Source of the DNA: Heteronotia binoei
Taxonomy: Eukaryota
Assembly (NCBI RefSeq): GCF_032191835.1
Contig: NC_083243.1
Span: forward strand, 32,364,001-32,428,000
Direction of reading: 5' to 3'
Length of the DNA: 64,000 bases
How positions within the stretch are numbered: position 1 is the stretch's first letter; each line of letters opens with the position of its first letter. The position numbers and the translations under genes were made by a program. Shown one piece after another: positions 1-64,000 of this stretch. The notes beneath the pieces were generated by a model. That model did no database searches. It was not told the DNA's origin and saw nothing but the letters and a program-made list of their open reading frames with translations.

Positions 1-824
1 TCTTTTGGGGCTCATAGAATTGGACCCCCTGGTCCAATCGTTTTGAAACTTGGAGGGTACTTTGGGGAGAGGCACTAGATACTATATTGAAAATTTGGTG
101 CCTCTACCTCAAAAAACAGCTCCCCCAGAGCCCTCAAAACCTCCAGATCAATTCCCCATTATACCCTATGAGAATTGATCTCCACATAGGGAATAATGAA
201 GACGTTTCCTTCTCCTCCTCCCTCTCCCCCCCCCCCCCCCGTTTCTGGCAAATCTGATGCAGAGACTGGCCTCTCTACTCACGAGTTGCTGCCAGCTTCT
301 TTACAGCAACACAGTCACACCATCCCAAAGTGAAGCCTTGCAATCAAGCCTCCGGAGGTGCAATTTGCTGCCCGCTCGCTCTTGCAGCCTGAGTCCTGGC
401 CTGGCCTGCCCCCTCCCCTTCTGATAGACGACCTCCTCACCTCAGGACAGGACTGAAGGAGAGCGGAGCAGGACGCCGCCGCTGTGCGCTGCTGCCCGCT
501 CGCTCTTGCAGCCTGAGTCCTGGCCTGGCCTGCCCCCTCCCCTTCTGATAGACGACCTCCTCACCTCAGGTCAGGACTGGAACAGGCCGCCGCCGCTGCG
601 CGCTGCTGCCCGCTCCCCTTCTCTGATTGACCTCAGAGGGGAGGGGAGCGGAGCAGGCCGCCGCCGCTGCCTCTTCTTCAACTTGCTGCTCCGAAGGACC
701 CGGACTCGCGGCCTTTGCGCCATTCCCCCCTTCCCGCCCCCCGCTTCTGTTTTTTTGGGACAGCGGGGGAGGAGGGTGCAAAACCGGGGGTCCCCCCGCC
801 AGGGCGGGAGGGTTGGGAAGCCTA
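1..824 (+). mobile_element. Non-autonomous hAT (Tip100/Zaphod-like) element, long variant with GC-rich interior; left end lies outside the window
   Basis: 1-200 matches the interior of the 509-bp element at 39558-40066 (ggggctcatagaattggacccc...). It ends in GGGTTGGGAAGCCTA, the same right end as at 36992 and 41844. Confidence 0.8.
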
Positions 825-1033
825 CTCCTCACAGTACCCGGATCCAAGCTAACCATCATATGATCACAGGACGACCGGGATCCCTGGAAAGTTGTCTTCT
901 TGGTTCATCCTTGCAGCCACCTTATAACTGCCCAGCGGACAATCAAAAATAGTACCAGGGCATGAAGGAAGCTGGAGAGCCAAGATGCTGACAGCTCAAC
1001 AGGAGTGTTGATTGTAGCCTCAGGGAAAGGATT

Positions 1034-1313
1034 CCTCTTGGTGCAGTGGTTAAGTGTGCAGACTCTAATCTTGGAGAACTGCGTTTGATTCTCCACACTT
1101 CTACATGTAGCTGCTGAGTGACCTTGAGTCAGTCACAAGTTCTCACAGAGCTGTTCCTCTCAAGAACAGTTTCTGTCAGAGCTCTCTCAGGCCCGCCAAC
1201 TTCACAGGGTGTCTGTTGTGGGGAAAGGAAGGGAAAGGCGATTGTAAGCTGCCCTGAGACTTTGAGTGAAGGGTGGGTATAAATCCCATCTCCTTCTCCT
1301 CCTCCTCCTCCTC
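1034..1313 (+). mobile_element. Squam3-like CORE SINE
   Basis: tRNA-like head (tggtgcagtggttaag...gtttgattc), core cacagggtgtctgttgtgggg, 3' end gggtgggtataaatcc plus (CCT)n tail. Confidence 0.85.
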
Positions 1314-1511
1314 CAGGTTGAAGCTCAATTGACAGCAGGAGAGAAAGAGAAGAAGAACTCTTTTCCCTGAAAAGGTACTGAGAGAGGATTGCATGCTCAG
1401 ATCTCCTTGGCTCAACTGGAGGGCAGGACTGAGAGAAGAAAACTGCAAGACTAAAGAGATCTGGAAGCCTTGGGTTGTTGACCATAAAATGGAGGCAAAT
1501 CTGTGGCCCTG

Positions 1512-1715
1512 TCCTGGATGGCCCAGGCTATCCTAATTTCATCATATCTCAGAAACTAAGCAGGGTCAACTACTGTTAGTACTTGGATGGGAGACCACAA
1601 AGGAAGTCCAAGGTTGCTATGAAGAGGCAGGCAATGGCAAACCACCTTTCAATGTCTCTTGTCTTGAAAACCCTATGAGGTTACCATAAGTGGGCTGTGA
1701 CTTGACTTTCCTTTC
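1512..1715 (+). mobile_element. 5S rRNA-derived SINE with BovB/RTE-like 3' part
   Basis: atctcagaaactaagcagggtc...gttagtacttggatgggagacc resembles the 5S internal control region. It is followed by ggcaatggcaaaccac...gaaaaccc. Confidence 0.75.
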
Positions 1716-1983
1716 TGCCACCATCACGCCTCCTGTGAAATGTGGCTCGTCCTTCACATCTCATTGAAAGTCAAGAATTATGCCCATTGTAGATGTTTTA
1801 CATTTATTGTGTCACCCAATAACGTAGTTGCTGTGAAGGTTTCAAAAACAAAATCCATTAGATAATTCTTCTGTGCAGGGATTGAAATGAGAAGTACCAC
1901 ATACCACATGTATTCCTTTGTATAGCCACAACTCCATGAAGGCTCTAAGCATTAAGTGATGTTACTAGTTACTTTTCCCACAG

Positions 1984-2052
1984 AGTCAGTCAGTCAGTCA
2001 GTCAGTCAGTCAGTCAGTCAGTCAGTCAGTCAGTCAGTCAGTCAGTCAGTCA
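1984..2052. repeat. (GTCA)n microsatellite, probably the 3' tail of the adjacent LINE
   Basis: About 17 perfect GTCA units, abutting the LINE 3' end. Confidence 0.95.
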
Positions 2053-3234
2053 AAAGTGTATGGTTTGTAGCCAAAGACCATCGCAACTGAGCAGATAGAA
2101 CATACAAATAAAACATGGACAAAGAACAGCAAACAAGGCTACAATGTTAAAACACCCAAAGGTTCGTTAAAAGAAATTAGCACTTTCTTTGAGTACTGGT
2201 GAAGGAGTTTCAGTCAGTAAGTGGAGCTCAAGCCTGAATTTTCATAGTTGCAAGGGTGAACTTTGTGTGAGACAAATGAGTCCACATTGGAAAGAAGTAG
2301 GTATCATTTTTTCCATCATGGGGGAGAAAACTAGGCCTAATCAAGATTCATCCAATGAATTTGTTTCTAGGCTCTGTATACAAAGGGCAGGACAGAATGT
2401 AGTGTGGACTGGAATCTCTGGGGTCTGAGGATCCACAAGTACAAAAACAGGCAGCAATCAGTATTTGTGTAAAGTGACTGTCTAGAATGTCTGAAATCTC
2501 AGAGACGTTAAAGCCATTGTAAGACTAGGGAAGATGATTTTGGTCCAATCAGATGCTCTGCTATGGTTCCTCTTGATCAACCTGAACCAAGGAGAAAATT
2601 CAAAACACAGAATCTTACTTCAGTACAGCATTGACTTTAAAGATCCAGTCTCATATATTGAGACCAGGCAAGGGAACACCCAAAAGTCATCCACCAGAGA
2701 GTAATGATAGAGGATATTGTTGAAACTAGCTATGAAAATGGCATCAGAATGGAGCAGTGCATTGCTTTCCCTCAGAAGACGATTAGTGGAGGGCATCCAT
2801 TGCTTTCTCCAGAATTTAAATAAGTCCAGGTGCAAATGGGCTCTAACAGAAGGTAACTAGAGTTGCTGGAGAAGCAAGAGGCAAAAGTAGGATTCTCTTT
2901 AAAAAGAGATTTTGGATTGGTTCTAAGGTTGAAATCAGATGTTCATTCCAACCCTAGATCTCTGCATTGTATAAAAGTTGAGAGATGGCCTTGCTTTGGA
3001 ACAGTTTCAAGGCTGGTTCAACTAGAAATTCTCCTTTTGAGGCATAGAATTTAAAGATGGCCCTAGTGGTTCTTGAGACAGGCTTTTGTTGTCTCCAGGT
3101 GGGCTTTCCATGTTTGGGTTTTGCTAAATGTCACCCCAAAATACATGCAGGTTCTGCATTGTTTGATGGGATTGCCATCTACTGAGCATTTAAAACTTTG
3201 GGTTCTCGTCCCAAAGACTATTACTGAACTATTA
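2053..3234 (-). mobile_element. Degenerate non-LTR retrotransposon ORF2 3' fragment (RTE-X/L2-like; clade uncertain)
   Basis: Minus-strand translation across frameshifts gives VIVFG...YFGVTFS..WKAH (end of RT) and CGSSDP...HYILSCPLYTEPR (C-terminal Cys/His motif), with many stops. Confidence 0.65.
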
Positions 3235-3516
3235 CAGTTTGGTATAGTGGATAAGTGAATGGACTCCTATCTGGGAGAACTGGATTTGATTCCCCACTCC
3301 TCCACTTGCAGCTGCTGGAATGGCTTTGGGTCAGCCATATCTTTTGTAGGAGTTGTCCTAGAAAGAACAGCTGCTGTAAGAGCTTGCTCAGCCCCACCTA
3401 CCTCACAGGGCGTCTGTTGTGGGAGGTGTGACGGTAAAGGAGATTGTGACCTCTCTGAGATTCAGAGTATAGGGTGGGATATAAATCCAATATCATTATC
3501 ATCATCTTCTTCTTCT
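3235..3516 (+). mobile_element. Squam3-like CORE SINE
   Basis: cagtttggtatagtgg head, core, gggtgggatataaatcc and (ATC/TCT)n tail. Confidence 0.85.
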
Positions 3517-3547
3517 TTGGACTAGATGACCCTGGAGGTCCCTTCCA

Positions 3548-3715
3548 NNNNNNNNNNNNNNNNNNNNNNNNNNNNNNNNNNNNNNNNNNNNNNNNNNNNN
3601 NNNNNNNNNNNNNNNNNNNNNNNNNNNNNNNNNNNNNNNNNNNNNNNNNNNNNNNNNNNNNNNNNNNNNNNNNNNNNNNNNNNNNNNNNNNNNNNNNNNN
3701 NNNNNNNNNNNNNNN
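3548..3715. other. Assembly gap (168 N), directly after a CR1 3'-end fragment (ggactagatgaccctggaggtcccttcca)
   Basis: Run of N in the sequence. Confidence 1.
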
Positions 3716-3819
3716 CCTTACATAAATTCCCCTCCTTAACCCAGTACATACCAAAGACACCAACACCACAATGAGATAGGAATTAGGATGAGAGAGAGCG
3801 ATTGGCCCATGGCCACTGA

Positions 3820-4030
3820 GTAGGGTTGCCAGGTCTCCCCTACCTAGAAGAGGGAGGGGTACGGTGGCCTGATCCATCATGGGAAACTCCTGGAGATTTG
3901 GGGATGGAGCCTGGGGAGGACAGGACTTTAGTGGGTTAAAATGCCATAGGGTCCACCTTCCAAAGCATCCATTTTCTCCAGAGGAACTGACTTCTATAGC
4001 CTGGAGATGAGATATGATTCTGCGGGGTCC
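3820..4030 (+). mobile_element. Short TAGGGTTGCCA-family hAT MITE, partial. Further whole or partial copies lie near 5150, 5900, 6405, 11130, 20020, 24925, 27210, 27836, 34790, 37955, 40115, 40300, 43190, 45255, 52690, 54135 and 57925
   Basis: TIR tagggttgccagg; shared body ggagattttggg...ccatagagtccaccttccaaagcagccattttctccagaggaactga. Confidence 0.8.
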
Positions 4031-7000
4031 CCAGGGGTCCCTGCCTCCCAATGAGATTCCTGGTCAAGCAGAGCTTTGAACGGCGCTTTCCCTGCTTTTT
4101 CTCTGATACACCAGGCTGGAATGGCTTTCGAAATCTCCTGATAGGAAATGCATGTCCTAAACGATTCTTCAGTTCGTGCTCAGTAAGCACAGAGAAAGGA
4201 AGGTGCAAGGGAAGTCCCTGCTTCTTGCCTTGGTCTGATACCTTATCAAGTACATTTTAAAAAACATCATATGCCATGTGAATTGCTGTGATCTCTAGTA
4301 AATGCCATTCATGGTGATTGCTTACAGATGAAACATAATGAGCTCTTGCCTTCTGCCAGCCGGCGCATTCAGAGGCACACTGGGGGAAGAAGTCGAACAG
4401 GTTTGGAACTGTGAGAAAGTACCTATTGACTTCTCCTTATATTCATATTGGCTCTCATCCTCATTACCGCAGGAGGATTAAGCGCCGTTTCCCAGAATGC
4501 CAGGCCACGGGTCACAGGAAAAAACCTGCCACAAATTTGCATGAGGATTCACACAGCAGGTCAGTGTGGATGAGAACAGTGTGCTGGAAAAGATGGATCT
4601 CGGCAAGATATTGCAAGCTGGGGCATTATTTGCATACTCTGGTGCCAGGGATATGATAGATTGCTTATATAATTATCTAACTCATCAGCATGATCAGTTT
4701 TCCACTCTTGGTACTTTCGGAGCTGGAGACTTTAGCTTTGCATACATTTGATAGCATATCAGTGTGAATCTGCCAAGCAGCAGTTCCCCTTTAAGTACAT
4801 CCCAGAGAGTGGGTGGATGAAGCATTGACCAGAAACCTGGATAATCTAGATTCACATTAATCAGGATCCATCGACACATTAGATTACCCTTTTCCAGTAG
4901 GGTAATATGAGTTTTGCAGTGTGTTTGAGTGACCCTGAAAGTCATGTTTCGTAAAGGCACATAAAAAGTATTCGGGCTTGTATTTTATTTATTTATTTAG
5001 TAGGCTTATATTCCACCTTTTCCTGTAAATGGGCTCAAGGCGGATCACAACACATAAAAATAACAATAAAAACCTACATATCAAAATTAAAACACCAAAT
5101 TAAAATTAACAGTAAAAACAATAAATAAAACGCACCACCATATGCAGCTCCTAGGGTTGCCAACTTTCAGGCGGGGGCTGGAGATCTCCCACTACTACAA
5201 CTAATCTCCAGACTACATAAACCCACTGATTTAAAATATTTATTCCACTTCTCCTGGAGAAAATGGCTGCTTTGGATGGTGGACTGTGTGCCATTATACC
5301 CTCCCAAGGCTCCCAGGTCCCGCTCTCAAATCTCCAGATATTTCCAAAACCGGAGGTGGCAGCTCTAGCAGGTTCCCTGCTTTTGGACATATACAACATC
5401 TGCCCCCCAAAGCTGCACCCCTTTCAATGGAGACAGCAGATCTGAATGGGATTCCCTCCAAGAGCATCAGAATGTACTCTGAGCTCAGGGTCAGAGAGCA
5501 TCCCTAAAAGACAGAAAAACAACATGTACTCTGACCCCAGTTGTGTTTCCCTAGAAAATATCTGATATCAGAACCTGGGCTGCAGTCAGTTTGGATGTGC
5601 CTTTAATTACACCATTGCATTTTGTAATGGAGATTTTTCATCAGAGTCCCACCCTGATCTGGCCACAATGCGCACTTTTTCCGTGGTTGGCCATTCAAAT
5701 TAGTGCTGTGCGTCAACCGCAGAGTGTGCGATCTGGTCTTTTTTTAAAAAAGAAATAACTGCTTTAGCTTTTTTGGGAGTATGTTTCTTGTGTGTGTATG
5801 AGCACTGATGTGCATATGCACTACCATTGAAAAAAACAAAACCGGAATGAAAGTTCACACTCCTGAACCAGTTTGAGCATGCACCAGGGGAGTTCAGACA
5901 TCCAGATGGCTGCGTTGGAGGCTGGACTCTGGCATTATACTCCACTGAAGTTCCTTCCCAGGCTTCACTCCCAAAATCTCCAGGAATTTCTCAACCTAGA
6001 TTTGGCAACCCTGCCCATGGTACTTGTACCATTTTATATACTTAGCCCATTTTCTGTTATAGCCATGTGAGTGTTCCCTGTTGTAATTTAAGGCAAAATT
6101 GGAGCCATTTACTAGCATGGTGGAGATTTCTGTATGCCCCATATGCTTAGAGAAACATCACAGGATGGTGTTGGAAGCAACAGGGGTTATTAGATCCACA
6201 CAGGACAGTGCCCATCCTCTGTCCCAATTTTCCTCTCCACTTTAAGCCATTCACTTCCACTTAAAAACCAGAGGATGATTATTGAAGATCTTGCTTTCTT
6301 GCCCAGCCTCTCACAAGCTTCTCCTACTGAGGAAGTAGAACACAAAAAAATCTAGAGACCACCCAGACCCAGATGAGTCCCATTGCTTTTCCTGCAAACA
6401 CACAGGGTTGCTAGCTCTGGGTTGAGGAATACCTGGAGATTTTGGGAGTGGAGCCTGGGATGGTGGGGTTTGGGGAGAGGAGAGACCTTGGTGGGGTATA
6501 ATGTCACATCCACCTTCCAAAGCAGCCATTTTCTTCAGGGGAAATGATCTCTGTAACTGAGAGACCAGTTGTAATATTGGAACATCTCCAGCCACTACAT
6601 GGAGACTGGCAATCAAAAGGCTGATACCAGGGCTTTAATCGCACAGTAGCAGCTTTGGGGATCTTAAACCCCCTGAAAATACTATTTTCTCTGGGCATCT
6701 TAGTGAAGACTTAGAAATCCTTGGAATCTACATTTCCTATGCCTAGGGCCCTGTTGCCAGTGAGCATGCCTGCCAGGTCCAATTCAGAAAATATCTGGGA
6801 ACTTTGGGGGTGGAGCCTGGAGACTTCGCCATCCTAAACGAATGAATGAATGAATGAATAAAAAATACAGCAGTTCAGTTCCCCTGAAGATAGTCTTCAT
6901 TTTCTCATCCTCTTTTTTTCTTCAAGGATTCCCCACCAGTTGCATTTCCACTAAATGAAAGTGAACATATACATGGTCTCAAAGCAGACAAAACAAACAG

Positions 7001-7524
7001 TTTGCAAGATTACACTTTTGTGATCTCACTGGGGCAATTTACTCATGGGAGTTGCTGGATGTAGCAATCTGCCATATTTCAACCAACTTCTTCAGACTAA
7101 CACAGGAAAAAGGAAGTACTGAGCAGAGTAATTTAGGGGGTGAAGTTTTCCTCCATTCCATAATCAGGCTCTAGTTAACGCTTTACTATCCCTTTTATTA
7201 TGCAAATGACTTGTGAAACAAATGCAAACAGAGGAACTGCACTTTCTCTCTTCCTCTCACACACACTCACCAGGAAGAGCCAACTGGCTCTGCCTGTTTG
7301 TTCCACTCAGCTTTAGTCTTGCTGAGATTTAAAGAGGTACCCACACACCTTCCAAACCATAAGCAGTTTGCAAGCTTCTAAAGATCATAAGGCACATCAT
7401 GGATGTGGGAGTGGGGCCTCCCCCACCAGCCAGCTGGCTGGCAGCAGGGAGGAGCCTGCAAAACTGGAGGATCCCCTACTAGGACCTCGGGGCTGCCAAG
7501 CCTACAGATGCTTTCTAGTTAAAG

Positions 7525-7797
7525 CCATTTTGTTGTAGTGGTTAAGTGCATAGACTCTAATCTGGGAGAACCAGGTTTGATTCCTCACTCCTCCACACAC
7601 AGCTGCTGGTATGACCTTGGGCCACCCACAAGTTCTCAGCAGAGCTGTTCTGCTCGAGAGCAGTTCTGAGACAGCTCTCTCAGCCCCACCTACCTCACAG
7701 GGTGTCTGTTGTGGGGAGAGGAAGGGAAATGAGATTGTAAGCTGCTCTGAGACTCCAAGTGAAGGGTGGGACGTAAATCCAATCTCTTCTTCTTCTA
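7525..7797 (+). mobile_element. Squam3-like CORE SINE
   Basis: Head with B box ggtttgattcc, core, gaagggtgggacgtaaatcc and (TCT)n tail. Confidence 0.85.
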
Positions 7798-9384
7798 GTT
7801 AGAATGGGATGGATAGATTGACGGACAGGAGGGAGGACGTCCTCCCTCAAGCGAATCCTTCTTTCTGACGGAGCCATCCTGGAGTAAAATAAATACATTA
7901 AAAAGGAAGTGCTACTTAATTTCTTCTCTTAAATAAACATGATGCTAAAAAAAGTTCCCCTTCGACTATTTGAATATATTGTCCCCATTATGCCGGAACA
8001 GACGAAATTAACGACAGCCGGCCTTAATAAAATATCCCCAACCGCTTTTGTTACCAATAAATATTTAAATATCAATTTTCCATAGGCAGGCGCAGCTTAA
8101 GAAACAAATCATTTCAATATGCTAAGAGAGCTTTCATGCGCTGACTGCTCTTCTTCCATTGCTCTTTCAATCAGTGGATAACTATTAAAGATAAAATGGT
8201 TGTAATCGCTACTGAAATGGATCCCCCCCCCCCGCCCTGTAAGATCATTCTAATAAACTAGCCCTAATCCTCTGCTTTTCTCTTTGTATTTCAATCTTCA
8301 AAGATGGAATGGGAAGAGATGACACAGAAGATTATAACTCATCGGCAAGAAAGTGCACAAAGACTGGCATGGGAAGTTCCTTTTCTTCTAGAGGGCAGCT
8401 TAATCAACGTATGAGCAGGGAGTTTTAGAATTGGTGGGGGGAAAAACAAGCGCAAAACCCAGCATTTCAGTTCAAAATTAGTTGCTCTCTCTGTAAATGT
8501 GTGTGTGTACACAGATAGATAGATATAGATGGCGGATAGGCAGATAGCTTCTTCCTGTTGCACTTTTTACAGACACAAAAAAGTTAATTAGAAAAAAAAA
8601 TCCTCTTAGCTTTTTTTTTTCTTTAATTCATCCTCCAGTGGGATAAAACAGAGTTGTACAGTATGCATGCATACAAACTGTGAGAAATAATTTATAGGAC
8701 AAATTCCCTATAAGACCATTCAGAGACAAGGGTGGAAAAAAAAAAAGCCTTGGCTCTTGACACTGAAGGCTTAACATCAAATGCGGCCAGAAATCCATTT
8801 TCACAGTTTTATTGCCCATTCTGGACGCTTCATTTCAAAGGGAAAGAATTTGAATTCAGACACATAAAATTCCCTTTGTTCTCTTGCCCTCCAGCCTTTG
8901 GTGCCAGTGTGGATGGTTCTATAGGGAGAGGTAGAGATTTTTTTTTTTTTTGTAAAAAAATGCAGCTTAGATACCTGCCCGCAAATCATACCCCTTTGGC
9001 ATTGCTAATTAAATCAGGTTTGTAATAAGCTTGACAATGTGCTGTCAATTATAATCATTTACATTAGCAAACCAAGCAAGTGGGCTTTAACAACACACTC
9101 ACACTTTGGAATTAGTTTACTACTCCTAAAATAAAACTATATGGGCACAACAACTGATTTATGGCATGTTGGATTGCAGGTTACAGAATTTTATCTGTTT
9201 TGGATAACCCAATTGGATGATTTTGCATATCACCTCCCAAAGGAAAAGATATTTTTGGTTAGTTAGTTTTTGGTTCAACCTTTTTTCATCCTTATAAGTG
9301 CTAAAAAAGTTCCATAAGGGCATGAAACAGAAGCACTGGTCATTAATGACTGGTGCAGGCACTCGGGCTTGGCTCACACTAAAG

Positions 9385-9521
9385 CAGGGGTGGCCAACGG
9401 TAACTCTCCAGATGTTTTTTTGCCTACACCTCCCATCAGCCCCAGCCAGCATGGCCAATGGCTGGGGCTGATGGGAGTTGTAGGCAAAAAACATCTGGAG
9501 AGCTACCATTGGCCACCCCTG
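9385..9521. mobile_element. Palindromic hAT (Charlie-like) MITE, 137 bp
   Basis: TIR CAGGGGTGGCCAA/TTGGCCACCCCTG; perfect 8-bp TSD CACTAAAG (9377-9384 and 9522-9529). Confidence 0.92.
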
Positions 9522-9540
9522 CACTAAAGCTATGAATATA

Positions 9541-10198
9541 GATCCAAGTGGGCAGCCGTGTTGGTCTGAAGCAGTTGAACAAAGCAGGAGTCAAAGTGCA
9601 CCTTTAAGACCAACCAAGTTTTATTCAGAACGTAAGCTTTCATGTGGTCTCTAAGCACACTTCATCAGATGAGGGGATCAGGTATAGTGGGCTGAAATAC
9701 ATGCAGTTTGTTGATTAAGAGGGCAAACTGACTGTGATCACATGGTGAAACAGTGCGGCTTGGTCATTTGGTCTGGATAGCCATAAAAGGAAATAACATT
9801 TTCTGCCAGTTGGTGTTTCTGTAAATCTAGGCAAATCACAAAAGGACATGTATTTCCTAGTTGTAGTCCACCTAATTTATTTATCATTATAGTATAGTAT
9901 AGAGAGTATAGTATAGTATCAGCATAGAGTGATGTTGATAAATAAATTAGGTGGACTACAACTAGGAAATACATGTCCAACTGGCAGGAAACTTTATTAC
10001 CTTTCATGGCTATCCAGACCAAATGGCCAAGCCACACTGTTTCACCATGTGACCACAGTCAGCTTGCCCTCTTAATCAACAAACTGCATGTATTTCAGCC
10101 CACTATACCTAATCCCCTCATCTGATGAAGTGTGCTTAGAGACCACACGAAATGTTCTGAATAAAACTTGGTTGGTCTTGAAGGTGCACATGACTCCT
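9541..10198. mobile_element. Inverted pair of Penelope-like element terminal repeats with hammerhead ribozyme-like cores
   Basis: About 9575-9885 is the reverse complement of about 9938-10198. Each arm has CTGATGA-a-GTGTG..CACA(C/T)-GAAA, AATAAAAC and the gttggtcttaaaggtgc motif typical of squamate PLE ends. Confidence 0.8.
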
Positions 10199-10478
10199 GA
10201 AGAAGAAGAAGATATTGGATTTATATCCCGCCCTTCACTCCGAAGAGTCTCAGAGCGGCTCACAATCTCCTTTACCTTCCTCCCCCACAACAGACACACT
10301 GTGAGGTGGGTGGGGCTAAGAGAGCTCTTACAGCAGCTGCCCTTTCAAGGACAACCTCTGCCAGGGCTATGGCTAACCCAAGGCCATTCCAGCAGGTGCA
10401 AGTGGAGGAGTGGGGAATCAAACCCGGTTCTCCCAGATAAGAGTCCACACACTTAACCACTACACCAAACTGGCTCTC
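10199..10478 (-). mobile_element. Squam3-like SINE inserted into the right PLE arm
   Basis: Full element on the minus strand. The PLE sequence gactcctg|ctttgttc resumes after it, with a short ctg duplication. Confidence 0.9.
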
Positions 10479-11413
10479 CTGCTTTGTTCTAAAATTATGA
10501 ATGTGATCAGAAGGCAGTGAGTCATTTTAGCAACCTTCTGTTCTGATAGCTGCTACAGTCACCTGTGCAAAAACTCCCTTTCAGCTCCGTTTGCTTACTT
10601 CCTTGAAGATCCTCTGAAAATCTGTGGCTCCTTGTTGCGAAACCTCTGATGAAGTAAAGCCAGACCTTTTTTTTTGGCTGTTTCTACACTCAGGGTTGAT
10701 TCTGATTTTATGAGCATTGACTCCACCTTTAGAAAACTCCCGTTCAAAAGGACTCTTGTAAAGTGAGGAGCAACTCTGGGGTGAAACCGCTTTCGCTGCC
10801 AATTCAAGAAATTAGTATAGACGAGTTAAGATAATGCAAAGCAAGACAGAAGTGACAGCGGTATGCAATGTAGATGGACATTTTAAATGCGCACCGAGAG
10901 AGGATGTTCTGTCAAGTGCAGAAATAGCCACAGTTGCTCACTGCTGCAAGAAGCAGCGGCTGCTAAAATGTAAGGCTGATCCAGCAAGCGGTGGTACTAA
11001 GATAAGGCTGGAAGAGGCTTCTCAGTTGAGACCTACACCTGCAGCAGCTTTCTGAACAGTTAGCTGCTACAGTAACTCAGAGGATTCTGATCACATGGAG
11101 GCTTCCTTAAAGACACCCACCGTAGAGAGACCAGCCTCCAGGTCTGGTATTACGGCTCATCTCCTGACTAGAGATCACTTCCCCTGGAGATAGCAGCTTT
11201 GGAGGGTGGGTTCTATGGTATTGTACCCCCACTGAGATCCCTGGCCTCCACAGGCTCCACCCCCAAATCTCCAGGAGTTTTCCATCTTGGAACTGGCAAC
11301 CCTATTCCCCGCTGGGGGTCAGGAGGGACCTGACAACTCTGCATCCAAGTGAACAAGTTCATAATTACTCATTCCTTGATTATGCAACTTTTTATTAAAA
11401 GGTTAAAAAAAAT

Positions 11414-11570
11414 GTAAAGGTAGTCCCCTGTGCAAGCACCAAATTGTTACCAACCCATGGGGTGACGCCACATCACAATGTTTTCATGGCGGACTTTTTT
11501 ACGGGGTGGTTTGCCATTGCCTTCCCTAGTCATCTACACTTTACTCCCAGCAAGGCTGGGTACTATTACT
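11414..11570 (-). mobile_element. Sauria SINE, 3' part
   Basis: Reverse complement ends ...gcttgcacaggggactacctttac, the ACCTTT-type tail. Confidence 0.75.
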
Positions 11571-12125
11571 GCTAGCCAAATATATAAATGGGAAAAACAA
11601 TACAGCAGGCAGAGTATGGCATTTGGGGACTGCTCTCCAGGTTACATGACTGCTTATACTTCAAGCCAGAGTTCATGCCTCACCAAGAAAGTGTGTAGGG
11701 GCTTTCATTCCATCTTTCTGCTAACAAACACTGCACTGAAATTAAAATAACAAAACAATCTAGTTTACAAAAGAACAGATTGAGCAATGAAACTTACAAA
11801 AAACTCTATTATTTTTTTTTTAAATAACAGTTGATTTTAAATTAGATGCCATTGAAAGCTCAGAAGCCTTGCCCTGGGTGGCCCAGACTAGCCTGATCTC
11901 GTTGGATGTCAGATGCTACCCAGGATCAGCCCAGCTTAGTACAAGGCTAGGAAAACCTGCACACTCCTCCTAGTTGACTCTGAATTCTGCTGCCACCATT
12001 CAGTAGGGCAGCAGGGGAGAAAATGCAAAGAAAATGGCTGTTACTCAGATGGTGCGATGTTATCTCTGGAACAAACTTGGAAGTGACATCATTGTGTCCT
12101 GGGTGATGCTCCAGGATTCCACTGA

Positions 12126-12342
12126 AGGAAAGGAAAGGTCCCCTGTGCAAGCACCAGTCGTTTCCGACTCTGGGGTGACGTTGCTTGGGTACTCATTTTA
12201 TCAACCTCGGAAGAATGGAAGGCTGAGTCAACCTCGAGCCAGCTACCTGAAAACCCAGCTACCGCCGGGGATTGAACTCAGGTCGTGAGCAGAGCTTAGG
12301 ACTGCAGTACTGCAGCGTTAACACTCTGCACCATGGGGCTCT
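12126..12342 (-). mobile_element. Sauria SINE with internal deletion
   Basis: tRNA-like head (gagccccatggtgcagagtg...gagttcaatccc) and tail are present. The middle segment seen in the 20862 copy is missing. Confidence 0.8.
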
Positions 12343-13111
12343 ATGGTAAATTTTAGTTTCATCCTAGACTGCTGCCTGGATGCAACAATGTCATTTTCTA
12401 CGTTTGCAACAGTAATGGCAATTTGCATTTTCCCACCCTCTGAACCCTACTGGCAACCCTACTGTTTACCTCATTCCTGAAATATGATTCCTGAGGTTGC
12501 AAGATCTGAGTAAGCAAACAGCTACTCAGAGAGAAGGGACATCCACAAGTATAGTTCTGCTGATGGAAGAGGAAGGAAGAACATTTTTCTCCTCCTCACT
12601 GTGGCTTTCCTATTGATGTGGAAATTGGTGTATGCAAGTCCTGTGAACCCAGGAATCAACTTTTGTGGAGATGAGAAGGGAGAAGGGAAATGCAGGAATC
12701 TTATACAAAAAGGGTGCTCAAGGCAGCTTAGGAACCATACAAACACTCCACAAACATTTAAAACATCATTTAAAATAATGAAACTAAGTAAAACAGGTAC
12801 AGTCGTAGAGTTTCTGCAGCCATCAACAGAGAGCAAACAACTTAAATCCCATTCTCAATGGATCAGACTTTGACTCTGCTAAACACCTTCTGAAAGAAAA
12901 GGTCTTTGTAGAAGAGCACCAGAAGGCACGGCCTGCAGTGCGAGGCAGGTTTTTTGGGGTAAAGTATTTTGCAGTTTGGCCTCCATAGCTGAAAAGTGTC
13001 CTATGCTGCATCTGTTGCCATAACCATGTGGAACAGGTCGTGAGCAGCTGATTTATGATCACAAGCAGGCTCATGGGCTAAGGCCATTCTCAGGATATTC
13101 TGGTTCTAGAC

Positions 13112-13438
13112 CAGGGATGGCCAAATTGTGACTTGGAAACCACATGTGGCTCTTTCACACATATTGTGTGGTTTTCAAAGCCCCCACCATCCTGTTGGCA
13201 GGCTTGGAGATGGTATTTGACTCTTTAAATAACTTCTACAAGCCAAGACAGCCAGCTCCCCATCTATTTCCTTCCTTCCTTCCTTCCTTCCTTCCTTCCT
13301 TCCTTCCTTCCTTCCTTCCTTCCTTCCTTCCTTCCTTCCTTGTAGCTCTCAAACATCTGATGTTCATGTCTTGTAGCTCTCAAACATCTGATGTCTATTC
13401 TATGTGGCTCTTATGTTAAGCAAGTTTGGCCACCCCTG
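13112..13438. mobile_element. hAT MITE containing an expanded (CCTT)n tract at about 13268-13340
   Basis: TIRs CAGGGATGGCCAAA/TTTGGCCACCCCTG; TSD TTCTAGAC/TTCTAAAC (7/8). Confidence 0.85.
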
Positions 13439-14384
13439 TTCTAAACTGTTTAACTCCAAACTCAAGCTTGAACCCCATTCCCATATTCAAGAGAACCAGA
13501 AACAAGGGAGACTTCTTGAACACTGTGCATTTCTAGTTAAACTGCTGACAACTTTGGATGTGAAATGGAGATAGTTCGTTGGTGTAAATCTTTCTGTCCA
13601 TTAGAAACTATGCCATAGGGCAGTCCTCATTGGGTTGCAAGCATCTCCGATGCTTTTAATGACATCTTGCTATTTCAGTCCCAGGGAATCTTGAAAAGAG
13701 ATCAAGTAGCTGGAGTCATCACTCTGTGCAGTGTCTAGATTAGTCTGAAAATTGAGCTCATTATACTAGAGGGATCTGAATGAAAACTTGGTAAGAACAC
13801 TTTAGATTAGAGATGAATGACTGAAGTCTTCTGGCTTCTCCCACCCTCTGGCTTCACTCTTCTCCCACCTTCTGGCTTCTCCCACCCTCTGAACCCTACA
13901 AATCAGCAATCAGATAAGGTCTTGTGTTCATGATCTACACTAACTAGTAGATCTAGTCAACCTTTAGCCTTTTTTTCCTGTCTCAAACATAGTTCATCTT
14001 AAAATAACTCCTTCCAGGGCTGGTTTTCCCATTCTTCATTTTCTTCTGCTTCCCCCCCCCCCCTCTCCATCCCTTTGGGACTTCTCTCTGAACTTTTATT
14101 TATTAATTTAACTTCCCCATTAGGCCTCAACATGCTTTACAGGTATTGTCAGGAGAGTTTTTAAATACTGAAGCTTCTAATCGGGCACAAAGAACATTAG
14201 CAGCATCCCTGTTTTTCTGATGTACGATGCATATTATAAAAAGGCCTGCCCCCTGCTAGCCCTCATATCATATGATGGTAACAAGAATTTCACATGGTCA
14301 CACCAAAGTTCCAACTAGTTCAGCATCCTGTTTCGAGTAGCAGTGAGTGAGATCCTTCTAGTGACTCCACAAACAGCAAATGGA

Positions 14385-14475
14385 GTAGAAAAGAGCAAGA
14401 GTCCAGTAGCACCTTTAAAAAAACCCAACTTGTGGCAGTTTATGAAGTTTTATGAGTCACTGCTTCTTCAGTGAG
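14385..14475 (-). mobile_element. Degenerate Penelope-like terminal fragment
   Basis: gagcaagagtccagtagcacctttaa motif; the minus strand has CTGAAGA. Confidence 0.5.
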
Positions 14476-14562
14476 TAACGTTCCTTCTTGATTGTTGTCC
14501 CCAGCAACATGTATTCCAAATGGTTAATAGCTGTTCATGGAGGGAAGGTAACATGGTATAGC

Positions 14563-15062
14563 TAGAGTTCCCAATCCCCAGGTGGGGCAGGGAATCCCCT
14601 GGTTTGGAGGCCCTCCTCCCACTTCAGGGTAATCAGAAAGCAGTGTGTGTGTGGGGGGAGAAATCTCTGCTGGGTACTCCATTATTCCCCATGGAGATCG
14701 ATTCCCATAGGGTATAATGGTGAATTGATCAGAGGGTATCTGGGGCTCCGGGGGGGTGAGTTTTTTTGAGGTAGAGGCACCTAATTTGCAGTATAGCATC
14801 CAGTACCTCTCCTCAAAACACCCTTCAAGTTTCAAAGGGGGTCCAATTCTATGAGCCCCAAAAGAAGGTGCCCCTATTCTTCATTATTTCCAATGAAGGG
14901 AAGGCGTTTAAAAGGTTTCCAGTCCCTTTAAATGTGATGGCCAAACTCCCTTTGGAGTTCAATCATGCTTGTCACAACCTTGCTCCTGGCTCCACCCTCA
15001 AAGTCTCCTGGCTTCACCCCCAAAGTCCCCTGGTAATTTTTGAATTGGACTTGGGAACCCTA
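14563..15062 (-). mobile_element. ~500-bp non-autonomous hAT element
   Basis: Reverse complement of the 39558-40066 family; TSD GGTATAGC/GGTACAGC (7/8). Confidence 0.9.
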
Positions 15063-15086
15063 GGTACAGCCTAAACTTGTCAGATC

Positions 15087-15289
15087 TTGGAAGCTAAGCA
15101 GTGTCATTAGACTGCACTAACTAGTAGATCTGCATAAATCCACTCTGTGAGTCTCTTGATAAATAAGGGAAAGGGGCTCAAAGAGCTCCGTGACAATTGG
15201 GTGGCCCAGGGAAGATGGAATTCCCCTGGCTGTGAATCTCATGCAGATCTACTAGTTAGTGTAATCTAATGACCCTGCTTAGCTTCCAA
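15087..15289. repeat. 49-bp inverted repeat with a 105-bp loop; both arms start with a 5S-like segment
   Basis: 15087-15135 versus the reverse complement of 15241-15289: 46/49 identical. Confidence 0.9.
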
Positions 15290-15717
15290 TCCACAGAATT
15301 CACACTGGATGGGAGAAAATGTCATAACTTAAATGTCATGGGCTGCCCTTGCAGATTTGAACAAACTTGCATTGATGTCTTGTCTTGTGTTGGATATCTG
15401 AGATTAATGGGGAGAGATGGAGAAAGGTAATATTTTTTGGCGACTGTCAATTGTCTTTCAATGACTAAGCTCTAGGAGAAGGTCCTAGGAAAAGTTGAAG
15501 GCAACAGGACAAGAGGAAGACCTGATAGGAGATGGATTGACTCAATCAAGGAAGCCACCATCCTTGGTTTGCAAGACCTGAGTAAGGTTGATGATGTTTG
15601 AATGACGTTAATTCATAAAGCCGCCATTAAGCCGGAAGTGACTTGATGGTATTCCCAGACATATGACTACGCTCTAGCCTTAGTACCACTCATTCTTTTA
15701 GTATCACTTGAGCTTTT

Positions 15718-15890
15718 TCATACAGACGCATGAAGCTGTCTTATTCCTAATCAAGGCCTTGGTCCATTAGGTGAGTATTAGCTGCTCATTCAGACAGTGG
15801 CTCTCCAGAGTCTCAGGCAGGCATCTTTCACATCACCTACTGCCAGATCCCCTTAATTGGGGATTGAACCTGGGACCTTCTGCACACCAC
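15718..15890 (-). mobile_element. tRNA-derived SINE (Squam2-like), degenerate
   Basis: Matches the reverse complement of the 48385-48580 family (catgaagctgtcttat...ggggattgaacctgggaccttctgca). Confidence 0.65.
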
Positions 15891-16895
15891 AATGTTTGAG
15901 TTAGTGTCAGGGTACAGAAAAGCCACATCTATTGGTCTTGATCTGTGCTGGTTGTTTGACATGTGCAAATCCTGATTTGACGTCGCTATCCCTCAACAAA
16001 GAATGCTTGAACTCTCCCACAGGGCACAAGCCATAAACTGGGCAGCTGCTATGCAGACTTGCCCTAAAACTGCCATTAAATGGATGCAATTAAAACACAG
16101 TGAAGACGTGACTCATTGCTCAGCTCTTCGCAGATCAACCTCATTGACTTTGGAGACGTTGCCGAGGCACAAAACCCTATCATGTGTTCAGCATATGGCC
16201 CCCCGAAATTTATTTGCACCTCTTGCCATCTTTCTTGATATGCTTCTAATTATGTCTTGAAAGAGAGAGGAGAAAAGAGGGCTATGGTGGGAGAATATGA
16301 AATATGTAAGAAAATTAGATTATTAATAAGGGCACTTACAGATGAAAATTGCCCCCCCTCCTCTTCACCCCTCTTCTCCTTTTCTTTCATTTCATTACTC
16401 AATGGTGAGCCTCAAGCAATTTTATTTGGGAGGTGGTATTTACATGATTGAATGCTGGCAATGGAAGGTGGCTTTTGATGAGTCGACACTTTCGTATTCA
16501 AATCAGATGCCTCATCTGCATAAGGAAATAAACTAGCACCCTCTGAATAGCTGGTGTCACGGTCAGCATCTGAAATTTGCATGAAGAGGTGATTCAGAAG
16601 AGTTCTGGACACCTTCCCTGTTGCATTAGAATGGCAATTGAATCCTTGGGCATATTATTTTTATCCATACCAGTGAGCAGAGGGATTGCATTGTGTAAGT
16701 CCCTGTGAGCTTTTAGGAAACCTGATAGATACATAAAGTTAAAATCAATAGATCGTCACAACCAAAGTTGTGATCAAGTTGTGATCATCCCAACCATCCC
16801 AAGCAGTCTTTGGAGGTTTTTAAACAGAGGCTAAATGGTCATCTGACAGTAATGCTGATTCTGTGAACTTAGGCAGATCATGAAAGGGAGGGCAG

Positions 16896-17107
16896 CAGGG
16901 TTTTTTTTGGTAGAAAAAGCCCAGCAGGAACTCATTTGCATATTAGGATACACCGCCTGACATCACCATTGATTCACACAGGGGTTTTTTTGTGGAAAAC
17001 TCCAGCAGGGACTCATTTGCATATTAAGCTACACCCCCTGACACCAAGCCAGACGGAACTGCGTTCCTGTGCATTCCTGCTCAAAAAAAAAAAAAAAAAA
17101 CGCCCTG
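16896..17107 (+). mobile_element. CAGGGCTTTTT-family hAT MITE (octamer-bearing type)
   Basis: Perfect 8-bp TSD GAGGGCAG (16888-16895 and 17108-17115). Confidence 0.92.
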
Positions 17108-17286
17108 GAGGGCAGGAAGGGTTACATCAGTGCTTAGTTCTCGTGGTCCTTTCTTACATGCCCAGGGAAATGCTAATTGCTACTTTGGGGTCAGGAAGCA
17201 ATTTTCTCCGGACTAATTTGGCCAGGGACCCTGGAGGGGTTTTTTTTTGCCATCTTTTGGGCATGAAGCAGGGGTCACTGGGGAGT

Positions 17287-17938
17287 CAGCCCCGTAGCCA
17301 GGGTTTTTTTCATTGGGGGCACTTAAAGTCCTTAGGGGGCAGTGGCTAATTAAATCAAAACTAAAGTTGCCCCAGCCCACCCTCATCCTTTGTTTTCTCG
17401 ACTTCTCTTGATGGCTCCCTCCCTCTCTTGGTCCACCCTGAACTGCTGACCGACCTGTGCTGCCTGGTGGTGAGGGGGTGAGGCTGGGGCAGCAACGAAG
17501 GAGGCAGGCAGGCTGGCTCGCCAGTTTCCTGCCATTGCTACCATGCTACCTACAAAGTTTTCAAGAGGCACCAGCATGGGGGTGCTTGCAGCCATGGACT
17601 CTGGCTGAGGGGGACTGCATGTCAGGCTCAAGATGGAGAGAAGACTGGGAGGAGATTGAGTGCGGCGTGGGTGGGTGGAAGGAAGAAGAGATGTGCATCT
17701 GTGTGTTTTAAACCAATTATTAGTAGCTGTTTAGGGCGGGAATAGGGTGCAGTTTGTATTTCCAAAGCAGAGAATGGAGCGGCTGCAGGAAGAACAGCAG
17801 GAAGGAAGGAGGGTTAGCGAAATCTCATCAGGTTGGTGTAGTGGCACAGTTTAAACAAGATTGAGGAAAGGAAGATCAGGGAAGATTGGGGTGGGGCACT
17901 GCAAATACAAAATTGGCCCCATGCTGGCTACAGCCCTG
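17287..17938. mobile_element. ~650-bp hAT-like non-autonomous element
   Basis: Imperfect 15-bp TIR CAGCCCCGTAGCCAG/CTGGCTACAGCCCTG, with CR1 sequence on both sides. No clear TSD. Confidence 0.6.
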
Positions 17939-18940
17939 CTCTCTCTGTATGTTTGTGTGTGAGGTATTTGTGAATTCCCTGCACTGTGCAGGAACTAGAT
18001 GACCCTAGAGGTCCCTTCCAACTCTATGATTCTTCAATTTCAAGTATTATAGATCTCTGACAGCCAATGCATTGCATTGCTTAGATGTTAGACTGGGGCG
18101 TTGCAAGTTCAAATTTCCACCCACCTATGAAGTTCACTGGGAGACCCCTGTAGGACCCTACTGGATAAATCTCAAGAAGCAAAATTCAAATCTTCAGCAT
18201 AAGAATCCAGTGGATCCTTGAAGACCATCAATATTTCCAAGGTATAAGCTTTTGAGAGTTATAGCTCCCTATGGGACCTGAATCTTGCTCTTCTACTCCA
18301 GACCAACATGGCTGCCCACCTGTAACAAATCTCCAGCGACAAACCTCTGAATCTGATCCAGGAAACAAGACCAGAAATGATTGCTTGCTGTTCCCTTAAC
18401 TCAACACTATAATTCGAGGACTTCAAGAAGACTGTACAATCAACTGTATCGAAGGCAGATATGAGATTTGATACCACTAAAAGGGAAGCATTGATTGTAT
18501 CTTACTTGTGCTCACTACCAGCTTGCTTGGGTTGCCAAACGTTTGCCTCTTCCTGCTGTGCAAACGAGAGTTTTAATGTCTTAATTCATGTGGTTGATAA
18601 TTGGTAGGGAGGTTCCCTTGGATTATCTGTATGATCCCTGAGACTCTCACCATGACTAGAAAGAGGGAGGGGGGGGGGAAGTTATAGCCTAAACTGGAAA
18701 TGTATGCTTGGAGCCTGCTGAACGGTTCTCAGCGGACAGAAGGATTTATATCAGTGGAGTACTAGTTTCTGACCTTCCCTTTTCCACTGCAGCCCCAAAT
18801 GAAGGGGGAAATGGACAACTACCACAGAAAAGAGGAATCGGTGACAATTGTCTTTCTGAAGAAGGGCTGATGCCAGACATAAGAGCTGTATTAGAGAAGT
18901 CTCAGTTGTCTGGGCCATTGTCGCTTAAATCTCAATGCAG

Positions 18941-19231
18941 AAGGAGGAGGAGGAGGAAGAAGAAGACTTCAGATTTATATCCTGCCCTTCTCTCTGAATC
19001 AGAAACTCGTACAATCTCCTATATCTTCTCCCCACGCCCACAACAGACACCCTGTGAGTGGGTGGGGCTGAGAGGGCTCTCACAGCAGCTACTCTTTCAA
19101 GGTCAACTCCTACGAGAGCTATGGCTAATCCAAGGCCATTCTAGCAGCTGCAAGTGGAGGAGTGGGGAATCAAACCCAGTTCTCTCAGATAAGAGTCCAC
19201 GCACTTAACCACTACACCAAACTGGCTCTCT
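18941..19231 (-). mobile_element. Squam3-like SINE, copy 1 of a tandem pair
   Basis: Full-length on the minus strand with a (GGA/GAA)n tail. Confidence 0.9.
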
Positions 19232-19289
19232 CCTGCCAGTCTCAGAGAAATCTCAGTTGTATGGGCCATTGTAGCTTAAATCTCAATGC

Positions 19290-19573
19290 AGAAGGAGGAG
19301 GAGGAGGAAGAAGAAGACTTCAGATTTATACCCTGCCCTTCTATCTGAATCAGAGACTTGTACAATCTCCTATATCTTCTCCCCCCACCACAGACACCCT
19401 GTGAGGTGGGTGGGGCTGAGAGGGCTCTGACAGCAGCTGTCCTTTCAAGGACAACTCCTACGAGAGCTATGGCTGACCCAAGGCCATTCCAGCAACTGCA
19501 AGTGGAGGAGTGGGGAATCAAACGCGGTTCTCCCAGATAAGAGTCTGCGCATTTAATCACTACACCAAACTGG
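19290..19573 (-). mobile_element. Squam3-like SINE, copy 2 of the tandem pair
   Basis: Same subfamily features and same flank as copy 1. Confidence 0.9.
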
Positions 19574-19574
19574 A

Positions 19575-19840
19575 GAAGAAGAAGAAGGAAAAGGAGAAGG
19601 AGAAGGAGTAGTAGTAGGAGACTGAAATCATACTTTGCCCTTCACTTGGAGTCTCAGAGCATCTTACAATCTTCTTCCTTTCCTCTCCTTACAACAGAAA
19701 TCCTGTGAGGTAGATTGTGCTGAGAGGGCTCTCAGATTGAGAGAACAGCTCTGCAAGGACTGCAGCTTGCACAAGGTCACCCAGAATCAAACCCATTTTT
19801 CCCAGATTAGAGTCCATGCACTTAACCACTACAAACTGGA
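19575..19840 (-). mobile_element. Squam3-like SINE, degenerate third copy
   Basis: Head ...gcacttaaccactacaaactgg and a partial core. Confidence 0.7.
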
Positions 19841-20861
19841 AGCAAACCCAGTTGAATGTTTGTTCTGTTATGAAAATGATTAGATTTAAGAAAGACACAT
19901 TTTAAATATACACACACACACACACACAGAGTACATAGAAGCTAATGTTCTCCCCTCTCCTAGTCTACGTTTCCCTTTCTCTTTTCTTAAGTCTTCAGGT
20001 TCCACCTCATCTAGCATTAAGGGTGCCAACTCTTAGTTGGGAAATTCCTGGAGATTTTGGGGTGGATCCTGGAGGCAGCAGGGTTAGGGGAGAGCAGGGA
20101 CATGAGCAAGGCATAATGCCATAGAGTTCACCCTCCAAAGCAGCCATTTTCTGCAGGGGAGCTGATTTCTGCAGTCTAGAGATGAAGGGGAATTGATTTC
20201 TGCAGTCTCTAGATAGAGATTTCTGCATCTGGAGGTTGGCAACTCTATCTGTAGTCCTTTACTTGAGACCCTTATCTCACTTCTTCCATGGCATTCAATA
20301 ATAAACAGGTGCTTCCAATCTTGGCTCATGAAGGGCAATTCATAGTCAAAAAGACAACAGCCATGGCCCTCCAGGAATGGAAATAAAGACTCAAAGGTCA
20401 GTATGTTTTTCACAAGGCAAAAACTCCCTATGAGAACCAAAAGTCCATCAAAGGTCATCAGATTGGCATGAATCCATCACATCTTCTCCCCCTTCCACCA
20501 GCAGAAATCCTTTGATGGATTCAGCCTCTGCCTCCCACTGAAACTGATGTACAGGACAGTTAAGTGATGTATAATGGAACACCACTTGAATTAGGTGGAG
20601 AAGATGCATGCATTGTGCTATACAAGCTACAAACCAGATTGTTTTGATTCCATGGAAATTCTACCCCCTAAATATATATGGTGACAGCCGATGCTCAAAG
20701 TAGGAGAAAAAAAATTGTAGGATGGTTTTGCTTCAAATCAGGTAGGCGTACAGCTGTTGTATAAATTGGTTGCTAACAAGCTTGAATTAGGTATTTCCTT
20801 TGAAATCATTACCATTATTTCCATGAACAGACTGTAAGTGATTAAAAAAAAAAGTAATTGG

Positions 20862-21153
20862 AAAGGAAAGGTAAGGTCCCCTGTGCAAGCACCAATTGTT
20901 TCCAACTCTGGGGTGATGTTGCTTTCACAATGTTTTCAAGGCAGACTTTTTATGGGGTGGTTTGCCATTGCCTTCCCCAGTCTTTTACACTTTACCCCCA
21001 GCAAGGCATTTTACCAACCTCGGAAGGATGGAAGGCTAAGTCCACCTTGGTCCAGCTACCTGAACCCAGCCTCTGCTGGAATCAAACTCAGATCGTGAGC
21101 AGAGAGTTCAGACCACAGTACTGCAGTACTGCTGCTTTACCACTCTGTGCCAT
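20862..21153 (-). mobile_element. Sauria SINE, near full length
   Basis: tRNA-like head, ctgcagtactgcag palindrome and ACCTTT tail on the minus strand. Confidence 0.85.
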
Positions 21154-21384
21154 GGTCAAGTCAAGTCAAATTTATTTTTATATCCCGCCCTCCCCCGCCA
21201 AAGGCAGGCTCAGGGCGGCTATTGGGCAATCCTGATGTGACCCTATTCCATCCCATCATGGTTTCTATTCATTGAAAATAAAATGGGATGGTTTTAGGTA
21301 CCGTTTGAAAAGAAGCTGGATGACATCTTAATCCATCCTACTCCATTTAAAGCAATTGTGGCAGCTACCTTAACTATACCCACA

Positions 21385-22992
21385 CACATAAGAAGACTTC
21401 TGCTGGATCAGGCCAGTGGTCTATCTTGTCCTGCTTCCTGTCTCACACAGTGGCCTACTAGTTCCTCTGGAAGGCCAACAATGGGTCAGAGAGGTTGAGA
21501 GCTTCCCTTGATGTTGCCCCCTGGCTCTGGGATTCAAAAGATTAGTGTCTCTGAATGTGGAGTATCCCCTCAGTTACCACAGCTAGTAGCCATTGATAGA
21601 CTTATCTTCCATGAATCTATCTAATCGCATTCTAAAGCTGTTTATGCCTGTGGCCATCACTACATCCTCTTGAAGCAAATTCCATATTCTAATCATTCTA
21701 TGTGTAAAGAAGTATTTCTTTTTGTCCATTCTAAATCTATTGCCCATCAGCTCCGTTGGATGACCTCTAGTAGTATGAGAGAAGGAAAAATATTTCTCTC
21801 TGTCAACTCTCTCCACCCCGTGCATAATTTCATAGACCTCTATCATATCTTCCCCTCCCAAGTTATCTCTTTTCTAAACCAAAAAGTCCCAGACTCTTCA
21901 GCATTTCCTCATAGGGAAAGGAAGGTGCTCCAACCCCCTAATCATATTGATTGCCCTCCCCTGTACTTTTTCCAGCTCTGCAATGTCCTTTGTGGATATA
22001 CAGTGACTGGAACTGTACAAAGTAATCCAAATGAGGCTACACTATGCAGGAGTATTATAATATCAGCTGTTTTATTTTCAGTTCCTTCCTAATAATCCCT
22101 AACATAGAGTTTGCTTTTTCACTGCTGCAGCACACAGGGTTGATATTGCATTGAGCTATCCACTATAACGAGAAAGGGGAGGTGCATCAAGGCAAAATGA
22201 AGATGAAGAAACAAATTGGTGCAGAGGTGTATCTTTAATAATTATACAGACCTCAAGATCTTTCCCCCAAGTTCATACCCATTAACCTATAGTTGAAGAT
22301 GGGGTTTTTTTGTCTCAATGCGCATCACCCTACACTTACCAACATTGAATTATATTTGCCACATTGTCTCCCACTCACCCAGTTTGTGGAGGTCCTTTTC
22401 AAGCTCTACGCACTTAGCCTTGGCTTTCATCATCCTGAATAATTTCATGTCATCTGCAAACTTGGCCACTACTCTACTAACACTAGGTCCAGATCATTGA
22501 TGAACAAATTAAATAGTACTGGCACCAATACCAATCCTTGTCAGACCTGACTGCTTCTTCCCTCCATTGTGAGAACTGTCCATTTATTCCTACTCTTTGC
22601 TTCATGTCATTTAAACAATTTTTAAGCCACAATATCTTCTCTTATCCCATGACTGCTAAGTTTTCTCAGGAGTCTTTGTTGAACTACCTTGTCAAAAGAC
22701 TTTTGAAAGTCCAAGTATATAATGTCTACTGGGTAAAATGAATAATGAGATATATTAACTACTCTCCTTTTTACCATTGTGGGTTGTTTTCTTAGGATGC
22801 CATTGGATACATTTTATTGATAATTTAGCTTACATTTTAGCATGATTAATATAATTTTATTGTTGAATGTTTTACTGAGGTTTTTTATTATTATTGTTGA
22901 GTCTGGTTGTTGGTTGCCATGACATTTTGTTACTAACACAATAATGATTGATTGAATGTCTACTGGGTCACTGTTGTCTACATGCATTTTCA
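21385..22992 (-). mobile_element. CR1 LINE, 5'-truncated and degenerate (RT to 3' UTR), with a 220-bp insertion
   Basis: ORF 21583-21861 (DMIEVYEIMHG...RGH...RFRMDKKKYFFTHR) is the CR1 ORF2 C-terminus. The minus strand also gives LEFFEKV...DPVDIIYLDFQKSFDKV, split by the insertion. Confidence 0.9.
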
Positions 22993-23009
22993 CTTTCTCA
23001 AAGAACTCC

Positions 23010-23185
23010 AAAATGTTGGTGCCATCAAGTCACAACTGATTCATGGTGACTCCAGCAAGGGGCTTTCAAGGCAAGTGAGAAGCAGAGATGGTTCGCCATT
23101 GCTTTCCCCTGAAGAGCCTTCCTTGGTAGTCTCCCATTCAAGTACCAACCCTGCTTAGTTTCTGAGATCTGATGAGGTCTGGCTA
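23010..23185 (-). mobile_element. 5S-derived SINE
   Basis: Reverse complement reads cctcatcagatctcagaaactaagcaggg...gaatgggagactaccaagg...gcaatggcgaacc. Confidence 0.7.
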
Positions 23186-25847
23186 CCTTCCCTGCCTAGT
23201 ATTAAATCATGTTAACTTACTCTGATTTGTGAGGTCTGCATGTGACAGGGATGCTTGGCCATTCAGGACACTCTCTGAGTCCATAATGCTTTTTGATTAT
23301 GGAATAATTATTTGCTGAAGAGATGGGCGGGAGATGCCCAAGAGTATTATAAAGAAGAACTTGTAGGAGGTAACAAAGGGAACAGGACATTGTTCTCTGA
23401 CGGAATTTGCATCAAGGAGTTCTTCAAAGGATATAAATGGGGTTGATCTACAAGACTTCAGACATATGAGATCCACCTAAGTGGAAGTCAATAATCTGGG
23501 CAGAAATCCGCCGCGATCAACACCCTTTTAAATGTTGTGTGAGGATAAATGATGGTACATTTATCAAATTTACTGGCACTTTTTTCCCAAGCTGAATTAA
23601 TTTTCGGGGCAATTTACATTCTTCTCACAGTGCTTTTTCAATAGGCAACTAACTCTGATCCATAATATAGTCAGCTTGAACAAGGAAGATTTCAAAAGGT
23701 TTATCCGTCTAGCTAAACTGAGCCTCAGTCGCCTTTGTGCACAAAACACCCACGTAGGCTATTTGTCTTGGACTTGAGTGTTTGGCAGGAAGCCTGACTT
23801 AAGCCTTCAGAAGGGGAGCTTAGTGAAAAATGCTGGCATTCACAGCGAGTTTAATGTCCACAACTGACCCCACCCACTGTACTAAGCTTCGAGGTTTTTG
23901 GCAAGCACGTAGAAACCACAAGACAAGTTTTATCATCTGGTAAACCTGTTGCTTGAAAAAAAAATCCTGAAGAAAGGTTTCAGTAAAATATTTCAACAAT
24001 TACAGCACACTTTAATTAGGTGCATAGCGCATAATTATGTCTCTTATTTAATGTATAGAGTTTCCAAAAAAACCCAAACATGAGTTTTCGGTGGATTTAG
24101 CAGTGTCGTCTTGGGTGTTTACCACTTAGGACTCTTTGCCCAGGAAGTCACAAGTACTTCAAATGCAAAGGACAGCTCACCTGGCAACTAGATACATTAC
24201 TAATGTGATATTCTATGATTCACTAATATAGGAAGGAGAGAGGGCAGTCTTTCTGGGCTTAAATTTATGGACTGAACTGCCTTAATATGGTGGAGAGAGG
24301 AATGTTTCTTGTGGTGACATGTTTTAGCATCGGCTTTGCATTTGGTAAACCAGCTACATAATCTTGCAGAGAGGGTTACCACAGCTCTGCACTACAGTAA
24401 CCTTCCAAGATTATGTCTCCAATTCAGCAGGTATTTGACAGGGGGCCACATGGCCTAGCTCCCCCACACTTGCCCTTCTTCTTGAGAGTCTGGTCATAGT
24501 GAGATGGAGTTCCCAAGATACTACTGAAGAAGTGGCTCCTTACTTTGTATGTACTTTAATGACACACTGACGCTTGAGTATATGCATTTTATAACTGACA
24601 TATGCTCAAAAAAGTAAGGGAGGGTGTTGCTAATAGTTGCAATGTGTAAGCATAAAGAGAAAAAGCACCAATGGCAGCACAGCCATCCATATCCAGTCAC
24701 AGACAATGCATCCTTAGATGCTTAAACCGAAAGCTTAAAACATCTGCTAATGTCCACGTGTTGAACTGGAGCTGAGCAAATGCCCTTAGTCTGATGGGGA
24801 AATAGTTTGGATGAATCAGATTAAATACTAAACCTAGGCCTCCAAACTAGGACATAATTCCCCTGATTTATAGTTTCCATGGGCATATGGCTAGTTGTGC
24901 TGTTTCCTGCCTCAGGCCCTGACTTTGTAGGGTTGCCAGTTCTGGGTTGGGAAGTTCCTGCCAGGAATTTCCTGGAGATTTAGGCTTGGAAGCAGAGCCT
25001 CAGCAGGATATAATCCCATACAGTCCATACTCCAAAGCAGCCATTTCTGGTGATTACTTGAGAAGCATGACATCACTTCTAGGTTCACCCCAAAAGTGAC
25101 ATTCCACTGTTGCAGATGGGGCCACCACGCCTCTGCCCCCTGCAGTCTTCTGCTGTTTGCCAGGCCATGCCTGGTAACCCTATTCAATTCCCAACATCTC
25201 CAGTTAAAAAGGATCAGGCAATAGGTGGTGCGAATGATGTGAAACCCTGGCAAGCCACTGCCAATCTGAGTAGAGATCACTGACCTTGATGGACCGGTTG
25301 TCCGATTCAGTAGAAGGCAGCTTCTTGTTTCTGAATTAAAGAACAAACACTGGGAACCTAAAGATGAGGACCTGGAGTAAAAACCCTCATCTTGCACCCG
25401 TATGTAGTTCACAGAAAAATAATATAATTTGGATGTTCAAGCACTTTAATTAAAAATAATGGCACATGTCCATCATTTAGTATTATGGGAATCAAGTAGG
25501 CTGGGACTGTCAGGGTGATATTTAATACATCTGGCACACCTCTAAAAATATTAGCAAAAGCCCTTCTGAAACCATCTTTCATGCTAGACTTCTTTCTCTG
25601 GTTCTTAATAGTTGGGCTGCCTACAGTTTAATGTATCCTATCAAAATATATTAAGTACGTTGAGGTTGGATCTTGGAAAAAAACAGATTCCTTCTGCTAC
25701 AAAACAGCTACAATCAAATCAATTTAGACTTAGTGGACCCCCAACTTTTGATTCCTGGATACGTGACATTCACAACAACCTTCCAATATCACTATCAGGC
25801 ATAGCCTATGAAAAGTCTCATCCACATAACAATAGATTGGAGCTCTG

Positions 25848-26048
25848 ACCTGGATAGTCCAGGCAAGTCCGATCTCATCAGATCTCGGAAGCTAAGCAGG
25901 GTTGACTCTGGCATATACTTGGGTGGGAGACCTCCTTGGAATACCAGTAGTCAGAGGACAGGAGAAGGCTTTATTCAGCCATGCCCCTGAATATCCTCCA
26001 GACCCCCAGTAGGGGTCAGTCACCAGAGGTTGCTATGACTTCCAGGTA
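25848..26048 (+). mobile_element. 5S-derived SINE, alternative-body variant (second copy at 46768-46968)
   Basis: Well-preserved 5S head gatctcatcagatctcggaagctaagcaggg, then the body ccagtagtcagaggacagg...ggggtcagtcaccagagg shared with the 46768 copy. Confidence 0.8.
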
Positions 26049-26058
26049 TACACACACT

Positions 26059-26238
26059 CAGGGCTTTTTTTGTAGCAGGAAGTCCTTTACATATTAGGCC
26101 ACACACCCCTGATGTGGCCAATCCTCCAAGAGCTTACATTAGGCCCTGTACTAAGAGCCCTGTAAGTTCTTGGAGGATTGGCTATAACAGGGCTGTGGCC
26201 TAATACGCAAAGGAGTTCCTGCTACAAAAAAAGCCCTG
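26059..26238. mobile_element. Palindromic 180-bp hAT MITE
   Basis: CAGGGCTTTTTT/AAAAAAGCCCTG TIR, near-complete fold-back, perfect TSD CACACACT. Confidence 0.93.
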
Positions 26239-28940
26239 CACACACTCAAAATACAAAAAGAAAAAAAGAAAAGAAAAAATAGACTGGCTTAGCCAAAGCC
26301 CATCCACTCTTCTGGACTGTGCTGGAAGCCCATGAAAGCAACCTTAGAAGCTGTTGCCAAATTTTATTTAACAGCCATTCGATTTTGAAATGACAAATAT
26401 TTGCTTCTAGGCTGTATATGTAAATATATAAAGGTCTCTGGAAAAATGTCTACCCAAAATGTCTACTTTTAATATCTCAAGTTAAGAAGCCATGAAAAAT
26501 GAAATATATACTAGAAAGTCAGAGGGAGGGGAGAAAAAACCCTTCAGCTATTGTAACCTTGCCAGCTAAGTACTTTAAATTTTGATTCTAAGCCTCCTCC
26601 TGTAATTGTCACCTATATGTTGAAGGATACCATTTAGGAGTCGGTTTTGCCTGATTGCAAAGAGCACTTAAGAAGACACTTTTTACCTATTACCCATATG
26701 CAGGTCTGAGTTATTGCTCTCCAGGCTGAATTCAGTTGGCTGGAAGAATCAGCAAAAAGATTCCTATTGACTTAAGTGGAACTTTGACGGATGCATTAAA
26801 AAAAGAAGAAGATATTTTTAATTAGGAGGATTCCCACCCCCCCCCCTTTGAAAAGAAAATTTGTAAGTTCAAACCCTCTGTGCTGCCAAGGATTATCAAG
26901 GTCCAATAGCAGGGGCTTGTGATTTATTTTAAGATTTGCAAAGCATTCGAACCTAGCCTAGCTTACAATTGCTTCCTGGCAACTCATTTGCTTAGAAAAG
27001 TACACAAGGGGTCTTTTCACATGTAGTCTTTCCTGTGGTTTGTGTGCCAAATGCTGGTGGGTTTTTTTGTTGTTGTTCAAGCTTCCTCATAGTATTGCTC
27101 TTCATTTGTTGTCTTTCCATGATCTCATCCTTCCTCCAGGTTTTCTCCCAATCACAGATGGTTTAAGAAAACACAGACTAATGTTAAAGAACCCATGGAA
27201 AGTAGGTTTACCTGCCTCCTGGTGGTGCCGGGAGATGTCCCAGGATTACAACTGATCTCCAGACTATAGTTTCCCTGGAGAAAATGGCTGCCTCAGAGGG
27301 TGGAGTCTATGGCATTATATCCTGCTGAGGTCCCTCCCCTTCTCAAACCCCACTGTCCCCAGAGCCTACTCCTCAAATCTCCAGGAATTTCCCAACCCAG
27401 AGTTGGCAACCCAAACTGAAAGACTACAAATAGCTAACAATGTTGTAAAGAAGGTTAGAGAGAAAATACTGCAGCTCAGCAATCAAATGCCAGGACAGCC
27501 TCCAAATAAGACATTTGTACATGAAGTAGATCACTGGACAAACAGATCCAGGTGGGCAGCCGTGTTGGTCTGAAGCAATAGAACGAAGTTGGAGTCCAGT
27601 GGCACCTTTAAGACCAACAAAGTTTTATTCAGAATGTAAGCTTCTTTACTGGGCAAACAAGGGAGCCATAAAAGGGGGACAGGAGTCCAATTCCCCAAGC
27701 TGCAGAGGTTCTGTATTTCAGAGGTCATTCCCTTCCAGTCCACAGTCAAGGTCCAGAAACTGTGGAGGACATTTGCTCTACAACTTCTCTTGGGTGGAGG
27801 AAATGTGTTCAAAAAGCAGAGGACTGCACTGTCTGTAGGGTTGCCAGCTCTGGATTGGGAAATACTTGGAGATTTTAGGGGCAAAGCCTCTGGAGGGTGG
27901 GGTTTGGGGAAAGGGGGACCTCAGCATGGTATAGTGCCACAGAACCTACCCTCCGAAGCAACTATTTTCTTCAGGGGAACCGATCTTGGTCATCTGGAGA
28001 TCAACTGTAATAGTGGGCGAAACCCAGGTGCCACCTGGAGGTTGGCAACACTAACTGACCATAAAGTATGCCAAGGGAGGAGTGACCTTAGTAAAGAGAG
28101 CTGAGAGCCACCATGATGCAATAGTTTTCACTAGCATCTGAGAGATCCAGGTTTGAATGTGTGCTCTGCCATGGAAGTTCACTAGGTGGCCTTGGGTCAG
28201 TTACTTTTTAAAGCTTAACCTACCTCACAAGGTTGTTGTGCTCATAAAATGGAGGAGAGGAGATTGATGCATGTTGCCATGAGCTCCTTGGAGGGGAAGG
28301 AGGGAATAAAACACACACAGATAAAAATAATGAAGTCGTTTCAAAACAGGCGAGGATTTGCCTTTGCACAAAATGGAGCAAACTCTGATAAGGCAGAAAG
28401 TGTTTTTGAATATTTTTAAAGAAAGACATAAAATGTATGAAAAGCACTCCTCCAATGCCTTCGTGTGGCCATGTTGCTTTCTCCCCACTCAAAAACTGGA
28501 TACTTCTTTATTAATGTCCCTCTGTTGAAAACATATGAAAATCCATGTAGTTAATTTCAGTCAAGTTCTGTCCATAAAGTTGAAAAAAAAAAGGGGGGGG
28601 GAGGAAACGCTCCTGGGAATGCTCATCTTGGTAAAGAAATGTGCTGTGATGGAAATCCAGTTTACTCTCCTGCACCTTGATTCAGCAACTCCATGTGAAG
28701 TCAAGTATATAAATCTACACTTCATTTGTGTTGTGGAAATACAGCTGTGTTCAATTCTTGATAAGCAGTTGAGATGTAATGCAATCCACTTATACCATGC
28801 ATTCTGCATGCATCAGAAAAAAACAACTGCTAACCATTGGTCTCAGGTTACAAGTGATGGGAGTTCTAGTTAAACACTTTTCCTTCTCAGATGTTGGACA
28901 AATGAATGTATAGCACGGGATCTGGAAGCAGCACACCATT

Positions 28941-29410
28941 AAGAAGAAGAAGAAATTGGATTTATATCCTGACCAATCAGAATCAGGGCCGGATCTAGGG
29001 GGGGGGCAGAAGGGGGTGCTTGCCCCAGGCACTGATGGAGGGGGGGGGCGCAAAATTGGGTATGGAGTCCATTGTATTCTATAGGACCATAAGATAGAAT
29101 GGTCCATAAGGGGGCGCCATTTTTTAATTTTGCCCCCCCTCAAAAAACATGTAGATCTGGTCCTGCTCTGAATCTCAGAGTCTCAGACTAGAGCAGCTTA
29201 CAATCTCCTTTACCTTCCTCCCTCACAACAGAGACCCTGTGAGGTAGGTGGGGCTAAGAGAGCTCTCACAGAAGCTGACCTTTCAAGGACAACTCTTCAA
29301 GAGCTATGGCTGACCCAAGGCCATTCCAGCAGCTGTAAGTGGAGGAGTGGGGAATCAAACATGATTCTCCCAGATAAGAGTCCACACACTTAACCACTAC
29401 ACCAAACTGT
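28941..29410 (-). mobile_element. Squam3-like SINE interrupted by a hAT MITE
   Basis: SINE tail at 28941-28983; body resumes at 29166. Confidence 0.85.
28984..29165. mobile_element. hAT MITE with CAGGGCCGGATCTA-type TIR
   Basis: TIR CAGGGCCGGATCTA/TAGATCTGGTCCTG; TSD ATCAGAAT/CTCTGAAT (6/8). Confidence 0.8.
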
Positions 29411-29665
29411 AAAACACAGAGTTTTTAAGTTGCTTTGGGTCCATATTGGGAAGAAAAATGGGGTAATAAATTGCATAAATGAGTGAATGCATGAATCAAC
29501 AAAAAAAAAAATGAAAGGCTAAATGAATGTCTGGGTATGGCCAGAGGCAGAAGCCATTGGTATGAACCAGCAAGTAGAAACTAAAGGACTCTTGGCCCTT
29601 TACTCTTACTCTGCAGTTTGTTACTATTGGCTTTGAATGAGCTAGCCCAGTCTATCTACTGCATT

Positions 29666-29849
29666 CAGGGCTTTGTTTTTGTAGCAGGAACTCCTTTACA
29701 TATTAGGCCACATACCCCTGGTGTAGCCAATCCTCCAAGAGCTTACAGGGCTTTTAGTACAGGGCCTGCTGCAAGCTCCAGGAGGATTGGCTACATCAGG
29801 GGTATATGGCGTAATAAGCAAAGGAGTTCCTGCTACAAAAAAAGCCCTG
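29666..29849. mobile_element. Palindromic 180-bp hAT MITE (further copies near 34680 partial, 47684-47846 and 50221-50404)
   Basis: Same family as 26059; TSD ACTGCATT/ACTACACT (6/8). The 50221 copy has TSD GCATTTTC/GCATTTCC. Confidence 0.88.
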
Positions 29850-29961
29850 ACTACACTCTTTGGGTTTGTTGTTAATTTAAACTTGACTTCTTTGGATCCT
29901 CATTGAGAAGAAAAGCAGGGCAAAAACATCTCCAATAAGTAATTGAGAGGAATGTTCTAAT

Positions 29962-30170
29962 TGAGTAGAAAAGAGCAAGCGTCCAGTAGTACCTTAAAGA
30001 CTAGCAAAATATGTGGTAGGATCTGAGCTTTCTTGAAGCACTGATCACTTCTTCAGATAACTTCTTCAGAAAGCTCAGACCCTGTCACAAATTTAGTTTG
30101 TCTTTTAAGGTGCTAATGAACTCTTGCTCTTTTCTGCTGCTACAGACAGACTAACATGACTACCTATCTT
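29962..30170. mobile_element. Small inverted Penelope-like terminal pair
   Basis: agtagaaaagagcaag...gagctttc mirrored by gaaagctc...cttgctcttttctgct. Confidence 0.65.
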
Positions 30171-30180
30171 GTTCTAATTG

Positions 30181-30689
30181 TAGGGCTGCCAATCCCCAGG
30201 TGGGAACAGGGGATCCCCCGGTCTGGAGGCTCTCCTCCCACTCCAGGGTTATCAGAAAATGGTGTGTGTGTGGGGAAAGGAAATATCTGCTGGGCACTCC
30301 ATTATCCCCTATGGAGACCGATTCCCTTAGGTATAGTGGAGAATTGATCCATGAGTATCTGGGGCCCTGGAGGGGGGCTGTTTTTGGAGGTAGAGGCACC
30401 AAATTTTCAGCATGGCATCTGGAGACTCTCCTCAAAACACCCCCCCAAGATTAAAAAAGATTGGACCAGGGGATCCAATTTTATGAGCCCCCAAAGAAGT
30501 TGCCCCTATTCGCCATTATTTCCTATGGTAGGATGGCATTTAAAAAGAGCATGGTCCCTTTAAATGTGATGGCCAGAACTCCCTTCAATCAATTGTGCTT
30601 GCCACACCCTTCTTCTGGTTCCGCCCCAAGTCTCCTGGCTCCACCCCCAAAGCCCCCAGATATTTCTTGAGTTGGACTTGGCAACCTTA
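30181..30689 (-). mobile_element. 509-bp non-autonomous hAT element
   Basis: TIRs TAGGGCTGCCAA/TTGGCAACCTTA; perfect TSD TCTAATTG. Confidence 0.93.
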
Positions 30690-32097
30690 TCTAATTGAGT
30701 TTATGACAGGTTCATGGGAAGCAAATTCTGCTGAGATAGAGGGCCTGCTGAAAACCAGGTTTTCCCTGGTTGGGTCTAAGGGTGACATGAGCCTCCAATT
30801 TTAACTGAGAACAAAAATAAAGGATGCCTCAGATATTCAAAGTTCGGGAAATACTGATGTGCATGGAACATGCTGCATACAAAATTGAGGTCCTTTGGAA
30901 GGCTTGAGGCTCCTTTGCGCAGCACTTTGCAGCAAGCAAATCATTTTAATTACAAATGTTCTACAATGTAGTCCTGTTTTATTGTAATTTTATTTCTTTT
31001 CCTCTCGCCAAATTTCCTACAGTGCTGAGACGAAAGTGATGAACCTGGGCAGACAGATAGATTTTAATGGAAGTGTTAAAAATCTAGGCAAAGGTGTAAT
31101 TTAAAAGATTTACAGTAGCCATATATGTTAATTTTCAACTCTGCTGTATAATAATTTAGTAATTATTCTTTGACTAGATGATGAAATACAGTGCGCGGAT
31201 AGTTCTCTTTGTTTTCTGTTGGGATTATGGAAATAGGTAAAATTAGGTGTGTATATTTAATGCCCTTCGCCTAGATGTGAAACACATGTATTTGTGTTCT
31301 GTTGATTTAAACATGGATCCTAACCTATCCCAAAGACTGGAAGCATGAAATATAAGGATAACCAAATCATGGGGTCCACTGAAATAATTCTCCTTTGTCA
31401 TGTGCTTGGGAGGAGTGCCAGATCTTGGTTTTGGGCAATTCTTGGTCAAGATGCCCTCAGTGGGTTCAGAACCTGAGTGGGTCCACTTCCTTGCTATTAT
31501 CCCCTTATCTGCTCTCTCCCCGTGGGCCCAGAGGCAAAAAGTGATGTGATAGACAGTGGTGGTTCATTCCCCCTCTCCTCAATGCTCATTCTCTCAAAGA
31601 TGATATGCATTAAGGTTGCCAGACCCCATCACCAGGCCCTGCCTCCCCCAACTGCCAATCAACTAGCCATCAGGGGACTTAAAGAGGAAGATTCAGGCCA
31701 CATCACTGGCATCCCACAGGAAGTGACATCATCGTGCCAGTGACATCCAGGTGACAATCTGGTATTTGGGCAAAAATTCGATTGGACAAGCTGTTTTTAC
31801 CATAGTGTTTTTACCCAAATATCAGAGCATCACAGCAACATCACAGCATGATGATGTCACTTTCTGTACAATACCGATGTTGTGGCCTGTACCTTCTGCT
31901 TTCTCCTGGTAAGTCCCCCCATCCCCTGTCAGTTGCCAGGAGAGACCTGGCAACCTTTATGTGAATTCAGGCAGCTACAGCCCAAGCAGAATGGCCACTG
32001 GGCCCACTTACACACACGGAACTGCCTTATAACTAGTCAGACTAGTTTTGGTCTCTCAGTGTCAGTATTGCCTACTCTGACTGGCAGAGGCTCTCCA

Positions 32098-32346
32098 TAG
32101 GGCTGCCAAGCCCCTGGTCTGGGGAGGAATTCCCCTGCCTGGGAGGTTCCCAACCTGCTGGCCCATATTGGGCTGGCAGGGGGAACCTCCCCCAATGTCA
32201 ATGTGATGACATCACCCGGACGTGATGTCATCGCGCCAGTGTTGGCGTGTGGCAGCCACTCTAGGCATTTCCGGGAAAACTCTATGGTTTTCCCAGATTC
32301 TCTAGCCATTTGGAAGGGAAAACTCTATGGTACAATGGCAACCCTA
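32098..32346. mobile_element. 249-bp hAT MITE (a related degenerate copy lies at about 31612-31958)
   Basis: TIR TAGGGCTGCCA/TGGCAACCCTA; perfect TSD GCTCTCCA. Confidence 0.9.
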
Positions 32347-33339
32347 GCTCTCCAGGATTTCAGTGCCAGTTCTTTTACATCCCCTGTTACTTGATCTCTT
32401 CAGATGAAGGATTAAAATTGGGATCTGCTGCATGTCAAGCAGATTCAGAGATGGTTGATAGTTCTGTTTCAGGTGGGTAGCTATGTTAATCTGCAGTATG
32501 ACGAAGTGCCCTTCAGTTATCATCCAGTATAGAGGAATTATGTGCAGCAAGTATGAACCAACATTACATATCTCATAGTCAAGGGCAGAGAAACCAAATT
32601 ATGTCCCTAAAATGCACATTGTCAATCAGAATGCTTCAAAAATACAGTTAATCTACTTTACTTGTCAAAACCCTTGTCAGTGTTGACACCCAAAAGGATA
32701 GGGCCAGAATGCTGAACCAAATGAATAATGTTAACCAGGATCTCTCTCTCTCTCTCTCTCTCTCAAAAAAAGAGTAACTTTTAAAATAAAGTCTACTTGA
32801 ACTGGTCAAGTGTCTTATGGACAGCATATTTTCAGCTAGTCTTCAGTATTGTGGCTGACTCCCCCTCTTATAACTACCATTTTGTGGCAGTCATTTTGTA
32901 GCTGCGCCCACCATGCTGTGTCAGAATTCCAAATGTTCCTGCAGGCTCAAAATGGTTGGGGACCCCTGCTATAGATGATTCTACTTTTCAGATGCTGATT
33001 CTGCAGTTCTAAACAGATTCTAAGTCACTGGCTAAGAATGGAAACACTCAGTTTAGGGAAACGCTAGATATCCTAGATCTGCATTGACCTCTGTGGGAAA
33101 ACCAGACAGTGAATGCAGGAATGCAAATATCCTAAGCTCCCCACTCAGTCCAAAGAATATGCAAAATCGTCTGCAGTCAAGCATGATGCCACATTTCTCA
33201 CCTTATGCTAGAAATGAAATGGTAAAACAGAATGTCAATCAAAAGTGTATGTATTGCAGAGTTACACCCTTCTAAATCCCTTATGGTGCAACTCTGTTTA
33301 GAATTTAACGATTCATCTCTTACTTCTGTCACTCATGAT

Positions 33340-33440
33340 GTAGTAGAACAAAGTTTGAATCCAGTGGCACCTTTAAGACCAACAAAGTTTTATTCAAGGT
33401 GTGAGCTTTTACATGCAAGCACACTTCATCGGCCAATGAA
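33340..33440 (-). mobile_element. Penelope-like terminal fragment (others at 27545-27650, 34441-34550 and 61660-61765)
   Basis: ccagtggcacctttaagaccaacaaagttttattc motif followed by a hammerhead-like remnant. Confidence 0.7.
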
Positions 33441-33539
33441 ATAGAATTAGAAAAAACAGCCGTACATATAGAGGGTGGGTAGTAAATAAGCATGCAAAAT
33501 GGTGATTTTTTTTAACAGCTAAAAAGAATAACAAGATTA

Positions 33540-34330
33540 TTTATTTATTTGTTGGCAATCCTTCCCTAAGAACAGGGCTCAGGGCAGCTTAGATCATGAG
33601 CATATACAATAGATAATAACAATTAAAATAACATTAAAATACTAAAACATCAACACTAGTGTCCAGATGGCAGAATATTTTTTTATACCCACCGGCCCCT
33701 GGGTGATGGGGATGTGGAAGAATAAGAGGGGAGGTGGGGGGCATGAGAGTGTAAGACCCTATGGAAAGGTAGTAAATCCCATAGGGCATGGATGTTCTTA
33801 GGCAAAGAGTTCCACCAGGCAGGGACCAGACCTGAAAAGCTGATTCTGCTGTAACCACCCAACCATGGCCTCCAAACCCTCAATTAAATTCATGGGAAGG
33901 GCATCTGGTCAGCCACCAATCAGCAGAAATAGCTGGGTGTCATCAGCATGTTGATGACACCCTAACTCAAAACTCCACACAAGCTGGGCAAGGAGGTGCA
34001 TGTAGGTGTTAAAGAACATCGGGGACTCTGCATTCTAGTGGGTACCTCAGGGACTGACCCTCTCATTGCCACCCTCTGTCCCTGAGACTGGAGAAGTGAG
34101 GCAAGCCTTTGCAGGGCTACCCCATGAATCCCAGCATCAGTGAGGCAGTGAGTAAACAGGTGGTGGTTGACTATGTTGAATGCCTCTGCAAGATCAAGCA
34201 GTATCAGCAGCACCAACCCACCTCAACCGAGCTGCCTGAGGAGAACATCTGTGAGGGCAGCCAGCACCATCTCTGTCCTATGGCCAGGGTGGAAACCACA
34301 TGGGAATGGGTCCAACACCATTGGACCCAC
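33540..34330 (-). mobile_element. Degenerate L2-clade LINE with internal deletions
   Basis: ORFs LLILLDLAEAFNIVNH...VALQRLAS..QGQRV and WWNSLP; the 3' end resembles the L2 at 54300. Confidence 0.75.
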
Positions 34331-35256
34331 TAAATTCAGAAATTTCTAAAGCTGTTCAGCCACTATGGTCTCAGTTACCTTACCTTACCTTGGTTTACGG
34401 TTATCATCTGTCTGGGACTGTTTTCCCTAATTCCATTACACTGTCTGATGAATATGAAAGCTCACACCTTGAATAAAACTTTGTTGGTCTTAAAGGTACC
34501 ACTGGAGTAAAACTTTGTTCTACTGCTTCAGACCAACACAGCTGCCCAACAATCACTGATGATGTACTGATAGTTTAACCCCCATCAAACCAGATTAGCA
34601 TAGGAAGGGGGACTCTAGTACAGAGGTGAAAAGGCTGTAATACCCCAGTTTGAACCTCAGCCTTCAATGTAGGAAGGAGCAGGGGGGTTTTTGTAGCAGG
34701 AACTCCTTTGCATATGAGACCACACACTCCTGATGTAGCCAATCCTCCAAGAGTTTACAGGGCTCTTAGTACAACTCATCTCCAAACAATTAGGGATCAG
34801 TTCCTCTGGAGAAAATGGCTGCTTGGATGGTGGACTCCAGGGTGTTATACCCCTGCTGAAGCCCCTCCTCTTCTGAAACCCCAATTTCCCCATGCTCCAC
34901 CTCCAAATCTCCAGGTAGTTTCCAAATGGGAGTTGGCAACCCTATTGTTTGCAAAGAACCCTTTCTAGTCTGAACATATACACATCTAACACAGAGTAAG
35001 GCAGCTTCATATCAGGGATGGAGCTGTGTCTTAGTGATTGATTGATTGATTGATTGATTTCTGTTTATTTCTGTTAATCCCAAAGTCAGTTCAGAGCGGC
35101 TTGTCATGATAGAGCACTTGGCATACAGAAAGTCCCAGGTTCAATCTTTAGAATCTTCAGCTAAAATGATGAGGAAGTAGTGGATGTTAAGGCCTCTTCC
35201 TGAGACCCTGGAGAGCCACTGCCAGTTAGTGTAGACAATAGTGATGTTAATAGACT

Positions 35257-35523
35257 TAGACCAATTCCCCACTAGCTTTGTCCTGGTTTCACGCTCCTCT
35301 TCTCCACGGCGCTTCTGTTTAATTTTGCACAAGCTGCCGCAAGGCTGCGACTCCCCCTGCCTCTTTCCTGTGGCAAGCAGAAACCAGTTTTCGGAGGATC
35401 TTGCTTGCCATGGGAAAGAAGCAGAACAAACTGCAGCCTCACAGCAGCTTGTGCAGAATTGGATGGAAGCCCCTTGGAAAAGAGGAGTGTGAGACTGGGA
35501 CAAGGCTAGTGAGGAATCGATCT
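35257..35523. mobile_element. ~265-bp fold-back MITE-like palindrome
   Basis: Arms of more than 110 bp pair imperfectly around a ~22-nt loop (gaaaccagttttcggaggatct). Confidence 0.8.
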
Positions 35524-36394
35524 TTGTATAAAACAGCTTCACTGGTGTTCATATATTCAGAGCATGCTCACAGATCAACCTATTTTCCATTCTGGATTGT
35601 AGCTTTCTTTTACATTTGCGGTCTCAGGCAAGTCATCCTGCTTTGTTGTTCCCTTTTCCACCGTTGTAGTACTGTAGGAGGGGAATGATAATATCAGCTT
35701 ACCTTAAAGGACTGTTGTAAGGATTAATGAAAATATGAAGAGCCACGAGCGCCTCAGGAAAGTACTTGGTAAATTCGAGCACCCAGAGCTAATCTCCAGG
35801 TACGCTAATGAAGAGGGGAGCTGAGGGAAAGACAGGGCATGTTTCATTCAAAGCAAAGGCTCTCCCTGATGCCCCGTTGATATTTATTTCATTCCCTTCT
35901 TAAATTAGTATAATTAAAGCTTTGTGATAGAGTAGGTCCCCGAAGCCCCTGTTTGTTTTTGTTTTCTTTCAGCTTTACAAAAAAAGATTTACCAGGATTT
36001 TTCCCTGATGGGATATTCGGCAGGAAATGTATAGGGTGGGTGGAAGAGAGATCTGGTCAGCTTCTCCACGAGCCAATTTCTCACTTGTGAAAGGCACCCT
36101 GGAGAACGGTGGCAGTATGGGAACAAACGCCATAAAGTAGCAGGCTCTTTATAATAAGAAAGCCACATTCCCAATTAAATGGAAGCAATTCAAGTCTCGG
36201 AGAATGAAAGGCCGAAAGCATTTCATGAATCCGTTTGTCTCCATTGTATTCATCATAATGTGACAGACATGAAGACCTTTTCCCAGGTCACATCTTGAAA
36301 GATAGATGGGTTTCTGTCTAGTGAAGTACACCTGCAGAAGGAGACGCATGATAATTGTGCCCAAATACAAAAGCCATCTATTTTAGCATTTCTA

Positions 36395-36630
36395 AGGATA
36401 TAAGAAGAGCCCTGATGTATCAGACCGATGGTCTGTCTAGACCAGAATTCTGTCTCACACAGTGGCCAACAAGATCCTCTGGAGGGTCAGCAACAGGGCA
36501 CAGAGCTTTCCCTTGATTTTGCCTTCCTGGCACTGGGATTGAGAGGTTGACTACCTCTGGGCATGGAGGTTTCCTTTAGTTACATGGCTAGTAGCCACTG
36601 ATACATCCAACCTCTATGAATTTATCTAAT
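36395..36630 (-). mobile_element. CR1 3' UTR fragment (another at about 47255-47450)
   Basis: ataagaagagccctg...tgtctcacacagtggccaac, matching the CR1 3' end at 21385-21600. Confidence 0.7.
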
Positions 36631-36637
36631 CACCCAG

Positions 36638-36992
36638 AAGGACCCAGATTCGCAGCTTGCCACGCTCCTGGCCTGCCTCCACCCCCCCCCCTTCTCTGAT
36701 TTTACCTCAGAGTCGGAGCAGGCGATGGCGCTGCGCTGCTGCCGCCTCTTCTCAGCTTCATCTTAGCTGCTCCTCCGAGATGGGCTTAGCCTGAGCCCAT
36801 CTTGGAGGAGCAGCTACGGTGAGCGGAGAAGTGGTGGCAGCCGCGCAGCGGCACCACCCGCTCCGAGATGGGGCGGCTCGCCGCGCTCCTTGGTGCTGTT
36901 TCCCCCTCCCCCCGCTTCTGTTTTTTGGGGAGCGGGGGAAGAGGCTGGAAATCCTGGGGTCCCCCGCCAGGGCGGGAGGGTTGGGAAGCCTA
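36638..36992 (+). mobile_element. Right half of the long hAT family with GC-rich interior
   Basis: Ends GGGAGGGTTGGGAAGCCTA; interior is homologous to about 600-710. Confidence 0.75.
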
Positions 36993-37266
36993 TGCACACC
37001 ATTTCCTCCAATCATACTGCTGGCTTGAAAAGACTCCAAATCTTGCTTCGAGCATGGTGGCAATGAAGGATTGCACCTGTATTACTCTGCCATATCAGCC
37101 CATTTGGACTCTGGAGTAAGCTCTGACTGAAAAAAAAAAACCTTCAGTGTAATGAAATTAATTACAATAATTATTGCCTAAAAGCAAGCCAGACTGTATA
37201 TTAAAACATTCTGTATGAAGTAAACAAATAAATGGACTCAGAATAAGTACAGCTTCACATGCCTCC

Positions 37267-37953
37267 TGTCAATGGGAAGACCGCTAGCTAGGTGAATTAT
37301 CCAGAACTTCCCTGGCCCAGTCCTGACTAGGGAGGTAGACTCCTCAGAGGAAGAAGAAGGAACCTCCTCAGAGGAAGAAGAAGGAACCTCCTCAGAGGAA
37401 GAAGAAGGAACAGCTGTGGAACCTCCACAAAACACAAAGCTGTCTGCCCATCAGAACCTCCAGGGAAGATGCTCTGCCTTCTTGACTACAGCAGACTCCC
37501 TGTTCGATAGCCAGTGGAACAAGCAGAGCAGGAATTTCCTGAGTGGTCTCATCCATTTCTAGTATCCCAGAGTCCCTCTCAGGACCTCAGGAATAAAGAA
37601 GGAAGAGAGCCAGAGCTGAAGTCTGGCCCATGCGAAGAAGTGCATACCTAGCAGCTTGAAGCGACCCGAAAAACAGGTGGACAGCACTAATTTCTAGATA
37701 TCTGCAGAATCTAGTTCTGGTTACTAGAAAGAATGGTGTCTTCCATAATGAGCTTACGCCTGTTCAACATCTCTCCAAACCTGCTGTGCTACTTCAGCTC
37801 AGCTGGATCTTGACTGTACCAGAGACCCCTTGATTTCCCCCTTGGTTATCTGAGTAAAGATCAAGACAATCTTTCTTGGTAAAGAGTTAAAGTGAAGACC
37901 CTGGGCCTAGTTGGTTCCAAACCTACTTCTGAAAATGATGTGTGTGGATCAGA
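37267..37953 (+). mobile_element. Possible LTR-type remnant containing a 24-bp x3 tandem repeat (37340-37411)
   Basis: TGTCA start, ctcctcagaggaagaagaaggaac x3, AGTAAA-type signal near the end. No TSD found. Confidence 0.35.
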
Positions 37954-39557
37954 GCTAGGGTTGACAACCTCCAGGTGAGACCTGGAGATCTCCCAGAATT
38001 GCAGCTGATCTCAAGATGATAGAAACCATTTCTCCTGAAGAAAATGGCTGCATTGGAGGCTATACTCTATAGCATTATATCCTGCTGAACTCCCTCCTTG
38101 CCCTAGAATCCCCCTTCAAAATCACCAGGAATTCTCCTAAGCAGGAGTTGGTAACCCTAAGTGGAGCTTTGTCTAAAAATCTTATGTGAGAAGATGCACT
38201 TTTGGGGGTATGGCAGACCCAAATTGGTTATGGTCAACAGAAGCATGAATAATTATCACAGGCAACTCTTTTGAATTATCTAATGTTGAATAAACTCAGT
38301 GACAGAAATCAGTGTGGTAACTCCATGAGTGGGATTTCCAAATGGCCAGTTTACTTCATTCAATGAAAGTGTCTTTTTTCTCTTCCATGCTCATACTTAT
38401 CCAGAATACCACTCCTATGAGGAGATCTCCACCATAAGACATTTGCCCATGAGAGAGCTTCACCCAAACTTACATTTCAGTCATTTAAGAACCTCAGTTT
38501 CCTAAATCATCACATCCATTGTTTTTATAATTCCCTTTCCAGTTTTTTTCCCCTCAGAGAAAAAAGGATCATACTTTCAAAAAGTCTTAAGTAAACGGCC
38601 TTTCAAAAACAAAATCTTCTCCATCTTAAATTTGAAAATAAAAACCCCTGAGTTTCAATACCTGGGAGTTATAAGTGTGACAAATCCCATCCTGCTATGA
38701 ATTCTGGTTTTTATATAAAAGGCTACTTAGGGACAAGATAGTTTTAGATCTAAGGAACATGTAAAAATGACTCACTGTTAATAGGGTGAGCTCTTTGCAT
38801 TTGGCTTAGGGTTAACTGACAGTAACCAGTCACCTTTTATTCTTGCGGATTCCACCGGAGGAATGCTTTGTGCCAGCCTGAAAAAGACCGAATTAGGTGT
38901 TCCATTTATACTATTGATCTTAATAACCTCCTCTCATAAATACCTACTTTATGACATCAATAAAAAAGAGAATAGTGGCAACTCTGAACAATAGAAAATT
39001 GTTACTTTGTAATTGAAGTCTTTTCAATGAGCGTCTCAAAAAGCCACCGTAGTGGGTACAGTGGCGATATTTTATTACCAGCGTTTAAATATCTGCCCAG
39101 AGAGACTGCTCACTTTTTCTTTATTTTTAACAGCTTTAATTAATTGAGCACACTCCAACTTCGGGGTTCCTATGGTTATCAGAGCTTTCTCTTTTCCTTT
39201 CCATCTGTGATTTCCCCCACTTTTGCTCATCAGCATAAAAGGGACTCTTTCTCCCCTCTTTGCAGAGCCTGGACGGCGGAGAAGTAAAATGTAAATTTTA
39301 GTCAAAGTCGAATTGAGGCAAACTGAAGCAGGAGGCTTTCAGTGAAAATTCCCCTTTTTATATGGCAATCACTCGCTGTTGATTAACATTATCTGTAGAT
39401 TTCTTTCTAACCAGCTACTATTCTGGGGTGGTTTCCTTTAAACCCCAGTTTTATCAGTGTAGCACTACAATCCTATGCACAGCTGGAGACAGGAGGTTGT
39501 AAGAAGAGCCCTGTAAACTCTTGCAGGATTGGCTACATGGGGGGGGGGGGTGTAGCC

Positions 39558-40066
39558 TGGGGTTGCCAAGTCCAATTCAAGAACTATCTGGAGACTTTGG
39601 AGGTGGAGCCAGGAGACATTAGGGGTGGAGCCAAGATCAAGGCTGTGAGAAGCATAATTGAACTCCAAAGGGAGTTCTGGCCGTCACATTTAAAGGGACA
39701 GCACACATTTTCAATTCCTTCCTTCCATAGGAAATAATGAAGGATATGGGGCACCTTTTTGGGGGGCTCATAGAATTGGACCCCCTGGTCCAATATTTTT
39801 GAAACTTGGGGGGTATTTTGGGGAGAGGCACTAGATGCTATATTGAAAATTTGGTGCCTCTACCCCAAAACATAGCTCCCCCAGAGCCCCAGATACCCGC
39901 GGATCAATTCTTCATGATTTTCTATGGGAGTAAATCTCTATAGGGAATAACAGAGTTCCCAGCAGACATTTCCTTCCCCTCCCCCCGCTTTCTGATGACC
40001 CTGAAGTGGGGGGAGGGCCTCCAAACTGGGGGATCCCCTGCCCCCGCCTGGGGATTGGCAACCCTA
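39558..40066 (+). mobile_element. 509-bp non-autonomous hAT element inserted in a palindromic MITE
   Basis: Perfect TSD GTGTAGCC (39550-39557 and 40067-40074). Halves of the host MITE lie at about 39500-39557 and 40067-40110. Confidence 0.95.
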
Positions 40067-40647
40067 GTGTAGCCTAATATGCAAAGGAGTTCCTTCTCCA
40101 AAAAAGGCCCTACCTAGTAGGGTTACCAACTCCAGATTGGAAATTCCTGAAGATATAGGAGTGGAGCCTGGGGCAGGGTTTGTGGAAGAAAAGGACCTAA
40201 TACCATAGACTCTGTTTTCCAAAGCAACCATTTTCTCCAAGGGAACTGGTATCTGCAGTCTGGAGTCCCTACACCCTAGGTAATTGCCTAGGTGTATCTT
40301 AGGGTTGCCAGCTATGGGTTGTGAAATTCCTGGAGAGTTTGGGAGTGGAATCTGAGAAAGGTGGGGTTTAAGGAGGGCAGGGACTTCAATGGGATATAAT
40401 GCTATAGAGTTCACCTTCCATAGTGGCCATTTCTCCAGGTGAACTAATCTCTGTTGCCTGGAGATCCATAGTAATAGCAAGAGTTCTCCAGCCACCACTA
40501 GAGGTGGGCAACCATAGTGTATTCAGTAGATGAGCTGGCTCTGACCTCAGTGTAAGTCTAGTTCCACATGGGTTGCCTGCTCTGGGTTGGGAAATACCTG
40601 GAGATTTGGGGTTGGAGCCTGAGGAAGGCAGGGTTTGGGGAGGGGAA

Positions 40648-41844
40648 TAGGGTTGCCAAGTCCAATTCAAGCAATATCTGGGGACTTTGGGGGTGGAGCC
40701 AGGAGACTTTGGGGGTGGAGCCAGGAACAAGGGTGTGACAAGCATAATTGAACTCCAAGGGAGTTCTGGCCCTCACATTTAAAGGGACAGCACACCTTTT
40801 TAAAATGCCTTTCTTCCATAGGAAATAATGAAGGATAAGGGCACCATCTTTTAGGGCTCATAGAATTGGACCCTATGGGAAAATGGGAAAGAGGGCAGAA
40901 GGGGGGGAGCAAAGGAGGGAGAGAGGAAACCAACGTCTCATTAAAACAACCAGGAGGCTGTCAGAACTATACCTTTCCATTAGCTGGAAACTAATGAGCT
41001 GAAGATGCTTTTTCTCCTTGAAGGGGGAGGGGGAACAGGAGCCGGCGAGACAACAGCAGGGGACCCCAGACGGCCTTTGCACGCTGCCCTTCCTCCCGGA
41101 GGACCCAAGGCGGCTTCCACGGCGCCTGGCCCTGGCCACAAGAAGCGCCCTGCGAGGGAGGCTAGGCTGGGTCCCCTCCCCCTCCCGCCTGCCTCTCGTC
41201 GGGGGACCTGGGTGACGAGGGTGGAGTGGAGGCCGGCCTCGCAGTAGTCCCAGCCGCGGGTGCAGGGCCCGGCGGTGCGGCGGTGCGGCGGTGCGGCTAG
41301 CGTTGTGCCGCCGTGGGGGGGGGGGTAGCAAAAGAGGAGGCAGGGGCTCCAGGTGCCGTTGGGCCCGTGGGGCAGGGCGGTGTCGAGGAGGTGGGTGGCG
41401 GAGGCGTTGCAGGGCAGGGCCGGGAGCAGCAGGGCCGGGTCTGGGCGGCAGCGGTGGGGCGGCGTGGCGGAGAGCAGGAGCCCCGCAGCCAGGCCCAGCG
41501 CCAGCGGCACCGCCGGCAGCCCCGAGGCCGCGGCCAGGAGCCGCCCGCGCCGGCCGAAGCCCCCTGCTGGCCCCAGCAGCTGCCAGTCGAAAACCATGCG
41601 CCGCTGCAGCCCCGAGGAGAAGGGAGCGGAGGCTGCCCGGGAGCGCCGGTTGGTGGCGGCGCGGACAGGCTACTACCTGCCGCCTCCTCCTCTCCGCTCC
41701 CGGGTCTGTTGGCTGGTGGGAAGGCCCGGCTCAGGCGCCCTGCCCAGCTCTCTCCCCCCCCCGCCCCCAGACTTGTTGAGAGCGGGGGGGGGGAGGCTGA
41801 AAATTCGGGGGGCCCCCGCCAGGGCGGGAGGGTTGGGAAGCCTA
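40648..41844 (+). mobile_element. Pack-type hAT element (1,197 bp) carrying an SLC22 first exon
   Basis: Left arm 40648-40873 matches 39558-39785. Right arm about 41754-41844 matches about 730-824. Perfect TSD GAGGGGAA (40640-40647 and 41845-41852). The host MITE is continuous across the insertion. Confidence 0.9.
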
Positions 41845-41850
41845 GAGGGG
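41030..41850. promoter_or_regulatory. CpG-island-like segment, mostly transposon cargo
   Basis: Visibly very high GC and CpG density relative to the rest of the window. Confidence 0.7.
41208..41597 (-). pseudogene. SLC22A31: Captured first coding exon of an SLC22 organic ion transporter, most like SLC22A31 (130 codons)
   Basis: MVFDWQLLGPAGGFGRR.RLLAAAS..P, HRCRPDPALL.PAL, WSPCLLF.YP, PCTRGWDY and STLVTQ fit the SLC22 N-terminus, TM1 and extracellular loop. It ends where the family's first intron normally falls (before WDLVC). I found no later exons. Confidence 0.75.
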
Positions 41851-43349
41851 AAGGACCTCAGCAGGGTACACCCGCCAAAGCGCTATTTTCTTCAAGGCAC
41901 TGACCTCCGTTTTCTGAAAATCAGCTGTAATAGTGGGAGATCTCCAGGCCCCAGTTCAGCAACCTCAGGGATGGGAATTTTTGGAGACATATCTTGGAAA
42001 GTGGTGGTGCATTTTCTTATATAATTTCAGACTGAGTTCCACTTTCAGGCAAGGGACTTCTCAGGGTCCCAGGGACAAGCTAGATGTTTGATCTGTGGCC
42101 AACTGCTGCTATTTTATGAAATAATTTGACCATTTAAAACCAGCACAAGATTTTGGTACTAGAAAAAGCATCAGGGGGAGGGAGATATGAGAAGCTTGAC
42201 TGGTCCCCCCATGTTGCGAGCCCTCGCAGGATTTTTGAATTGGTTATATTCTTTCCTAAAATGGAAGCGACATCTAATTTGGCCCTCAGTGTCTGAACAC
42301 ACATTACAAAGAGCATGCTGCTTGAAGGCAAGGACTTCAGCCTGCCTCTTGAAATGTGCCCCGCACACTTGCAAACATAGTTCTCTGAAAGAAGATGTAA
42401 GCACACAATCTGTCCACATTTGTTTGAGTACCTTCCTTAACATTATTTGGGGAAGTTACCACTTTTAGGATTTTACCTATGAACACATATTTCAAATATA
42501 TGTAGGATGGAGAATAAATACATAATACACAAAATTGGTTTTTAACTGGCATCATAGCTAATGAACCAAATTATTTACTTTCAGGCAGCAAGGCTGAAAA
42601 CTCTGATCATTTGACATTTTATGGTCTCTGGTTTCCCAGCTGGGAAAAAAAATGGTTACACTTTCAGAGTTCTGCTATAAAATGCTTTCATTTGACGGTT
42701 CTACTAAAAAAAAAATCAACAGCGTGTGCATATATGGAAAGAGCAAGTCCTTTGGGATGAAGCTTCCCTATGAAAAGATTAGCAGTCTTGGTAAGGCTAG
42801 AGGGAAACCATTTCTGCAGCAGTTCTCAGTGTCTCCAATAGAATTCCTCTAAAGCAAGCAGAGTCACAATGTCAGCATCCCTTCACCCAGGATGACATCT
42901 GGAAGAAAAGAAAACTGGAACCAAAAGCACATTATTTTGATAATTATGTAATAGCGTTACTGAGCTTAAGCCTGCCAGTTAAGAACCTAAACCTACCTTA
43001 ATGACCTTTAGTCCAAAAATGTATTTCCGCCCAGGCTTTTAACTGGGAGTGGGATTCCATCTCAACGTGGGCAGGCCCTGCTGAGGTAACACAAACTACA
43101 ACAAAAAGGACAGACCATGAGGATAGAGTCCACTTTTTCATCAGTGGAGACACACCCTGGCTTTTGTTCATACTAAACAGATGTTTCTTAGCCTCCTGGT
43201 GGGACTCAGAGTTCTCCTAGAATTACTGATCTTCGTACTACAGAAGATCAGTCCCCCTGGAGGAAATGACAGCTTCAGAGGGTGAACTTTATGGTGTCAT
43301 ATCCTCATTTAGCACCCACCTGTTCTCAAACTGCACAATCCCTTGGCAC

Positions 43350-43716
43350 TAGGGCTTTTTGTTTAGGGGATGGCGGCCGCTGCCAGATCTGGCCGGCCAG
43401 CCACCCCCTGATTGGCCAAATTTCCCATGGCGAGCCTGCATAAGTTCGTCCCCACCCCTGTGATTTCCTCCAAGGAAGTGGGAGGTGGGCAATTGTGGTG
43501 GCTGCTCAAAGGCGCCCCACCGGTTTTTGGTAGAAAAAGCCCAGCAGGAACTCATTTGCATATTAGGCCACACCCCTGATGTCACCATTGTTTTGCACAG
43601 GACTTTTTGTAGAAAAAGTCCAGCAGAAGCTCATTAGCATATTAGGCCACACCCCCGGAAACAAAGTCAGCTGGAACTGTGCTCCTGCATGTTCCTGCTA
43701 AAAAAAAAAAGCCCTG
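43350..43716 (+). mobile_element. Octamer-type hAT MITE, long variant (367 bp) with ~170 bp of extra GC-rich interior
   Basis: TAGGGCTTTTT/AAAAAGCCCTG ends; perfect TSD CTTGGCAC. Confidence 0.9.
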
Positions 43717-44204
43717 CTTGGCACCACCCTCATAGAATCATAGAGTTGGAAGGGACCTCAGGGTCATCTAGTCCAACCCCTGCACAATGCAAGAAACACA
43801 CAAATACCTCCCCCTAATGTCACCAGGAATCCCCCCAGCTCAAGATGACAACTCCAACTAAACATTGTGTGTGTTCCTTGAACATGCTGGATGCCCTGTC
43901 CTTTTGAAACAGAGGAACAGCACTAGGACATGCTTCTACATGAAGGGTAAGAAGAAACATTTTTGATACAAATGTTCCCATGCCAGGAAACTTATCTGCG
44001 GTCACACTCACCATTAAATCCATCCCTAACCCGTTGCTATTATACCCCGCAGCTTTTTTACAACGAATTTCCTGATCAGACATTCCTCCATCCTTCAGTT
44101 CTAAGCAGCGTTGGTCCCGTCGCTGGTTGATCAGAGGTCTCAACCGGCATTCCACACAAGCGCAGTACGTGGGATATTGTGCTTGGCTTTTTTTTTAAAG
44201 GTGC

Positions 44205-44600
44205 CAGAAAAGGTGGGTGATCTGCCCCCCCTCCATTTAAACACCCAGAAAGGAAGGGGAAGCCCAGGAGCTCTCTTTGCTGTCTCTCCGCCTGGCGGGG
44301 AGACAGCAAAGGTGGGTGATCTTCCTCCCCCCTCCATTTAAACACCTCAACATGGTGTTTAAAGGGGGGGGGAGCACGGCAACTCTCTTTGCTGTCTCTC
44401 CGCCTGACGGGGAGACAGCAAAGGTGGGTGATCTTCCTCCCCCCCCCCATTTAAACACCCCGCTGGGTTTTTAAATGTGGGGGGGAGCATGGCAACTCTC
44501 TTTGCTGTCTCTCTGCCTGGCGGGGAGATGGCAAAGGTGGGTCATCTTCCTCCCCTGGCAGGGAGACAGCAAAGGTGGGCCATCTGCCTCCTCCCCATTC
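44205..44600. repeat. Tandem array of ~113-bp units, each containing two hairpins
   Basis: Units start at 44271, 44383 and 44496, with partial units at both ends. Confidence 0.9.
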
Positions 44601-44601
44601 A

Positions 44602-44786
44602 GGAAAGGTCCCCTGTGCAAGCACCAGTCGTTTTCGACTCTGGGGTGATGCTGCTTTCACAAAGTTTTCATGGCAGACCTTTTATGGGGTGGTTTGCCAT
44701 TGCCTTCCCCAGTCATCTATACCCCCCCCCCCCGCAAGCTGGGTACATATTTTACCGACCACGGAAGGTTGGAAGGCTGAGTCAAC
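44602..44786 (-). mobile_element. Sauria SINE, 5'-truncated
   Basis: Tail and body match the 20862 copy. Confidence 0.8.
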
Positions 44787-45381
44787 AATTGCTGGTGCAA
44801 TTATATCATTTGGAGTGGGCTCTCACAGGGAAGCAGATGTGCGCTTGTGACGAGTCGGCTACAATGGAGCGTTCAAACATAGAAAGTACACGCGGGAGTT
44901 GTCGGAAGCATTCTTATTCCAGATTTAATGCACTATCAGAAAAGTCCGCGTCTCAGTCGTGGCAGTTTGGGACACGAACGAGCCAATGACCATTGCCAGA
45001 TGCTGATGTTTGGACAATCGCATAAAATCCGACATGCATCTGGCTTTCATCCATGCCCATCTCATCGGTTTATGTGCGTCTGACCTTGGCAAATATTTGT
45101 TTGGCTTTAATTTGGAGTACCTAGCATCATAATTTGAGGCGAATGGTAAGTGGAATATTCAGTATGGGTGGTTGTTCTCTCAGCAGAGCTAGTGTAGTCT
45201 GCACTGAATTAAAGGAACTGTCCATAATAATAGTCCTAAAGGTGACAGCACAGGGTTGGCAAACACCTGGAGATTTTGAGGGTGGAGCCTGGGGAGGGCA
45301 AGGTGTGGGGAGGGGGGACCTCATCAGTGTATAGTGCCATTGAGTCCCCCCTCCAAACCAGCCATTTTTATTGGGAAGATT

Positions 45382-45571
45382 CAGGGCTTTTTTTGAGCAG
45401 GAACGCACAGGAATGCAGTTTCGGCTGGCTTGGTGCCAGGGGGTGGGGACAAATATGCAAATGAGGTCCTGCTGAGCTTTTTATACATTGTTTCTACAAT
45501 GGTGATGTCATGGGGTGTGGTCTAACATGCAAATGAGTTCCAGCTGGGCTTTTTCTACAAAGAAAGCCCTG
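45382..45571 (-). mobile_element. Octamer-type hAT MITE inserted within a TAGGGTTGCCA MITE
   Basis: Perfect TSD GGAAGATT. Confidence 0.92.
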
Positions 45572-47015
45572 GGAAGATTGATCTTAGTTATTTGGAGATC
45601 AGCTGTAATAGAGGGGGATCCCCAGGCATCATAGAATCATAGAGTTGGAAGGGACCTCCAGGGTCATCTAGTCCATCACTTGGATGGTGACAACTCTGGT
45701 TTGGTCCAGAGGGAGGGGGGAATCCTGGTGTAAACATTCTCCTTTGCTACTAATGTCAACAAAAGTAGAGAACCGTTAACAAACAAATGATCTTGTTGTT
45801 TCTTCTCTAATTATTGATTATTTAGAACATAATAAAAGGTTCCATTTGCTTGGGAATCTGAATGGACAATTGCTCAGTTCCTTATACTTGATTCTTTCAC
45901 CCATACGGAGAAATCCTAGCCTATAAATCTTTCCCTTTATGGTCCTATAACAATGTCCTATCTGTTTAGCCCAGTACAATACCATCGCTGTGACTTTTTC
46001 CCATTGTACTACCTTCACATTGAACTAATATAATGAGATGTTACCTCAGTACCACGAAATAATAATAAAAAACCCCAACGCTTTTGACATATTCCAAAAA
46101 CATTTGAATGCCTTTGAAAATCGACCTTGTGAATAAATTAAATAATAGCCTGTGAAAATGTCCTCTAGCACTCTCCCCCAATACATGCAAACCCACAGCA
46201 AGGTTGTTTACATTTCTTTTACGGTGTCTGGGAATTACATAGTAGATCGGTGCACATGAGTGTTGTCTTTGGGTATAGTTGTCATTTGTGTTCAGTGAGT
46301 TGCGCACAAATCTGACATTATTTGCCCTTCAAGTTGTCCAATTCTCTCTCCTCTTCTTGATGACCTGCATATTAAACTTCTCTGCTGCTAGACTCTGGAT
46401 TTTGGTGGCCCCCTTCCATTTTTCAGACTCATTATACCCACTCTATTGCTCTTCCCTATCAGATACGCTCTCACCAAGCTGTGCTTGGCAATTCCTCTGA
46501 ACTAATGGATACCTTCGGAACAGAGGTTTTCAAGGATTCCATTGAAAGAGAGCACATTCGGTGTTTTTTTTTTTTAAGAAAATGGAATAAATCTGAAAAC
46601 ACAGCTGGTTTGCCTATCAAAAGTCTGCCTTTTGTTTCTAGTGAAAATTTGGGCTATGATGGGTCAAAGAGACAAGTATTCTGTTGGGAAATCTTGCTGT
46701 TCTCTCTCAAGTGTAAAAACAAACTGTTTGGAGATTCTGTTTATGGCATGGATCGAAACAACCTTCTGACGATAGTCCAGGCAAGCCCAATCTCATCAGA
46801 TCTTGGAAGCTAAGCAGGGTTGAATCTGGCAAGTACTTGCATGGGAGACCTCCTTGAAATGCCAGTAGTCAGGAGGACAGGGGCAGGCTTTATTCAGCCA
46901 CCTCTCTGAATATTTTCCAGACCTCCAGTAGGGATCAGTCACCAGAGGTTACCATGACTTCCAGGGACACAAAACAACAACAAAAATTCAAACCCCTTCC
47001 CCAACAGCCTCCTGA

Positions 47016-47207
47016 TAGGGTTGCCAGCTCTGGGTTGGGAAATACCTGGAGATTTTGGAGGTGGAGCCTGAAGGAGGCAAGGTTTGAGAAGAGGAGAGAC
47101 CTCAGCAGGGTATAGTGCTCTAGGGTTCACCCTCCAAACTCTGTTGTCTGGAGATGAGTTGTAACAGTAAGAGATCTTCAGGCCTCACCTGGTGGTTGGC
47201 AAGCCTA
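47016..47207 (+). mobile_element. Short TAGGGTTGCCA hAT MITE
   Basis: Both TIRs present; perfect TSD CCTCCTGA. Confidence 0.92.
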
Positions 47208-48384
47208 CCTCCTGAGCCAGTAGGAAGGTACTTTCAGGGTAGGGAAAGGAACATAATAACATAAGAAAATCTCTGCTGGTTCAGACCAGTGGTCTGTCTA
47301 GTCCAGCATCCTGTTTCACACAGTTGCCAACCAGTTAAAATGGAGGGCCAACAATAGGGCATAGAAGCCAAGGCCTTCCCCAGTGTTGACTCCAGGCACA
47401 GAGGTTTGTTGCCTCTGAACATGGGAGTTCTCTTTAATCACCAGGGCTAATATGTCTGTGGCTGTCACTACATCATCTGGCAGTGAATTCGTGATCCCTG
47501 CCCCCAGCTACAGTTTTCATGCCCTCTTAAATACCATTTAAGAGGGTCTGCTAATGTCCCGAAGCAACTTTTCAGGAGTTCAAGAGGCTACAGCCGGAAG
47601 GAGGAGTGGACAAGTCCCTTGGCTCATGCAAAACTCTGCCCTGGATTTTAAGGACTTCCAGGAGACACTGGAGAAATTATGTCCAGGGTGTTTTTTGTGG
47701 CAGGTACTCCTTTGCATATTAGACCATACACCCCTGATGTAGCCAATCCTCCTGGAGCTAAGAGTCCTGTAAGTTCTTGGAGATTGGCTACATCAGGGGT
47801 GTGTGGCCTAATATGCAAAGGAGTTCCTGCTACAAAAAGTGCCCTGCCATCTGTAACATAATGAATATTTTTACCATTTTGTTTTAACTACTATGTTGTT
47901 AGCTGCCCTGAGCCCTGCTCACTGGGAATAGTGACATATAAATGAAATATAATCAATAAATAGTTGCTACTGGTATTTTTAATTTACTTCTTTCTTTTTT
48001 TGTCATTGTTATGCCATTTTGTACTGTTTCCATGTAGGCCACGTGTTGTATGCTACTTATAAGAAATGGATATAAAAACACTACCCTCCCCTTAAAACTA
48101 ATGAAAAATTTCAACATGAGGAACCAGGAAGAGTCATGAAAATAAAGATTAAGATGCTTAGTTTTTCTCAAGACAGTAATGAGATCAGAATAGGGATTTA
48201 TTCTTTGCATGTCTGTTAACCTCTTTGTTGTTCTGTAATATTTATTTATTTAGACAACTTCTGTGCCACCTCTACATAGAGCCTGCACTAAAGCTGTCTG
48301 GTGACAGATGACCCTTTGCCATTTGGAATTCATATATTGACATTCATGTATTAAGTATGTATCAGCTTGAATCTTGCGGGACGG

Positions 48385-48580
48385 GGCCTGGCTCAGTGTT
48401 AGAGCAACTGTTTTGCATGCAGAAGGTCCCAGGTTCATTCCTTGGCATCGCCAGTTAACAGGATAAAGTACTGGTGATGTGAAAGACCTCTGCTTGAAAC
48501 CACAGGGCACTGCTGAGTGGACAATACTGACCCTGATGGACTGGTGGTCTAAGTCAGTATAAAACAGCTTCATGTGAATG
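48385..48580 (+). mobile_element. tRNA-derived SINE (tRNA-Cys-like head; Squam2-like). Other copies at 25180-25330, 34995-35256, 53920-54132 (minus) and 57130-57215 (minus)
   Basis: A box tggctcagtgttagagc, B box ggttcattcc, conserved 3' body ...gacaatactgaccctgatgg...cagcttcatgtg. Confidence 0.75.
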
Positions 48581-49135
48581 TAACACACACTGGCCAGTTG
48601 GCTGATTTTAACATTCAGCTATTTTGTTTTGTTTAACTGTTCCTGAGAAGAAAAGATGACTCTGTTCATTATTGGAATTTGTGCACAGGGAAAGATAGGT
48701 AATTTCCCACTAGCATGATTGTCAAATAATATTGGTTGCGATGGGTGATGTTTCTGGTTTACCTGTTTCCCAAATCTGTGGAAACCTTTCTTTCTTTATT
48801 TACTTACTTGCTGACTTTATAGCCTGCCTTTTCCACTGACGCTCGAAGCAGATTACAAACTACAGAAAGTGATTTGGTCAGGCAGCAAAAGATGTCTAAT
48901 AAGAACGCAACAAGACTAGGATTACAGAAATTAGGAAATTATGCAACCAGAAAACTAAGGCAAGACCGAGCATAAACAATGAGTAGAGTTGCTTACAAAG
49001 GCACAAGGCAGTCCAGTAAAAGCAAGATGATATATGAGCACACTATTTTAACAACTAGACCTCCTTCTAAACTACGTAAGAGAATGCAACTGTATTATTA
49101 ATTAATACGACATCTTGTTAATAACTGTTATGACC

Positions 49136-49340
49136 TGACTAAGATAGCCCAGGCTAGCTTGATCTCTTCAGAACTTGGCAGTTTTGCAGGGTCGGTCCTG
49201 GTTAGTACTTAGATGGGAGACCACCAAGGAAGTCCAGGGTTGCTACACAGAGGCAGGCAATGGCAAATCATCCCTGAATGTCTCTTGCCATGAAAACCCC
49301 CCGGGGTCACTATAAATCAGCTGGGACTTGATGACAATAA
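49136..49340 (+). mobile_element. 5S-derived SINE with BovB-like tail (others at 11872 partial, 59786-59975 and 60165-60330)
   Basis: cagggtcggtcctggttagtacttagatgggagacc (5S box C region) plus ggcaatggcaaa...gaaaaccc. Confidence 0.8.
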
Positions 49341-51032
49341 CGAAACAACTCTTGACCATCTCTGCTGGAAAGGAAAGTAGGGTAGGCTGGTCTGCATCTC
49401 TGATAAAGCTTTCCTACTCAATAGCACAAGATAGTGGCATTTAATTTCAGCACAAAAATATAATGAGTTGGATGCATGTGTGAGCATGAACCCTGAAAAA
49501 CCCAGTGAGCAGTTTGCAGGTTACCTCAGTTGTGTGTGAATGGTAAACACATGCGCTGTCTCTAATCACAGTTTAGCAACTGTTGATATCAATTGGATCA
49601 CAGGTACTGTATACTCCCATTTTGTGTGGCTGGTAGGCTTCTGGTATGCATGATTTAACATTTTTAAAGGACTCGGGTCTCAACTGCATGGGCTTTGGAA
49701 CTGGCCATAAGGACTGGATTTTTTTTTTTTTAAATCTAAGTATGCAAAATACAATTGTTAATCCATAATGGATCTGGCTGTAGTTAGTAACATTATTATT
49801 CACGTTGCTGAATAATACACAAACACATTCAGAAGCATGTTGTATCTTGATAGGCAATTATACATTGTGTATTTAGACAACCAAAAAAAAAAAAAAGAAC
49901 GAAAGGAAGAAAACTTAATCACAGCCCATTTAAAAGCAAACAAGGTGTTATACTAGAGAAGCATAATTCTTCTGTAATATGCGATCATATTTAACTTTTG
50001 AAAATGAGGCTCAACAGCTACAGCATGTGAAATGGCAAGTCATGCCCAAGATAATGTCTCAGGGACAATGTGTACATGTACAATATGTATGCTTTGGGTC
50101 CTGAGACGCTCAAGATAAACATGGGTATATTAATATTCAAATAAATGCATGCATAAATACAAGCCCTGCTCTCTGTGCTCCTATCTTCAGAGATGTGGTG
50201 ACTAAAGAACTGGCATTTTCCAAAGCTTTTGTTTTGTAGCAGGAACTCCTTTGCATATTAGGTCACACTCCTCTGATGTAGCCAATCCTCCATGAGCTTA
50301 CAGGGCTCTTAGTACAGGGCCTACTGTAAGCTCCAGGAGGATTGGCTACATCAGGGAGGGATGGCCTAATATGCAAAGGAGTTCCTGCTACAAAAAAAGC
50401 CCTGGCATTTCCAGTTACGGCACCTTGTCTTTAAGATGCTCTCTACTGCCTACCACAATATCTTCTAGGTGCCAGGCAAAAATGTTTCATTTTTACTCAG
50501 AGTTTAACTTGTGAATTAATGCCCTCCAAGATGTCCTATTGTTAACCGCTTTGTTCAGGTCATGCAAAGTGAGGACTATGTTGGGTCTTCCTCTTTTCCT
50601 GCTGCCTTCAACTTTTCCTGCCTCATTGTCTTTTCCAGGGACTCTTGTCTTGTTCTGTTTTTAGCTCTTTTATGGGCTGCTTATAGTCTGAAATTTGTTT
50701 TATGGCTATTGTATTGTTTTTATGTCCCTTGCTTACAGGGAGGGCAGGTGTCCTGCTCCCAGCACCCAACTCTCATTCCCTGCCACTGCTTCACAGGGTG
50801 GCAGGGGAAAATGGGGAGGGGGGGGTCACCAGCATCATTGTTGACCCAGTTCAACATTGTTGGCCCAGCTACAATAGTGGTTTGGGTCAGGCCAAGGCAG
50901 ATTGAAGTGGTCATAAATAGGGATGAGTACAAACCAGCTCTCAAAACGAAGTTCATGATGAATTTTGTCCGGTGTCAGGATACATGCCATGTCCCCTGCC
51001 ATATTTTCCTGTTGCTAATTTGGGTGAGCTGT

Positions 51033-51408
51033 TGTAATGTGGTGTATCTAAAGTCCTTGGGATGGCTGGTGAGAGGCCTGTGAATACTCCTCTGTGAATG
51101 CTCTCCTCCCCCTCGCATCATCTGGACCTGAAGGAGGAAAGTAGCCTTAGAGATAAGACTCTGTGGTCTCCCTGACCTGTCTCCTGGAATGTTTATGTTA
51201 ATAGGGAACTGTCTTTTTGAGTGTTTAAGTTAGCGGGGTCTGGGAAGGGGGAAATCTCACGCTTTTGGGCTATTTAGTGGTGCCTGTATCATATGTCTTT
51301 ATTCCTAGCAATGCCTCTCTAAAGGAGAGGTTCAGTACTTGTAGCAATTCAATAAAGCTTCACCTATATTCATATAGTATATCTGAGTGTTACTTGGCAA
51401 ACCTCACA
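51033..51408 (+). mobile_element. Possible solo LTR
   Basis: TGTAATG...CTCACA ends, AATAAA about 55 bp from the end, flanks GCTGT/GCTGG (4/5). Confidence 0.45.
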
Positions 51409-54298
51409 GCTGGTCTGTGGTTCGCGAGCTGAAATTCATGAACTAAAGAGCTGCCACAAGCTTCCATGAATTCTAAGGCAGTTTGTGGTGGCTTGTGGCA
51501 ATTTATGGACAGCGGAAAGCAGGTGTTTAAATGGCTCCAAGCCATCTAATCCCCATGCTTTCTGCTCCCCACCACTCAGCTGTTTTTCATGGGGAGCAGA
51601 AAGCAAGGGTCACAAACCTATGTGGACTGGTTCAGTTTGTGAGCCAACCTTCCAATTTGTATCAGCTCATTATTTGCTTCATGGTTTGGCTATGAACAAC
51701 AAACCAAACTGAGCTGCACAAATGTGGCTTGTGTCCATTCCTAGTCAGAAACACAGATCGCTATCTTTCTTTCCCTAAACTGTGCACCTAATCCAGTATG
51801 ATATACTGTGAGGTAAATAGGAAAGTCTGATTACGATAGAAACACCCATATGAAATCCTAGTGCAGAAGAGACCGAGTGGAGTAAAGACTGCCAACCAAC
51901 ACTTGGAAAGGCAAGAGGCGAAGAAATGAAAGGCCACTGGAAAAAAATGCTAAGTTCTCTGCTGTAGAATATTATCCCTAGTGGCAATAAATGCCCTAGA
52001 GTACAAAACATCTTAACTCTGCCTCCCGCAGACCTTTAGTTTAGATCAATGTTGTCGACAAGAACCTTTTCAAAGTTCTGCCTCCCCATCTGAAGCAAGT
52101 CTGGTCCCCTTATCATTGATCCAGACCAGATTGGTTTTATTAAAAACAGAAGTTCCTCCCACGACATGTGGCGATTATTTAGCACTCTGCGTTTTTCCTG
52201 TAAATACCATGAAGCACTGTTAGCCCTCAGTCTGTACAACAGAAAGTGCTGGCGAGCTTGCAAATTAAAAGAAGAGCTATTTCTAGTGTACGCGTTTCAA
52301 GTCTGCTTGATGCCTACTTCACTTTAGTCATTGGGGGGAGGGGTGACCAGATGATCAGGTGCTTGATGTAGAGAGCGAGAGAAGGGAAAATGGAAAGGTT
52401 GCAAAAGAGATGGTCAGATGGGGTTTAGCTACTGGACTGTGAAAGAAAGAGCATGCTGTCTACATGTATATTGCTGTATGTACCTATATGTATAATCATC
52501 CATTGTGCTGAACTACTACACTTGGATTCCATTACAGTTCTCATACCAAATAACTTTCCACAGGGCTTTTTTTGGTAGAAAAAGCCCAGCAGGGATTCAT
52601 TTGCATATTAGGCCACACCCCCTGACATCACCATTGTTTCATACAGGGCTTTCTTGTAGAAAAAGCCCTGCAGGAACTCATTTGCATATGATCTCCTCCA
52701 TCTGGAAATCTGTTGTAATTCTGGGAGCTCTCCAGGCCCCACCTGGAGTTGGCAACCCTAGTTCACACTTGTCTTACTGTTGCTGTGGGTGAGCAAAGTT
52801 TATAGGCCTTTGCAATGTTTCAGTATACAAGCAATAGTTCTCCCTTCCTCATTACAGTCTCGCAACAAATTGTAAGGTAGATTAGGGAGACAGGATAGTT
52901 CAGGAAGACTAAGCGACCTGCGTGACAGTGAGGATTCAAACCCAGGTCTCTCTGCTCTTACTCCAACAATCTAATTATGACACCACAATGGCAACAGGGC
53001 CGACAAGAAGAAAGGAGTCTTTTTCTGTCTGAGAAGAGAAAAATGAAAATTGAGTGACTTGGCATAAGGTCATAGGGAGTCAAGTTTCTGAACCCAGAAG
53101 GCTTGTGCCTTAGGTGTGAAATAACAAAACCTTCATTCTTCATGCTAGCATCTGTATCATTCCAAATGCTGCCTTGTAAAGTTTCTGGGTTTTCCCCCAT
53201 AGCCTTTTCCTGTCAGGACCACTGCATGTGAAGCTGGTGTTTTGTCCCTTCCCTCTGGCCAGCTGATGCTGGGAATCCTCTGTTTACACTGCCAATAGGA
53301 ACCTGGGAATTAACGTTTATGGTTTCTCATCCTTTTAAAAAGATGCACTTCAATAACGTTGTGCAACAGCAAGGAGAACAGGATGGCAACAGGCATTTGT
53401 TCTCAGCTCTTTCAAATCTGTCGCCTTTTGAAATTTCATTTCATGGTGACACTTTTTGAAAAATTACAGGACTGGGTGAAGAAGGCATATTCTGGCATGC
53501 ATAACTTTAGAGATTTTTTGGGGGGGTTGTGTTTCTTCATGTTTTCTTTCAAGTAAAATAATTTTCATTTCACTCACATCTGTTTTTGTATAGAGCATCA
53601 TATGCCATGCATAGAAAAAGGCAGAGGAAATGTTTCATCCCACCCTCAAATGGTTCTCTGAGCTTGTAATTATGTTGGGATAATATATTTTTGGTGTTAA
53701 AGGATATTGCAGTTTTGCTTTGGTTTGTTCTATAGGCTCAGGGAAGATGGAAGGTCCTCTCTGGTATGCTGCTGTTCATACTCAGGAGTGACACCCAAAC
53801 TGACGTCAGGCAATCTAGATGTAGTTGCTCTGCAGCAAGAGGAAATAGAGCAGTGGAAGAGGCAACTCTCAGTTGAATCCAGAAACAGGCATAGCGGGGG
53901 TGGCTCTCTCACAAAGGACATATGAACATGTGAAGCTGCCTTATACTGAATCAGACCCTCGGCCCATCAAAGTCAGCATCGTCTACTCAGACTGGCAGTG
54001 GCTTTCCAGGGTCCCAAGCTGAGGTTTTTCATGCCTACTTGCCTGGACCCTTTTTAGTTGGAGATGCTGGGGATTGAACCTGGGACCTTCTGCTTACCAA
54101 GCAGATGCTCTACCAATGAGCCACTGTCCCTCCCCTAGGGGTTACCAATGCCAGAGTAGGAAATTCCTGGAGATTTGGGGGTGGGCCCTAAGGAGGACAA
54201 GATTTGGGGAGGGGAGGGATCCTCAGCAGGGTGTAATGCCATAGAATCCATTTTCCAAAGCAGCACCCCTGAAAGGTAAGTATGGGTGCATGCAAGAC

Positions 54299-56075
54299 AA
54301 TAATAATAATAATAATACCTTTTATTTATATCCCGCCCTCCCTGCCGAAGCAGGCTCAGGGCGGCTAACAACAAAATTCAATATACATAGTTCAAAACAA
54401 CGTTTTAAACCACAATTAATTAAAAGCTATTAAAATTCTAAAACAGTAAGATTAACATTTTGTGCTATTACCTGGATGGCGAACTTACTTAGCAGTTCTA
54501 GTCTGTGAAGGCCATTTGGAACAAGATGGTCTTGCAGGCCCTGCGGAATTGCTCAAAGTCCCGCAGGGCCCGCATTTCTTCTGGAATTGGTTCCATAACT
54601 GTGGGGCCATAACAGAAAGCCTGGGTACGGGTACTCTGAAGTTTTACCTCTTTTGGCCCGGGGATAGTCAGCAGGTTCTTCCCTGCTGACCTCAGTGCTC
54701 TCTGGGGTTCATGTGGGGAGAGATGGTCCCTAAGGTAGGCGGGTCCTCGGCCATATAGGGTTTTAAAGTTAATGACCAGCACTTTGTAACAAATCCGGTA
54801 AGTAACTGGTAGCCAGTGCAGTTCACGCAGTCCCGGCTGTATGTGCTCCGACTTTGGGAGCCCCAGCAGTAATCTAGCAGCCGCGTTCTGCACTAGCTGC
54901 AGCTTCCGGGTTCGGCACAGAGGCAGCCCCATGTAGAGGGCATTACAGTAATCTAATCTCGAGCTGATGGTTGCGTGGATCACTGTTGCCAGGTCCCGAC
55001 GCTCCAGGAAGGGAGCCAGCTGCCTCGCCCGCCTCTGGTGAAAAAAGGCTGACTTGGCAGTGGCTGCTATATGGGCCTCCATTGATAATGAAGGCTCCAG
55101 TAGAACTCCCAGGCTCTTGACCCGGCGTCAAAAACCGGGAGAGATATTTCTCCTCCCAGAGCGCCCCGACCTAAGCAAAGGACCTCTGTCTTCGCTGGAT
55201 TCAGTTTCAGCCCACTCAGTCTTAACCAAGTTGCCACAGCCTGCAGTGCCAGGTCCAAATTCTCTGGAACGCATCCAGGCCGGCCGTCCATCAGCAAATA
55301 GAGCTGGGTGTCATCTGCACATTGGTGACACCCAAGCCCATACCTCCTGGCAATCAGGGCAAGGGGGCGCATATAGATATTAAATAGCATTGGTGATAGA
55401 ACTGCTCCCTGAGGCACATCACAATGTAGTGTGCGTCTCTGGGAGAGCTCTCCCTTGATTGCCACCCTTTGTCCCCGATCCTCGAGGAAGGAGGAAAGCC
55501 ATTGTAAGGCCAACCCCCCAACCCTGACATTGGCGAGGCGGTGGGTCAGTAGCCGGTGGTCGACCGTATTGAATGCGGCCAACAGATCTAACAGCATCAG
55601 CACCGCCACACCGCCTCGATCCAGATGCCGCTGGAGGTCATCCGCTAAGGCGACCAGCACTGTCTCCATCCCATAGCCTGGGCGAAAGTCGGACTGGCAA
55701 GGGTCTAGGACAGAAGCGTCATCCAGAAAGCCCTGCAACTGCAACGCCACTGCCCTCTCTATAATTTTACCTAAAAACGGTAAATTCGAGACCGGTTGGT
55801 AGTTTGCCAATTTGGCAGGGTCTGCTGTACTCTTTTTCAGGAGGGGATGGACCAGGGCCTCTTTTAGGGGCGTTGGAAAGCGCCCCTCCAGGAGGGATCT
55901 ATTTATGATGTCCCCTAAAGGACATCCAAGCTCCCTCAGGCAAGGTTTAATCAGCCAAGAGGGGCACGGGTCCAAATCACAAGTTGTTGGGCGTGCAGAG
56001 GAGAGAATTCCGTCGACTTCCTCCAAGACAGCATGGATAAAAGTTTCTTGCCTGCCAGTATCATGGTTAAAAGAG
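54299..56075 (-). mobile_element. 5'-truncated L2-clade LINE (RT plus C-terminus), inactivated
   Basis: ORF 55067-56026 (DPCPSW...YQPVSNLPFLGKIIER...VPQGAVLSPMLFNIY...ADDTQLY) and ORF 54498-55082 (SRLDYCNALY...LQLVQNAAAR...LHWLP) are separated by a frameshift. The 3' UTR ends gggcgggatataaataaa plus (TAT)n. Confidence 0.95.
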
Positions 56076-56085
56076 GCCTACATAC

Positions 56086-56384
56086 ATTGTGACGCAGAGT
56101 GGTAAAGCTGCAGTACTGCAGTTGGAGCCTTCTGCTCATGACCTGAGTTCGATCCCAGCGGAAGCTGGTTCAGGTAGCCGGCTCGTGGTTGAATCAACCT
56201 TCCATCCTTCCGAGGTTGGTAAGATGAGTACCCAGCTTGCTGGGGGGAAAGTGTAGATGACTGGGGAAGGCAATGGCAAACCACCTCATAAAAAAAAGTC
56301 TGCTGTGAAAACGTTGTGAAAGCAAAGTCACCCCAGAGTCGAAACCAACTGGTGCTTGCACAGGGGACTATCTTTACCTTTTTT
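56086..56384 (+). mobile_element. Sauria SINE, full length
   Basis: gtgacgcagagtgg A box, gagttcgatccc B box, tail gcacaggggactatctttacc. Confidence 0.9.
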
Positions 56385-56479
56385 TACATACATGTGAATG
56401 CAGGAAGCTGCTTCACAGGTCGGTGTACTCTGACCAGCAGTGGCTCTCTTGGGTCTCAGGTAGAAGTCTTTCCAATAAC

Positions 56480-56796
56480 CAGGGCTTTTTTTGAGCAGGA
56501 ATGCACAGAAATGCAATTCTGGCTGGCTTGGCATCAGGGGGTGTGGCCTAATATACAAATGAGTTCCTGCTGGGCTTTTTCTACAAAAAAAGCCCTGCCC
56601 ATAACCATGGCTTTTTTTGGTAGAAAAAGTCCAGCAGGAACTCAATTGCATATTAGGCCACACCCCTGATGTCACCACTGTTTCACATAGGGCTTTTTGT
56701 AGAAAAAGCCCAGCAGGAATTCATTTAGGCCACATCCCCTGACACCAAGCCAGCCGGAACTGCGTTCCTGTGCATTCCTGCTCAACCCCCCCCCTG
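56480..56796. mobile_element. Two adjacent octamer-type hAT MITEs in opposite orientation (56480-56597 and 56606-56796)
   Basis: Separated and flanked by the related 8-mers CCAATAAC, CCCATAAC and ATCATAAC. Confidence 0.85.
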
Positions 56797-56807
56797 ATCA
56801 TAACTAA

Positions 56808-57124
56808 TGTTATGCGTTATGTCTGTTAATGTGGGTAGGCCTGAGTTTGAAGCATGCTTCCATTAATCTTCAGGATCCTGATGCCTGCATTCTGGTTGTC
56901 CATTCTCTTAGAACCTGCCAATCGGGATGTGAGGCATTTCTTCCAGGAAATGCAAATGAAGGATTCTGAAGAGACCAATAGGAGGGATTGATGCCAACGA
57001 AAGGGGACGTGTTTTACTCGGCCACAGTGTATATGTTGAGTTGAGTCGCCTGTGTTGTTTACGACTGTTTCTTCTTGAATAAACTGTTGCTGCTTACTTA
57101 AGAGCTGACTGAATTCACTTTACA
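56808..57124 (+). mobile_element. Possible solo LTR
   Basis: TG...CA ends, two CCAAT boxes, TATA-like tgtatat and AATAAA. No TSD found. Confidence 0.45.
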
Positions 57125-58195
57125 ATGACTATGTTCCTTTATCTGAAGATGTCAATGTCAACCTGAGACCTTCTGCATGCAAAGCACATGTTGTATGGCT
57201 GAGCCATAGTCCCTCCCCCCAATGTTTTAACTGGAGATGGTTTGTGATGGCAGATCAGGATCTGGGCAAGGCAACAGAAGCTGAATGCCCCATCGTATTA
57301 CTTTGGGAGAGGTAACAGACCCCCAACCATTAGGAATCACAGTATTTTTTCTAATAGTGGCTCAGCAAAACACAGCCAAGTGTCTCTTGTTGATGTAATT
57401 TCTTTTTGCCTTCTCTTCCTTAGATCTTAACTTCCCCTTCTCAGGTTTTGAAGGTGAATGTAGGCCCTTCTTCCTTTTAGGTAACTGAATGATGGATGGC
57501 TAAAAGTGCCAAATGGACTCTGCCAAGAACCAAAATCCTTTAATTACTCACAGAACAGGTTTGGCTGGACAAAAAAAAAGTCCACGTTCTTTTGAGGTCA
57601 TCTTTCTTTTCATCGGTTCTCAGAACTGGCCTCTTAAGTAAGAATGTGATTCTGTATTCTAGGACCCAACAGGTTTCTAGGCGAGGCTATAAATCAGTGT
57701 ACCCTAAAACTGTCTCAATAGGAGATGAGAAAGATGGCTTTATGAGTCCAACACATGACTTGGACCTAGAGTAATGTTTGAGTGGGCTGAAGGGGACTTC
57801 CATCTATGCAATGTGATTTTTCCATCTCCCCTCTTCCTGAGTTAACTTGAAGTAGCCCCTGAAATCTTGTTCCTGGGGAGGAAGATTCCTCAGCACAGAG
57901 GAAGGCTTTTGATTGTGGTAGTAGTAGGGCTGCCAGTTCTGTGTGGGGTAGGGGTGGGGCCTGGGGAGGATGGGGTTTGGGGAAGGGAGGGACTTCAGCA
58001 GGGTATGATGCCATGGTTTCCACCCTCCAAAGCAGTCATTTTCTCCAGAGGAACTGATCTCTGCCCAGAGATCAATTGTAATAGTGGGAGATCTTCAGGC
58101 CCCACCTGGAGATTGGCATCCCTAGGTAGGATATAGACTACCACCACCATCATCTTATAGACTGCCTTCCTGCAGCAACAAACACCCATGTTACA

Positions 58196-58477
58196 TTCCC
58201 TCTGTGCAAGCCCCAGTTGTTTCCAACTTTGGGGTGACATCGCATCACGATGTTTTCACGGCAGACTTTTTACATGGTGGTTTGCCATCGCCTTCCCCAG
58301 TCATCTACACTTTACCCCCAGCAAGCTGGGTACTCATTTTACCGACCTCAGAAGGATAAAAGGCTGAGTCAACCTTGAGCCAGCTACCTGAACCCAGCTT
58401 CCACCGAGATTGAACTCAGGTTGTGAGCAGAGCTTATACTGCAGTACTGCAGCTTACCACTCTGCACCACGGGGCTC
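58196..58477 (-). mobile_element. Sauria SINE
   Basis: Head and body match the reverse complement of 56086-56384. Confidence 0.85.
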
Positions 58478-59427
58478 TTAATGGTACATTAAGCCCCTGT
58501 AATTTAACAAAACCTATCCATGCCTCCCCCATTGTACCCATATAAAGCAAAGACAGGAGTTGTGACTACATCTGTGTAAATTGTTCCTTGTCATGTGCAT
58601 GATCCCTTATTGCCTTCCCTGACCAAACAAATTTGTCTCTCTGCATTGGTTTCATCTAAAAAGCTCATCTGTCCTGACCTGGTGAGCCAGATGTACTTGC
58701 TTGCCGAGCCCTCATCCGCTTTTGAGCCTAATGCTGGTTTGCAGTGGAATCCACAGGCAAGCCTTGCTCCACAGTCACCATGTGCTGAAATGGCTCCACA
58801 AACAGAGCTTAATGGAAACTACCACTTGGAGAATGTGAGTGGAGCGGGTCCATTCTGATTTCAGCAAAAAGACGATGTGCTTAATTCACCAGCCTTCCAA
58901 ATCATGTTTTGACCCATGCTTCTAGTGTCCAGCTCTCTTTCAGAATATATACTGTCAAATAACTTCTTATTACACAGTTAAATGAGAGCATTAAGATGCC
59001 TTCGCTTAAATGGAAGCTCATACCTAATAAAAAAAGACAATTTATGAATTAATACATTTCAGTTGTATTAGTCAGATCTTATTTGCTCGTGTGCATTAAT
59101 GCCATTTGACACCACCATCTTCGCCTGTAGTTTATTCCATCTGCTTATGTCTTTCTAAAATAATACTGCTCCAAGCTCTTATTACATTGATTCCTTCTTA
59201 ACATAAACCTAAATCCCACAGTACAGGTTTCTGCAATGGCCTCAACTAGATCATGAGACTTAATTTCATAAAAACCCTTAACTCGTCAGTCACATCCTAA
59301 GCACCTTTGGTATTCCTAAAACCAAACACCCCCCATGACCCTAATTTCTTTCACTGGGTCTCATATTCTCAGACTGCAAACTTTGATACCTAATTTCACC
59401 ACTTTACAGTTGGCTTACTTTACATGA

Positions 59428-59712
59428 GAGAGCCCTTTGGCTCAGAGTGGTAAGTTGCAGTACTGCAGTCCAACCTGAGTTCGATCCTGGCAGAAGCGGG
59501 GTCCAGGTAGCTGTCTGAAGGTTGACAGCCTTCCATCCTTCCAAGGTAGATAAAATGATCACCCAGCTTGCTGGGGGTAAAGTGTAGATGACTGGGGAAG
59601 GCAATGGCAAACCGCCTTGTAAAAAGTCTGCTGTGAAAAACTTGCGATGCGACATCACCCCAGACTTGGAAATTACTGTTGCTTGCACAGGGGACTACCT
59701 TTACCTTTTTCT
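59428..59712 (+). mobile_element. Sauria SINE
   Basis: tggctcagagtgg A box, gagttcgatcc B box, ggggactacctttacc tail. Confidence 0.85.
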
Positions 59713-60329
59713 TTACATGGGAAGGGGGTTGGCTAGTCCCAATCTGTTGATATTGCTTTTCAAGACTGGTACTTATCTTCAAGCTCTGACCTGGATAACC
59801 TAGGCTAGCTGGATCTTGTCAGATCTCAGAAGCTAAACAGGGTTGGCCTTGGTTAGTCTTTGAATGAGAGACCACCAAGGAATCCCAAGGCTGCTCTGCA
59901 GAGGCAGGCAACGGCAACCCACTTCTGTTCATCTCTCACCTTGAAAACCTTATGGGATCTCCATAAACATCTTCATGGCATTTTTCACACGTACATACAC
60001 TTACCTTTAAAGCTGATCTGGAACAAACACACTTGAAGGACCCCCCTATCCAAGTACAAACCAGTGGCAGCTTTGTTTAGCACAAGTATTCCCTATAGTT
60101 CGGACACCTGCAAGGGGACAATCCACTGCTACCTGTTTGTAAATTTTTGGTACAGCTGCTCCAGCCCAGACTAGCTCAGGGTTGGCCCTGGACACTATTT
60201 GGATGGGAAACCTCCAAGGAATACCAGGGTCATGACACAGAGGTAGGCAATGGCAAACCACCTTTGAATGTTTCTTACCTTGAAAACTCTACAGGGTTGC
60301 TTTAAGTCAACGGTGACTTTACAGTACTT

Positions 60330-60390
60330 ACCACCACCACCACCACCACCACCACCACCACCACCACCACCACCACCACCACCACCACCA
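60330..60390. repeat. (CCA)n microsatellite
   Basis: About 20 units, following a 5S SINE tail. Confidence 0.95.
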
Positions 60391-60609
60391 GTTTTATGGG
60401 TTTTTCCCCTTGAGGGCTTATTTCCATGTGGACATTTTTCCATGTGGGTTTTTTCCTGTGGGCTTTTTTCTGGTTACCGTTTTATGGAATAACCTTGGAT
60501 ACCCCACTTTGTGGATGCCTTGAATTTGAAAACTTTCCCCTTCCAATTATTGCTTTACTGTTGTTTTTGGAATGATGTTTTTAGTACTGCTTTTGTTGTT
60601 GTTACCTGC

Positions 60610-61412
60610 TGTGGCAGAATATGCCCACTCTGCCCTGCAGGCCTCGTTTCTGCCTTGCCCTCCTTGGGCTTCTTAATTTCCCAGGAGGGGCTTTTCCTTT
60701 TCTATAGGGTAGCCCACCACAACCTCCTGATCCATAATGGGGTTTTCCACTGAAAGAATCAGGGCCTTCTGTTCCTCTTCCAGGCTCAAAGGCCTTGCCT
60801 CAGTGTCTCCTGCTAGCCCAGTGCCTGGCTACCATGGGGACAGATTAACACTTTGTGTGCCCCTGGGGGAAGAGCCAGTTGCTAACTGCTTGCCTTCGCT
60901 CCCCCTGGGTCCCATTTAAAATAGTGTGTCTGAAACAGTGGTGGTCTATGAGTACAGAGAACCGGTTCCTGGCTCAAAAGTTGAAAGTATTTATTAAAAA
61001 GAAAATGTTTACAAGCCTATTTTTAGCACCACGCCAGAGTGAAAGAAGGAAGAACAAAATAAATTGTTAAAATACAAAATGAGCCCTAACTACATCTTAA
61101 AATTAGGACAGGCTCTTTATCTTTGGTGTCCTAGTTCTCTGAAGATCCTCCATTACCCTGAGGCCTAGTCCAGCTCTCTAGCCCAGCCACATGGTCTAAA
61201 AATGGCTGCCTGATCTCTACCTCTGACAGGAAGTCTGTTCAGCTCAGTATCCCAAAGGAAAGAGAGAGCCCTTACAAATATCTGTGCCTAACTTGCTGGT
61301 GAAATACTACAAAGGATGGTGATGCTTAATCTGTGGTTCCTGCCTGAACCCAAAAATTGATTAAGAACATTCCAGAATCCAGTGCAGTTCTAGTTTGTAG
61401 GCTTCTACAACA
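60610..61412 (-). mobile_element. Possible LTR remnant
   Basis: TG/CA-type ends and a minus-strand AATAAA near 60990. No TSD found. Confidence 0.3.
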
Positions 61413-62163
61413 TATAAAATTTTGACACACAAATTTTATTCAGGCTGTTTTCACTTCCTTTTCTTTTAAAAATTATTTTATTTATTCCCTATTCTCGAGT
61501 TATTACATAATTCTCAATATGGCACTAAAGCTTTGGAAGTTCCTCTCCAGAGAGATTTGTCATTCTGCCTATTAATGTCTTTTGCCAGCAGATGAAGTCT
61601 TTTTTGTTTCATTTGGCATACACCCACTCTCTATATATGTAGGAGTGCTAATTCCATACCATACTATTGTCTGATGAAGTGTGCTTTTAGCACACGAATG
61701 CTTACTTTCTCAATAAAATTTCATTGGTCTTAAAGGCGCTACTGGACTCCAACTTTGTTCTACCCCCATAACAGTTACTGTTCTCGTGTTGTTTGTTTAT
61801 ATGTTTTAATTGAATCATTTTATAATTTTAACTGTATTTTTAATTGCATGAATGTTTTGATTTTTTAAAATATTTGTCACCTTGTGAACCCTGATATGGT
61901 GGAAAGGTGGCATAACACGTTTTAAATGAAACATTATTTAAATAAACAAATTCTACCCCCCCCCCCCTTGGTTGACTCATTGGGCTGATATTTTTTGGGA
62001 TTTGTTCCCTTCAGCCATCGGATCCTCCTAGCCAGGTTCTAAGCAGACAGGCCTGTAATTGCGAATTAAAATGCCCACCTGAAGACCAGGCATAAAGATA
62101 TAGGAGACATTTGGTGTATGAGTTTTTCCAGGCATCCCCAAATGGGATTGGTGTTTAAGTGAA

Positions 62164-62414
62164 AGAAGAAGGTATTGGATTTATATCCCACTCTTCACTC
62201 TGAATCTCAGAGCGGCTCACAATCTCCTTTATCTTCTTCCCCCACAACAAACACCCTATGATGTAGATGGGGCTGAGAGAGCTCTCGCAGAAGCTGCCCT
62301 TTCAAGGACAACTCTGTGAGAGCTACGGCTAATCTAAGGCCATTCCAGCAGCTGCAAGTGGAGGAGTAGGGAATTAAAGCTGGTTCTCCCAGATAAGAGT
62401 CCGTGCACTTAACC
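62164..62414 (-). mobile_element. Squam3-like SINE
   Basis: Tail, core and most of the head on the minus strand. Confidence 0.85.
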
Positions 62415-63834
62415 AATTTCAACATTCAGGTTTATATTATCTCATCATCCACCTTTGAATCCAGTATGTTATATATTTACAGCCACATGTGTTGTCACCA
62501 ATGGCTTCTTGCATGACAGAGCTGCAAGACACCAACCAGGACTGCTGCTCCTCTTAAAACCCAACATGGAACCTAATTGGTGATGAATTCGACAGAAATG
62601 ACAAACTGCAAACAAAGCCCAGTGAGATATTTATTCCTGAAGAATAAATTTTTACCAAAATACCAGTGCATCAAATATATTCCCAAATAACTGCCTATGA
62701 CTGACCCCCGTGTGCATTTATTTCTCCCATAAAAATAGCAATAACAGTATGGTCCGTCCACCCATGAAATATTTGAGATAAATGTATTGCATTAGTTATA
62801 TCCATCTGGTGATCAACCGTTTGCCTGAGATATGAGCTAGCGCGGTGGAAATAATACTTTTTTTTCACTGCATTGTCTTTAACATTGTCTCTCGAAACTG
62901 TCTTTGTGTTTTAAGGACTTCAATGAACCTCATGTAAGTGAGCTGAGAGCTTTTTTCACAAGGAATGCTCTGCCAATTATGCGACCTCATTGCCTGGGTG
63001 AAGGGTAATCCCAGAAACTGGAACTATCGATGTAAATAAAGCACATTGTATGCTTACTTTTGTAATATTGTTTCATGCTATTTTATTCACTGTGATTGTG
63101 TGTGTATGTGTGGCGGAGGGAAGAAGCACTTTCCATGGCTTTGATATTGACTTTGTTGTATTATATCTCCTCCCATTCACTCTGCATCTGATGTCTTTTC
63201 AATATGGTTCATTCCTTTCCACTTAAAGCATCCTATTATTTTATTTTCTTTTGTTATGTGATGAGTGGAGACATGCACTACAAACTTTTCATTTCGACCA
63301 TCTTTACGGCTGTATTCAGTAACCGAGCTTGATTATTAAATTTGAGCGTTATTCTGCTTCAATCCACTTCTGTGCTATGTTCTCCGGCCAAGTCGTCTAA
63401 GCACAGACCATAAACCAGATGTGGATCTTAACTTTTTTCAGAACTTAATTTTGCCACTTGGTTTGGATCACAGGGAAGTTTTCAGACTGCAGTCTTTGAT
63501 GCCTTATGTTTGCGTTCATAAAAATTATATGGAAAGTTATAAAAGGGTGATAAGACTTTCCAGTTTTACCACCAAATGGAAAAGCTGTCCACACAAAGAA
63601 TTTATAACCATCTTGTAGCAATTTTGAAGATCTAAAATCATTTTAGCTGATTGTGCGTTAGCGATGTTGAAAAGAATGTAAACCTAGCAGTTTGTGTGTT
63701 GGACCCTGGAGAAGCAAGTCTGCCTCCCGCTTACCTATGGGAAGGTCCTATCCTTTATGCGCATGAACATGTGCTGAATTCCATAGGCTAACATAAAATT
63801 TGTGAGCAAGGGGAACCGTGCATGGTGATCTCAC

Positions 63835-64000
63835 CTAATGGTGTAGTGATTACAAAAGGTAGATTCTAATCTGGAAAACCAGGTTTGATTCCCCATTTGT
63901 CCTCCACTTGCAGCCACTGGGTGACCTTGAGTCAGTCACAGTTCTCCCAGAGCTCTCTCAGTCCCACTTACCTCACAGGGTGTCTGTTGTGGGGAGAGGA
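63835..64000 (+). mobile_element. Squam3-like SINE, cut by the window end
   Basis: tggtgtagtg head, ggtttgattcc B box and core. Confidence 0.8.

Follow-up and report, generated by a model that had tools for sequence, protein, structure and literature searches.

A probable Pack-type hAT element enclosing the 5′ end of SLC22A31 in the gecko Heteronotia binoei

How does the entire coding exon 1 of a transporter gene, SLC22A31, come to lie between the two termini of one small DNA transposon, together with its splice donor and sequence of its CpG island? The question is raised by a unit of 1,197 bp found at positions 40648–41844 of the 64,000-nucleotide stretch of Heteronotia binoei DNA that was analysed as a whole (hereafter, the window). 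The answer developed below, which we consider probable, is that the unit is a non-autonomous hAT of the Pack type carrying a 5′ fragment of SLC22A31, and that the chimera was made by template-switching repair. Particular attention is paid to the source of each portion of the cargo, and to whether the fragment was captured in an element already resident at this site or was brought here by transposition.

The insertion unit and its hAT arms

The unit is bordered on both sides by the octamer GAGGGGAA, present at 40640–40647 and again at 41845–41852 (both by direct reading, no strand assigned). This target site duplication (TSD) is perfect, with a chance of 1.5e-5 at fixed positions, and the octamer occurs once in the consensus of the MITE that serves as host. 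The host repeat that the unit interrupts extends over 40565–41960 on the plus strand; it is a related MITE and shares the TAGGGTTGCCA-type end. When the empty site was rebuilt by taking out 40648–41852 and keeping a single TSD copy, at least 10 other host-MITE copies in the window proved colinear across the junction, which reads ...GGGTTTGGGGAGGGGA-GGGACCTCAGC... The perfect duplication and the host read-through, both of which had been claimed in the original prediction, thus identify the unit as a single insertion into an older MITE. In the small DNA contig sets of two other organisms (runs X1 and X2), a contig joining 40643 to 41853 with TAT between them was considered as a natural empty site and rejected, since the simplest reading is that it represents a further host-MITE copy. 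The terminal TAGGGTTGCCA motif is common to several different MITE families including the host repeat (sites at 3821, 5152, 24928, 27836, 40300 and 47016, plus others on the reverse strand), and a single transposase may have served all the families with this end. The window also contains a run of 168 N at 3548–3715, either a gap or masked sequence.

The left arm (40648–40873, plus strand) consists of the 5′ 226 bp of a 509-bp hAT-like MITE family, starting with the terminal inverted repeat (TIR) TAGGGTTGCCAAGTCC. Its identity to the family's three full-length members at 39558–40067, 15060–14562, and 30686–30181 is 89, 88, and 84%, respectively. It has a CpG observed/expected ratio (o/e) of 0.00, and breaks off directly after ATTGGACCC, just where the break had been placed. 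The right arm (41747–41844, plus strand, 98 bp) is the right end of a variant of the same family, here called A′, and it finishes in GGGTTGGGAAGCCTA. This variant GGGAAGCCTA end is found twice more in the window, at 733–824 and 36895–36992. Over its full length the arm is 79% identical to 36895–36992, and its portion 41773–41844 is 84% identical to 752–824, in agreement with its earlier assignment to the family's right end. The last 32 bp are identical across the three A′ right ends, with a common final CCCCCGCCAGGGCGGGAGGGTTGGGAAGCCTA, and the A′ arm is homologous to the ordinary family right end, TAGGGTTGCCAATC, as a diverged version of it.

Each of the four members of the family found in the window is flanked by an 8-bp TSD: GTGTAGCC (8/8), GCTGTACC/GCTATACC (7/8), CAATTAGA (8/8), and GAGGGGAA (8/8). 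The TIRs are imperfect and of the TAGGG type, TAGGGTTGCCAAGTCC agreeing with the reverse complement of the right end TAGGCTTCCCAACCCT at 12 of 16 positions. They fit the short YAGNG-type TIR, which is a mark of hAT elements seen at the ends of Ac, hobo, and Tol2. Judged by its 8-bp TSDs and TAGGG-type imperfect TIRs, the 509-bp family is a non-autonomous hAT (MITE). No transposase ORF was found in the 64-kb window, where the only Pfam match among the long ORFs is to a LINE reverse transcriptase. A 319-aa ORF at 55067–56026 on the minus strand carries an RVT_1 domain (E = 9e-27), and is a remnant of a LINE-type retroelement.

The SLC22A31 cargo and its flanks

Between the arms, the minus strand carries an uninterrupted ORF of 130 codons (41597–41208) running from an ATG to a conserved exon boundary. 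Over its full length it aligns with the N-terminus of SLC22 transporters of solved structure, and a search of a library of 1.8 billion proteins returned full-length SLC22A31 matches at E = 1e-28 to 1e-33, the best of which are named SLC22A31 by their sources. At the nucleotide level the exon is 72–79% identical to those of Gekko kuhli, Eublepharis, Paroedura, and Sphaerodactylus (77–79% for Eublepharis and Gekko kuhli). Its 3′ edge coincides with the exon 1/intron 1 boundary of the orthologues, VTQ|GT, after which the orthologues continue with WDLVC. The original prediction of an SLC22 first exon ending at the first-intron position can therefore be sharpened: the cargo is SLC22A31 end to end, up to the VTQ|GT boundary. 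In the protein tree this copy falls within the geckos (support 83/81), so it belongs to the host lineage's own gene and has no outside origin.

Pfam gave no match to exon 1 alone. For a same-species protein, word-index and exhaustive HMMER searches returned only SLC22A31 orthologues, at no more than 67% amino acid identity, and the exact cargo ORFs are absent from the protein collection. Logan contigs for P0001 and P0002 were set aside, as they are native skink-like genes with exons 2–3 and without shared repeats.

How far does the gene extend on either side of this exon? Downstream of the GT donor, homology to Eublepharis and Paroedura continues to 41175/41180, giving the first ~35–55 bp of intron 1 (annotated as 41151–41207, minus strand). 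Beyond it lies an inner segment with approximate boundaries 40874–41150 (no strand assigned; GC 54%, CpG o/e 0.33), which has no homology to any of six SLC22A31 loci and putatively comes from a separate source. Read in the orientation of the gene, this segment shows a pyrimidine tract and an AG at its junction with the arm. Most of it (40880–41095) recurs at 96% identity on a 371-nt contig of depth 16 from run X1, another organism; the remaining 155 nt of that contig are not on the left arm and are unlike it. Pieces of the segment are also present in run X2, from a second other organism, at up to 99% identity. Intron 1 measures 85–207 bp in four gecko genomes, and the cargo has 333 bp after the donor with no exon 2. 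Because homology to the intron ends at ~41175, gecko introns are this short, and 40880–41095 stands elsewhere in another context, sequence comparison indicates that the cargo is probably composite, made of a piece of SLC22A31 (~41150 to 41632, perhaps 41746) and ~275 bp from another source, possibly a repeated one. The inner segment might instead be a long lineage-specific intron 1 containing a repeat, but this is not the simplest reading. The ~330 bp of intron 1 foreseen in the original prediction are thus doubtful, given where the gecko-intron homology stops and the other context of 40880–41095 in contigs of two organisms.

On the other side of the exon, GC-rich sequence (41598–41746, minus strand; GC 75%, CpG o/e 0.71) occupies the place of a putative 5′ leader or promoter. 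Homology to the orthologues reaches 41607–41632, that is, ~10–35 bp before the ATG. Of the ~150-bp leader that had been proposed, the proximal ~35 bp are therefore upheld by homology, and the rest has just a weak 28-bp match to Paroedura (41718–41745, at about −100 in that genome). Since homology to the native gene covers the start of intron 1 beyond the donor as well as sequence preceding the ATG, the cargo is not a retrocopy.

Assembly of the chimera and competing explanations

In the mechanism that we propose, an element of the GGGAAGCCTA-ended subtype would have had ~185 bp of its MITE interior replaced by ~870 bp of foreign DNA. Replication or repair would have stalled, or the DNA broken, at secondary structures, with subsequent template switching into open GC-rich chromatin (gap filling or FoSTeS type). 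The chimera would thereby have been built by template-switching repair between two places in the MITE that form hairpins, and the CpG island of SLC22A31 would have served as template after one switch or more. The two breakpoints bear on this mechanism. The left arm ends in the loop of a hairpin, ATTGGACC-CCCT-GGTCCAAT (dG −7.6 kcal/mol, z −3.4), while a C-tract/G-tract hairpin forms the inner edge of the right arm (dG −20.5 kcal/mol, z −3.5) and has homologous counterparts in the other two A′ right arms. That both boundaries of the cargo lie at hairpins fits stalling or breakage followed by template switching. A scan of 40300–42200 against Rfam yielded only sub-threshold chance hairpins. Elsewhere in the window, the family copy at 14562–15060 (minus strand) is missing 12 bp exactly at the ATTGGACC/GGTCCAAT hairpin, a deletion which suggests that the site is a rearrangement hot spot.

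Chimeras of this kind have a literature of their own. A survey of 100 animal genomes listed 370 Pack-TIRs, of which 208 are hATs (Tan et al., 2021, Nat Commun; PMC8277862), so such elements are not as rare in animals as had been stated earlier. In that survey a Pack-TIR has two flanks that each match the terminus of a single family over 10 bp or more, an interior of 100–5000 bp, a unique parent in the same genome with at least 90% identity and without TE flanks, and no retrocopy origin. The unit has a 226-bp left terminus, a 98-bp right terminus, and an 873-bp interior. With the termini of one family around the 5′ end of SLC22A31 and an 8-bp TSD, it is, as far as its sequence tells, a Pack-hAT, as first proposed, with the origin of the gene portion established from orthologues of other species. 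Units of this sort are already catalogued in vertebrates, including one with the 5′ UTR of a gene: Pack-hAT-N8_XT of Xenopus tropicalis carries that of CAPSL (PMC8277862).

Was the fragment then captured in place, or did the finished chimera move here? Most animal Pack-TIRs arose without transposition: a break in a resident TE was repaired by copying filler DNA, and the original TSD then flanks the chimera (PMC8277862). Weighing this published prior against the features of the present case, we somewhat favor capture in place, within an element whose own earlier insertion at this site had produced the TSD. The other route, formation of the chimera elsewhere followed by its excision and pasting here as a unit (FoSTeST-like), possibly as one of several copies, is given a smaller but still substantial share of belief. 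It would account for a TSD that encloses the whole chimera, but the same TSD is expected equally if the middle of a resident element was replaced during repair, and so it cannot separate the two routes. The original prediction that the exon was mobilised as a unit is weakened on this very ground, because insertion of the uncaptured element, the main published route, explains the duplication just as well. Other features of the case lean away from capture in place. Over the extent of the window, which leaves 22 kb on one side and 40 kb on the other, there is no parental SLC22A31, and 57% of the published cases are within 15 kb of their parent. The share of the element that was replaced is ~36%, where the published median is 4.6% (PMC8277862). 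Pack-hATs with several copies are known from frog and alligator and in every case lie at a great distance from the parent (PMC8277862), and pieces of the cargo occur at repeat-like depth in two other organisms, with one possible joint of left arm to exon at another breakpoint. The distant parent, the large replacement, and these ambiguous multicopy hints are a better fit to transposition.

Against it, there is no second copy in the window or in the protein collection, and 98.6% of animal Pack-TIRs are single copy (PMC8277862). Each contig joint comes from one contig of low depth, in sequence that is GC-rich and of low complexity: exon-1 pieces occur in low-coverage contigs (depth 2–7) of the two other organisms, a contig of run X2 appearing to join the left arm at 40800 to the exon at 41432 and one of run X1 returning from 41632 to 41414. 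Either a related chimera is represented here by rearranged copies, or the GC-rich matches are spurious; the X2 joint could reflect a multicopy family. Nothing here shows movement after capture. By either route, the outcome would be an orphan block of CpG island with a start codon and a splice donor in repeat-rich DNA.

Two further explanations do away with capture altogether, and both are very improbable. According to the first, the cargo is the genuine promoter and exon 1 of SLC22A31, in a gene with a very long intron 1 or a rearranged one, and the TE arms are independent insertions. The intact ORF, the donor at its expected place, and the preserved CpG-island values would suit a native gene: the cargo is still CpG-island-like, as had been claimed, with a GC content of 76% in surroundings of 45%, and a CpG o/e of 0.66–0.76 compared with 0.23 for the window. 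But the arms, the TSD, and the host read-through put the exon inside an insertion, and its later exons are missing from the 41 kb downstream. When the 64-kb window was searched by tblastn with four full-length SLC22 proteins, exon 1 alone was found, which confirms the earlier failure to find exon 2; exons 2–10, encoding the 12-TM MFS core that a functional SLC22A31 has, are thus absent from it. Nor does the window have the native synteny, as tblastx with the native flanks found no ANKRD11 or CDH15 sequence in it, only repeats. Gecko SLC22A31 genes are compact (4.9–11 kb in four geckos, with intron 1 of at most 207 bp) and adjoin a cadherin gene that is CDH15 judging from its position; ANKRD11 lies on the opposite side in Paroedura, the sole gecko whose flank reached that far. 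No hAT arms are present at the native exon 1 in six loci.

The copy has also decayed, which speaks against a native gene as well. Among 33 CpGs common to three native orthologues, 6 are now TG or CA in the copy and five more have been lost otherwise; the native orthologues show such a TG/CA change at 0 of 72 comparable sites (Fisher p = 0.0007), a contrast that could in principle be a lineage effect and not specific to the copy. A perfect 8-bp microsatellite, (CGGCGGTG)x3.5, occupies 41270–41297 within the exon, where it keeps the frame but replaces the N-x-T motif, so that a conserved N-glycosylation site is lost. Three cysteines have been added, some of them through CGN-to-TGN changes. The number of private changes at near-invariant residues was tried as proof of a pseudogene and rejected: the copy has 4, the third highest value of 24 sequences, which is high but no outlier. 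In short, the gene fragment in the cargo is real but decaying; it duplicates the 5′ end of SLC22A31 at a non-native place and is not a working gene.

The second of these explanations, an assembly artefact in which a GC-rich piece of contig was misjoined between two MITE fragments, draws on the fact that no X1 or X2 contig spans either inner junction, but a misjoin would not produce both termini of one family in the correct orientation together with a perfect TSD and host read-through, and the same layout recurs in two other A′ arms of the window.

CpG-rich blocks of the A′ ends and known systems

Capture of SLC22A31 by an A′ element may not be an isolated event. Only three CpG-island-like blocks (GC > 0.6 and o/e > 0.6 in 300-bp windows) are present in the 64 kb, at 451–700, 36601–36750, and 41001–41550, and each of them adjoins the inner side of a GGGAAGCCTA right arm, where all begin at one common boundary. 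Between the GC-rich blocks of the two remaining A′ elements there is a weak relationship, and neither has homology to the cargo above shuffled controls. The first of them belongs to an element of the same family cut by the start of the window (1–824). It follows the ordinary family up to ~225–246, then carries a ~500-bp GC-rich insert (GC 64%, CpG o/e 0.59) with a tandem duplication of ~125 bp (366–501 and 490–615), bracketed on both sides by CCCCGYTTCTG, and finishes in a right arm of the GGGAAGCCTA type. The insert has the look of another filling or capture event, the second in the window. The third GGGAAGCCTA arm, at 36626–36992, comes with 278 bp of GC-rich DNA (CpG o/e 0.67) and a 154-bp palindrome at 36713–36866 that is 83% complementary. 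Since neither a left arm nor a matching TSD, TGCACACC, is present within 7 kb, this element is truncated.

It is conceivable, though on balance doubtful, that the GGGAAGCCTA-ended subfamily of hAT MITEs is a recurrent catcher of CpG-island DNA by way of a hairpin-bounded slot. If this were true, and if the chimeras transposed, orphan CpG islands and modules made of a start codon and a donor would be scattered through the genome, an animal counterpart of the rice Pack-MULEs, for which a comparable GC-rich bias is described (PMC5861414). Were capture by the subfamily systematic, the rate, bias, and fate of exon shuffling by DNA transposons would become directly measurable in a vertebrate. The unit itself is a clean squamate addition to the ~200 known animal Pack-hATs, and its complete coding first exon with donor and CpG-island sequence is unusual, being material from which a new promoter or a chimeric transcript could arise.

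Three known systems can be set beside the unit. The first is the native gecko SLC22A31 itself, annotated as putative solute carrier family 22 member 31 (Eublepharis, Paroedura, Gekko kuhli, and Sphaerodactylus), whose exon 1 is colinear with the cargo from the ATG to VTQ|GT at 64–67% amino acid identity. Contrary to these genes, the cargo is without exons 2 onward and without the native neighbors, shows CpG-to-TpG/CpA decay and expansion of an 8-bp microsatellite, lacks the conserved N-x-T site, and has the three additional cysteines.

The second system is that of the animal Pack-hATs (PMC8277862). These likewise have non-autonomous hAT termini with an 8-bp TSD and no transposase, an interior replaced by a few hundred base pairs from the 5′ end of a host gene, and TE-internal breakpoints at structure-prone sites. 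The unit differs from them in its cargo, which appears composite and includes an entire coding exon 1 together with the donor and sequence of the CpG island, in having its parent at least 22–40 kb away, and in a replaced share far above the published median.

The third system is more remote. Rice Pack-MULEs (PMC5861414) are also TIR elements that duplicate GC-rich gene fragments and raise the local GC content, but they belong to the Mutator superfamily and make TSDs of 9–11 bp. They exist in thousands of copies, with documented transposition and expression, whereas the window contains a single copy of the chimera.
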